Positions 1 through 64,000 of a stretch of DNA of 64,000 bases are shown here, piece by piece. Origin of the DNA: Hypanus sabinus. Lineage: Eukaryota. The first letter of the stretch is position 1. Each line of letters starts with the position of its first letter. The position numbers and the translations under genes were made by a program. The DNA is taken from positions 13,454,001 through 13,518,000 of the forward strand of contig NC_082730.1 in the NCBI RefSeq assembly GCF_030144855.1. The letters are read 5' to 3'. The notes under the pieces were generated by a model. It was not told the DNA's origin. It did no database searches and worked only from the letters and a program-made list of their open reading frames with translations.

Positions 1-1149
1 TACAGGCTGGTGGGGCCCAAAGGGAGACGACTGTGAGCTGTTTGCTGTAGGATTTGTGAATGAAGTGGCACAAAGCTATTTGGGGAGTGGGAGCTGTCTC
101 GTACCATGTTAGAACATTATGGTGAAATTAGATCGGAGATAAACGGAGGTTTGGTGTCAGGGTATGCATGTGATGAGATTTGTATGTCTCCAAATGGTGA
201 TCATTCTCTCTAGCTCTGACAAGCTAAACATGAGTGTGCAGTGCCATTTCATCAGAAGAATAATTTTTATGGATTGAGTTTGAGAATGTGGCTCAAGGAC
301 TGAAGACCCAGAGGTGACCTGGCCTGATTGTCTATGTGTGTGGGGTGGGGTGGTGAGTTAGTGTATGGAAGGGATGGGAAAGGAACAAATATTGCTGTTA
401 TTGTTTTGTTGTTGTTTTTCCGGTTCTTGCTTATATTGTTCTGAGGAGCAATGTGGAATGTTATTTTGTTAATAGAATGTGTGGTGACACTTACGAATGT
501 CCTTGGCTGTGCTGATTTCTAATGGAAAAGATGCATTTCACTGTATGTTTCAATGTACTTGTGAATCTGAATTCAAAAACAATTATTAGCCTTAATTTCA
601 ATATTCTTCTTCTAATATGCATCTACATACATTTTGTTCAGTTATATAACCATTTGTTTGTCCCCACTGATGTTTCACTCCAAGGATAATGGTTAGTAGA
701 TACAATCTCAAGAGTTGCATGCCAATATCTTTATTTTGTTTGAAGTTCAAAGAGATTCAGCATTCCAAGGAGCTCACTAACAAGCTTCTAAATATGTACT
801 TTTGAAATCATCTTGACATGTTACATCGTGGTCTGGTAATTCAGATGTACAGAAAAATACGTAGTTGAAGAGGGTACTGGACTCTGTCTATTGCATGATG
901 GGAACATCCTTCCCCACCACTGGGCTTATCAACAGGAGGCAGAGCCTTGTGAAGCATCAACCATCATGCAAGATCCATCATTTGGACGGTGCATTTGTCA
1001 CCACTACCATCAGACAGGAGGTACAGAAGCCTGAAGTTTGACATCACCAAATTCAAGAACAGCTACTTCCATTCAACTATTTGGTTCCTGAAGGAACTGC
1101 AGAACCCTAATCCTTATCTCAGTATTTTTTTTATTTAAAGATACAATGG

Positions 1150-1385
1150 AACAGCAACCCACCTCTTTAACCCCAGGCTTATCAAAGGGCAACTTACAAT
1201 GACTAATTAACCTGTAAACTGGTATGTCTTTGGACTGTGGGAGGAAATCACAGCAGCTCAGGAAACCCACATACACATGTGAAGAACCTACAAATTTCCT
1301 TAATGAGGATACTGGAATTGAATTCTGAACTCTGCCACCCCGAGCTGTACAGCATCACGCTAACTACTACAATAACGTGGCACCC
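1150..1385 (-). mobile_element. tRNA-derived V-SINE/HE1-like SINE, degenerate
   Basis: Contains ctttggactgtgggaggaaa...ggaaacccac...gaattgaa, the reverse complement of the V-SINE core and tRNA head. Similar copies at about 6400-6545, 15360-15520, 29520-29715, 35940-36165 and 55620-55790. Confidence 0.65.
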
Positions 1386-2059
1386 TGTGATCAGAATCAG
1401 AATCAAGTTTAACAGCACTGGAATTTATCATAAAATTTGATGTTTTTGCCGCAGCAGTACATTGCAATACATAATAATAAAACACGGGATTACAGTAAGT
1501 AAATATATGTAAAATAGTGAAGCTAACTAAGTAATGTAAAAAAAGTAGTAAGGTATGTTTATGGGTTCAATTTTGATTCAGAAATCAGATGGCAGAGGGG
1601 AAGGATTGTTCCTGTATTGGTGAGTGTGTGCCTTCAGGATCCTGTACCTCCTGCAGAAGAGGCCATTTGCTGGGTGATGGGGGCATTAATGATGCGTGCT
1701 GTCTTTTTGAGGCATTGCAGTATGACAACTATATGATCACTTTGACGTCTTTGCAATACAATCAATCTTTTGTCTAATTGTGTAATTTCTTTTATAATTT
1801 TATATAATTCATGTTTTTCTTGTCAATGTTGTGCACCTGATACTCTGTGTCCGTGTTGCTACCACATGTCAGTTCTTCATTCAACTTGTGCACGCACATA
1901 TCTATGCAAATGACAATAACTCAACTTTGAGTTAATGTGCATGTTATAATCTCTTCTGTGTGAAGCCATTATCTCAGGGAATTCACAGCAACTCTTCAGC
2001 TTCTGCCTTTCATTGCGTTTAATGTGAACACAGAAGTGATGAGATTGGAAACAAAATAC

Positions 2060-2167
2060 CTTGGAAAAGCTGTCATGCAACTTGTAGAAATGGTGGAAAG
2101 AACCAGAACTCCAAAGAGTATCCAACGGGTCAGAGCCCAAACGTAGTGAATTTTCCGCTCAGTGTTC
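2060..2167 (-). pseudogene. Gene C transmembrane exon (CD300/pIgR-like receptor pseudogene)
   Basis: 108-nt phase 2-2 exon, ccatcag|G...CCAAG|gtattt; translates NTERKIHYVWALTRWILFGVLVLSTISTSCMTAFP; colinear with exons at 30107-30214 and 48597-48704. Confidence 0.85.
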
Positions 2168-3689
2168 CTGATGGACCAAGAAAATATAATTATTGCTCAC
2201 AGAGTAATCAATGAGTGAAACAGTGTAGGGAACACTCAAAAATGTTAGAGTTTATTCACTGTTGCATTGAGAAATGAAGTGAGGCCTGAAAGAGGTATAT
2301 AAAATTCTGAGAGGTTGAGACAGGGTAAATGCTAGCAAGCTATTTTCCACAGAAGTTGGGTGAGATTAGAACTTGAGGTCACGGGTTATGTGTGGACCGT
2401 GAAATGACAACAAAGAAGTTTTCTTTGATTATAACAGGATGTTTATCGATTTGGAGAGTGGGGCAAAGAATAGCAGATAGAATTTAGTTAGGATTAGTGT
2501 GAAGTGTTACATTTTGGGAACGTAAACCAAGGCAGGACTTACACAGTAAATGGCAGGTCCCTGGAGAATGTTGTGAAAAAGAGATTCCTGATGGGAATGG
2601 AACAGTCCGTCAGCAGGGTGGGTGCGATCCTTCATGATATTGCTCACCTTTCCTGACGCTTTGCAAGGATGTACAGTAGATACAGAGAGGTACCAGTAAA
2701 AGGCCAGCAATGTTATGAAGGATCACAGCCATCCTGCATATCTCTTTGTCACACTCCCACCAGGGAAGAGACTATACAATATCCACACCAAGACCACTGG
2801 ACTCAAAACCAGTTACTTCTCCCAAGACAATAGACTGATCAATATCTTCATGTTCCTTCCCAATCCCACCAATCCTCATTCCCTCCCCCTTTTCCCTCTG
2901 CCCATCACTCAATCACACTCTTTTTCACCTGGGTTTCTTTTCCCTTGGCCTTACCCTTTCTATTCCTTTCCTCCCTTTCTTGTTCTCTCTGGCTATCATA
3001 CTTTCATCAAGTTCCACTTATCACCCTCCAGCCTCTGAATTCATCTTCACCTCCCAACGCCCCCGCCACTTGACTCCACCTGACTTTTTTTTTGGTCTTT
3101 ATCCCTTCTTTCCGATTACCCAGCAGCCTCTTGTGTCTGAACTCTCCTCTCCCCCACCCTTCCCTGCCCATTAACCCCACATCACCTGGTTCCACCTATT
3201 ACCTACCAGCCCCTTTTATCCCTCTCACCTATTTATACTGATGGTCTGCTCTTTACCCTCTTACCCCTGATGCAGGGATTTGTCTACTTGACATATTGAG
3301 TTCCTCCAGAGGTTTGATATCTTTTCATTCAGATTCCAGCATCTGCAGTCTTTTGTGCTCCCCTCTCACTATTTATGTTGATCACCCCCACAAAAAATCT
3401 TACATATTTTAATAAGATCACCTTGCATCCTTCTGAAACTAGACAGGCACACTCATTAGAGTATGCATCAAAATCTAGTGTTGCAAATGCTGAACTTTTA
3501 ACTTTGTTGGGCAATCCCACCAGGAACATCCTAGAGATCCTTCTCTGAACTGCCTTCATGAAATCATTTCTGAAATAGGAAGACCGAAATTATTTACGAT
3601 ACTCTAGATGAGGTCTCACTAGCAACCAGCAGACATCCCAGCCATGATACTCCAACCCTGGTGAAGTAAGAGCCAACAGTCCATTGGCC

Positions 3690-3845
3690 TTGGTCCACAC
3701 GTCCCTCCCCACTGATCTCCCACCTGGTACTTATCCCACAAGCGTAAGTGCTACACCTGTCCCTACAGCTCCTCTCTTACCACCATTCAGGGCCCCAAAC
3801 AGTCCATCCAGGTGATGGAACACTTCACTTGTGAGTCTGATGCAG
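3690..3845 (+). mobile_element. Penelope-like element fragment
   Basis: cttaccaccattcagggccccaaacagtcc...acttcacttgtgagtc matches 34265-34345, just upstream of the GIY-YIG ORF. Confidence 0.7.
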
Positions 3846-4119
3846 TCCATTAGCCTTCCCTGCCTGATTCAGTCCATTAGCCTTCCCTACCTGATTCACT
3901 ATGTGCTGGCTTTCTGTGCACAAGGATACCCAAACCTTTTAACACTGCAACTTTCTGCAGTTGCTTCTCCAGTCAAATAATTTTAATGTTCTTTTGCTCA
4001 TTCTTCCAAAGTAAACAACTTCACAGCTTTGTCCACTTGTTTAATCTTTCAGAATCTCTACGAATTATTACCCACCTCACAACTTGCTTTCCTGCCTATC
4101 TTTCCATTGAATCATAGTG

Positions 4120-4650
4120 TAGTAGAAAAGCACAGACAGAAACAGGTCCTTCTGCCCATCCAGTCCATGCCAAACCATTTAAACTGACTAGTCCCATTGG
4201 CCAGCATCTGGGTCATAGCCCTCCATACCTCTCCCATGCACGTAGCTATCTAAACTTCTCTTAAACATTGAAATTGAACTTGCGCGCATCTCATGCACTA
4301 GTAGTTCATTCCACACTTGCACAACAGTCTGAGTGAAGATGTTTCCTCTCATGTTCCCCGTATACTTTTCACATTTCACCCTTAACCCATAACATCTAGT
4401 TGCAGTTGCACCCAACTTCAATGGAAAATACCTGCTTGCATTTATCCTATCTCTATCCCACATAATTTTGTATATTTCTATTAATTCTCTTCTCAATCTT
4501 CTACGTTCCAAGAAATAAACTCCTATCCTATTCAATCTTTCCACATAACTCAGGTCCTCCAGTCCTGGCAACATCCTTGAATTATTTTCCTGTACTCTTT
4601 CAACCTTATTGACACCTTTTCTGTAGGGAGGTGACCAAAACATTGCCTGT
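4120..4650 (-). mobile_element. CR1 LINE 3' fragment (RT C-terminus)
   Basis: ORF 4188-4643 FWSPPYRK..ERVQ..RRLRRELIEIYKIM..NIFTQTVVQVWNEL is typical CR1 ORF2 C-terminus. Confidence 0.85.
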
Positions 4651-4679
4651 AGGGGTAGATACTGTACTGTATATTGGAA

Positions 4680-5935
4680 CTGAATTGAATTTATTTCTTA
4701 CATCCTTCATATACATGAGGAGTAAAAACCTTAACGTTACATCTGTCTAAATGTTCAATGTGAAATTTATAGTAATTTGTAATAAATAGTATGTATAACA
4801 TTACAGTCAATATAGCATAGAAATACAATTGTATTAGCATGAATTAGTCAGTCTGATGGCCTGGTGGAAGAAACTGTGACAGAGCCTGTTGGTCCTGGCT
4901 TTAATGCTGCGGTACTGTTTTCCCGATGGTAGGAGCTGGAACAGTTTGTGGTTGGCGTACTCGATGATCCTTTGGGCCCTTTTTACGCACCCGTCTTTGT
5001 AAAGGTCCTGAATAGTGCGAAGTTTAGATCTGCAGATGACCTGGGCTGTCTGTCCTACTCTCTGCAGAGTCCTGTGATTAATGCAGGCACAGTTCCCATA
5101 CCAGGCAGTGGTGCAGCCAGTCAGGATGCTCTCAGCTGTGCCCCTGTAGAAAGTTCTTAGGATTTGGGGACTCATGTGAAACTTCTTTAACTATCTGAGG
5201 TGAATGAGGTGCTGTTGTGCTTTTTTCACTACACAGCCAGTATGTACAGACCAAGCGAGATCCACAGGGATGTGTATACCGAGGAACTTAAAGCTGTTCA
5301 CCCTCTCAACCCCAAATCCATCAATGTCAATAGGGGTTAGCCTATCTCCATTCCACCTGTAGTCCACGAACAGCTCCGTCGTTATTGTAACATTGAGGGA
5401 GAGGTTGTTCTCTTGACACCACTGTGTCAGAGTGATGACTTCTTCTCCGTAGGCTGCCTCATTATTATTTGAGGTAAGGCCAATCAATGTAGTATCATCA
5501 GCAAATTTAATTAGCATATTGGAGCTGTGAGTGGTGATTCAGTTATGAGTATACAGAGAGTAAAGGAGGCGGCTTAGGATACAGCCCTGAAGGGCTCCTG
5601 TGTTGTGGGTCTGAGGGGCAGAGGTGACAGGAAGTCCAGGATCCAGCTGCACAGGGCAGGGTTAAGGCCGAGGTTTCTGAGCTTCTTGTCCAGCCTGGAG
5701 GGAATTATGGTGTTGAATGTTGAACTAGTCCAAGAGCAGCATTCTCACATAAACATCCTTCTTCTCCAGATGTGTAAGATGGTGTGTAGAGCTGCGGCTT
5801 TTGCATCATCCATCGATCGGTTGTGTCGATAGTTGAATTGTAGGTGGTCAGTATGGGTGGTAATGTGCTGCAGGTGTGGTCCTGGACCAGCCTGTTTGTT
5901 TTGTTTATTATTTTTATTATTAAGTTGAGTGTGTC
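4680..5935 (-). mobile_element. Rex1/Babar-like LINE fragment (RT with frameshifts)
   Basis: ORFs 5191-5517 (KFADDTTLIGL..WCQENNLSLNV..FKFLGIHI..KKAQQ) and 4834-5175 (FYRGTAESILTGCTTAWYGNC). Confidence 0.85.
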
Positions 5936-6943
5936 AGGACACTAGTCATTCAGACATGTTACCTGGTCTTTTTTAGGTACAGGAACAATGGTGGATGTTT
6001 TGAAGCAGGTGGGCACACCACAATGGGAGAAGGTGAGATTAAACACACCTGCCTATTGTGCTGTGCACACCCTAAATACCCACCCTGGGATGCTGTCAAA
6101 TCTTGCAGCCCTGTGGCTCTCTGCTTGTTTTCTTCCTCCAAGTTTTTGCTAGAAATTGCAAACGTCAGCCCTCTGGCACTGCACTGTAATTTGAAGATGA
6201 CCCCATTGTCCCTATTCACTGCTTCTTACCTATTGATCATTTCTCTCTCCATGCCAATACAAACATTAAATATCTTTATAAAGATTAGCTTTATTTGTTA
6301 CATGAAGATTAAAATATAGTGAAATACGTTGTTTGCATCAGCAACCAACACAACCCAAAGATGTGATGGGGGTGGCCTGCAGGTGTTAACGTGTTTCCAG
6401 GGCCCACAACTCACCATCCTTAACACACGTGTATTTTGAAAGTGGGATGATACTGGAACCATCACAGGGAGAATGTACTAACGCCTTACAGACAACGGTG
6501 GGAATCGAACCCGCGTTTCTGGAATTGTAATAGCGTTAAGCTATCTGCGACACAACCCACTAATTCAGCACCCACCTCCTTTAGTATCCTAGGATGCAAA
6601 TCATCTGGACCAGGGAAATTATCAGTTTTTGCCACCTCTTCTCATCACCTGCCTATCAGCCCCTGGATCTCCTCTCCTTCAGTTTTTCCCATGATCCTCA
6701 TGATGCACTCTCCTCTCCGGTCAGTCTCCTTGTTTTCCAGCCCGTTCTCATTTCTACTTATCCTACTTCACCCCACCTGCCCCCCCAACCACTCAACTGG
6801 CTTAACCTATCATGCTCTAGCTTGCTGTCCTTTCATACACTCCTCCCCCTTTAGGTTAACTTATAGTTTGAGTAAATGGTATAGAAGATAAATGTTATGT
6901 TAGTATTCATATTTAGAGGACAAGAATATAAAAGCAACGATGT

Positions 6944-8460
6944 ACAGACCATAAATCATTGGTCTCCTTTCTGTCCAAACCACTGAGCGACTGTCCCATG
7001 AGGATACAGCACGTGTTGAGAAGGCTGCAGAAATATGATGTGAAGATGATCTACACTGTGGGAAAATCAAGTTTGCTGCTGATGCGCTGTCTTGTGCAAT
7101 TTATGAGAAAGAGCAGATTGGTGAAGAGGTTAATGCAGATATACAGGTCTTTGTTGACATGATTGTCACCTCCCTTCCAATATCTCTGAAAAGAACAGAG
7201 CAGGTTAGGAAAGCAGCAGTGTCAGATGAAACAATGAGAGAACTCAAAGATACGATATGGAAAGCATTGACAGCAGCTAAGAATGACTGTCCAATGGGTA
7301 TTCAGGATTCTCGGGCATCCAGAGCTGAACTGTTAGTAGAGAAAGGTATGGTCTTCAAATGGAGCAATTTTGTGATTCCAGCGTTGCTATGCAAGGAAAT
7401 GCTCCAGAGGATGCACAAAGGGATTTGGTGAGGAAATATGTAAAGGTCGAGCTTGTGAAGTGATGGACTGGCCAAGAATGAACTGAGACATTAACCAAAC
7501 CATTGCTTCATGTGAATTAGGCCTTACCGACAGATAAGAAATTAGCAAGCAGAACTGCTTCCACCAACACCTTGTACCAGACAGATAGTACTTCAATGTT
7601 GGAGTGGATTTGTTTGATTGTAAAGGGAAGAATCACATTGTTGTAACAAACTACTTTTCCAATTACCGAAATATTGCAACACTGCAATCAACATCCAGCA
7701 AAGCAGTCATCACCTTCCTGAAAGCAGTGTTTGCAAGTCAGGGAGTTCCACGTGATGTAGTGTCAGACAAGGGACCACAATTGGAGCAGTGAATTTCTGT
7801 CCTTTGCCAATGAATGAGGGTTTTGACATATAACATCAGTTAAAATCTAGCAGAGAGTTTAGTCAAGGTAGTGAAGGGCCTCATGAGGAAAGTGCAAGAT
7901 GGATGAGAGGATTTCCACAAAAGTCTAGTGATTTACAGTGTGCCACTGCAGAATGGCCTTTCACCAGCCCGAGAGCTGATGGGTCGACAGACACACACTA
8001 AACTTCCAGTGCATGAAATCCTGTTGACACCTAAATGAGCACACAAGGCCACACTGGCTAAAGTAAAAAGTATAGAAAAACAGAAACAGTATCATGACAA
8101 AACTGCGAAAAGACTACCAGTCCCAAAGCCTGGAGGCCATGTGAATTCGAGATCACGATTTTATCACATAGTCCATGCAAAGAGGATGTAGATCCACATT
8201 CCTATCACATCTAGATGGAGCAAAACATCCCCGATGAGGAATCATGAATATGTACAGCCACAAGTTTAAACCCATAGTTGGGTCTCACCTGTCACCTGTC
8301 ACCTGTCAGTACACCATAGCGGTCAGCATATGTAAAAAATGAACTTGTTGAGCAGAGTTCTCAGAAAGACACAAGTATTGACATAACAAATACAAACCAT
8401 ACTCCTGTGGAAGTGAATAGCAGACCAAAAAGGACCATTAAACAATCTCAAGAGACTGAA
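6944..8460 (+). mobile_element. Degenerate Ty3/Gypsy LTR retrotransposon pol relic (RNase H end and integrase)
   Basis: Broken ORFs 6959-7792: SKPLSDCPMRIQ..LQKYD; DLFDCKGKNHIVVTNYFS..VVSDKGPQ (integrase core). Many stops and frameshifts; no LTR pair found. Confidence 0.8.
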
Positions 8461-8687
8461 TGTAAGTTGAGAATAGATAAAGATTGTAGCTGCTCATTAC
8501 AATTGAAGTTGAAATGTTCAACAGTTGAGAATTTGAGTAAAAAAGGGAAAAGTGACTGGCTACAGAATGTAGATATCTTTGTTGAAATGAATCATTCTTC
8601 CTTGCAGGTTTATGAGCACATAGACTAATATTGGTTTTTCTTTCAAGAAGGAAGATGTGTTATTATGTGTGCATATTATGATTGGAG

Positions 8688-9213
8688 TTGATGATATTAG
8701 AGAGAAACTTGCCAATCTTGATTGAAGTAGCTTGCTTGCAGCAAGGGGGCGATTGATAAGTGGGAATTTTGTAAAAGTGAGATTATCCATATTCCCTTTG
8801 GAGTATTGTCAAGGCTGGCAGGAATAAAGATTTCTTAATCATTATAGACCTGGTCAGAAAAAAAAGAAGGATACATAGATCAACTGGGATCTGGCAGTAA
8901 AGGAGATGCAGGAGAATGCTTAAGAAGGAAATCGAGAGTGCAAAGAGGTGGCATGAGATAGCTTTAGCTCAGACACACTTACTCACAGAGCCAGCTGATC
9001 TCCGTTGGGAGAGCTTCTGAATATATAGAATGGAGAGCTGGTGGTCCCTGGTGATTACTGTACATTCACTGAAACCCCTGCCCATATGTCTGATAGCCTA
9101 GGGTGCAGGGAGAGGGCGGAAGTGTTCAAAATGCAAAGAAAATTTATTATCAAAGTCCATTTAGTGGGCTTATTCAATAAATTCATAATAGAATAATAAC
9201 CATAACAGAATCA
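8688..9213 (+). repeat. Copy 1 of ~520-bp local duplication (copy 2 at 11056-11578)
   Basis: Both begin ttgatgatattagagagaaacttgcc and end ataatagaataataaccat..gaatca; composite of CR1-like, unique and Rex1-tail sequence. Confidence 0.9.
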
Positions 9214-9249
9214 GCCTTCTTATTTAGCCTTTTTTTCAGATTACCAGAA

Positions 9250-9421
9250 ATCCCATTTTGTGGCTTCTCCGTTGAAACCAGATCCTTACAACCAACGTCC
9301 GGATCATGTCTACATCATTTCTTCATGTAGTCCTTGTATTTCTGATCATACTGACATTCCATAGTGACTGATTCTCCCACTACTCCTCTGACCATCTCAG
9401 GTCCAGTTAATGCAGTTGAGC
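9250..9421 (-). pseudogene. Gene C V-set Ig exon, 5' half only, with premature stop
   Basis: Acceptor ttcacag|GC; translates GSTALTGPEMVRGVVGESVTMECQYDQKYKDYMKK*CRHDPDVGCKDLVSTEKPQNG. The conserved Trp codon is TGA (9315-9317) and homology ends near 9250. Confidence 0.9.
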
Positions 9422-9699
9422 CTGTGAACAGATTAATAATGAAAGGTCATTCAGACATCATCAGTACAAAGTGCAGTTAGTAATATAATCTCATCATTTC
9501 AGTTGTTCAGAAAATTCCATGATTTTGCAGAGATCATGTTCCACTTTAATATTTTATCCCTGATGTTGATCCTTATTTCACTGATATTGTTCCTGAAGTT
9601 ACAGTGAAAGTGGAATTGCTCAGTTAGGCATTTCCAACTTGTGGGTGTGCTGTTTCTTCTGTTGCTCTGTTGGTTCAATCTGTGCAGATTGGAAGTAAC

Positions 9700-10225
9700 A
9701 TCTCCTCCTTGCTGACAATCAACCCTGGCTCTCCTCAGGGGATGTGTGTTTAGCCCATTTCTCTACTCCTGGACAACCATGACTAGGCATAACTCAAATT
9801 CCAGGTAAAATTTTGCTGACGATACAGCCATTGTTGGCAGAATTTCAGATGGTGACGAGTGGGCATACAGGAGTAGTATATACCAGCTAGTTGAGTGGTG
9901 TCACAGCAACAACCTTGTGCTCAGCATATTTAAGACCAAAGAGTTGATTGAGGACTTTTGAAAAGGTAAGATGAGGGAACACATGTTAATCCTCAGAGAA
10001 GATTAGAAGTGGAGAGAGTGATCAACTTCAAGTTCCTGGGTGTCCATATGTATGAGGACCTAACCTGGTTCGAACATTTTGATGCAGCTAAGAAAAGGGC
10101 AAGACAGGGGCTATATTGCACTCACAATTTGAGGAGATTTGGTGTGTTACCTACAATCCACAGACATTTCTATAGATGTACCATGAAAAGCAATCTGATT
10201 GGCTGCATCACCACCTAGTATCAGA
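9700..10225 (+). mobile_element. Rex1-like LINE RT fragment
   Basis: ORF 10009-10218 ERVINFKFLGVH..FYRCTMKSNLIGCIT; upstream ttttgctgacgatacagcc (FADDTA). Confidence 0.8.
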
Positions 10226-11055
10226 AACAACTTCTGCCCATCTGCTCTCTGATTTCTGAATGGACATTGAGCTCATGAACACTACATCACTTCTTCTTTT
10301 TCTATTTTTGCAACTTATGTAATAAATCAAATTGTATCTGTTATATATTTTTACAACTCTGCAGTTTACGTCGATTCTGTTCAGTAGCTCACCAGCCTGC
10401 CCCCATACCAGACGGTGATACAAACAGTCAGTATATATCTACACATAGCACCTACTGTAATTCAGTTTTTTCCTATATTATCATGTATGGAATTTTACAG
10501 CTGGAGCAAAGTTAAATTTCACAAAATAAGTTGGTGATATTAAACCTGATTATGATTCTGATTCCTGTTGAGAACAGGTTGTGATTTCTGGGAAAATGAT
10601 CCCTGCTGTGGTTCAGTGAAAGAGTCACCAGCTTCTCAGGGCAACCAAAGTTAGAGAGTAATTTCTGGCCTTGCCAGTGATGCCCAGATCTCAATGAAAT
10701 TTATTGGGGGATCATCCAGTGTGTCTCTTTGGGTAAAACTCAGAAGGAAGAACTGGGTGAATACTTTATTTCAATTACACCAGAGCCCATCTAATAATAA
10801 ACCTAGATTAGAGGTACAAATTCTTCAAGGTGGTTGCAGAAAGTTGCTTGAATATTAGGTTTGTCATAGTAAATGATTTAACATTCTAAATAAAGAATGA
10901 ATCTGGTTTACTGGTAAGGAAATTGATGGGACTGTATTTACTAAAGGTTTTCAGGAAAGTTCCCTCAAGCAATATATAGAAGGCTCTGCTGCAGAGAAGG
11001 AAAAGCCCAACCTGTTCTTGGGAAATGGGCTGGACGAATTAGAGTATAGCAAATT

Positions 11056-11578
11056 TTGATGATATTAGAGAGAAACTTGCCGAACTTGATTGAGTAGTTT
11101 GTTTGTCGGCAAGGGGGTGACTGACAAGTGGAAATTTTGTAAAAGTGAGATAATCCATATTCCCTTTGGAGTATTGTCAAGGCTGGCAGGAATAAAGAAT
11201 TTTTAAATCATGAGAGACACGATCAGGAAAAAGGGATACATAGATCAACTGGGATCTGGCAGTAAAGGAGATGCAGGTTTATGCTTAAGAAGGAAATCGA
11301 GAGTGCAAGGACGTGGTATGAGATAGCTTTAGCTCAGACACACTTACTCACAGAGCCAGCTGATCTCCGTTGTGAGAGCTTCTGAATATACAGAATGGAG
11401 GGCTGGTGGTCCCTGGTGATTATTGTACATGCACTGAAACCCCTGCCCATATGTCTGATAGCCTAGGGTGCAGGGAGAGAGCAGAAAAAGTTTAAAATGC
11501 AAAGTAAATTTATTATCAAGTCCATTCAGTGGGCTTATTCAATAAATCTATAATAGAATAATAACCATGAAAGAATCA
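11056..11578 (+). repeat. Copy 2 of ~520-bp local duplication
   Basis: About 90% identical by eye to 8688-9213; continues into a Rex1-like 3' fragment (11480-12140, minus). Confidence 0.9.
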
Positions 11579-12194
11579 ATGAAGGACCTCTTGGGTGTTC
11601 AACCTGTGTGCAAATGTTAACAAAATGTGCAAATACAAAAAGAAAGAAATAATAAGCAATAAATATCAAGAAGATGCGATGAAATGTCCTGGAAAGTAAG
11701 TCCATAGGTTGTGGGAGCATTTCAGTGATGGGGAAAGTGAAGTTATCCCCCTGATTCAGAAGCCTGATGGTTGAGGGGTAATAAGCGTTCCTGAACCTGC
11801 TGGTGTATTGGGTCCTGTTGCTCCTGTACCTCCTTCCTGATGGCAGCAGTGAGAAGAGAGCATGTTCTGGGGGGTAAAGATCCTTGATGATGAATGTTGC
11901 TTTCCTGTGACAATATTTCGTGTAGATGTGCCCAGTTGATCCTGTGTAAAGTCCTCACTACCACTGCTCACAATTTGCAGTGGTGGGGAGGGCTTTACTC
12001 ATGATGGACTGTGTCATATCCACTACTTTTTGTAGGATTTTTGTTTAGGGCTACACCAGGCTGTGATGCAGCCAGTGAATATAGTCTTCAATAGACACCC
12101 ATAAGATTGGCAATGTTTTAGATGTCTTGCCAAAACATCGAGGCAAATGCGGAGGTTGAGAGCGCTTGTTCTCCTCAGAGGGGCTGCTGGGTTC

Positions 12195-12268
12195 GAGTTG
12201 CTCCCCTCGGAGGGACACTAGGTCCGAGTCGCTCCCCTCGGAGGGACACTAGGTCCAAGTCACTCTCC
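12195..12268. repeat. 31-bp tandem repeat, about 2.4 copies
   Basis: gagt(t/c)gctcccctcggagggacactaggtcc at 12195-12225 and 12226-12256. Confidence 0.9.
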
Positions 12269-14151
12269 TTGGAAAGGTCACTAAGCGTGTAGGTGTTCTC
12301 CCCTAGGATCTCAGAGATTTTATTGAAATTCTGAGACTTATGGATTAGACTGGCATTCAAGCTAACTGAAGTTCATATTGGCCCCCTTTAGCTCTCTGTG
12401 CTTGTTCAGTGTTCTCACCCATTCTCCCTTTTTGCTGATTGTTAGGCTTGGGGTTTGGGGTTCGATGTTCTTTTTACTGGCTCACTATGTGAGCAAACTA
12501 TGGGGGGGTCTGTGGGGTGGTGTGGGTTGTGGTTTGGGGATTGTGAATTTTTGTCTTTTTTCTTTTCTTACAGGGGAGTTGATGTATTTTCTTTCAACTA
12601 TATGGTTTTTCTGTACTTTCTGGCTATCAGGAAAGGACGAATCTCAGAGATGTGTTCTGCAGACATATTTTTATAATAAAATGAACCTTTGAGCCTTTGA
12701 ATATTTGCAAAATCCAAAGGAAGTATACACGCTGCCTTGCTTACTTCGTAATTTCACTTTATGTGCTGGGCCCAAGGCAGATCCTTTGAAATAATAACAC
12801 GGAGGAATTTAAAATCGCGTCCCTCTCCATCTCTGATCCTCCGATGGGGACTGGCTCATGGACCTCTGGTTTCCTCCTCCTGAAGTCAATCATCAGCTCC
12901 TTGAACTTGCGGACATGCTCAGGTTGTTGTTATGCCACCACTCAGCCGGATACTCAATCTCCCTCCTATATGCTGATTCATCCCCACCTTTGATTCAGCC
13001 CGCGACAGGAGTGTCATCAGCAAACTTGAATATGACATTGGAGCCACGCTTAGGCACACAGAAACAAGTGTAAAGCGAGTCGAGCAGTGGGCAAAGACCT
13101 CACTAACTGGGTGTGAAACCAGTGTGCAAAAGGACAACAAACTGTGCAGATACAAAAAGAAAGAAATAAAAATAGTAAATTAATAAGCAATGAATAGCGA
13201 GAACATGAGATGAAGAGTTCTTGACAGTGAACTCATGGGTTCTGGGAACTCGCCAAGACAACATTTAGTCATGCCCTCTTCTCACTCCTACTGTCAAAGA
13301 TTTTGAAACCTGATATCCCACACCATCAGGTTCCGGTGCAGCAGCTTTCCTGTGACTATTAGGGTCCCTTACACTACCATGTACTGGTCTCTAGTTGTGC
13401 TTTTTTCCAGTCTGATGTCATGTTTTACACAGTTTCTTTGTTCTGCGTTTGTCTGAAGCTACATGGCCGTGTTGCTGCTGCAAACAGATTTTACCATGTG
13501 ACTGTACCTCACAGTGCTTGTGCGCGTGACCATAAATTCAACTTGTCACCAAGAACTAGCTGCTCTTCCTCACGGCACCAAAACAAAATCTTCCATGGAA
13601 TTGCTTCACCCACTCGAGGACCTTCCACCTTCCAACCACAAATATCAGAATCTGTCGACTGAGGATCTGCTTAAGACCACCCTCAACCTAACTCCTCCCT
13701 ACTGGGGTAAACATCGTGACCACCCCTTCCTTAGTTGTACTAAAGCTCATGCCTGCTTTCCTTGATGCCACTCTGTCCTTCAGTCTGGTTCTGTGCGTTA
13801 ATCAATGATCAGCTTTATTCTCCGTATACATTTACATGTATTAGGAATTTGCAGTGGTGTGTTAGTATGATATAAAACAGAAAACAACACCATTTAGCAA
13901 TTATAAGAATACAGAATTATCTAGAAATAAAATTAGATGTGCTGTGTACACATCGGCTACACACAACACCACAACAGACTCTGAAGTTACTGCAGGATCC
14001 TGCAGACTGAGTGTTCAACCATTAGTTGAACCATCGAATGAGGGAACAACATCAGCAGTTCCTGTTTTTCATCAGCCCCTTTGACAAAAACACTTCAGAC
14101 TTCTTGTTAATAATTCTAAAGATCAGGTTACATTATAAAATAATGATTTAC

Positions 14152-14248
14152 CTGATGTGAAGCCAACAGAGATGAGTGCCAATAAAGCGATCGATTCCAC
14201 AATCCTGGGCTGTTTCTGGTGGGTGAGTTCACCCTGCAGCAGCTCCAT
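14152..14248 (-). pseudogene. Gene C leader (signal peptide) exon
   Basis: 97-nt coding exon MELLQGELTHQKQPRIVESIALLALISVGFTS-G|gtaaat; same length and phase as the leaders of genes A and B. Confidence 0.85.
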
Positions 14249-14387
14249 ATTTCAGCAGTGTCAACCTGATCAGGTCCCTGTACTGTGTCTGAGTTGGTCA
14301 CTTCCTTATTCAGATATCTCAAAGAGAACAGTTCCTTTTCTGGTTAAAAAAAAACAAATGAACTGTGGAATGAGGTTAGTTTTGTGC

Positions 14388-14402
14388 CTCACTTCCTGAC
14401 TC
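14388..14402 (-). promoter_or_regulatory. Conserved ETS (PU.1-like) promoter motif, gene C
   Basis: ctcacttcctgactc (minus strand GAGTCAGGAAGTGAG) 140 nt upstream of ATG; identical 15-mer in genes A and B. Confidence 0.65.
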
Positions 14403-16502
14403 TCCCATGATGAAGGCACCAATCAGGACCACGCTGGGACTGTCTCGGCAGCCTGTGTTGGAGTGGCTATTTCCTGCACTGTGAGCTCACTGTGCCAGAA
14501 ATGTGCACTTCCCTCATCATGCACAGCACCAATCTGTCCAGCCTTCCTCAACGTCACATGCATTCTTCTCATAAACGTATAAACCTACCGCAGGTCCACC
14601 AGAGTTCACATTACAAACACCTTAAAAGAGAATACAGGCATGTTATCTTTGGAGGATGGAGAAAACAAGGGGTGAAGAAGTACCGAAGCTGTATTCTGGA
14701 ACAGGAAACAGGACTCTGAAAAAATTCAATGCATCCACGTGGGCAAAAGTTTTAAGTGTATATCACTGTATATCACTTTGTATCACTGAATCAGGATTGA
14801 GAGGTGAAACAGCAAAGACAGCCAGTATATGGCAGTATGAAGAGGAGTGGACTAGATCCTGATGGGGAATGGGTGGAATCAGACGGTAGGAGATAATATA
14901 GGCTGAGCCATTTGTGAGGAAAGAATGGAAAAGGTGAAACAAGGGAGAAGACATCTAGGTGGACAGGTGAGTGTTTGTATTAGGAAAGCACCTACTCTGC
15001 TGGTTATCTGAAAATTCATACTCCTGTGTTGTAAGCTCTGCTGGAAGATTTGAGTGGTGGAACTGCCTATTTCAGATGAAGTGTTGATAACTAGCAGAAG
15101 TGAGCAATAGCCCCAACTTGGAATGTAAAACTGGGAAGTAACTCTGATGCTTCCTCATTCCAGAAGCACATTTGCTTTTACCAGACAATTGTATTTACTG
15201 TGAGGGTCCTGTGGTTCAAATGTTTTTAAAGATGAAAGATTAAAAGATAAAGATTAGCTTTATTTGTTACATGTACAGTGAAATATGTCATTTGCATCAA
15301 TGACCAGTACATTCTAAGGTTATGCTGGGATAGCCTATAATTGTCATTATACTTCAAGCGCCAATGTAGCATGACCAGAACTGACTAATCCTAACCCATG
15401 TCCTTGGAACGTGGGAAGAAACTGGAACACTGGAGGAAATGCCCACGGTGAAGCAAAGAAAGTATAAAGTCCTTACAGACAGTGGCAGGAATTGAACACC
15501 AATGATTAACTGCTAGTGACTGCAATGCCTGACCTGCTATGTGAGATGTCTGTGTAAATTCAGTGGGTGATACTCTTTGGCCAGAATGGTATTGGTTCAG
15601 ATCCCATGCCAGAATCCTAAGCTCTGAGGGAGCTTGGATCTTTCAGAGGTGCTGCCTGCCACTTTGATGAGACTTATAGCTGAGAGGCTGTCTGCTCTCT
15701 CAAAACCCTGAGAAAGTTCACCTGACGAGATTTTATAACAGGGTAGGAAAGGTACTCCTCTTTCTAGGGCAAGAATTATCCCTGCACCCAGGGAAAACAA
15801 GGCAGGCAGTGTCCTCATCCATTCCTTGCTGTTTGCAGGAGCTTCCTGTGCAGAAATTGTCTTCCTCTTTTCAGTCACTGAAAGGAGTCAAGAAGTCAGC
15901 ACAGTATTAGGAGCCTGTACGACTGTCAGTCATTTGTCTTCAGCTCAAAGCCCTCGTGCTGAGAGCAACATTATGGCTGACTGACTTTTGTCCACTCTGT
16001 TGATCAGAATTTTTCAAATGACATTGCTAAATGTGAGGAACAAAATTTTTTTCAAAACAAAAAGATTTAGTTAATGCAGAATCCACAGACCCATGGATAC
16101 AACAGTCTGCGCCACTTCAGGTGGGTGAACTCACCCTCCCTCCAAGAGGAGCACAGCCTTGTTGTGGTTAGGAGGCTTGCATGTCTCGCTGACCAGGGAG
16201 CTATATTGGCTGGATTGATGGATTTATGCTACGGCTCTTGGTAGTGTCTCCACAGCCAGCATGTCAAAAGGTACAGGACAGACTTAAGAGTGGTCCAATG
16301 GTCCTCCAGATTTGGGAGATTATCTCAGGGCTAACAACCATGATTGGGAAAACAAAACTGTTAAGGAAACCGCAATGAAGAATCTGTGTGCGAGGGTGAC
16401 CAAACACAGACGAAGATGGAGGACCTTTACTGTTGCTCTCAGTGTAATGGGCAGTAAGTAGGAACCACTTCTGTGCTTCAGCTGTGTTGAATCAGTTGTG
16501 TC

Positions 16503-17176
16503 TGTAACGTTCTCCTTCGCGTGTACTAATAACGCCGAATTCAACGTCGAGATAAACCACAGTCAATGACACCAGATCGCAGTAAGATTAACCATTCACT
16601 GTTCACTCTTCACATTAACATATGGTGAAAACTGTTGATAAAACAATACAAGATTGATACAGTATTTGTTCCTTCCTTAATATCACATTTCAATTGTAAA
16701 TACTTGCAAAGGTGACTATAACTACATTACACTAAGGTGCAGTATACAGGCAGAGTTTACCTGCTCCATTGACTACTTTAAATACACTTCAATGCAAACT
16801 ATCCGCAACTCTTTAACTAACGAAAGCATAAACATTATCGACCGTCGTTACTTTTAACAGGATCGGCATTAACATCTTAGTTCAATATATCGATTATCTA
16901 TTAACTTACAGCGTTGCTCTCACTGTGATTTCTCATGCCTGCAAAACAACTTCTGCTCAGGTCTGCCTCGTGGTGAGCTCCCCACCCTCGCGTTGATCTC
17001 AAACCGGTATTTTCCCACAAGACGCGGCGAAACCGGATGTGACGTCATCGCATGCCGATATATTTTACATGCAATGAATATACTTTAAACACTTCTAATT
17101 CTAACTAGAAAACACTATCGAATGAATTACTAAGCGAAAATATTATAAACTAAATAACTGTCGTAAAGACGGCACA
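16503..17176 (-). repeat. 3' LTR of element 1 (674 bp)
   Basis: 7 substitutions and 1 indel versus 23287-23959 by eye; contains CRE TGACGTCA (17040-17047) next to an ETS-like ccggatgt. Confidence 0.97.
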
Positions 17177-17233
17177 CTCCCCGCTTGACCTTCGTAAGGT
17201 CATAATGAACAGAGTACAAACTTAGTCTCTTAA

Positions 17234-20200
17234 TCAGTCATTAGGTAGAAGTAGAATAACTTCTGTAACTGGCCTTTGGTAAATTTTCACATCGCCTTGG
17301 TCGGTAGTCTTCAATTTGATCTTCCTGACATGTCCATCCCCGCTAGGGAATGTAGCAGTGATTCTGGCCATTGGCCAGCTGTTGCGGGTGATCTGCTTGT
17401 CCCTGAGCAGGACTAAGTCTCCAACTTGAAGATTCCTGCGGGGTTCTGTCCACTTTTGTCTCTGTTGCAACAAGGGTAGATATTCCTGTCTCCAGCGAGA
17501 CCAGAACTGATTTGCCAGAGCCTGGACTTGTCTCCATTGCTTTCTGTACAAATCCTTGTCTGAGAAGTCTCCTGGTGGAGGAGGTGCTCCTGCCTTCTGT
17601 GTAAGGAGCATTGATGGCGAAAGGATGAAGGGGTTTTCTGGGTCAGAGGACACCGGCAGGAGTGGTCGTGAGTTCATAATGGCTGTGACCTCTGCCATTA
17701 GGGTGCACAGTACCTCGTGGGTCAATCGGGTGCGTTGCTGCAGAAACATTGAATCCAGAATTCTTCTGGCGATCCCAATCATCCGCTCCCATGCGCCTCC
17801 CATGTGGGAGGCGTGTGGTGTGTTGAACTCCCAGTTGCATCCCTGTTGACTGAGGTACCTTTGCACTGCTTTGTCCATCCCCAGCTTCTTTGATGCTCCT
17901 ACAAAGTTCGTGCCGCAATCAGATCTTAACTGTTTTGCAGAGCCTCTTATCGCAAAGAATCGCCTGAGAGCATTGATGCAGCTGGATGTATCCAAAGATT
18001 CGATGACCTCAATGTGTACCGCTCTTGAACTCATGCAGCTAAACATGATGGCCCACCGCTTGCTATTTGCTTGTCCTCCTCTGGTGCATCTCGTAGTGAT
18101 AGACCAGGGGCCGAATACGTCGAGTCCCACATTTGTAAAGGGAGGGCAGGCTTCAAGGCGCTCAGGTGGGAGGTCCGCCATGCGTTGAACTTCTAAACTG
18201 CCTTGTAGTTTCCTGCAGGTTACACATTTATGAAGTACCGAATTGATCAGTGTTTTACCTCCCAAGATCCACAGTCCCGCTGCTCTTATTGCTCCTTCGG
18301 TAAGGTGACAGCCCTGGTGCTTTACCTGTTCATGATAATGGCGGGCGAGCAGTAAGGATACATGGCTGCCTTTGGGCAGGAGTACTGGACTCTTTTCTGC
18401 GGCCGGAAGTTGGCAGTGTATTAACCGGCCTCCAATGCAGATGATATTGTTCTTCAGGATCGGGCTGAACTTCCTCAAAGGGCTGTCCTTTGGTATTGGT
18501 TTGTTGACTTGGAGAGCTGAAAACTCCCTTGCGAAAGCCGCTCTTTGCGTTGCTTTGAAGATGACGTCCTTTGCCTGGGCTAATTCGTCCGCGGTGCGAG
18601 GCAAAGTACATTTGTGCCATCCCCTACATTTACTGTTTCGGGATGAATGTTTGTGTGATCTGGCCATATGAATGAGGAACGCAAGTCCTCTCACTAAAGA
18701 ATTCAAAGTGGAGAACCGCCGAAAGCGTTCGTTGGTACGTATCGATTCTTCGAGGTAGGTGGCTCCTGTTTGTATTTGCGGCCGAATTTCCGAGTCTCTC
18801 TCGGGTTCGATCAGTTCAAATATCTCGTTCATTTGAGTCCTTTCTGATGGTGGCTGATGCAGAAAGGGGGGTCCGGTAAACCAGGTTGTCTGAGCCAGAC
18901 GGAATGCAGGTAAGGATCTTGATGCATGGTCTGCAGGGTTATCCTCGGTACGTACATAATGCCATTGTTCGGGTTTAGATGACAGGCGGATGCGTTGAAC
19001 TCTATTATGAACGTACACGTAGAAGCGTTTTGATTCGTTGTAAATATAACCAAGCACGACTTTACTGTCCGTGTAGAACTTGATATCGTCGAACCCTAGG
19101 TCCAGCTTGTCCTGGATAAGGTCTGCCATTTCCACGGCCAGGACGGCTGCGCACAGTTCAAGCCTTGGAATCGTCAGCTCCGACGGAGGAGTGAGCTTCG
19201 CTTTACCCGTTACGAATCCCACTTCGACTTGGCCGTCCTTTCCGACTACTTTCAAGTAAGCCACAGCGCCGATGGCCTTGGTGGACGCATCCGAAAAAAC
19301 ACACAATTCTGTGTGCCATGCCTCGGTGGGTGAGGTCACAGTGTACCTGCGTTGGATATGAAGCTGTTTTAAATCCGGGAGTGAAACTCTCCAAGCCTCC
19401 CACTTGCTTAGCTTGTCTTCAGGTAGGGGAGTATCCCAGTCAGTGGGCTCAGACGTAAGTTCTCTGAGAAGGGCTCTTCCTTGAATCGTAACTGGTGCCA
19501 GTAGACCCAAAGGATTGAAAATACTGTTGACAGTGGAGAGGACTCCACGGCGGGTAAATGGTTTGATCACGGTCGGCACAGAGAATGTGAACGAGTCGGT
19601 CGTTATCTCCCAGAGGAGACCCAAGCTCCTTTGTGTAGGCATGGTTTCTCCATCTAAATCTAGGTCTTTGATTGCTGGAGCACAGTCATCGTGTGGAAAA
19701 GCCTCCATTACTGCCTGACGGTTTGATGCAAACTTATGCAAGCGGAGGTTTGACTCCGCGAGTGAGGCTTGTGTACGTCGGAGCAGATCGATTGCTTCAT
19801 CTTCTGTCCGTAGTGATATCAAACCATCGTCGACGTAGAAGTGCCTTTCTACAAACTTAACGGTGTCGTCACCGTGCTCCTGTGCACCCTCTCTGATGGC
19901 TCTTCGCAGCCCATAGATGGCCACGGCAGGTGACGGACTATTGCCGAAAACGTGGACTTTCATCCGGTACTCGATAACTTCTTTGTTGATGTCGTTGTCC
20001 TTATACCATAAGAAACGGAGGAAATCACGATAGTCTTCCTGTACTAAGAAGCAATGGAACATCTGCTGGATGTCCGCTAAGATTGCGACCTTCTCCTTCC
20101 GGAAGCGCAGCAGGACCCCGAGTAGGGTATTGTTAAGGTCGGGGCCTGTGAGAAGCGCGTCATTTAGGGAGACGCCGGAACACTGGGCACTGGAGTCGAA

Positions 20201-22417
20201 GACCACCCTGATCTGATTGGGTTTTTGTGGATGGTAAACTCCAAATGTTGGGAGGTACCAGCACTCCCCGCCTTCCGGCAGTGGTGGTGCTACTTCGGCA
20301 TGTCCGTTAGCGAAGATCTTTCCCATAAATGCTATATATTGCTGTTGCGTCTCGGGTTTCCGGTTCAGGGTTTTTTGTAGGGACATGAACCGCTTGACCG
20401 CTTGCTCTTTGTTATTTGGCAAGCGCTGGCGTGGTTCTCTGAAGGGTAGTGGGGCGACCCAATTATTTGCTTCATCCCTGAAGACTTTGGTGTCCATCAT
20501 TTTTAAGAAGAAGACGTCTTGAGCTGATGGAGCAAGTTTATTGTCATACTTCGTTTGAGCGAAGACTGACTGGCCCAGCGACTCGTCGCTTGCCTCGCGC
20601 TTGTTAACGCCTTGTTGTGCTTCCTTGATATACATGGAACTTGTGCAGGGTTGAAAAATCGAATGGCGGCCACTCTCTAGCACATTGGTCTTGAGTGTGT
20701 CAACCGTCGGTTTGTGTACGTCACCGAGACACACCTCTCCTATCACCAACCAGCCCAGATCCAGACGTTGCGCGAAGGGGGCGTCGAGTGGTCCATTGAC
20801 CTGCTGCCTAACCTTGTGTACCTGGATAACATCTCTTCCTAATAGCAGGAGTATTTCCGCTTTTGGATCCAGTTCTGGGATGTGTTTGGCGATGTGGTGG
20901 AGATGTGGCTGGTGAAGCACCGCAGTTGGTGTTGGGATCTCAGTGCGGTTATTCATGATTTCATTGCACTCTAAGAGCGGAGGGAGACAGATGACGACTT
21001 TACCACCCAGGGACTTGATCTGGATGCCTTCTGCCTTCCTTCCTTGGGTTTCCATGTTGCCTGAGCAAGTTTTGAGGTAGTATGGGAACTGCTCACTCTC
21101 AATGTTGAACAATTTAAAGAACTCTGGACTGACTAGTGAGCGATTGCTCTGATCGTCCAGAATCACATAGGCTTTGATGGCCTTGTCTTTGGCTCCTTTA
21201 GGGTACACCTTAGTGAGGCAGATCTTGGAACAAGAACGGCTTGACTGAGCTTGACCGCAAACTTCTGTACAGTTCGTGCTGACAACTGTTGACCTAGAGT
21301 GAGCCTCTCCCTCCCTGCCGTCCTGTTGTGGGGGTGAAGGAGCGCCGTCGGTTTGCGGTGACAGGCCGGGATGCATGGCCCTGACGTGATCCGTGCTATC
21401 ACATTCCGGACACTTCACGGCGATCGTACACTCTCTGGCGAGGTGAGAGGTTGAGGAACAGCATCTAAAACATATTCTTTTCTCCTTGAGAAGGGCCGTC
21501 CTCTCTTCAAGGGGTTTTTCCCTAAACATTCTGCATCCTTTGAGGGGGTGAGGTTTGTTATGCAATGGACAATACTTACTAGGGTCGTTGTTAGTTGTAA
21601 GGGCTTCAGTCTTGAGCACTGAGACGGGTTTATCAATGTTGAAAACATTCGAGGAGGATCTACTTGGCTTGGTGTAAATCGTACTGCTTCCTGGACCCAC
21701 GAGGCTAGGGTCGTTTCGCTTCTTCGCCTCCCTGCACACAAACCTAGTGAGGAGCTCAAAGGGAGGAAATCGATCATCGTGCTCTTCCTTGTAATCTAAA
21801 GCAACGGACAGCCACCTGTCCTGCAGCCCAAAAGGAAGTTTGTCCACGACTTGTCTAATCCCGAATGGAGTATCTAGGTATACTAGACCAGCTGAGTAGC
21901 CATCTTCTTTGGCGCCTTGGATCTCCATGAGTAAATCTCCGAATTCTCTTAACTTAATGTGATCTTTGGCTGACACCTTAGGAAAGTTTTCCAGACGTCG
22001 ATATAGCGCCGCTTCAATAACTTCGGGGGACCCATAGCCCTCCCGAAGTCTCTCCCACGCTTTGCTTAAAGCTAGCTTGGGTTTGTTCATGTACACTGAA
22101 CGCATGCGTCTCACCTGTTCGCGTGATTCTTTTCCCAGCCATTTCGCCAGAAGGTCCAACTTTTGGGTTGCACTAAGCTGGACTCTGTCGATCATGTTGG
22201 TGAATGTTGAGTACCATGCACGGTAATTTTCAGGTTTATCATCAAACTGGTACAGTCCCGAAGTGACGAGATCCCGTCGTGCTAAATACTGCATCATGGG
22301 ATCGGCTGTAAGCGGCATGCAGGCTGGAGAAGTACGTTGGCGCCTATATGACTGAGAGTGTACGTTTCTCATGGAATTTGCCGTCCTGGATTCGACCTCT
22401 GCATCTCTTCGCATCAA
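17234..22417 (-). CDS. BEL/Pao Gag-Pol polyprotein (Gag core, 3 Zn knuckles, PR, RT, RNase H, IN), 1727 aa
   Basis: Knuckles CPLHNKPHPLKGC, CFRCCSSTSHLAREC, CPECDSTDHVRAMH; protease ILDDQSNRS; RT ADIQQMFH..FGNSPSP..FYVDDGL; RNase H VFSDAS..PRLELCAA..YTDS..NPAD; integrase HxxxxxH..CxxC, GLDVFGP, SDCGTNF, GAWERM. Confidence 0.97.
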   Translation of the reverse strand: MMRRDAEVESRTANSMRNVHSQSYRRQRTSPACMPLTADPMMQYLARRDLVTSGLYQFDDKPENYRAWYSTFTNMIDRVQLSATQKLDLLAKWLGKESREQVRRMRSVYMNKPKLALSKAWERLREGYGSPEVIEAALYRRLENFPKVSAKDHIKLREFGDLLMEIQGAKEDGYSAGLVYLDTPFGIRQVVDKLPFGLQDRWLSVALDYKEEHDDRFPPFELLTRFVCREAKKRNDPSLVGPGSSTIYTKPSRSSSNVFNIDKPVSVLKTEALTTNNDPSKYCPLHNKPHPLKGCRMFREKPLEERTALLKEKRICFRCCSSTSHLARECTIAVKCPECDSTDHVRAMHPGLSPQTDGAPSPPQQDGREGEAHSRSTVVSTNCTEVCGQAQSSRSCSKICLTKVYPKGAKDKAIKAYVILDDQSNRSLVSPEFFKLFNIESEQFPYYLKTCSGNMETQGRKAEGIQIKSLGGKVVICLPPLLECNEIMNNRTEIPTPTAVLHQPHLHHIAKHIPELDPKAEILLLLGRDVIQVHKVRQQVNGPLDAPFAQRLDLGWLVIGEVCLGDVHKPTVDTLKTNVLESGRHSIFQPCTSSMYIKEAQQGVNKREASDESLGQSVFAQTKYDNKLAPSAQDVFFLKMMDTKVFRDEANNWVAPLPFREPRQRLPNNKEQAVKRFMSLQKTLNRKPETQQQYIAFMGKIFANGHAEVAPPLPEGGECWYLPTFGVYHPQKPNQIRVVFDSSAQCSGVSLNDALLTGPDLNNTLLGVLLRFRKEKVAILADIQQMFHCFLVQEDYRDFLRFLWYKDNDINKEVIEYRMKVHVFGNSPSPAVAIYGLRRAIREGAQEHGDDTVKFVERHFYVDDGLISLRTEDEAIDLLRRTQASLAESNLRLHKFASNRQAVMEAFPHDDCAPAIKDLDLDGETMPTQRSLGLLWEITTDSFTFSVPTVIKPFTRRGVLSTVNSIFNPLGLLAPVTIQGRALLRELTSEPTDWDTPLPEDKLSKWEAWRVSLPDLKQLHIQRRYTVTSPTEAWHTELCVFSDASTKAIGAVAYLKVVGKDGQVEVGFVTGKAKLTPPSELTIPRLELCAAVLAVEMADLIQDKLDLGFDDIKFYTDSKVVLGYIYNESKRFYVYVHNRVQRIRLSSKPEQWHYVRTEDNPADHASRSLPAFRLAQTTWFTGPPFLHQPPSERTQMNEIFELIEPERDSEIRPQIQTGATYLEESIRTNERFRRFSTLNSLVRGLAFLIHMARSHKHSSRNSKCRGWHKCTLPRTADELAQAKDVIFKATQRAAFAREFSALQVNKPIPKDSPLRKFSPILKNNIICIGGRLIHCQLPAAEKSPVLLPKGSHVSLLLARHYHEQVKHQGCHLTEGAIRAAGLWILGGKTLINSVLHKCVTCRKLQGSLEVQRMADLPPERLEACPPFTNVGLDVFGPWSITTRCTRGGQANSKRWAIMFSCMSSRAVHIEVIESLDTSSCINALRRFFAIRGSAKQLRSDCGTNFVGASKKLGMDKAVQRYLSQQGCNWEFNTPHASHMGGAWERMIGIARRILDSMFLQQRTRLTHEVLCTLMAEVTAIMNSRPLLPVSSDPENPFILSPSMLLTQKAGAPPPPGDFSDKDLYRKQWRQVQALANQFWSRWRQEYLPLLQQRQKWTEPRRNLQVGDLVLLRDKQITRNSWPMARITATFPSGDGHVRKIKLKTTDQGDVKIYQRPVTEVILLLPND

Positions 22418-22609
22418 ACTTTGTAAGTTTGGTGTCGAGAAGTATCGGTTGTCAGCTCTTTCATTCTTGACTTCATCACAGAGTCGTGAGGGTAAATTTT
22501 TTTCCTCGTATGGATGTGATGCAATCGTGAATCTCTGAGGTTCCTCGTAGCTGGGGAAGTTATCGAATACGTATGGAGAGGGGAGACGAGCCTGCCTGTC
22601 TATTTGAGA

Positions 22610-23248
22610 TTATACATAGTCGCTTGTGCGTTCCAGTCTGGTCCTTTCTAAAGTAGATCTTACTTTGGTCAGATCACGCGACCCTTCAGCTTCTTCTATG
22701 TACTCTGCTTCCGCCATGGCAGCTTCTTCTTCTCTTTCTAGCTGCAGCACTTGCAACTCTGTCGATATTTTTGCCATTTCCAACTGGGTTTCGGCTTCTC
22801 TGGCGGCCGCTTCACTTTGTCTGGCGGCCTCTTCTCTTTGTCTGGCGGCCCTTTCCTTCTGGATTTCGGCTTCTCTGGCGGCCGCTTCTCTTTGTCTGGC
22901 GGCCCATTCCTTCTGGATTTCGGCTTCTCTGGCGGCAGCTTCACTTTGTCTGGCGGCCCTTTCCTTCTGGATTTTGGCTTCTCTGGTGGCCTGTTCCATT
23001 TTCAAAACTGCTTCTTGTCTGGCGTAACGCAGTCGCACCTTGGCGGCTTCTGCCTTGGCTCTTGCCTGGGTGGACTTACTTGATGCCGCTCTACTGCCCT
23101 TGTCGCTGGGCGCCATCGACTTGATCCCGGATTGAGCTGACATTGCAGCACTTGGAACACCTGATAACGCCTAGGTGGGCTTACTTGATGTCGGTTTACC
23201 ACCCTTGTCGCTGGGCAGCGTCGACTTGATGCTGGATCGAGCTGACAT
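22610..23248 (-). pseudogene. Gag N-terminal repeat/coiled-coil region of element 1, cut off by two nonsense codons
   Basis: In frame with 17234-22417. TAG at 23171-23173 and TAA at 22610-22612, where element 2 has CAG and CAA. Repaired ORF 23248->17234 would be 2004 aa. Confidence 0.9.
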
Positions 23249-23286
23249 TGCAGCACTTGAAACACCTGATAATGCCGCTTTTTCAC

Positions 23287-23959
23287 TGTAACGTTCTCCT
23301 TTGCGTGTACTAATAACGCCGAATTCAACGTCGAGATAAACCACAGTCAATGACACCAGATCGCAGTAAGATTAACCATTTACTGTTCACTCTTCACATT
23401 AACATATGGTGAAAACTGTTGATAAAACAATACAAGATTGATACAGTATTTGTTCCTTCCTTAATATCACATTTCAATTGTAAATACTTGCAAAGGTGAC
23501 TATAACTACATTACACTAAGGTGCAGTATACAGGCAGAGTTTACCTGCTCCATTGACTACTTTAAATACACTTCAATGCAAACTATCCGCAACTCTTTAA
23601 CTAACGAAAGCATAAACATTATCGACCGTCGTTACTTTTAACAGGATCGGCATTAACATCTTAGTTCAATATATCGATTATCTATTAACTTACAGCGTTG
23701 CTCTCACTGTGATTTCTCATGCCTGCAAAACAACTTTTGCTCAGGTGTGCCTCGTGGTGAGCCCCCACCCTCGCGTTAATTTCAAACCGGTACTTTCCCA
23801 CAAGACGCGGCGAAACCGGATGTGACGTCATCGCATGCCGATATATTTTACATGCAATGAATATACTTTAAACACTTCTAATTCTAACTAGAAAACACTA
23901 TCGAATGAATTACTAAGCGAAAATATTATAAACTAAATAACTGTCGTAAAGACGGCACA
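23287..23959 (-). repeat. 5' LTR of element 1 (673 bp)
   Basis: Near identical to 16503-17176; followed on the minus strand by gtgaaaaagcggca rather than a TGG-type PBS. Confidence 0.97.
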
Positions 23960-25059
23960 GTTTCCATGAGCTGTCTTTAAGTTGGTCACTTTATTTAGGT
24001 AATAGTGAAAGAAACCAGTTTCTCATTCTTCCTTAAAAAAATCAATTTATTTCTCAGCTCCCCAGCCATTCCACCACAGGCAATGACCCATACAGGAGTG
24101 TGTTGTAACAACCTCCACTCAGCTGATTGATGCATCTTCAAGAACGTTCCAGTTTCTCAACCATCACATACTAGACATTGTTTAACTTGATTTACATCCA
24201 TCATCCCCACACATTCCCTTCGTGCATGATAGACGCACTGTAACTGCACTCTCCTCAAAGTACCTGAATTTAATCTGTTCAGGGTTCTTCAACTTCCCAT
24301 GTGTTGCTGAAAAATATACCTGAATCTGAGGATCTTCTAGTTCACTGCTCTTGAACTCTGAGCAATAACCCCTTGCACAGAATACCAAGACCATGCAGAG
24401 AAGATATAACCATGAACTACTTTCTTGGAAAGGTAAACTATTTCCACTTCAATCAGAAATAATTATTTCCTTGTCCCCTGATTCCAAAAGAAAGACACCT
24501 TGCCTCCCTGTCCAACTCCAAGTCATTTTCTGAGTGCTTTTCTGGAAAGTGATCAGCTCTGTATACGCAATGCCCCGTCTAACCAATGTACCAAGTAGAA
24601 TTGAGTCTGGACAGGGCATTCAGTTCTGGGAAACTAACAACTAACAATATTTAATTGACCTTTTTGGGATGACAGGCAGCTCCAGCATTAGACAAGGCTA
24701 ACTCAGGCTGCTTCCTGATAGCCTGAAATGACATTGTTTCTGCTCTGGGCTCAGCATCAACATTATCTGATTCCAGCATCTCATAGAAGATTGGCCGGTC
24801 AGTTTTGGGAAGTGCAGCTGATATTGAACAGGCTCTGGGGTCTGGAGAGTCATTGCTGCTATATTGTCCTGATTTTGGTTCTTCAGCTGCAGCCTCACCA
24901 GTGATCCTCCTGGTCATCTGGCTCAACAGTTGTGAAATCACTTATCACCCATTCTATGGAGCTGGAGCTGTCCTGGTGATACAGAGACCTAACACACTGG
25001 TTTCACAGTAAAATTGACACTGTACTAACAAAATTCCAGTCAGAAAGAGATTATCCCTT

Positions 25060-28000
25060 TGTGCTGTCTTTACGACAGTTATTTAGTTTATAATATTTTC
25101 GCTTAGTAATTCATTCAATAGTATTTTCTAGTTAGAATTAGGAGTGTTTAAAGTGTATTCATTGCATGTAAAATATATTGGCATGCGATGACGTCACATC
25201 CGGTTTCGCCGCGTCTTGTGGGAAAACACCGGTTTGAAATTAGCGCGAGGGTGGGGGCTTTCCACGAGGCTCACCTGAGCAGAAGTTGTTTTGCAGGCAT
25301 GAGAAATCACAGTGAGAGCAACGCTGTAAGTTAATAGATAATCGATATATTGAACTAAGATGTTAATGCCGATCCTGTTAGAAGTAACGACGGTAGATAA
25401 TGTTTATGCTTTCGTTAGTTAAAGAGTCGCGGATAGTTTGCATGGAAGTGTATTTAAAGTAGTCAATGGAGCAGGTAAACTCTCCCTGTATACTGCACCT
25501 TAGTGTAATGTAGTTATAGTCACCTTTGCAAGTATTTACAATTGAAATGTGATATTAAGGAAGGAACAAATACTGTATCAATCTTGTATTGTTTTATCAA
25601 CAGTTTTCACCATATGTTAATGTGAAGAGTGAACAGTAAATGGTTAATCTTACTGCGATCTGGTTCTTATTAACTGGTTTATCTCGACGTTAAATTCGAC
25701 GTTATCAGTACACGCGAAGGAGAACATTACAGTGAAAAAGTGGCATTATCAGGTGTTTCAAGTGCTGCAATGTCAGCTCAATCCAGCATCAAGTCGACGC
25801 TGCCCAGCGACAAGGGCAGTAAACCGACATCAAGTAAGCCCACCCAGGCGTTATCAGGTGTTCCAAGTGCTGCAATGTCAGCTCGATCCGGGATCAAGTC
25901 GACGCCGCCCAGCGACAAGGGCAGTAAACCGACATCAAGTAAGCCCACCCAGGCGTTATCAGGTGTTCCAAGTGCTGCAATGTCAGCTCGATCCGGGATC
26001 AAGTCGATGGCGCCCAGCGACAAGGGCAGTAGAACGACATCAAGTAAGTCCACCCAGGCAAGAGCCAAGGCAGAAGCCGCCAAGGTGCGACTGCATTACA
26101 CCAAACAAGAAGCAGTTTTGAAAATGAAACAGGCCACCAGAGAAGCCGAAATCCAGAAAGAAAGGGCCGCCAGAGAAGCCGAAAAGGCTGCCAGACAAAG
26201 AGAAGAGGCCGCCAGAGAAGCCGAAACCCAGTTGGAAATGACAAAAATATCGACAGAGTTGCAAGTGCTGCAGCTAGAAAGAGAAGAAGAAGCTGCCATG
26301 GCGGAAGCGGAGTACATAGAAGAAGCTGAAGGGTCGCGTGATCTGACCGCAGCAAGATCTACTTTAGAAAGGACCAGACTGGAACGCACAAGCGACTATG
26401 TACAATCTCAAATAGACAGGCAGGCTCGTCCCCCCTCTCCATACCTATTCGATAACTTCCCCAGCTACGAGGAACCTCAGAGAGTCACGATTGCATCACA
26501 TCCATACGAGGAAGGAAATTTACCCTCACGGCTCCGTGATGAAGTCAAGAATGAAAGAACCGACAACGCTCCTTCACCCCCACAACAGGACGGCGGGGAG
26601 GGAGAGGTTCACTCCAGGACAACAATTGTCAGCTCGAACTGTACAGAAGTTTGCGGTCAAACTCAGTCAAGCCGTTCTTGTTCCGAGATCTGCCTCACTG
26701 AGGTGTACCCTAAAGAAGCACAACAAGACATTACCAAGTGTAAAGCAACCGATGAGACGCTAGGTCAGTCAGTTTTCGTTCAAACTGAGCACGGAAACAA
26801 ACTTGCACAATCAGCTCAAGATACCATTTCTTTAAGACCCAAAGACACCAAGGTCTTCAGAGATGGAGCAAATAATGGGGTTGCCCCATTGCCTATCAGA
26901 GAACCATGCCAGCGCTCACCAGATAACAAAGAGCAGGCAGTCAAACGGTTCACGTCCTTACGGAAAACCCGGAAAAGGAAACCTGAGATGCAGCAACACA
27001 CCCGATTGGCCCACGAGGTACTGTGCACCCTAATGGCACAGGTCACAGCCATTATAAACGCACAATCATTCCTACCTGTGTCTTCTGACCCAGAAAACCC
27101 CTTTATACTTTCGCCATCAACGCTCCTTACGCAGAAGGCAGGAGCACCTCCTCCACCAGGAGACTTCTCAGACAAGGATTTGTACACAAAGCAATGGAGA
27201 CAAGGCCAGGCTCTGGCAAATCAGTTCTGGCCTCGCTGGAGACAAAAATATCTACCTTTGTTGCAACAGAGACAAAAGTGGACAGGACCCCACAGGAATC
27301 TGGCCAACGGCCAGAATCACTGCTACATTCCCTAGCGGGGATGGACATGTCAGGAAGATCGAATTGAAGACTACCGACCAAGGCGATGTGAAAATTTACC
27401 AAGGGCCAGTTACAGAAGTTATTCTACTTCTACCCAATGACTGATTAAGAGACTAAGTTTTGTACTCTGCTCATTGTGACCTTACGAAGGTCAAGTGGGG
27501 AGTGTGCTGTCTTTACGACAGTTATTTAGTTTATAATATTTTCGCTTAGTAATTCATTCAATAGTATTTTCTAGTTAGAATTAGGAGTGTTTAAAGTGTA
27601 TTCATTGCATGTAAAATATATCGGCATGCGATGACGTCACATCCGGTTTCGCCGCGTCTTGTGGGAAAACACCGGTTTGAAATTAGCGCGAGGGTGGGGG
27701 CTTTCCACGAGGCTCACCTGAGCAGAAGCAGTTTTGCAGGCATGAGAAATCACAGTGAGAGCAACGCTGTAAGTTAATAGATAATCGATATATTGAACTA
27801 AGATGTTAATGCCGATCCTGTTAGAAGTAACGACGGTAGATAATGTTTATGCTTTCGTTAGTTAAAGAGTCGCGGATAGTTTGCATGGAAGTGTATTTAA
27901 AGTAGTCAATGGAGCAGGTAAACTCTCCCTGTATACTGCACCTTAGTGTAATGTAGTTATAGTCACCTTTGCAAGTATTTACACTTGAAATGTGATATTA

Positions 28001-28174
28001 AGGAAGGAACAAATACTGTATCAATCTTGTATTGTTTTATCAACAGTTTTCACCATATGTTAATGTGAAGAGTGAACAGTAAATGGTTAATCTTACTGTG
28101 ATCTGGTTCTTATTAACTGGTTTATCTCGACGTTAAATTCGACGTTATCAGTACACGCGAAGGAGAACGTTACA
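25060..28174 (+). mobile_element. Non-autonomous, internally deleted BEL/Pao element (element 2)
   Basis: 672-bp LTRs at 25060-25731 and 27503-28174 (6 substitutions by eye), perfect 5-bp TSD ccctt (25055-59 / 28175-79), PPT gtcaagtggggag; interior is a mosaic of element-1 segments. Confidence 0.97.
25770..27335 (+). CDS. Mosaic ORF of element 2 (~521 aa from first ATG): Gag N-terminus plus inter-domain linkers plus IN C-terminal part
   Basis: No stops. Aligns to four separated blocks of the element-1 polyprotein joined by three in-frame deletions; a fourth, 53-nt deletion shifts the frame 10 codons before the stop. Confidence 0.7.
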   Translation: MSAQSSIKSTLPSDKGSKPTSSKPTQALSGVPSAAMSARSGIKSTPPSDKGSKPTSSKPTQALSGVPSAAMSARSGIKSMAPSDKGSRTTSSKSTQARAKAEAAKVRLHYTKQEAVLKMKQATREAEIQKERAAREAEKAARQREEAAREAETQLEMTKISTELQVLQLEREEEAAMAEAEYIEEAEGSRDLTAARSTLERTRLERTSDYVQSQIDRQARPPSPYLFDNFPSYEEPQRVTIASHPYEEGNLPSRLRDEVKNERTDNAPSPPQQDGGEGEVHSRTTIVSSNCTEVCGQTQSSRSCSEICLTEVYPKEAQQDITKCKATDETLGQSVFVQTEHGNKLAQSAQDTISLRPKDTKVFRDGANNGVAPLPIREPCQRSPDNKEQAVKRFTSLRKTRKRKPEMQQHTRLAHEVLCTLMAQVTAIINAQSFLPVSSDPENPFILSPSTLLTQKAGAPPPPGDFSDKDLYTKQWRQGQALANQFWPRWRQKYLPLLQQRQKWTGPHRNLANGQNHCYIP

Positions 28175-28924
28175 CCCTTACAATATGGGGCACTTGGCAT
28201 CTCTTGAAGCTCTGAAATGTATGGAAACTTCCAGTTCTGGGCCCCTGATCAACTCTAACTGATACCTTCCATGGCCCAGAACCTGAGCTCTTGGAATTCC
28301 TTCCCTGCAGCTCTCTGGCTCTCTCTTTCATTCTCACTATAAATGCTTGTTAAATCCCACCTGATTGTTTTTGGTCGCATGTGACTCCATGACAAAAATT
28401 GTCAGACAATGTTACTGTGAAGGGACTTCAGTCTTTACCATGACATTCTAGGTGGTACGGAAATGAAATCCATTGTTGTTTGATTACAAATTATTGTTCA
28501 AACTTCACAAAATCCAGTCACTGTATTCACTCCAGATTAATTTGACTAGCATCATTTGCTTTGGTTGCATTGGATTTTACAAAGTATTACAGTCAAAATG
28601 GAAATTAATGCATCATCTTGAGAGCAGCTTGTGAGATTGATCAAAACACACACAAAATGCCTGCAGGAACCTGTCAGGTCAGGCAGCATCAATGGAGGGG
28701 AACGGTCAAATTTCTGGCTGAGAGACTTCATTGATCTCATGCTGAAATATCAACCCTTTATTTCTCTCTGTAGATGCTGCCTGACCTGCTGAGTTCATCC
28801 AGCATTTTGCGAGTGCTACTCTGCATTTCCAGCACCTGAAGAATCCCCTGTGTTCAAGTCAGTTGTTCGGGTGATTTTCTGGATCTTAAGCAGTGTCTGC
28901 AAACACTGCACTGATCTATCCGTG

Positions 28925-29048
28925 GGTTCACAGCATTCTGGAATCTGGTCAATAAGCAATCTACTGGAGGAATACAACGGGTTGAGCTGAATCTGTGGTG
29001 TGAAAATGTGCAGTCGCCATTTTGGGGCGAGACCCTGCATTAGGACCG
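28925..29048 (-). mobile_element. Penelope-type 3' tail remnant (degenerate hammerhead) inside gene B last exon
   Basis: cggtcctaatgcagggtctcgccccaaaatggcgactg..ttcctccag resembles the tail at 34911-35030. Confidence 0.7.
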
Positions 29049-29099
29049 ATCCATCTGTGTTGTGGGTCCTGTTTTTCAGGGCGCTTCGTACCAGCCTGT
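28961..29099 (-). CDS. Gene B cytoplasmic/terminal exon
   Basis: Branch point cccctaac, acceptor ttttctgtttttctag (shared with gene A at 47144); phase 2; RQAGTKRPEKQDPQHRWIGPNAGSRPKMATAHFHTTDSAQPVVFLQ*; no Tyr. Confidence 0.6.
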
Positions 29100-30106
29100 C
29101 TAGAAAAACAGAAAATCCAACGTTAGGGGCTGAGGGATGAGAAGGATCAGCAAAGTTGATGATATTTTTCTTCAGCAAACACTAGTGATAATTTCTTTGT
29201 GTGGGTGCTGGAATAATACAGTAGGGACTCTACAGTGGTGGGTGTTGGTGCTGTGCGGTTCTGGTTGAATGGGGTTGGGTCATTCTGTATCTGACTGGGG
29301 AAACTGAACATATGTGGTAATAGTGTAATGTTGTCTCAGTTGGAGGATGGGTGGAGCAATGAAGGGTTGCGGATAGCTTCCTGCCGTAAGTGAGAGTGAG
29401 TTTCCATTTAGGAGTTAAAAGTTAGCTTTATTTCAGACGGGTACATCAAAACGTGAAAACGTACAGTAAAGTACGCTATTTGTGTCGTCGACCAACACAG
29501 TCTGAGGATGGTGCTGGGGCAGCCCACAAATGTCACTGTTCTTCTGGCGCCAACACATGCCCACACCTCAGCAACCCAAACATGCCCATCTTTGGAAAGG
29601 AGGAGGGAACCAATGTGGTGACAGGGAGAACTTAAATATCCTCACAGCAGTGGGAATTGAACCGGGATCGGTGATCGCTGGTGCTGCAAAATGTTGAATT
29701 AAGCATTATGCTACTGTCTGTCCGTAGTCTATTGTACCAAGGGAGATGCTTGGCCATTGGTGAAGCTAAATTGGGTATAAGTGTAAGTGTGTGAGCGGAG
29801 TCCTCAGTGCATTTGAGGAGTATTTGAGGTGCCTAGTAACCTCTGTGGCCCTGAGAAGCTAAACATAACGTGTAGAGTATGTTAGCTTAAACGTTATTTT
29901 AATGTGTATCCTTTAAAAGTTACTTTCAGTCACTTGAGGCCATTTAACCATTAGTGGATCTCCACTTATATTTCACTCCAATCGTTAGTTTGTAGTTACA
30001 GACGTTTATGTGGCAATCTGAATTAATTAGTAAGGACTAATTTGAAGCTTCCTCTTTTAATTGTGAATCACATGACATGGAAGTGAAGGGATTGGAAACA
30101 ATATAC

Positions 30107-30214
30107 CTTTGAAAGATTGTCATGCAAAATATTGAAACAGTGCAGAGAAGCAGAGCTCCAAAGAGTATCCAACGGGTCGGAGTCCAAACATGATGAATTA
30201 TCGACACATAGTTC
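30107..30214 (-). CDS. Gene B transmembrane exon
   Basis: ttcctcag|G...AAG|gtatat; NYVSIIHHVWTPTRWILFGALLLCTVSIFCMTIFQ; 108 nt, phase 2-2. Confidence 0.9.
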
Positions 30215-31399
30215 CTGAGGAATCAAGAAAATATCGTTAGTTACACACAGAGTAATCAGTAAGTGCCACTGAGAAATGCGCATTATCAGCAATTGATAAA
30301 TACATTTGATTGAAATGGTTCAAAGAGCCAGGGCTCCAAAGGATATTCACCGGATCACAGGTGAATTTTGGTGAATTTGGTGATCATGGTGAATTTTCAA
30401 CTCCCAGTCACTGATGGAGAAAGGAAACATAATTAACAATGTACAGAGAACTCTGTAACAGACGTTGGGAAACACCTTGTCCTCACATTGCGCATGAAAT
30501 CATTCATGATGCAAAGCTGTGGCATGGAGTATCGAGCAGTCTAATGGTTGAGTGGTGAATGTCCATCCCATGCCCACACCTTGGAGATGTTGCACTGCCA
30601 GTGAAAGTGAATGAAACTAATGCTATCATCTCTATGTATATACTTCTATATAGTTAGCAGATACTAGACCTAGTTTCCCCATCACAGTGCATGGCAGAGA
30701 TAAATACAGTCAGCAACTGTGACGCTGGGGCTGAGATTGCTCCAGCTGCTCTGTTTCGTATCTGTGAACTTTGTGGTGATTCGCCCTGGTAATAAGATGA
30801 GCTGATACCTAGGCTTCGAGCTTACTCTGGGGATTTGGATCTAAGGACTCAACTTGGTGCACAATGCTGCTGTTGCTGCTCGCTTCTTTTGTTTGCATGA
30901 TTTGTGGTTTCTTTTCTCTTTTTCTATGGATTGAGGGTTGGTCTTTACTTTTCAAGATCGGATTCTCTTGGATTTCTTGCAGTGTGGCTGCCTGTAAGCA
31001 GACAAATCTCAAGGCTGTATAATCTATGCATTCTTTGATAAGAGTACTTGGAATCTTTGAACTTTAACAGCGATCAGAGTGATTTCATGTTGAATACTGA
31101 TGTACATTTACTGTGTTGTTTTCCCCTCCCTTGAACCTTTTGTGTGCAGACAATCCTGCTGGAGTAAAGCCCACCATGTTGGTGCTCTGCCAGAATTATT
31201 GCTGGACAGCCCCAGGAGAGGAAGATCAAGTTGTAGAGTCTGAGAAGAAAATGCCTGAAGAACAATGTGTTGAAGAGAGGGAATTTCTGCTGTGTACAAT
31301 GAGGTGCAACTAAGGCAAAGAACATGTTAATCATGAAATTGCTGTGATCTTGGGTTGGGTTGTTCACCAAGCCCGGAGGTTAGGTCGCAAAGGTTTCGT

Positions 31400-31860
31400 G
31401 TCCAGTCGAGGTGACAACATCAATAGGCAACTTGGGTGTTTCTGCCGAGTGCTCACAGAAGCACAAAACAAGAAATCAAGAGAATTTTTAGAAGTTTGGT
31501 TCTTAACAGCAGACTCTATTAACAAGCATATTGGACTAGATGCAAATTATAAACCTGTGTGTGTGCGGGATTGGGGTAAGGGAACACCAGAGGAACCACT
31601 GGTCACAATGACTGATCACCAGGGAAAGGGGCCAGCAAGCCAGCAGCCATCACTCAGCCATCTGTTTGGCTGGGACCCAGTGTAGACTAGCGGCCAGCGT
31701 GACAGCCAACCAATCAGGACACTGAGCCGGACCAATACTAACGCGAGCACGCGGCAGAAACTGCGCTCAATTGCACACTGATGATGTCACCTCGACTGCT
31801 GTTGAAACGGTTGTGGCCTAACTGCCAGGCTCAGCGAACAGCTCTACAAACAAGCAGCCA
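31400..31860 (+). mobile_element. Second Penelope-like family 3' end with degenerate hammerhead-like motif
   Basis: KKSREFLEVWFLTADSINKHIGLD resembles PLE GIY-YIG C-termini; caca-ctgatga...gaaac-ggt-tgtg at 31774-31815. Confidence 0.6.
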
Positions 31861-32028
31861 AGCTGAGCTACAGTCTACTCTCTGCTTTCAAGTCACTGCG
31901 ATCACTGGAACAATTGCTGACAGTGCTCATCTTGAGCTGTTCTGAGAGTACTGCAACCCGAGTTGTCCCATGAAATGGCTGACCTGATCTGAATCAACGA
32001 AACAGAAGTCTCAGTGGATCTTTCTAAC

Positions 32029-32128
32029 CTGGTGTGATTTCCAATCTGAGATGAGGCGGTCCCCATGGTCGCAGTAGTAGTTTCCATGGTGCTTGTCTCC
32101 TTTTCTGGGGGTAAAGTAGACAAAATAC
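32029..32128 (-). CDS. Gene B Ser/Thr-rich stalk exon
   Basis: tattcag|GT...AG|gttaga; 100 nt, phase 1-2, linking Ig to TM in frame; GILSTLPPEKETSTMETTTATMGTASSQIGNHTR. Confidence 0.85.
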
Positions 32129-33566
32129 CTGAATATTGAATGTCTGAGAGAAGCTTCTATCCCGTCTCCATGAAGTGTGGGCAGTGCCCCGGTCAGGTCA
32201 CTTGCTCTGTGCTTGAAGGTCCTTGGTTCAAATCTTACTACAGATGTTCATTGTGGTTGCCTCCTGACGAGGCCATTTTCATGCAGGCTAAGCTCCGTGA
32301 GCTCTCGAACATTCCCCAGCTTCTATCATGAGCCTCGGTCTGGTTAGACCCCGCCAATGGAAGCATGGTTGTGTGACTTGCAGCTGTGTCTGACCTAGGG
32401 AGGGTGAGGTGATCAAGGGGTTGTGGCTGATAGGACAGAGTGCAAGAGACCTGGCAACATTCCTTTCAATTTGGAGAGTTTACTTCTTGTGTAAGTCCTG
32501 TGCTTGTGTTGCCTTCAGTTATTAGAGAAATAAGGTGACGATAAATTCATGATTTTTGGGGATGCTCCCCAGAGGTTCCTGAAGTAGGGGCACTCTCTGA
32601 GAGATTCTTCGGCCATTCTTTGTCCCTGGTCATAGAATGTCACTGAGAGTGTCCCAAATTCAGGAAAATCTCTGGTGCAGAAAGGACCACATCTCACCTC
32701 TTCACCTAAGGATGCTCACTGCAGTGTCATTACCTTGCCCCTGTGGCTGGAGTCTTGGAGCTGGTCACCAATCCAGATCCCACTGACACAGCATTCCTGT
32801 GTTGAACTAAGGTGAGGGGTGAAGGTAGAGGGGCCCTGAGCCCGATCTGTCCACTGCTGGTACAGGGAACAGGCCTGACCTCCTACTCCCACTGCTAGGA
32901 AGCTGGAGATCTAGGAGGGGAGTGCAGGGATGAAATGGGGGTTGGGTGAAGTGGCTCAAAGAAAGAGGCTGAGAGAAGAGAGGGGTTGATCAGTTCACAG
33001 AAGAGGGATAAAGGGCAATAAGAAAAGGACATTTGAAGGTGCTAATGGGGTATCTCCATCTACTATTAACTCTATAGATGCTGACTGACCTATTGAGAAT
33101 TTCCCTTTTGTGTGGCTCAGTGGAAAGATCAGACAGTCGTTTTTGCTCAGGGGAAATGATTGGTAAAATTGGCAGAACTGGATCAAGGCGAAGCAATGGA
33201 ATCACCACCATGCGTGAGTGGTGAATGTGAGCCTGGTGGGCAGGGGAAGGGGGTGGGTCTGGTTCCTCTCCTCCTGCTTCAGTGAGACTCAGCACACCGT
33301 CTGATCTCAGAACAGCAGTCTTTGGGAAGACGTCTTATCAACAGCTGAAAAGCTGGCCCCCGGCATCTTCCTGTCGGGTCACTGTTTATCAGTTCATTCA
33401 TACTCCCCCCGCAAAGGTGGAGCTCTTGTTTTATCCTTATGGGCTGCACCCCTGCAAATGAGTTCCCATCTCTTTAATGGTAGTGAGTCACAGTCAGAGC
33501 TGAGGGAGGGAATTCCTGAGCTGCGATTTTCTAATATGGAAGCTTGAAGAGAAATTGTAAACGTAC

Positions 33567-33890
33567 CTTCAGAAACTTCCAGTGAAATGATAAACCTTTT
33601 ATTCCGTATGTATATTACCCTCTCCATTAAACACTGATACATCCCTTCATCACTCTTCATTAGATTGTCCACGGTTACTGAAAGAATCCCTCGTATTTTG
33701 TTATCAGTCATCGATATTCGTCCACTTCGTGGCTGGCCAGTCGAAACCACAGTGGAACAACCAATGTAAGGATCACCTCTACACCATTTCTTCACGTAGT
33801 CCTTGTATTTCAGATCATACTGACATTCCATAGTGACTGATTCTCCCACTACTCCTCTAATCTTCTCAGTTCCAGTTAATGCATCTGAGA
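33567..33890 (-). CDS. Gene B V-set Ig domain 3
   Basis: 324 nt, phase 1-1; VTMECQY..KKWCRGDPYIGC..SDEGMYQC; extra C-C' cysteine pair typical of the CD300/pIgR/TREM family. Confidence 0.92.
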
Positions 33891-34169
33891 CTGTTGGCAC
33901 ATGAATAATGGAAGTTACCCAAACATCATCAGCATGAGGTACATTTAGCAATATATACTCATCTTATTAACCATTTAGACAATCTCATGAGTTTGCGGTG
34001 ATCATGTTCCTCTTTAATATTTTATCCCTGGTGTTATTCCTCATTTCACCGAGTTGTTCCTCAAGTTACAGTAAAAACTATAATGGGTGGTCAGGCATTT
34101 CCAACGTGTGTGTCTGTGGTTTTTTTTTATAGTGAACAGGCTGTGAACTCTGGAGAAATGATCCCCGCT

Positions 34170-35040
34170 GTGGTTCAGTGAGGGAGCCACCATCTCCTCA
34201 GTGGCAACGTGAGATGGCAGATAGATTCTGGCACTTAGCCCTGCAAGCGTAAGTGCTACACCTGTCTCCGCACCTCCCCTCTTACCACCATTCAGGGCCC
34301 AAAACAGTCCTTCCAGGTGAGGCAACACTTCACTTGTGAGTCTGTTAGGGTCATCTATTGCATCCGGTGCTCCCGGTGCAGCCTCCTCTACATCGGCGAG
34401 ACCCGACGCAGATTGGGGGACTGCTTTGTCGAGCATCTCCACTCCGTCCGCAACAACAGGCAGGATCTCCCGGTTGCCACGCACTTCAACTCTGCTTCAC
34501 GTTCCCATTCGGATATGACCATACATGGCCTCCTCTACTGCCATGATGAGGCCAAACTCAGGTTGGAGGAGCAACACCTCATATACCGTCCAGGTAGTCT
34601 CCAGCCTCTTGGCATGAACATTGATTTCTCCAACTTCCGGTAATTCCCTCCCTCTCCCTTTTCTCATCCCAGTTTCACTCTGCCTCTTCCTCCAGCTGCC
34701 TATCACCTCTCTCATGATTCTGTCTTCTTCTACTACCTATAGTGCTTTCCCCTTACATTCCTTCTTCACCTTTCCTGCCTTTCCCCTCCCTGCTTCCCCT
34801 CCCCCACCCCTTGATCTACCCTCCGATTGGTTTTTCACCAGGCACATTCCACCAGCCTTCTCCTTCCCACCCTCCCCCCACCTTCTTTATAGGGCCCCTG
34901 CCCCCTCCTTCTTCAGTCCGGGTCTCGGCCCGAAACGTTGACTGCTGGTTTCCACGGATGATGCCGGACCTGCTGAGTTCCTCCAGTGTGTTGTATGTGT
35001 TGCTTTGACCACAGCATCTGCAGAGTACATTGTGTTTACT
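34170..35040 (+). mobile_element. Penelope-like element 3' part: intact GIY-YIG endonuclease frame plus tail
   Basis: ORF 34317-34643 VIYCIRCSRCSLLYIGETRRRLGDCFVEH..PVATHFN..EEQHLIY..GMN; pyrimidine-rich tail; hammerhead core deleted at 34913-34945. Confidence 0.88.
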
Positions 35041-36399
35041 TATAAACAGTGGGGCAGCCTTAGGGCTTAGATGTGATAGAATTTAAATGCCTTCAGGAAA
35101 ATTCTCAAGCAATATATAGAATGCTATGGAGAAGGCAAAGTTTGATCTACTCTTTGGACCAGAAACCATTGGGGTATGGCATATTCTGTGGTATTAAATA
35201 GGAACTTGGCTAAGTTGACTGTGACACAGAAATAGCTTGTTGGTGGGAAGGGAAGCATGAGGGTTTATGGTTGTTTATTGCGTTAGAGGCCTTGACTAGC
35301 ATTGTGCCTCAAGTGCTGGCGCGAGGCGGATTGTAATTTGTCACGGTATCAGGAAAAGGGACATCTGCAGGTGATTATTTGTACAGCAATATAGAAGATT
35401 TTTCTTTCATAATTGATAAAAATAAAGCAACCAGTCAAGTTTCTAGTGAATAAAAAATTCTCTCTGAGAAACTGTTTAGACTGCCATCAATTCAATCCTT
35501 TCTAACTCATGTTCACTAATGCTTATTTTTTTGCCTGCTGGTGACTTTAGACATTTATTCTTAGTTTTACTCCACCTCCTGACTCAGATATTGGTATCTG
35601 TCCCAATCTTTGATCAGTTCTTTAGCACACAAGTTTTACTCTCTGCTCTACCTACCCTATCAACAACCTTTCTTTGTCTTCTGTCCATCCACACCACTCT
35701 TCTCCTGCCATCTTCTTCTTGGGCCCGTCGCCCCTACTGGGGTAGAGACCATGGATAGAAGCTCAGCAGAGTCCACTGTCCTGGGCCTGTCTTCCATGTT
35801 TTCCCATCTTCTTGGTGTATCAGGGATGAGATCTTTAGAGCTTCTGTTGCTCTTTCTGTAGCTCTGTGTTTTCACTGGATTTTTTTTTTCTTTTCTTTAA
35901 TTTATTTAGTGATATAGCACAGAGCAGGCCCTTCCAGCCCTTTGAGTCATGTAGCCCAGATACTCGCCTATTTAACCCTAGCCTAATTACAAGACAATTT
36001 ACAATTAACTTACTAACTGGTACATGTTTGGATTACAGGAAACCGGAGCATCCGGAGGAAAGTCACAGTAAGGAAGTAGAAACTTTCTTACTGAGAACAC
36101 TGGAATTGAACTCCAAACCCCAAGCCCCCTGCTTAAATAGTGTAGTGTTAACCATCACACCACTGTGGATTGCTAGCCTCTTGCCGAACTCTTCTCCTGT
36201 TGCATCTGGGCTTGGGGCTGTCCATTTGTGGAGTCTTACCCCTTACCTGCAAATTCACAAATGTTTGACCTCAAATGTTTCCATTACCAATGGAAGAGTA
36301 TCTAGCTGAATCATTAGCTCTGTTCTCCTTGCCATTGATTTTAGTTAACCTGCTGTACATACCTAGGGATGAGACATGAGTCGTGGTCAGTGAAAGGGA

Positions 36400-36472
36400 G
36401 GAAATCCACAGGGTGGGATTTTCAAAACTTGAGAATGTGATGACAAATTGTAAACGTACCTTCAAGAGATAT
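36400..36472 (-). pseudogene. Relic 3' end and donor region of a further Ig exon
   Basis: gattttcaaaacttgagaatg..aaattgtaaacgtaccttca matches the donor region of the Ig exons (for example 39911-39957); the rest of the exon is absent. Confidence 0.65.
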
Positions 36473-37124
36473 CTGCACATCTATTGATTTTCTTTTCTTT
36501 TCTATTAGTAATTTCAGCTCCTGGTCTTCTATTGACCACCCATCTATCTGCTTCTCTGCATTGTAACTCTTGCATTGCCTCAAAATATTGGCAGTTCAGA
36601 TTGACCTGAAATATTAATGGTTGTTTTCTCCCCACAGGTGCTGCCCAACCTGCTGAGTATTTCCCACATGATCCACTTTATGTTATACTTTCTGTGTGGC
36701 TCAGTCCAAAGACCAGATCTCCCTTCGTGTCTGGGAATTTATTACTGGAATTGGCAGAGCTGGACTAAATTGAAGCAATGTGTGAGAGGTGAGGGTGAGC
36801 AAGGGGACTGGTGTGTAGCTTGTCCCTCTCCTCCTGCTCCAGTGAGAGTCGGCTTAACACCTGATCTCAGAGCAACTGTCCTTGTGGAAGTGACCCATCA
36901 GCAGGAGAACAACTGGCCATTGAGACCTTCCCATTGGTTCAGGGTTTGACGGTGCATTCACACCCTTCCAGGAGCTTGGGGCACTTGGTGTGTCCCCATA
37001 GGCTGGGATCCCCAGTAAATGAGGACTCAGTCCTTTGATGCCCAGGGTCAGTTGTCAGTGCAAGGAGGGAATTCCTTAGCTACGATTTTTAAACTTGGGA
37101 ATGAAAGAGAAATTATTAACATAC

Positions 37125-37448
37125 CTTCAGACACCTCAAGTGAAATAGTAAACCTTTCATTTGGTATCAACATTGCCCTTTCTATCATACACTGGTACAG
37201 TCCTTCATCACTCTTCATTAGATTGTCCATGGTTACTGAAAGTATCCCTCGTGTTTTGTTATCAGCCATTGTTGTTCGTCCACTTCGTGGCTGGTCAGTC
37301 GAAACCACAGCAGAACAACCAACATAAGCATCACCTCTACACCATTTCTTCATGTAGTCCTTGTATCTCAGATCATACCGACATTCCATAGTGACCGATT
37401 GTCCCACTGCTCCTCTAACCTTCTCAGGTCCAGTTAGTGCACCTGAGG
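37125..37448 (-). CDS. Gene B V-set Ig domain 2
   Basis: 324 nt, cccacag|..GAAG|gtatgt; VTMECRY..KKWCRGDAYVGC..NKT..SDEGLYQC; about 75% aa identical to domain 3. Confidence 0.92.
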
Positions 37449-39951
37449 CTGTGGGTACATGAATAATGAAAGGTTATCCACACATCATCAGCATAAAGTG
37501 CACTTAGCAATATAAATTCATCATGTCTACTAGAACATAGAACAGCACAGCACATGAAAAGGCCATTTGGCCCATCGTGTCATGCCAAGCCAGCTAAAAA
37601 GCAAATCAAAAATACCCAAACCCTCATCCATCTACCTACAACATGTCCATATCTCTGAATTGCCCTGGCTATCTAAAAGTCTCTTATTTGCTTCTATCAT
37701 CATACCAGGCAGCAAATTCCAGGCATCCACAATTCTCTGAGTAAAAAACTTACCCCTCACACCCCCCCTTGGGCCTACTGTCTGAGAGCTTCGTGATTTT
37801 GTAGAGATCATGTTCTACTTTAATATTTTATCCTTGGAGTTAATGTTTCTTTGAGATTGTCTCTCAATGTTCAGTGAATGCAGAGCCGCTCATGCTAATA
37901 TGCCTAAGCTTTGTGTTTGGTGTTTTTTGTTCGGGTTGTGAATTCTGCCAAAATGATCGCTACAGTGGTTCAGGAAAGAAGCCATCATCTTCTCGGGGCA
38001 ATGAGAGATAGCAATAAATTCTGGCCTTCCCATTGATGCCCAGGTTCTAATGAAGTTACAAGGGGTCCAGTGAGGCTTTATGGGTGAAACTGGGAAATAA
38101 GGATGGGTTAACACATACAAAACACTGGAGGAACTCAGCAGGTCAGGCAGCATCTATGGGAATGAATGAACAGTCAACGTTTCAGCCCGAAACCCTACTT
38201 TGGAACTGTAATGTAAGGGGGAAGACACTAGAATGAAAAGATGTGGGGAGGAGAAGGAGACAAGCTAGAAGGTGAAGCCAGGTGTGTGGGAAAGCTGAAG
38301 GGCTGCAGAAGAAGTAATCTGATAGGAAAGTAGAAGAAACCATGGAATAAAAGGAAGAAGGATGGGCACCAGGTGACAGGCAAGTGAGGAGAAGAGATAA
38401 GAGGCCAGAGTAGAGAATAGAGGAAGAGGGAGAAAGAGGGCAATAAAAATGATCAGAAAGAGAAATTGATGATCATACCATCTGGTTGGGGTCTACCTGG
38501 ATGGAATATAAGGTGTTCCACCCCGGGAGTGGCCTCATCATGGCAAAAGGGAAGGCCAGGGACCAACGTGTTAAAATGGGAGTGGGGATAGGAATTAAGA
38601 TGGCTGCCTTCTAGGAAATTTGGCTTTTGTGGATGTGCTTGACAAAGCAGTACACCAAGTTACACCCGGAAGGAGCGTCTGGGGTCTGAATGGAGTCCGG
38701 GAGGAGTTGACTGAACATGTGTAGCATTTCTGTCATTTGCACAGATATGTGCCTGGAGGTGGATTAATGGGGAAGGGATTTATAGACAAAGGGATCATAA
38801 AGGGAGCAATCACTGCAGAAGCTGGGAGTGAGGGATGATTATAAGACCATAAGATTATGGCATGTTTGTTGGTAGAACCCTGCTAAAGATGGCAGAAATT
38901 AGGGAGAATGATATCTTGGAATCAAGGGGTGAGTGTAGATGTCCAGGAAATGAAAGTGATCCAGTAAGAGCAGCATCAATGGTGGTGGTGGATAAGAATT
39001 ACCAAAGTTGATGAGGTTAGTGATGGTATTAGAGACAAGCTTCTGATGGGAATGATCACTTTATTCGGATAGTACCGTAAGCTGTCTCACCACACCTTGT
39101 ACAATTGTAAATTAACTCCCCCGGCTCCTGCATTCCACATCTTGACTGATGAAGGCCAATATGCCAAACTTCTTCACCATCCTCTTTACCTGTGTCGCTG
39201 CTTTCAGCAAAATGTGTCATTTTACTCTTAGGTTTGACCATTCTTGAATTTTATTTCATTTATAACCAATTCCAGCCTTTCTAACCTCTGCACATCTATT
39301 GATTTTCTTTTCTGTTGGTAATTTCAGCTGTTGGTTTTCTCACCAGCCACCCCACCTTTCTCCTTCTCTGCATCGTAACTCTTGCATTTCCTCTAAGTAT
39401 CGGATTGATCTAGAACATTAAGATTGTTCTCTGCCCACAGATGCTGCCTGGCCTGCTGAGTATATCCCCCATTATTCACTTTATTTTGTATTTTCTGTGT
39501 GGTTCAGTCCAAAGACCAGATCACCCATCTTATCTAGGAATTTATTGCTGGAATTGGCAGAGCTGGGTAGAGTTGAAGCAACGGAATCACCACAATGTGT
39601 GAATGGTGAGGGTGAGCTTTGATGGGCAGGGGAACAGATGACCTTCCACCTCTGTTCCAGTGAGAGTCAGTACAGTGATATTGAAGCAACTGTCTTTAGG
39701 GAAGTGGCCCATCAACAGCAGAACTTTCTGCTGTTGGGACCTTCTGATCAGTTTAGTGGTTGACAGTCTATTCATACCTTCCCAGAAGGTTGGGGCTCTT
39801 GGTGTGTCTCAATAGGCTGAGATCCTCATTAAATAGGGTTCCGATCCTTTGATCCCCTAGGATGAGGCACTAAGTCATGAAAAATCTGAGGGAGTAAATT
39901 CCCAGATTGGGATTTTCAAACTTTGGAATGAAAGGGAAATTGTCAACGTAC

Positions 39952-40275
39952 CTTCAGGAACCTCCAGTGAAATGGTAAACCTTTTATTCGGTATGTATAT
40001 TAGCCTTTCTATTACACACTGGTACAGCCCTTCATCACTCTTCTTTAGATTGCTCACAGTTAATGAAAGAATCAGTTGTGTTTTGTTATCAGCCATCAAT
40101 ACTCGTCCTCTTTGTGGCTGATCAGTTGAAACCACTGTGGAACAACCAATGGAAAGATCACCTCTGCACCACTTTTTCATGTAGTCCTTGTATATCTGAT
40201 CATACTGACATTCCACAGTGATCGATTGTCCCTCTGCTCCTCTAATCCTCTCAGGTCCAGTTAGTGCCCCTGAGC
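39952..40275 (-). CDS. Gene B V-set Ig domain 1
   Basis: 324 nt, cccacag|..GAAG|gtacgt; ITVECQY..KKWCRGDLSIGC..NKT..SDEGLYQC; open throughout. Confidence 0.92.
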
Positions 40276-40737
40276 CTGTGGGTCCATTAATAAAGAAAGA
40301 TTATCCACACATCAGCAGCACAAGGTATACAGAGCAAAGGAAACCAATCATGTATGCTGTTCGAAGAGCTTCATGATTTTGATGAGATCATGTCTCACTT
40401 AAATAGTTTATTCTTGATGTTAATCCCTATTTCATTGAGATTGTTCCTCAACGTTCAGTGAAATGGCTCACCCTAATAACTCTGAACTCTGTGTCTGTTC
40501 TTATTTTGAAAATGTTGTGAATTCTATGGCAATGATTACTGCAGTGGTTCAGAGAGGGAGTGATCACCTTCCTAGTGGCAACTAGGGATTGCATTAAATT
40601 CTGGCCTTTCCACCGATGACCACATTATTATAATGTTTCTGGGGGCCCAGTTGGCTTTACTGGTGATACTGGGAAATAAATAAGGGTTAACACATAAAAC
40701 ATGACAGGTCAGGCAGCGTTTAGGGAAATGAACAAAG

Positions 40738-40773
40738 AGTCAACGTTTCAGGTCAAAATCCTTCATCAGGACT
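40738..40773 (-). ncRNA. Minimal Penelope-type hammerhead ribozyme motif with intact core
   Basis: AGUC-CUGAUGA-AGG(AUUUUGA)CCU-GAAAC-GUU-GACU: stem I 4 bp, stem II 3 bp, palindromic AACGUU helix III. Confidence 0.55.
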
Positions 40774-41227
40774 GGAAAGGAAGGGGGAAGACAACAAAGT
40801 AAAATGATGGAGGGTGGGGAAAAAGGTAACTAGAAAGCGATAGGTGAAGCCAGATGTGTGAGAAATCTGAAGAACTGGAAAAGGAGGAATCTGATAGAAG
40901 AGGAGAGTGGAACACGGGAGAAAGGGAAGAAAAAGGAACACAAGGGATGGAGATAGGCTGGTGAGGAGAAGAGGCCAGAGTGGAGAATAGAAGAAAGGAG
41001 ATGAGGGAGGGCTGGAACATGGACTGTTCCATGTGACCAACAAAAAGCCAGACATAACTGGTGCCCATGCGGTTGCCTATGGCTACTCATTGAGTATGAA
41101 GAAAATGGGAGGAGCTGAAGAAGAAATTGGTGAGGGTGGGGACCAGTTCTGCTGGATGGAGGAGGGTGATGCTGGAGTAGAAATGATGGTGTCTTATTTT
41201 GAGGAAGATGCAGGGAGCTTTAAGAAT

Positions 41228-41420
41228 CGCTTCTACAGCATTTTTTCATGTAGTCCTTGTATCATACCAATCATACTTACAATTAACAGTGCAACATAAA
41301 CTACTGTTCAAAGAGTTTCATGATTTTGCAGAGATCATGTTCCAATTTAATATTTTATCCCTGGTGTTAGTCCTAATTTCTCTGATATTTTTCCTCAAGT
41401 TATAGTGAAAGCTGAATCAC
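41228..41420 (-). pseudogene. Relic Ig exon fragment plus conserved upstream intron block
   Basis: ttctacagcattttttcatgtagtccttgtatc matches the YKDYMKKWCR coding segment; the flanking gattttgcagagatcatgttcc block precedes the other Ig exons. Confidence 0.7.
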
Positions 41421-42356
41421 CCAGCTTGATGTTCCCCACCTGCCCCTATGCTGTTCTTGTGTACAGATTGTGAATTCTGAAGAAATAATCCCTGCCTGGG
41501 TTTAAAGTGGATGGAACTACCTCTTCCACAGGAAGATCCAGGATGGGTAATAAATAACAGCAATGTCACTGATACCCTGACAATGATGATAACATAAATT
41601 TAAAACTATAAGGCCACCATAAATAGGTGCAGAGCTAGGCCATCTAGCCTGCACTGCCATTTGATCATGGCTGAGTTATTTTCCCTGAGTTCTATTCTCC
41701 AGCTTTCTCCCCGTATCCTTTGATGCTCTTACCGATTAAGAACCTGTCGACCTCCACCAAATCCTTTCATAGACATGGGCCTAAAGTTATTCACAGGTTA
41801 GTGGCTGCATATTTTTTATTTATCTAGACCATCACAGTTAACAGTCAAACCAGTCTGCGGAGGTTCCTCATTATTCCGCTGTCCCCAGCTGCTACTGCAA
41901 GTTTGCCTATTTGTAACTGAGAGCTGTTTCCTCTCCTGTAATTGAATATCCAAGCTGGGAATTTTACAGAGGGACGGTTTCCATGGGTGATTTATCCCTG
42001 ACATATTCCCCAATAAAATTCTGTCGATCTACATCGGGAGGACTGCTGCATGTAGAAATATTGGTTCGACAGTGGTTTCTAGTGGTTGCTGTGGCTGTGT
42101 TGAAACCAGTGCCCACATGGCAAACAGTCCAGGTTATTCCTGGGATCTTGCTGTGCACCCATTTCACCTCTTGACCAGAATCCTGGATAATGCACAGCAG
42201 CAAATGGCATTATTCGTCAATGGTTCATCTTCAGCTCCACTACCCAGTGCATGTTCCGACATCAGCTGAACTTCCTGCATTTGTCAGTGTCACTCATTAG
42301 AAAACTGTACTTGTTAATATCTATAAGCATCATAACTTTTAAATATAATGGTTTAC

Positions 42357-42453
42357 CTGACACAAAACCGGTGAAGATGAGAACCAACTGAGCGATAGCT
42401 CCCGTTGTCCTGGGGTGTCCCTGGTGCTTGAATTCACCCAGCACCAGCTCCAT
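42357..42453 (-). CDS. Gene B leader (signal peptide) exon of CD300/pIgR/MDIR-like receptor
   Basis: 97 nt MELVLGEFKHQGHPRTTGAIAQLVLIFTGFVS-G|gtaaac. The seven joined exons give 1416 nt = 471 aa plus stop with no internal stop. Confidence 0.88.
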
Positions 42454-42588
42454 ACTTAGGTTGCCTTTGATCAGTTGGGTCTCGGTGTTGTTCTTGGGTT
42501 TCCCAGTTCTTTATTTAATTAGCACAAGAGGGGATCAATTCTGCTTTTGCCATGACGTATACACTGTTTTGCTAGCAACCTTTGTTGA

Positions 42589-42603
42589 CTCACTTCCTGA
42601 CTC
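42589..42603 (-). promoter_or_regulatory. Conserved ETS (PU.1-like) promoter motif, gene B
   Basis: ctcacttcctgactc 136 nt upstream of ATG. Confidence 0.65.
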
Positions 42604-42749
42604 GCCAACCAATCAATTGCAGACAATGCACCAGTTAGGACTGTGTCCAAATATATTCCATTCCCTGGAATTTGTTCAGCTTCAAGCATTCAGGCATCAT
42701 GGAAGGGAAGTCGAGAGAACGCACACCTGTCCTCATATAGGGCTTAGCA

Positions 42750-43260
42750 GTGGAAAGGGAGAGCAGCTTCACAAGTATCTAGGTGTCAACACCTCTGACT
42801 GGTTGCATCACTGTCTGGTATGGAGAGGACATTGCACGGGACTGGTAAAAGCTGAAGAATGTTCCAAACTCAGTCTGCACCATCATGACATCTGCCTTCC
42901 CTGCATCGACGATATCTTCCAAAGGCTATGCCTCAGAAAGGTGACCCTCATCATTAAGGACCCCCATCACCCAGAACGTGCCCACTTCTCATTGTTACTA
43001 TCAGGGAGTAGTTACTGGAGCCTCAAGATATACACTGAACACACTAGGAAAACTTTCTTCCCCTCCAACATCAGATTTCTGAACACACACTGAACCAACA
43101 TGTGAACACTACCTCACTAATTTGCTTTTTTTCACTACTTAATTTTCTTTTGACAAATTATTTTTTATTTTGAGGTACTGCACTGAACTGCTGCTGAAAA
43201 AGTATAGATTTCATGAGAGAGGTCAGCAATATCAAACCTGATTCTGATTTTCATTCTGAT
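42750..43260 (+). mobile_element. Rex1-like LINE 3' fragment
   Basis: tgcatcactgtctggtatgg..tcattaaggacccccatcacccag..ctgattctgatt tail; similar to 59980-60620. Confidence 0.75.
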
Positions 43261-43571
43261 TCAGATTCATTTTGCAGAATCTCAGCGTCATCTAGAGGAA
43301 GTTTTCTCGCTTGACTCACTCTGCATCCACCTTCCTAAGCATTCCCTTTCTGCGGGGCTGATCCACTGTAACTACAGTGTGTTTCTTTATCATGATGTGC
43401 AGCACCATCTCCTCCAGGCCTCTGATCTGGAAATGGATCTGTTATCAGGGCTCTGATATCCCTTCAGTTGACTGCTCCATTCAGTCCCGTCCCACATAGA
43501 TTGTCCCATTCCTTGCAGACTTGAAGTAATCTACAATTTGTTACCTGTGCCCCAGACTATACCATCTAAAC

Positions 43572-44849
43572 CAGGCATGGGCAAACTACGGCCAGGGGGC
43601 CATATGCTTTTTAATCCGGCCCGCAGAACTTGATGAAATTATATTAATAAACCTTGCTAACGTTTTTTCCCCGCAATTCTGGTGTTTTCCCAATAGATGA
43701 TGCACTCTATATACATTTGTGGCGACCCATTTCCTGGCATATCCGAACCGGCTCACAATTAGCCAGTGTTCCGGCTAAGGGAGATAGCCTGCGGGGATTT
43801 GCGAGCACAGAGCTTTGGAGCCTCTGCGCCATGGGGGGCAGGTTGAGGGAGGCTTAAAAGTGAGGCTGGGGATTTCGAATAAAGTTTTTTTCTTCGACTG
43901 TAGTTACCGACTCAGTGTCGTAATTTTAACGCTGCATGTAGCACATCGCTACACATTGACCTTTGTTGAGGTGCAGCGTATTACTCCACATTTGCGCTTT
44001 ACTCTTTGTTCGGCTCGACCTATTTGTGTGAACAGGCGTTCAGCGTCATGAACATCAACAAAGCCAGCCACAGATCCAAGTTAACTGACCAACACCTCAG
44101 ATCCATCCTGAGAATCGCCACAACAAAACTAAATCCAGACTTTGATGCGCTGGCTAAAAAGGGAGACCAACAACACTGTTCCCACTGAAATTAAAAATAA
44201 GTTTCTTCGTTGTGTTATGTAAAAAATGCATTTGAAAATATTTTTTTCAATAAGCCTTACATGTTACATGTCATTTCTGTTAAGTGATGGACATGAGTAG
44301 TGCGCAGGTGCACGTAAGTTCTCAAAATAAAAAATGCGCTCCAGATCAAATAACGCGCTCCGCATACTGGCGCGCTGTCACTGTTCTGTCCTTGTGCTGG
44401 TCGTTGTTGAGTTTTGACACGGGGACAATTGAATAAGAAGGAGCAGGACAAGTAGACCTGCATCTCCTACTGTTTTTGAAATAAAGACAGGCAGGAGGAA
44501 AGTGATGATGATAATATCTTGAAGGATAACAGAATTTTCAGTGCTTTAAAATAATAACTGTTACTATTAAAAAAAGCTGTATTTCATTCATTTAATTTTC
44601 AGTGTTTTAAAAGTCATTTCAATAAATAGCTAAATACCATGGGACTTCAAAGACAGATATTTTGTTGTAATGCATTTGTTCATTTTCAATTGAAATTAAA
44701 GCACATGTTTTCTACATATCCCAGGATATTTTATTTTCTCTTATGAGGTGTATTACCAAAACACTCCGTCCATCTGCTCCTGGTCCGGCCCCCCTGTCAA
44801 ATTTCAGAACCCTTTGTGGCCCACAAGTCAAAAAGTTTGCCCACCCCTG
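43572..44849 (+). mobile_element. Non-autonomous hAT (Charlie/SPIN-like) DNA transposon
   Basis: TIRs caggcatgggcaaact / agtttgcccacccctg; 8-bp TSD atctaaac/gtctaaac (7/8); retains the transposase C-terminal dimerisation segment FGSTYLCEQAFSVMNINK..RSKLTD (44006-44188). Confidence 0.92.
43718..43953 (+). mobile_element. 236-bp solo LTR nested in the hAT element
   Basis: Ends tgtggcga...tcgctaca (7/8 inverted), internal aataaa, perfect 4-bp TSD catt. Confidence 0.85.
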
Positions 44850-47070
44850 GTCTAAACACTACATTGTGACTTGTGACTGGACTTTGATTTATGTGACCAT
44901 ATTTCTCCATATCAGCTCAGTCCCAACGTACTTTCACAACACACACAAAATGCTGGTGGAACGCAGCTGGCCAGACAGCATCAATAGGAAGAAGTGCAGT
45001 CAACGTTTCGGGCCGAGACCCTTTGACAGGTCTGGTTGTAGCCTACTACATATTCTGCTGAGATACCAATGGTTCAGTTTTTATTGTACCTAAGTTTCCA
45101 CTCATGTACAAAGTCTTCCTCATTCTGCGTCTTCCTATATGGTAACCCGTTTTCATGAGGTTTGCCAACATTGTGTTCTCTGAATGATGGACACGAGATG
45201 AGAACGGCTCGTTGTGGGTTAATCTTGATAATGGCGAGGCTACAACCACCACATTTCTGAACAGAATCAATGGGTCAAAATGTCTCCGGAAGCTGTGGAC
45301 TTTGCGTGTGATAGGCGAATGAGGATCTGCTGGCTGGTCTCTCCTGAACTCTGGCGAATGTCATATGATATTGGTTAATTGTCACTGGAAAACATTGCAT
45401 GCCTTCCAGGCAGATGTCGCCATAGAAATGCATAAATGAAAGTATAGTGTGGAAAGTAAGATAACCTCATTAAACTCTGATACAGAACTTCACACCATAC
45501 AAAATGCAATATATGTTTTTTTATTTTTTGGATCTCTCTTTCAAAGATTCAAAGTAGATTCATTATCAAAGAATCTCACAGGTAGCCTCAAAACAAGGAA
45601 CCCAAAAGACCCCAATTAAAGAAAAAACATAAAAGACCAATGAATGATGTACAAGAGGAAGAGAAAAAAACTGAGAAATCGTGCAAACAGTTGGAGCTAA
45701 CAACATTCCAAACCAAACTGGATCCTCAGATCTGAATCCTGTAACAGCCCAGAGAAGATCCAAAGACTGGCTTATCAGTTTGTTATATTAGTGGGTTCGG
45801 AGCACAGCAACCAGGGCAGTCTTCATAGCTTCAGCACTAAGGAGAGCGGAGTGCCCACTGCACTACTCTTTAAATGTTGCACTAATCATTTCATTTCTTA
45901 TTATAACTTATTGTGTTTTTATGTTTCGCACTGTACTACTGCTGCAGAACACCATATTTCAGCACAAATGCCAGCAATATTAAAATCGATTCTGAAGTTC
46001 ATATTTGAATTGCTTTTACTGCTTCCTTTAATGGCAGAGGAAAATGTTTTCCAGTCTCCCAAGGTCAGCAAATCAGGCATGCTTCCTCCCTGTGTCCATC
46101 TCAAAACAGTAGTCGTGCAGTTGTGTGTGTTATTGAGAAATTATCAGCCCTGTTTTCACAGATCTATGCCAACCCCTTATACCATCCAGGAAGGAGTACT
46201 TAGAATTTCCCAATCCGCAGGACATCTTTAATTGACTGCATTGGAATGGCAGGTAGCTCCAGCAATAGACAGAGCCAACCCAGACTGCTTCCTGATGGCC
46301 TCGCCTGATATCGTTGGGGCTTTGGGCCCAGCATCCAAGGTATCTGTTTCCAGAATTTCATGGGATATTGTCCTGCCACTTTAGTGAAGTGGAGCTGACA
46401 TTGAACATGCTACGGGCTCTGGAGCATCGTCGGGGAAATACTGTGCCTATGTTGGTTCTTTAGCTGCAGCCTCCCAAATGTTCCTCCTGCTCATCTGGGT
46501 TAACAGGTGTGAAGTTATTCTCTGGAGCTGTAGCTATCCTGCGGATACAGAGATCTAACATACTAGTTTCACAGTGGAATTGACACGGTGCTGACAAAAT
46601 CCCTTTCAGCTTGAGATGATCCCTTACTAAATGGGGCACTTGGCATCTCTCAAATCTTTGAAATACATGGAAACTTCCAGCCGTGGACAATTCAACATCC
46701 ATGACTTTAACTCTTATTTCACTGTTGGCCATACCTCCTGTAGCCCAAATCCTATGCTCTGGCATTCCCTCTCTACTGCTCTCTAATTTTCCCTTCCATT
46801 CCCACTTTAAATACTCATTTAAATCTGATTGGTGAGGCCTTGGTCACCTGTGACTCAATGAGAAACAATGATGCTATTAAGGGCTTTTGGCCTTTACAAT
46901 CACATTGAAGGTGTTGGGGAAATGCAATAAATTTATTTTAACACAGCAGTAGCATTGGTTGTGCTGGGTTTTTCCCAGAATTGCATCCAGTAATAAAGGT
47001 AAATATTTCGGCATAAAGATATCAGATTGTGAGTTCAAATCAAAATGCTCCCGGTCATTTTGGGTGAATT

Positions 47071-47143
47071 TCATGAGGAATGGGTCCTGTTTTCCTGTTT
47101 TCTTTTCTTGTTTTGTTGTTCTTGTGCCTTCCCAGCAGAACAT
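47071..47143 (-). pseudogene. Gene A cytoplasmic/terminal exon
   Basis: ttttctgtttttctag|A; RCSAGKAQEQQNKKRKQENRTHSS*; AATAAA at 46932-46937. Confidence 0.65.
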
Positions 47144-47419
47144 CTAGAAAAACAGAAAATCAGACTTTAGGGATTGAGAGGTGACAAGAAGCATCGATGT
47201 TGACAATATTTCTCTTCAGGATACTCCAATGATAATTTCTTCTTGTGGGCGCTGGTACGGCCTTGCATGTGAATGTTTGTAGCTATCAAGGTATATTCAG
47301 TTTAATGGGATCATGGTTGTTGTCTGAGCTGGAGGTTGGATAGAGCGGTGAAGGACTGTGATTGGTTTGCTGTGGTGATTGCAAGTGAGGTCCCACTAGG
47401 AGTTTGGCAGGCATGTGGT

Positions 47420-48015
47420 GGGGTGAGATTATATTGGCTATAAGCTGTAGTTTGGTTATTGTGAGCAGTTTTTGACCCCCTTTCGAAGAAAGGATGTGCT
47501 TGAATTGGAGAGGGTCTGGGTGAAGTTCACAAAAATTATCCCAGGAATGAAGGGGTTAATGTATGAGGAGCATGTGATGGTTCAGGGCCTTTACTCGCTG
47601 GGTTTTAGAAGAATGGAGGGAGGCCGGGGAATCTCGTTGAAACCTATTGAATATCGAAAGGCCTTGATAGAGTAGATGTGGAGACGATGCTTCCTGTAGT
47701 GCGTGAGTCTGGGACCAGAGGGATCAGCCTCTGAATAGAAGGAAGTCACTTTGGAAAAGAGATGAGGAGAAATTTCTTTAGTCTGACGGAGGGCGGTGAA
47801 TCTGTGGAACTCATTGCCACAGATGGCTGTGAAAGCCAGCTTATTGGGTATCTTTAAAGTGCAGGTTGATAGCTTCCTTGTGAGTATGGGTGTCAAATGT
47901 TACAGGAAGAAGGTGAGAGAATGGGTTTGAGAGGGATATTAAATCAGCCATGAATGAACAACGGAGTAGATGGGCTGAATGTCCTAATTCTGCTCCCATG
48001 TTTTGTGGTCTTATG
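47420..48015 (+). mobile_element. CR1 LINE 3' fragment
   Basis: PFRRKDVLELERV..FTKIIPGMKGL..YEE..LGLYSL; typical CR1 3' UTR. Confidence 0.85.
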
Positions 48016-48596
48016 AGTGTACTGCAGGCTAGGTATGGAGATTCTTCGGTGTATGTGACATGGTTTCTATATTCTTAACTGCTGTGCCAACTCTGCGACA
48101 TTGCAAATGTAAACATAATGTGCAGCGACATTACATCAGAATTAAAAACAGTTAACAAACCCTATATTATCCTTCAAATATGGTGCCTTTGAACATGAAT
48201 TTCAACTATTTCAATATTCAAAGTACATTTATTTTCAAAGAATGTATGCAGGATACAACCCCGAGATTTGTCTTCTCCAGACAGCCGCTAAACAAAGAAA
48301 ACCATGGATGTAGTTCAACGAAAAACATCGGCACCCCCAGCACACAAAATAAACCCAAAATAACCAAACAGCAACGAGAACGTCAAAACCCCTTCAGATG
48401 CCATCAAACCCCACACATGCAAGAAAACAAATCGCGCAACCATTTAACCATTTGTGTGTTTCCACCGGTGTTTCACTCCATGAATAATAATTAATCTGCA
48501 GATTATAATCTCTTCTTTGGCATTTTGTTGTAATTTCCCGAGGACGTTCACAGACCTCCTGAACTGCTGGACGTGAAGAGATTGGAAGCGATATAC

Positions 48597-48704
48597 CTTT
48601 GAAAGGCTGTCATGTAATGTACCAAAACTGTGCAAAGAACCAAGGCTATGAAGAGTATCCAGCGGGTCACATTCCAAAAATGATGAAATTTTGGCACATT
48701 GTTC
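48597..48704 (-). pseudogene. Gene A transmembrane exon
   Basis: ccatcag|G..AAG|gtatat; NNVPKFHHFWNVTRWILFIALVLCTVLVHYMTAFQ. Confidence 0.88.
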
Positions 48705-50631
48705 CTGATGGATGAAGGAAATACAAGTATTTATACATAGAGACAGATAGCCATTGAGCACTACAACATGGACACAGTCTCTTCAGCCCAAGTAGTCCAT
48801 GCTGGCCACTGGGTCTAGCCAGCTAGTCGCTAGCCCTCATTTCCTGTGTTTGGACCATATTCCTCTAAGTCTCCCCCATCCTGTACCTCTCCAAGTGTAT
48901 CCTAAATGATACATGTAACTGTCCCAATCATGTCTTGCAGCTCATTCCCTGGATTCACCACCTTCTGTGTGAAAACATTGTCCCATCATCAAGGACCCCC
49001 ATCATCCAGGCCATAGTCTCTCCTTGTTGTTCCCATCAGAAGGTGTTGCAGGAGCCTTAGGTCCCACACTACCAGGTTCAGAAACAGGTATTACCCCTCA
49101 ACCATAAGGTTCTTGAACCAATAGGGATAACTTCACTCACCACCACTGAACCGATCCATAACCTTTGGGCTCACTTTTAAGGACCTTACAACTTGTGTTT
49201 TTTGTTATTTATTGCATATTTATTGTTATTATGATTGCATTTTTAATTTTTCTCACTTCTATCTGGCAAACTCATGGTAAAACCATAGGCATTCAGCCTC
49301 ATTTTTCAATTGCTAGGAATTTTGGAACGATTCCTTTGGTATTTATTTTTGTGGCTTTCTGAAGATTTACATAAATATAGCTTTGTTACCTTAATTATTT
49401 AATGCTATTGTATAGTGACTAAGGAAGATATCAGTTGTAGATATTATTGGGACGATGTATACACTATAAGTGTTCCATAGTCTTTCAATTTCCTCTTTTA
49501 ATTCAGCATATTTTTGATGTTTTTTGCTTCTTCATTTCAGTGTGTTTGGAATGGCTATATCTATTAAATAAGTTGTTCTTGCTTGATTATCCTGCATTAT
49601 TGTATCCAGACAATTATTATGGATGTCCTATCTGTAATAACAGATCAGTTATAATATAATTTGCAGGACTCAGACTCTAAAACTGGATCAAATTTGTATT
49701 TATAGTAAGGTATAGTTTCTTTTATGAGTCTGTATTTTAAGGCAAGAGTCTGGTGAATGATGCTTGCCACCTGACTGTGCCTGTGTAAGTAATCAGATTG
49801 AGATAAATTGCTGCAGGATCTTGGAATATCTTGGATTGTTTCTGGTTTTTCTTGGCACTTTCTGCATTTGTTGTCTTGAATTTCTTGGCTTTATATTTAG
49901 TATTTTTGATAATTTTTTTGTTGACCACTTGATCCTATATTATAACAAGGAACCCTTCTGCTTTTGGGAAGAGGTCTCCAACTCTAAGCCAGTCATTTGT
50001 CGTTTCCTTGTCATCTAGTCTGCTCAGATTGTAGGGATGTACTTCCTCCCTGATAATATGAATATCCTCCACTTGATTCCCTTATCCCCTGAGAATAATT
50101 GACTTTCTACTTAGTAAACACCAAGGAGAAATAACAATTAAAAGTCCCACCCATCTCCTATGTCCCAAGATATCGTCTTACTCTGCTGGTCTCTAAGGGG
50201 AATAGCTCTCCTTAGTTACTCTTTTGCACTTCATATAGATTTAGAAACTCTTGGGATTTTCTTTAACCTTACCTGCTAGGTCCATCTCATGCACTCTCTT
50301 TGCCCTCCTGATTTCCCTCTTGAGTATTCTTAATTTTTTATAGTCATCATTGATTCACACAATTCCCAGCCTCCTTCCCCAATATATCCTTTCTTCTTTT
50401 TCTTGCCAGAGCTTGTATATCCCTCATTAGCCAAGCTACTCTCAGCTTGACATGTTTATCCTTAACTCTAACAGGATCATCACACTCTTGAAAGCTCCTG
50501 CTTGCTGTTTGTTCCTTTCCTTCAAAAAAGTTCACCAAATCAACTTTTGTTAAACCTTGCCTAATAAGGTCTATTCTAGATTATCCTTTTCCATCGTTAC
50601 CATAAAACAAATACACTTAAGTCTTTCTTAC

Positions 50632-50713
50632 CCATTTCCATTCTTGTTCAAAGGAGTAGAACTGGTTGTAGTGTTAGTCTTGCTCACCTCTGGGAATAAA
50701 GTGGATAAAATAT
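50632..50713 (-). pseudogene. Gene A stalk exon
   Basis: tgttcag|AT..GG|gtaaga; 82 nt, phase 1-2; DILSTLFPEVSKTNTTTSSTPLNKNGNG; ILSTL start shared with the gene B stalk. Confidence 0.85.
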
Positions 50714-50959
50714 CTGAACAGTGAATGTCTGAAAGCCATTTCTCTTCCACTCCTGAGCTTTGAACAAGTTGTTTGAGATAACTAAAAAATCGTTTGCCCA
50801 CATTTAACCCAGATCTGTCTAAGCCTTCCATCTCCATCCTATCTATACCAATGCATGTATTTTTTAGATGCTGCTATTGTACCAAATGGATCTCCTCCAG
50901 TGGTGTTAAACTTGAACGTGATGTGTGAATAATATTAGATGCTGAAAGAAGCCAAAACC

Positions 50960-51235
50960 TTTTGGGATACTGGGTATTATCAGACAGAATATCGTTAGTG
51001 AAATTCCAAGGGCCTCTGTTAAACATTTCAATAATATAGTATGTGCTCCAGCGGATGCTAGTAGTGAAGAAGATATAGAAAGTTATTTATGATACCTTGC
51101 AAAGAACCACTGCAGATCACAAGATATCCTTATGGTGATAGCGGATACGAATGCCAAAGTTAGACAACAATGAAAAGGTGATATTGTCGGCACTTTTGGA
51201 TTGGGAACCAGGAATGACAGAGATGAGAGATCCAT
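50960..51235 (+). mobile_element. RTE-type LINE AP-endonuclease relic
   Basis: Broken frame resembling APxDASSEEDIES..DILMVIADTNAKV..IVGTFGLGTRNDRDER. Confidence 0.6.
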
Positions 51236-52500
51236 AGACCTGTGGGCCTGAAGATAGGTAAGTCCCCTGGTCCTGATGGAATGCATCCCAGGGTACTGAA
51301 AGAAATAGCAGGAGTTATAGTAGAGGCTTTGGTGATAATTTACCAAAATTCGCTGGACTCTGGGCAGGTCCTGGCAGATTGGAAGATGGTGAATGTCACA
51401 CCACTGTTCAAAAAAGGATGTAGGCAAAAAGCAGGAAACTACAGGCCAGTTAGTTTAACATTAGCAGTTAGAAAAATGCTTAAAGCTATCATTAAAGAAG
51501 AAATAATGAGACATCCAGAAAGAAATTAATCCATCAGGCAGATGCAGCATGGGTTCAGCAAAGGCAGGTCTTGTTTGACAAACTTACTGAAGTTCTTTGA
51601 GGATATAACAAGTGCAGTGGTGTTACATACCCGTGACACGTGACAGTGGGGATTGCCAAACATTATGTAGATTTTCTGGTGTAGTCTGTTTTGTCATGTG
51701 CTTTTGTGATATCATTCTGGCGGAACATTGTCTCATTTTTTAACTGCATTGCATTTGTGGTTTCTAAATGACAATAAACTGAATCTGAATCTGAATAAAA
51801 GACTTACCATTAGATATGAATGCACTGAGTTGAGGGTGATGTACTAGCATGGATAGAAGATTGGTTAACTAATAGAAAGCAGAGAGTTGGGATATATGGG
51901 TGTTGCTCTGCTTGGCAATTAGTGATGAGTGGTGTGCGCAGGTGCTTTCCCAACTGTTCATGATATACATAAACAATCTGGAAGACAGGACCAAGTGTAG
52001 TGTATATAAGTTTGCTGATGACACTAAATTGAGTGGAAAATCAAATTGTGCAGAAGATATGGAGAGTCTGCAGAGAGATATGGATAGGTTAAGTGAGTGG
52101 GCAAGGGTCTGGTAGATGTAGTACAATGTTGGTAAATGCAAGGTCATCCACTTTGGAAGGAAAAACGAAAGATCAGATTATAATTTAAATAGTAAAATAT
52201 TGCAACATGCTATTGTGCAGAGGGAATTGGGAGTCCTTGTGCATGGATCACAAAATGTTGCAGCAGGCTATCAAAAAGGCAAATGAAATGTTGGCCTTCA
52301 TTGCTAGAGGGGGATTGAACGTAAGAGCAGGGAGGTTATGCTGCAACTGTACAGGGTGCTGGTGAGGCTGCACCTGGAGTACTGTGTGCAGTTCTGGTCT
52401 TCCTACTTGGAGACGGTGCAGTGCAAGTTCACCAGGTTGATTCCAGAGATGAGGGGGTTAGGCAATAAGGCGAGATTGAGTCACCTGGAACTGTACTCGC
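51236..52500 (+). mobile_element. CR1 LINE RT fragment, interrupted and frameshifted
   Basis: KSPGPDGMHPRVLKE..WKMVNVTPLFKKG..GNYRPVSLT; KFADDTKL; LVRLHLEYCVQFWS. Confidence 0.9.
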
Positions 52501-53063
52501 TGGAAATATTGGAAGTTCAGACTGACCTAAAAAATTAAGATTGTTTTCTCCCCACAGATGCTGCCTGACCTGCTGAGTATTTCCCACATGATCCACTTTA
52601 TGTTATACTTTCTGTGTGGCTCAGTCCAAAGACCAGATCACCCTTGCTACCTGGGAATTTATTGCTGGAATTGGCAGAGCTGGAGTGAGTTGAAGCAATG
52701 TGTGAGAGGTGAGGATGAGCAAGGGGACTGGTGTGTAGCTTGTTCCTCTCCTCCTGCTCCAGTCTGAGTTGGTTCAATGTCTGATCTCAGAGCAACCGTC
52801 TTTGGGGAAGTGACCCATCAGCAGGAGAACAGCCAGCCTCTGGGACCTTCCCGTCGGGTCAGTGTTTGACTGTCTATTCATACCCTTCCAGGAGTGTGGG
52901 CTCTTGGAGTGTCTGCATAGGCTGGGATCCCCAGTAAATGAGGCTTTTGTCCTTCATTGCCCCAAGATGAGGCACTGAGTCATGAGTCATGTGGGGGGGC
53001 AGTTGCGGAATTCCCAAAGTGGGATTTTCAAACTTTGGAATGAATGTGAAATCGTCAACATAC

Positions 53064-53387
53064 CTTTAGAAATCTCCAGGGAAACGGTAAACCTTTTATT
53101 CGGTATCAACATTGTCCTTTCTATCATGCACTGGTACAACCCTTCATCATTCTTCATCAGATTGTCCACAGTTACTGAAAAAATGCCTTGTGTCTTGTTA
53201 TCAGTCATCGATATTCATCCACTTTGTGGCTGGTCAGTTGAAACCACAGTGAAACAACCAATGTAAGGATCACCTCTACACCATTTCTTCACGTGGTCCT
53301 TGTATTTCAGATCATACTGACATTCCACAGTGACTGATTGTCCCACTGCTCCACTGATCTTCTCTGGTCCATTTAACGCATTTGAGT
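53064..53387 (-). pseudogene. Gene A V-set Ig exon with in-frame nonsense codon
   Basis: 324 nt, phase 1-1, intact splice sites; QPQSG*ISMTD where paralogs read SGR (CGA>TGA at 53215-53217). Confidence 0.9.
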
Positions 53388-54638
53388 CTACAGGCACATT
53401 AATGATGAAATATTAAGTACACTGCATCAACACAAGACAATTTCATCAATATAAACTTGTCATTTCTACTGCTCAGAGAGCTTCAAGATAACTGTGAGAA
53501 CAAACTCACTCACTGTGACATTTCCAGTGTTGTCTGCCTGTCTGTTGTTTCTTGATTAAAACAGAGTGAATTCTGGGGAAATAATTCTCACTGTGTTTCA
53601 ATGAGGGGAGTCACCACCTTTTTGTCAGGGGGAACTGGGGATGAGTAATGAATGCTGGCCTTGCCACTGATAGTCAGCTCACAATGATAAAACACATTTA
53701 AAATTTCTGCAGGTGCGTATTCCTTGTTTACTCAGACCATCACAATTAAGAGACAAAGCATTTTTGTAAAGTTTTTAAAATTTTTAACATTGTCCCCAGC
53801 TGCCATTCACAGTTTGTCAATTTGTGATTGGAGCCATTTCTTCTCCTGCAGTTCAATATCCAGGCTGGAAATTCCACAGATCAACTATTTCCATGGATGA
53901 TTTACCTCTGACATGTTCCCCAATAAAATTACATCGATCTATGTTGGGTGGGCTCTTGTTTGCACAAATGTTGGGTAGGTAAAGCATAGAAAGAACATGG
54001 AAAACCAACAGCACAATACATGACCTTCGATCCACAATGCTGTGCTGAACATGTACTTACCTTAGAAATTACCGAGGGTTACCCATTACTATTTTACTAA
54101 GCTCCGTGCATCTATCCAAAAGACTCTGCTGTATCTGCCTCTACCACTGTCACTGGCAGCCCATTCCACACACTCACCACTGTCTTGCATAAAAATCTTA
54201 CCCCTGGCAGCTCCTCTGTACCTACTTCCAAGTGCCTTAAAACTGTGCCCTCTCGTGCTAGCCATTTCAGCCCTGGGAAAAAGCCTCTGACTATCCACAT
54301 GATCGATGCCTGTCATCAACTTATACACCTCTAAGCGTGTTGGGAACCTTGTGATTGTAGTGGTTGCTGTATCTCTGCTGAAACCACTGCCCTTATGGCA
54401 AACAGTCCAGGCTATTTCTGGGATCTTGCTGTGCACCTATTGCTACTCTTGGACAGAATCCCGTGGAATCCATGACAGCAACGGCCATTATTCTCAATGG
54501 TTCATCTTCAGCTCCTTCACCCAGTGCATGTTCCAACATTAGCAGAACTGCCTGAACCTGTCAGTGTCATTGATAAGAATACTGCTCAACACTCATAAAT
54601 AATTCTAAACAGCACATATTGTAAATATAATGACTTAC

Positions 54639-54735
54639 CTGATAAGAGGCTAACAGAGATGCAAACCATCAGAGCGATAGATCCCATAGTTATGGGCTGT
54701 TTCTGATGGTGGAACGCATGCAACACCAACTCCAT
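54639..54735 (-). pseudogene. Gene A leader exon
   Basis: 97 nt MELVLHAFHHQKQPITMGSIALMVCISVSLLS-G|gtaagt. Confidence 0.88.
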
Positions 54736-54868
54736 TTTTTAGGTGTTTTGCACCATTTGGGTGTCTATGTCATTTGTGAGTTGCTCAACTGTTTAGTTAG
54801 CATGGGAATAGATAAGTTCCTCTTTTGGCATAACACATATATGCCATGATGTAAAAGACATTTGCTAA

Positions 54869-54883
54869 CTCACTTCCTGACTC
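54869..54883 (-). promoter_or_regulatory. Conserved ETS motif overlapping a perfect AP-1 site, gene A
   Basis: Minus strand TGAGTCAGGAAGTGAG, 134 nt upstream of ATG. Confidence 0.65.
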
Positions 54884-56067
54884 ACCAACAAATCAACCAC
54901 AGACAATGCACCAGTCAGGATAGTGCCAGAATATTTCCCATTCCCTTGGATTTGTGCAGCTTCAAGAATCATCCAGAAACTCAACATTGCCCAGGAATAG
55001 TTAAATAAGTAGTGCACGGCAGACCCACTGTGTGTATGTACCCTCCTCACAATGTACAGCACTAAGTTGTCCAGACTTCCTCTTATCTGAAGCTAAAGCT
55101 GTCATCATGCCACTGATACCCCTACAGCTGATTATTCTGGCCAGTGCTGTTCAGAGTACATTGTCCCATCCCCTGTAGTCTTGAGGACATTTGCAACTCT
55201 GCCGCCTGTGTCCTGCCCTGCACCGTTGCATTCCTTCTTCACCCTTAGCATTGCAACCTGTCACCGCATTTCTCCACCTCATCTCAGCACTGACATTTCC
55301 CCCAAGAAACATTACAACCAGTCCTTAATCTGCTTCAGACTCTCCCAGGGAACCAAAGGCTCAGTTCCAAAATTGGAATCCCTCCTCACCCTCAACCCTT
55401 CCTCGGAGTTAACCAAAGGTTTTGATGGGAACCTGAGGACAATTAATGTAAATAGGTGCTTAATGGCTGGGTTGACCCAGGGGCTGAACCTCTATGATTA
55501 AAGTTTAAAGACATCAGCTTTATTTGTCACATGTACATCGAAACGTACAGCGAAACACATCAATTGCATGAGTAACACTTTCTGAACATGTACTCAGGGC
55601 AGCCCACAAGCATTGCCATGCTTCCATTGCCAATATAGCATGCCCATAACTTACTAACCCATAATATCTTGGGAATATGGGAGGAAACTAGGCACCCAGA
55701 GGAAACCTACACAATTATGGGGAGAACGTATAAACTCCTTAGAGACAGAGGTGGGAATTGAACTCTGATCACTGACTGCTGACACTGCAAAGTACAAAGT
55801 TGAATGTTTAAAGTCAATTTATTGTCAAGGTACATATATATCACCATATACAACCTGGAGATTCATTTTCTTGCAGGCATTCACAGTATGAATAGATATT
55901 CACAATGGAAACAATGAAAACCTGCACAGAACAAGCAAAACAACTAATGTGCAAAATACAACAAACTGTACAAATACAAACATAAAATAGTACAAAATAG
56001 CTGAAGTTAAAAAGTTAAGCCTTATCAAACAAAAACACAAATAAATTAGCAATAAGTACTGAGAACA

Positions 56068-57577
56068 TGGATTTGGAGCCGCATGTGGCTCTTTCATCTC
56101 TGTGCTGCTGCTCCCTGTGGCTTTGGAAAATAAATGATGAGTATTTAATTAAAATGTATTTTATGTTAGTTTGTTAGTTTTTGAAATGTAATTCTAAATT
56201 TGAAGATTATGGTGATCTTGTACAATCTAAATAAAACGTGTTTTTGTCGCTATTAATATACGTCACCACTGCCAATGCCTGACACCCGCCAGTGCATGAT
56301 TTCTTTAATTTTTCGATCCAAGGTCGGCTAACTATGGAGAATTCTAAAAAAAAGAAAAGTGATTGAAGAAAACAGAACGTTTAATGATACGTGGGCAGAT
56401 TCATTTGCTTTCACTGCTGACGAGACTGGTTTACCAGTATGCTTAATATGTAATGAGAAACTAGCAAACAACAAAAAGTCAAAAGTCACAAGACATTTCC
56501 AGAATAAACACGCAGCCTTTGCTCAAAAATATCCGGATGGAGATGAGAGAAAAAAAGCCGTTTTGGAACTGATGCGGAAGGTTGATCTGAGCAAAAATCA
56601 TTTCAAGAAGTGGATGTGTCTGGAAAATCAACGACATATGCTAGTTTTGTTGCCGCTCAGGAAATAGTCAGGCACGGGAAGCAGTTTACAGATGGTGAAT
56701 TTATAAAAGGATTTTTCATTAAGATTTCAGAACATCTATTCACGGACTTTAAAAACAAGAGTGAAATTGTGCAGAGAATCAGGGATATGCCCCTTTCTGC
56801 AAAGACTGTCAAAGACAGAACCATAAAAATGGCAGAGGACATCACAAGACAGTAAATTAAAGACATCAATTCAGCTGTGGCCTTCTCGATTGCCTGTGAC
56901 GAGTCTAAAGACAAAGGTGATATTGAACAAATAGCGCTGTTCTGCCGGTATGTAAACTCTGCCGGGCCACAGGAAGAAATGATTGAGTTGATACCTCTAA
57001 AAGGCCAAACACGGGGGGCGGACATCTGTGAAGCTGTCTTGAATTGTTTAAGAGCCAAAGTAATAAAGACCACCCACCTGGTGTCAGTAGCTACTGATGG
57101 GGCACCAAGTATGACAGGAGCGCACAAGGGATTTGTGGCTTTACTGCAGAAGTCACTGGACAGAAAGCTGCTGACTTTTCACTGCATCTTGCACCAAGAG
57201 GCACTGTGCGCTCAAACATTTCGTCCGGAATGCACAGAAGTAATGGATGTTGTCATTCAGATTGTCAATAAAATAATGGCCAAAAGTTTAAATCACCGTC
57301 AATTCCGTTTGTTACTGGACGACCTGGAAAGCGCATACTCTGATCTCCTGCTGCACAACAAAGTCCGGTGGCTGTCAAGAGGGGAGGTGCTGAAACACTT
57401 TGTCGCGTGTCTGGAGGAAGTGAAAACTTTCCTGGGCAGCAAAGGTCTCACCTTTCCTGAGCTGGAACAGCCAGAGTGCCTGTAAAAGCTACACTTTTAG
57501 ACATGACATGGTAGACATGACAGCACACCTGAACACGCTGAACACAGCTCTTCAGGGGAAAGGAGGCACAGCCCTGC
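56068..57577 (+). mobile_element. hAT transposase relic (GTF2IRD2/EPM2AIP1/SPIN-like), frameshifted and 3' truncated
   Basis: PVCLICNE..RHFQNKH zinc finger; FSIACDESKD, VATDGAPSM, HCILHQEALC, VRWLSRG motifs across ORFs 56359-57485; ATG at 56334; no TIRs found. Confidence 0.9.
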
Positions 57578-57689
57578 CGACCCTTGGGGTAGACAGTGTT
57601 GCATTGTGGAGTTGAATTCTGATTTTTCTTGTAGTTTAACTTTCCAATGCTTGCATGTATTTTATATAATCACCTATACACATAGAGAA

Positions 57690-58610
57690 GTACAGCTCAG
57701 AAGCAGGCCATTCAGCCCATCTAGTCCATGATGTAAGAACATAAACCCATACACACTGGAGCAGAATTAGGCCTAACGAGACTGCTCTGCATTTTAATCA
57801 TGGCTGATTCTTTTTCCCCCTCCTCAGCCCCGCTCTCCAGCCTTCTCCCCATGACCTTTGATGTTGTACCCAATCAAGAACCTATTGAGCTCTGCCTTAA
57901 ATACTCCCAATGATTTGGCCTCCACAGCTGCCTGTGGTAATAAATTCCACAAATTCACTACCACCTGGCCAAAGAAATTTCTCAGCACCTCTGTTTTAAA
58001 TGGATGCCCCTCTATGCTGAGACTGTGCGCTCTTGCCCTGGACTGTCCCACCACAGGAAACATCCTTTCCACATCAAATCTGTCGAAATGTTTCAATGAG
58101 ATCCCCCCTCATCCTTCTAAATTCCAGTCAGTACAGACCCAGACCTGCCAAACATTCCTCATATGATAACCCTTTCATTCCTGGATTCATCTTTGTAAAC
58201 CTCCTCTGAACCCTCTCCAATGTGAGCACATCTTTTCTTAGATGAGAAGCCTGAAACTGTTCACAATATTCAAGGTGAGGCCTCACCAGTGCCTTATAAA
58301 GCTTCAGCATCACATCCCTGCTCTTGTATTCTAGACCTCTTGAAATGATTGCTAACATTGCATTTGCCTTCCTCACCACCAACTCATCCTGCAAGTTAAC
58401 CTTTAGGGTGTTCTGCACAAGGATTCCCAAGTCTCTTTGCATCTCAGATTTTTGGATTTTCTCCCCATTTAGAAAATAGTCTTCACATTTATTTCCTGTG
58501 CCAAAGTGCATGACCGTGCATTTTCCATGCTGTATTTCATTTGCTACTCTCTTGCCCATTCTCCTAATCTGTCTAAGTCCTTCTGCAGCCTACCTGTTTA
58601 CTCAACACTA
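57690..58610 (-). mobile_element. CR1 LINE 3' fragment
   Basis: ORFs 58128-58559 (KCTVMHFG..RDLGILV..LVRPHLEYC) and 57824-58096. Confidence 0.9.
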
Positions 58611-58720
58611 CCTGTGTTGAATGCCAAAACCAATTAAACTGCATGTAATTGTTCTGTGAATTTTTGTGTAATTACAGTACAGTTGTTTCTGTATTTTTCT
58701 GGAAACTTCTTTGTTTGTAG

Positions 58721-61700
58721 AAGCAGGTGTCACGTCACTTGAATCTCGCTATTCTGGAGTTAGGGTATGTAGCAAATATTAATTCTCACCAGCCGCCAAA
58801 CTAGAGATTTGAATGTGGATTGCAGATTGGATTTAGAAAAACAGCTCAGTGCAATTAGACCTCAGATACCTGCATGTTCATGAATGCAGCCTAGAGTCAG
58901 TGGAGATTACCATTCATTTTGGGTGTCTGGAGTGTGGGTGCAAGGTAGGAGGTGTTTGAAAACTACATGTAATTCAAAGGAAGCACTGTAGATACATTGT
59001 AACTATAGACTTGTCCCACTGCTTCCTTTGATCCTTAACATATAAAAATGTTATGTAATATTGGGTCGGGAGACCTCTTCTTACAAGTGTGTTTCAATAT
59101 GATGCCTGCTGCTCATTTTTGTTGAGTAAAAAACTTCTATCTCCATTAGATCCAATGTCTTTCCGGTGACCTTGTTCATGTCACAACACTATTTTATAGG
59201 TTTTTTTTTATCACTGGAATTTACAGTTATCTCTAGTCTGGTATGAAGCAACCACGACTACCTTGAGGTTGTTTTCTCCTTTGTTTTTTTTTTCAGAATT
59301 TCTTCTTTTTGTTCTTCCTTGCTCTGGCAACATTTAATCAAATGGCCGTGAGTGGCAAGTTTCATGCTTCATTCTTGAACCACTGGATCACAAAAGTAGC
59401 AGGATCCGATGAAGGCCATTATAGGGTGTCTATACTTAGAGGGTAAATGTTTAAGTTGAGAAGCAGATGGTTCAAAGGGGATCCAGGTGCTAAACTTTTC
59501 ACACAAGAAGTAGTTGAATGAGCTGGCAGAGATGGTGTGGAGGAAGGTGCAGTGACAATGATTAAGAGGCAGCTGGAAACGTACCTGAATGAGCAGACAG
59601 CAGAACATTGAAGTAATCTGGGGTTAGTATAAGTAGGCATGATTGTGGGCAGTGGGCTAAAAAGTCTCTTTCTCTACTGGACACCTCAATGGCTCTGTGA
59701 CTCAATGAGACCTTGCAACAAATACTTCAAATGCAAAACAAGCACTTCCCCATTTCTGATGTTTCCAACAACAGCATTTCACATATCTTTATTACTAGTA
59801 ACCTGTGGTCCTCTGTAGTGTGTTGAGGAAGTACTGAGCAGCTTTCGTGTACTAACTGCTCCACTGAGAACTAGCGTTCTGTTCCAGTAAAAGCTCAGTG
59901 GGTGATGCTCTGGTCATCAAGTCAGTTCTATTTCCAGAAACCTGGGCACTGAGGGGGTGCTGTATTGAGGGAGCTGGCACTGTTGGAGGTACTGACTGCC
60001 ACGGCTGTCCTGGGACCAACCTATCGATGCAGCTGCAAAGAAGGCACAACGGCTATATTTCATTAGGAGTTTGAGGCGATTTGGTGTGTTGCCAAAATTG
60101 CTTAGAAACTTCAACACATGTAACTGATGCATCACTGTCTGATGTCGGAGAGGTGCTACTGCACAGGATCAAAATAAACCACAGAGAGTTGTAAACTTAG
60201 TCAGCTCCATCATAGGCACTAGCCACAGCATCCAGGACCTCTTCAAGGACTGGTTCTTCAAAAAGATGGCATCCATCATTAAGGACCCCCATCACCCAGC
60301 ACATACTCTCTTCTCATTGCTAACATCAGGGAAGATGTACAGGAGCCTGAAGGCACCCACTTAATGATTCAGGAACAGCTTCATCCTCTCTGCCTGAGGA
60401 TTACTGATTGGACATTGAACCCATGAACACCACCTCACTACTTTTTAAAAATTCTTATTTTTGCACTACTTATTTAATTTAACTCTTTAATATATATGTC
60501 TACTGTAATACATTTTTTTTCTTTTACAATGTATTGCATTGATCTGCAAAGATCTGCCTACTATCGCAAAGATAACAAATTTCCCGACACATGCCAGTGA
60601 TGTTAAACCTGATTTTGATTCTGATTGATGAAACCTTTAGCTGAGCCACTCTCTGATCTTTCAGGTAACTGCAGAATGAGGGGTATAGATAGGGTAAATA
60701 CAAGCAGGTTTTTTATCCTGAGGCTGAGTGAGACTAGAACTAGAGGTCACAGGTTAAAGGTGAAAGGTGAAATATTTACAGGGTAACTGAGGGGGATTTG
60801 CTTCATTCAGAGGGTGGTAAAAGTGTGTTAGCAGAAATAGTGGATGAGGTTCATTGTAAAATTGAAGAAGGTTTGGGTCAGTGCATGGAAGAGAGGGACT
60901 GGAGGACGAGCGTCTGGTGGATGAGACTAGGCAGATAGAACAGGTTGACATGGACTAGGTAGGCTGGATGGACTGTTTCTTTGCTGTAGTACTCTCTGAC
61001 TCTATCAAAGAAAATTTATTGTCAAAGTACATATATGTCACCATATACTATCTTGAGATCATTATCATGCAGGCTTTCACAACAGAACAAACAAATACAA
61101 TAGAATTGATAAAAATCAACCCACAAGCAGAGACTGTGCAAATGCAATAAAAAGTAAATTACTAAATAAATAAGCAAGTAAGTAAACAACTAAACAAATG
61201 AAGGAATACTTAAACAGATAAATAACTAAATAAAACAAAACAAAACCAAGTTGTAGAGTGGCTATGACTGGTGTTGTTTTGTAGAAAAATATGTGACTGA
61301 TCTGCTTTCCTGGGCAAGAAGTATGCTACCACTGTCTTCACCAAAGCTGCCTTTCTGCAAATGACCACATTGGCATTTGTGGGAGGTTGTTGTATGCTCG
61401 TTGGTTCCTGGTTTTTCCACAAATACATTTGCTCATAACAACCACAGCATCAACAGCGTGCAATTACCCCCTGTAGGACTCCTCTGTCAGCTTAGATCAT
61501 CAGGGCTGCTTGCTAATAAGGGTAGAATCAGAAACAGGCTTGATATCACCGGCGTACATCATGAAATTTGTTGTTACGCGGCAATACATAATAAAAACTG
61601 TAAATTACAGTAAGATGTATATGTTTTTAAAGTTAAATTAAATAAGTAGTGCAAAAAGAGACAAAGAAATAGAAATAGTGTTCAATGGGTTCAATGTCCA

Positions 61701-62385
61701 TTCGGAAATCTTATGGCAGAGAGGAAGAAGCTGTTTCTGAATCATTGAGTGTGTGCCTTCAGGCTCCTGTATCTCCTCCCTGATGGTAACGATGAGAAGA
61801 GGGCATGTCCTGCATTTGGTGGGTCATTAATGATGATGCAGCCTTTCTGAAGTATCACTCCTTGAAGGTGTTAACATTTGATGTAGCAATGTTTATCAAA
61901 ATAATTAATTCATCTGATGAGAACGAGCAGAATGTTAGTTCCCCTTATTCTTGACCTGCACCTCCTCTACATTTCCACTTCTGCTGAATCACTCAGGGCC
62001 ACATATTGTACTTGCTTGCAAATAAACCTCCCTCTTTCAGCATAAAGCACCAGTTAAAGGTGGCGTGGTGTGAGAACAATCTGTGACTCTTCTAGACATT
62101 TTACCATCAGCCAGTCATGAACATGCTGGAACACTTTTCTCTTGCTTGGATTGGTGTAGTTCCAAGAATGCTCCAAATGTTTAACATAGCTTAGGGGAAC
62201 TTCATCTGCTTGACTGGGATCCCACCCACCGCCACAGTTATTCTGTTCCCGCAGACTCCTCAGAATGTATATATTTACTTGTCTTGGCTCCCCCAGTTTC
62301 TCATGGGCTGCAATGGCATCATTGATGATATATCGCGACAACATTGTGATCCCTACTGATGACCTGTTCCGGCTCTCTCCTACCA
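58721..62385 (+). other. Possible small exons of an unidentified plus-strand gene
   Basis: AG/GT-bounded segments with pyrimidine tracts at 58721-58764, 59297-59347 and 62255-62385; stop-free joins exist but no product recognised. Confidence 0.25.
59980..60620 (+). mobile_element. Rex1-like LINE 3' fragment
   Basis: aaagaaggcacaacggctatatttcattaggagtttgagg..aaggacccccatcacccag..ctgattctgatt. Confidence 0.8.
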
Positions 62386-63160
62386 GTAATGGTAATGGTG
62401 GTCTGCTTTCCCCCTTCACTGTCAATCCCTGTCACTACACTTGGGTTCACAGGAAATCAGTCGATCACACGAGTACAAAGAGTAGGAGGATTTGCCATCA
62501 ATGCTACAGGATTGAGAGAACATCTATGATTCTGTGTTTCAATTGTTAAAGGGCAGTTCAAATTGTAGGGTTATAAATACCTGAAGAAAGTAGCTGCTGT
62601 TAAAAACAGTTGTCCGTTCTTGACATGGACACAAAGGGGGCAAGTGATTGGAGCAGAGCTCTTGGGCTAGATCAGAAATGGCGGAAACAGCTACAGAGGT
62701 GTGAGTGGGATAACTGAATGATAGATACTGCTTTAAATAACCAAGAATGATAAGAATAATACTTTACACGTTTCTATTTTGATTTAAAAAAACCTTGAAG
62801 GTGCACATTGGTATCGTTGCTTTGCTGCTTCCCAGCAAACCTGTCTGAAATATCTGAACCACATTTCAAATTAATGAAGCAAAACACTGTTGGGTACATT
62901 GATAAGAAGAATCTTTAGAGTTAAGGAAAGAATGTATGTTTGGGTGTCTAGCATGGAGATCTGGGTTCCTAGAAATGGGTAATGTAGAGATCATGAGCAC
63001 GGGCAGGAATGTGTCACTCGGAGTGAGAGATTGTCTCTGTGAGAGGTTCACTGCACCATCCACCCCTGGCCCTCTGCCCCACACTTCCCTCTCACTGTCA
63101 CACCACCCTCCGCACTGAAACATGAACCTCCATCCTGCTGTTCCACATCACTTGTCAAAT

Positions 63161-63372
63161 TGAAACACACACATGCACCATCCCATTGCCCCGCACGCCT
63201 CCATTCCATTTCTCCAGAACCTCGCCCTGTTGAAACACATACCCTCACATCCCAATGCCCCAATCATCTCCATTCTATTGCTCCAGAGCCTTGTCCCATT
63301 GAAACACACACCCACCCATCCCAATGCCCCACACACCTTCATTCCACTGCTTCAGAAGCTTGTCCCATCAAT
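63161..63372. repeat. ~70-bp minisatellite, 3 copies
   Basis: tgaaacaca..catccca(t/a)tgcccc..tccattc..ctccaga.c units start at 63161, 63231 and 63300. Confidence 0.85.
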
Positions 63373-63689
63373 ACTCACTCCCTCCCATCCCACTGAGAAG
63401 TTCTCTTATACTCTTTCTCATCATAATTTATCCACGCCTGTGCCGACATCAAGACCAGTATTGGTCTGTTGTTAGCAGCTAAATTAGGCACATTTGTGAA
63501 GTCCTGATGTGCAGTTTCAACCTAAGATGTTGACATTTCCTTCTCCTGTCCCACAGATGCTGCTCGATCCAATGAGTTCCTCCAGTAAACTGTTTGTTGC
63601 TGCAGACTCCAGCATCTGCAACTCTGGTATGTCCACATTGCTACCTTACACACCATCCCAAATATTGTATCAACTTTGTGTAATCAAAT

Positions 63690-64000
63690 AAGATATAGGA
63701 GCAGAATTAGGCCATTTGGCCCATTGAGACTGCTCTGCCATTCAATCATGGCTGAGTTAACTTCCCTCTGTTTTAAATCAACCCAATAACTTGACCTCCA
63801 CAGATGTCTGTTGCAATGAATTCCACAGATTCACCACCCTCTGCCAAAAGAAATTCCTCCTTATCTCTGCTGTACAGGGGTGTCACTCTGTTCTGAGGCT
63901 GTGCCCCCGGGCCCTTGACTACCCCACTATGGGAAACATCCACCCCACATCCACTCCATCTAAGTCTTTCAATATTCATCAGGTTTCAATGAGATCCCTC
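63690..64000 (-). mobile_element. CR1 LINE 3' end
   Basis: ggagcagaattaggccatttggcccattgagactgctctgccattcaatcatggctga tail, shared with 57760-57810. Confidence 0.85.

What the first reader, a model, noticed from the sequence alone, without database searches (positions are those of the whole stretch)
25060..28174. Non-autonomous BEL satellite that deleted every enzymatic domain yet keeps a continuous ~521-aa ORF
Seen: relative to element 1, three large deletions remove (1) Gag core plus Zn knuckles, (2) protease, (3) RT, RNase H and IN core. Each joins in frame at short microhomologies (GAC; AA(A/G)G(G/A)AGC; CAGCAA), and a fourth 53-nt deletion shifts the frame only 10 codons before the end. 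Retained blocks carry many amino-acid changes (NNWVAP>NNGVAP, FFLKMMD>ISLRPKD) but no stop. The LTRs are about 99% identical with a perfect CCCTT TSD, so the already-deleted form most likely transposed recently. Three in-frame joins have about a 1/27 chance if random. Inference: selection for an open frame, either for RNA stability or packaging, or for a linker-only protein that hijacks or restricts the helper. I do not know of a described BEL/Pao system like this.
Basis: partly seen in the sequence, partly recalled or inferred. Interest (0 to 1): 0.75.

Follow-up and report, generated by a model that had tools for sequence, protein, structure and literature searches.

The report
Enzyme-less stingray BEL/Pao hitch-hiker element
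This is one young copy of an abundant Atlantic-stingray jumping-gene family that lost its capsid core and all its enzymes through stepwise in-frame deletions and must borrow them from full-length relatives; about a hundred copies share its long open reading frame, but nothing yet shows that the frame or its protein is selected.

Summary
Window 25060-28174 (+) is a 3115-nt LTR element with 672-nt LTRs (666/672 identical) and a CCCTT target-site duplication. Compared with the 7.5-kb BEL/Pao element next door (16503-23959, minus strand) it lacks 1104, 573 and 2607 nt, all in frame, plus 53 nt that shift the frame 10 codons before the stop. The ORF is 521 aa.

It is not a one-off. The genome is Hypanus sabinus, and about 100 annotated proteins carry the same junctions. 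Ten fetched loci have the junctions identical to the base, each with its own 5-bp duplication and LTRs 98-100% identical.

Intermediates exist, giving a reduction series:
- RT-to-integrase-core deletion only;
- plus the Gag-core deletion;
- plus the protease deletion.

The first junction is also present, base for base, in Hemitrygon akajei.

Selection for the frame is not shown. Within-family pN/pS is about 0.65, and shared and private variants do not differ. The window copy had about a 50% chance of staying open since insertion. Forms recombine, and gene models over-represent open copies.

Other windows of this scan already found this family. Verdict: an ordinary non-autonomous LTR retrotransposon family with an unusual but unproven coding feature.

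The parts
25055..25059 (+). 5' target-site duplication, CCCTT
   Evidence: the same pentamer lies at 28175-28179
25060..25731 (+). 5' LTR, 672 nt, TGT...ACA ends
   Evidence: 666/672 identical to the 3' LTR; about 95% identical to the LTRs of element 1
25732..25760 (+). Primer-binding region, presumed; a TGG lies 10 nt after the LTR; primer not identified
   Evidence: no complementarity of 8 nt or more to the LTR, so no self-priming signature in this copy; assignment by position only
25742..26056 (+). Three tandem 105-nt (35-aa) repeats spanning the start of the ORF; each unit carries an in-frame ATG
   Evidence: family D13, 90-94% identical units; other family members have one or two units
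25770..27335 (+). 521-aa ORF plus stop. Order: Ser/Thr/Pro/Lys-rich repeats, Glu/Arg/Ala-rich coiled-coil-like region (the Gag N-terminal part), the stretch after the zinc knuckle, the stretch before RT, the integrase C-terminal part with the first half of DUF5641
26557..26558 (+). Junction A: 1104 nt missing (Gag core DUF1759 and the CCHC knuckle), in frame
   Evidence: identical in 9 other fetched loci
26714..26715 (+). Junction B: 573 nt missing (retropepsin-like segment), in frame
   Evidence: identical in 7 other fetched loci; absent from L002, L004, L005 and L006
26715..26988 (+). Retained block just upstream of RT; only 78% identical to element 1; residues invariant in autonomous BEL/Pao elements are replaced
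26988..26989 (+). Junction C: 2607 nt missing (RT, RNase H region, integrase zinc finger and core), in frame; oldest junction
   Evidence: identical in all 11 fetched loci, including Hemitrygon akajei L005
27299..27300 (+). Junction D: 53 nt missing inside DUF5641; frameshift, 10 codons, then a stop
   Evidence: shared with L009 and with L002, a form that keeps the protease; 12 other gene models (9 three-deletion, 3 protease-keeping) have the same tail
27486..27502 (+). Purine-rich tract abutting the 3' LTR (polypurine-tract candidate)
   Evidence: read directly; function inferred
27503..28174 (+). 3' LTR
28175..28179 (+). 3' target-site duplication, CCCTT
16503..23959 (-). Element 1: near-complete BEL/Pao relative, the reference for the deletions. 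One frame of 186 + 1791 codons is interrupted by a single stop at 22610-22612
   Evidence: LTR pair 666/673 identical

Best explanation
The element is one recently inserted copy of an abundant, recently active non-autonomous BEL/Pao LTR-retrotransposon family of Hypanus sabinus.

The family arose by successive internal deletions, probably template switches during reverse transcription. The order was: first RT to integrase core (junction C, old enough to be shared with Hemitrygon akajei), then the Gag core (A), then the protease (B). A subset, including this copy, also has a 53-nt frameshifting deletion (D).

The element keeps the LTRs, the region next to the 5' LTR, a polypurine tract and about 1.7 kb of internal sequence. 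It encodes no capsid core, nucleocapsid knuckle, protease, RT, RNase H or integrase core. It must therefore be transcribed from its LTR, then packaged, reverse-transcribed and integrated by proteins of full-length relatives.

The long ORF is a family trait inherited from three in-frame deletions. In individual copies it is still open mainly because they are young, and because the forms keep recombining with each other and with coding relatives. The amino-acid sequence is not under detectable constraint.

Shown: structure, shared junctions, independent insertions, recombination between forms, near-neutral substitution pattern. Inferred: mobilisation in trans, the deletion mechanism, and the absence of selection on the frame.
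For: - Structure and target-site duplication.
- Element 1 is BEL/Pao by Pfam (Peptidase_A17, DUF1759, RVT_1, rve, DUF5641). The window ORF keeps only the first half of DUF5641.
- Family size: about 90 H. sabinus proteins of 470-640 aa match over about 91% of the query, and 101 of 133 retrieved proteins carry the junction-B peptide.
- Independent insertions: ten H. sabinus loci and one H. akajei locus hold complete two-LTR elements, each with its own 5-bp duplication and LTR identity of 97.8-100%. Junction sequences are identical to the base.
- Nested series: C only (L004, L005), A+C (L002, L006), A+B+C (8 copies).
- Recombination: deletion D occurs on backgrounds with and without deletion B. 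Two haplotypes of the B-C block are shared across forms; L007 and L002 are 99.6% identical there against 90-92% for L007 versus other short copies.
- Near neutrality: pooled pN/pS is 0.65. Private variants are 43 N: 25 S and shared variants 36 N: 15 S (Fisher p = 0.44).
- Expected breaking events in this ORF since insertion are about 0.64, so the probability of still being open is about 0.53.
- Frame-truncating lesions near the 3' end have spread to several loci.
Against: - Three of three large deletions are in frame (1/27 if random, although noticed post hoc).
- The junction-C lineage is old (dS 0.2-0.5 between the H. sabinus and H. akajei copies), yet open frames are still common, including a 1113-codon frame in L004.
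- Mean pairwise distance among family ORFs (3.3%) is about six times the mean LTR-LTR divergence (0.55%). Most of the diversity therefore arose in replicating lineages, which without any filter should have picked up stops.
- All three lesions seen at two or more loci lie in the last 86 codons.
- No intact helper was found among the gene models.
Confidence: 0.6

Rival explanations
1. An uninterrupted frame is itself selected in the replicating lineages at the RNA or translation level, without constraint on the residues. BEL/Pao RNA is normally translated almost to its 3' LTR. An out-of-frame deletion or early stop would leave a long untranslated tail, which could expose the RNA to nonsense-mediated decay, or could uncouple translation from packaging. 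Only frame-preserving derivatives would then be copied efficiently.
For: - Three of three large deletions are in frame.
- Propagated truncations remove at most 86 codons, so they lengthen the 3' untranslated part only slightly.
- Pairwise ORF diversity of 3.3% far exceeds post-insertion divergence, yet about 85% of annotated copies are fully open.
- The B-C block lost residues invariant in autonomous elements but kept its frame in all 12 copies examined.
- There is a precedent: unspliced Rous sarcoma virus RNA is subject to nonsense-mediated decay when gag is truncated (PMC2925335).
Against: - The position test is not significant: 3 of 3 propagated lesions are late against 5 of 11 private ones (one-sided p = 0.15).
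- All sister copies were reached through predicted proteins, so broken copies are under-sampled.
- Recombination with coding relatives can refresh the frame without selection on the short element.
- Many successful non-autonomous LTR elements (LARD, TRIM, ETn) have no ORF at all (own knowledge; PMC4350172 reviews the plant cases).
Confidence: 0.27
2. The fusion protein (Gag N-terminal repeats and coiled coil, two linker stretches, integrase C-terminal domain) is functional. It would either join helper particles through the shared Gag N-terminal region and bring its own RNA along, or act as a dominant-negative restrictor of the helper.
For: - The Gag N-terminal region is kept in every deletion form, and most family members keep a complete DUF5641 (72 of 89 models with junctions B and C end at the native C-terminus).
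- Gag fragments that restrict their parents are known elsewhere (Ty1 p22, Fv1, enJS56A1; own knowledge).
Against: - pN/pS is about 0.65 overall and 0.64-1.24 for the window copy against the others. Shared variants are no more conservative than private ones.
- The window copy and at least 12 gene models lack half of DUF5641 and still spread.
- Repeat number and coiled-coil length vary freely, giving proteins of 483-642 aa.
- The retained 5' region may simply be the RNA packaging signal.
- No expression or protein data could be consulted.
Confidence: 0.08
3. The deletions happened after insertion in this one copy, or are an assembly artefact, so nothing about them was ever transposed.
For: None found.
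Against: Identical junctions occur at ten other loci on different chromosomes, each with its own target-site duplication and matching LTR pair. About 100 gene models carry the junction peptides.
Confidence: 0.01

Closest known systems
Non-autonomous LTR retrotransposons made by internal deletion and mobilised in trans (plant LARD and TRIM elements; Dasheng with RIRE2; mouse ETn with MusD)
   Same: Two LTRs, target-site duplication, replication signals kept, enzymes missing, more copies than the autonomous partner, dependence on a related helper.
   Different: Those elements usually have no long ORF. This family keeps one continuous frame made of leftover pieces of gag-pol. It belongs to BEL/Pao in a cartilaginous fish, and my literature searches found no described non-autonomous family for that combination.
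TR-GAG elements and BARE-2 of plants (PMC4350172; PMC3735527)
   Same: Short non-autonomous LTR elements that still carry a coding frame and parasitise an autonomous relative.
   Different: TR-GAG keeps a complete GAG with capsid and knuckle. BARE-2 keeps pol but cannot make GAG. Here the Gag core and knuckle are exactly what junction A removed, and pol is reduced to fragments.
Dependence of Rous sarcoma virus unspliced RNA on correct gag termination (nonsense-mediated decay and the RNA stability element, PMC2925335, PMC5580461)
   Same: Gives a known mechanism by which a retroelement RNA with an early stop is lost, which would favour frame-preserving deletions.
   Different: Shown for an avian retrovirus whose gag stop is followed by a protective element. 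Nothing of the kind has been tested for BEL/Pao or in elasmobranchs.
Gag-derived inhibitors (Ty1 p22, mouse Fv1, sheep enJS56A1; own knowledge)
   Same: Truncated or altered Gag proteins encoded by defective copies can interfere with the intact element.
   Different: Those proteins keep the capsid part that contacts the target. This ORF lacks the Gag core and shows no sequence constraint.

Membership tests
BEL/Pao LTR retrotransposon (Belpaoviridae), as a derivative | Single gag-pol frame in the order Gag, protease, RT, RNase H, integrase, with Pfam Peptidase_A17, DUF1759 and DUF5641 | tested here: met
   Met by element 1 (motifs). The window copy is 93-97% identical in nucleotides to element 1 over most retained blocks (78% in the B-C block) and keeps the first half of DUF5641.
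BEL/Pao LTR retrotransposon (Belpaoviridae), as a derivative | LTRs with TG..CA ends and a short target-site duplication | tested here: met
   a 5-bp duplication in all 12 copies examined
Non-autonomous LTR retrotransposon family | Lacks RT, RNase H, integrase core, protease and capsid | tested here: met
Non-autonomous LTR retrotransposon family | The deleted form itself transposed: same internal junctions at independent loci with different target-site duplications | tested here: met
Non-autonomous LTR retrotransposon family | Primer-binding site and polypurine tract kept | tested here: inconclusive
   A purine-rich tract abuts the 3' LTR. The primer was not identified, and no self-priming complementarity of 8 nt or more was found.
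Non-autonomous LTR retrotransposon family | A competent helper with matching LTRs exists in the same genome | tested here: inconclusive
   Related full-length elements exist. Element 1 has LTRs 95% identical to the window copy, but its frame carries a stop. The only other H. sabinus RT-containing model of 985 aa or more is N-terminally truncated. Gene models are not a census.
TR-GAG type element | Single ORF encoding a complete GAG (capsid plus nucleocapsid knuckle) | tested here: not met
   DUF1759 and the CCHC knuckle lie inside deletion A
Domesticated retroelement gene | Single or few copies without LTRs, under purifying selection | tested here: not met
   About 100 LTR-flanked copies; pN/pS about 0.65 with no difference between shared and private variants

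The most novel reading that the evidence does not exclude
Frame integrity, not protein sequence, is what lets a BEL/Pao deletion derivative keep replicating. Only derivatives translated almost to the 3' LTR escape RNA surveillance or stay coupled to packaging. That would explain why this lineage shrank three times in frame over a period longer than the Hypanus-Hemitrygon split and tolerates frameshifts only in its last ~90 codons.
Probability: 0.3. Interest if true: 0.7.

Novelty: new member of a known kind. Interest (0 to 1): 0.35.

Why it matters
If the frame is only a by-product, this is a clean, well-dated example of stepwise reduction of an LTR retrotransposon into a parasite of its relatives. 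All intermediates are still present, and the first step is shared by two stingray genera. That is useful for annotating the roughly one hundred 'plectin-like' and 'uncharacterized' H. sabinus gene models that are really this element.

If the frame is selected, the family would be a natural experiment on how translation or RNA surveillance constrains retroelement genomes, with dozens of natural open and truncated variants to compare.

Tried and rejected
- Flanks of the 11 fetched loci (about 200 kb) were scanned with element 1 for unannotated, possibly broken copies. None was found, so no unbiased sample was obtained.
- Equal lengths among N-terminally truncated models suggested propagated early lesions. 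However, P0130 is identical over 363 aa to the intact P0024 and differs from P0132 by 7 residues, so those lesions look private.
- Position test of propagated versus private truncations: first count p = 0.03. After checking lesion positions, several 'shared' tails turned out to be different frameshifts into the same frame. The corrected count gives p = 0.15, which is inconclusive.
- The low identity of the B-C block first looked like neutral drift. Codon analysis shows about half the differences are synonymous (dS 0.75, dN 0.16), so element 1 is simply a distant relative there. A three-branch split of these values was judged unreliable because of recombination and is not used.
- Literature searches for a described non-autonomous BEL/Pao family, or for H. 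sabinus transposon work on it, gave nothing specific; one search was rejected for syntax.
- Gene model P0001 does not match a straight translation of its locus. It skips 39 codons of the repeat, while the straight frame is open for 582 codons. I did not search the spliced model.
- One look-up failed for lack of a free slot and was repeated.
Full report
WHAT IS THERE

Window 25060-28174 (+) is a complete two-LTR element of 3115 nt.
- The LTRs (25060-25731 and 27503-28174) start TGT and end ACA. They differ at 6 of 672 positions, with no gaps.
- CCCTT flanks both ends.
- A purine-rich tract (27486-27502) abuts the 3' LTR.
- One frame is open from 25674 to 27332. From the ATG at 25770 it gives 521 aa.
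- Pfam finds only the first 42 positions of DUF5641 near the C-terminus.

The neighbouring 7.5-kb element on the minus strand (16503-23959, 'element 1') is a BEL/Pao element by Pfam: Peptidase_A17, DUF1759, RVT_1, rve and DUF5641. Its frame is interrupted by one stop at 22610-22612.

THE DELETIONS

A global alignment of the two elements shows that the short one lacks 1104, 573 and 2607 nt, all multiples of three. It also lacks 53 nt, which shifts the frame 10 codons before the stop. In addition it has one extra unit of a 105-nt tandem repeat that spans the start codon, and it lacks 75 + 33 nt in a repetitive coiled-coil region.

In element 1 the deleted parts hold the following:
- DUF1759 and the CCHC knuckle;
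- a retropepsin-like stretch;
- the YVDD reverse transcriptase, the Peptidase_A17 region, the HHCC finger and the integrase core.

IT IS A FAMILY, NOT A ONE-OFF

A protein search with the ORF identified the genome as Hypanus sabinus. It returned about 90 clusters of predicted proteins of 470-640 aa that cover about 91% of the query. Cluster look-up added 40 more.
- Of the 133 H. sabinus proteins, 101 carry the peptide that spans junction B.
- 89 carry both the B and C peptides. Of those 89, 77 run from the family's N-terminus to the native end or to the deletion-D frameshifted tail.

I fetched the DNA of ten H. sabinus loci and one Hemitrygon akajei locus. Every one is a complete element with its own 5-bp target-site duplication and an LTR pair 97.8-100% identical.

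The junctions are identical to the base:
- A, B and C in seven loci plus the window copy;
- A and C, with the protease segment kept, in L002 and L006;
- C alone in L004.

The H. akajei element L005 is about 84% identical overall and has the same junction C. It also shares a derived Trp-to-Gly change in the block beside that junction.

By nesting, the order was C, then A, then B. C predates the separation of the lineages now found in the two genera. This is an inference; horizontal transfer is not excluded.

RECOMBINATION BETWEEN FORMS

- The 53-nt deletion has the same junction in the window copy, in L009, and in L002, which keeps the protease.
- The block between junctions B and C exists as two haplotypes that cut across the forms.
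- That block is only 78% identical to element 1, against 93-97% elsewhere. About half of the differences are synonymous (dS 0.75, dN 0.16). Forms that keep the protease already carry the divergent version.
- Element 1 is therefore a relative, not the parent.
- In that block the family has replaced residues that are invariant in autonomous BEL/Pao elements from a starfish to a frog. This fits loss of function of the stretch once RT was gone.

IS THE OPEN FRAME SELECTED?

Evidence against a need for selection:
- Across 1074 aligned coding sites in ten copies, pooled pN/pS is 0.65. For the window copy against each of the others it is 0.64-1.24.
- Variants private to one copy (43 non-synonymous, 25 synonymous) and variants shared by several copies (36 and 15) do not differ (p = 0.44). 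Changes made in replicating lineages are therefore no more conservative than post-insertion decay.
- From its LTR divergence, the window copy is expected to have suffered about 0.64 frame-breaking events, so it had about a 53% chance of staying open.
- Truncating lesions near the 3' end have spread.

Evidence that keeps the question open:
- Three of three large deletions are in frame.
- Pairwise ORF diversity (3.3%) is about six times the mean LTR-LTR divergence.
- The junction-C lineage is old, yet long frames persist, including 1113 codons in L004.
- All three lesions seen at two or more loci remove at most 86 codons. However, 5 of 11 private ones do too (p = 0.15).

Two things blunt these points. 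Recombination with coding relatives can refresh the frame. And every sister copy was reached through a predicted protein, so broken copies, which annotation pipelines tend to call pseudogenes, are under-sampled. No unannotated copy lay in the roughly 200 kb of flanks.

HELPER

A search with the RT region of element 1 found only one H. sabinus protein of 985 aa or more. It is an N-terminally truncated relative of element 1. An intact helper was therefore not seen, though gene models are not a census.

MECHANISM

The element most likely works as a non-autonomous LTR retrotransposon. It would be transcribed from the 5' LTR, then packaged, reverse-transcribed and integrated by proteins of full-length BEL/Pao relatives.

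I put about 0.6 on the reading that the frame is an inherited by-product, about 0.27 on selection for an uninterrupted frame at the RNA or translation level, and under 0.1 on a functional fusion protein. The precedent for the second reading is Rous sarcoma virus RNA and nonsense-mediated decay (PMC2925335).

KNOWN RELATIVES AND NOVELTY

The kind is known: internally deleted, trans-mobilised LTR elements, and coding ones such as TR-GAG and BARE-2 (PMC4350172, PMC3735527). A TR-GAG assignment fails because the Gag core is deleted. I found no paper describing such a family for BEL/Pao or for elasmobranchs.

Other windows of this same genome had already been flagged for the same family (s1-187771, s1-187790, s1-189553, s1-231688, s1-207066). 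Their follow-ups reached a similar verdict. My tests agree and add the following:
- base-level identity of the junctions;
- the shared junction C in H. akajei;
- the evidence for recombination;
- the comparison of shared and private variants.

CAUTIONS FOLLOWED

The stop in element 1 is located but not otherwise discussed. The spliced model P0001 was not searched.

Noticed in passing
window 16503-23959 (-): Near-complete BEL/Pao element with an LTR pair 666/673 identical and a 186 + 1791-codon frame broken by a single stop at 22610-22612. Its flanking pentamers differ at one base (GAAAC / GACAC). It lies 1.1 kb from the short element, in the opposite orientation.
   Followed up: partly
window 25742-26056; L001-L011 just after the 5' LTR: A 105-nt tandem repeat begins 10 nt after the 5' LTR and each unit carries an in-frame ATG. 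Copy number varies from one to three among family members, so the N-terminus of the ORF varies in steps of 35 aa.
   Followed up: partly
P0165-P0170 and others, against element 1: Teleost BEL/Pao polyproteins (Sebastes, Pangasianodon, Danio, Labeo) are 76-80% identical to the stingray element over 500 aa of the RT region, and 68% over the whole 1975-aa polyprotein. That is high for lineages separated since the cartilaginous-bony fish split, so horizontal transfer is possible.
   Followed up: no
P0110 (Hemitrygon akajei gene model, 527 aa): The model joins about 235 aa of the BEL/Pao Gag N-terminal region (52% identical to the window ORF) to a PRY/SPRY domain. It is either a chimeric annotation or a Gag-SPRY fusion of the kind seen in restriction factors.
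   Followed up: partly
L006 9375-9963 and 12236-12877; L007 9459-9857 and 11717-12115: Two family copies have shortened LTRs. In L007 both LTRs are 399 nt, so that LTR-internal deletion was also propagated through transposition. In L006 the two LTRs differ in length (589 and 642 nt).
   Followed up: no
one search hit list: Only one H. sabinus RT-containing protein model of 985 aa or more (P0164) was found, against more than 100 models of the enzyme-less form. The 1791-codon frame of element 1 is itself not among the models.
   Followed up: partly
L011 20379-21914: A TRIM-like gene (RING, B-box, PRY/SPRY) lies 8 kb downstream of one family copy.
   Followed up: no
window 33000-54000: Several families of 130-300-nt direct repeats at 65-90% identity (D1-D5, D9, D10). 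They coincide with the Ig-domain receptor exon duplications noted by others on this window.
   Followed up: no
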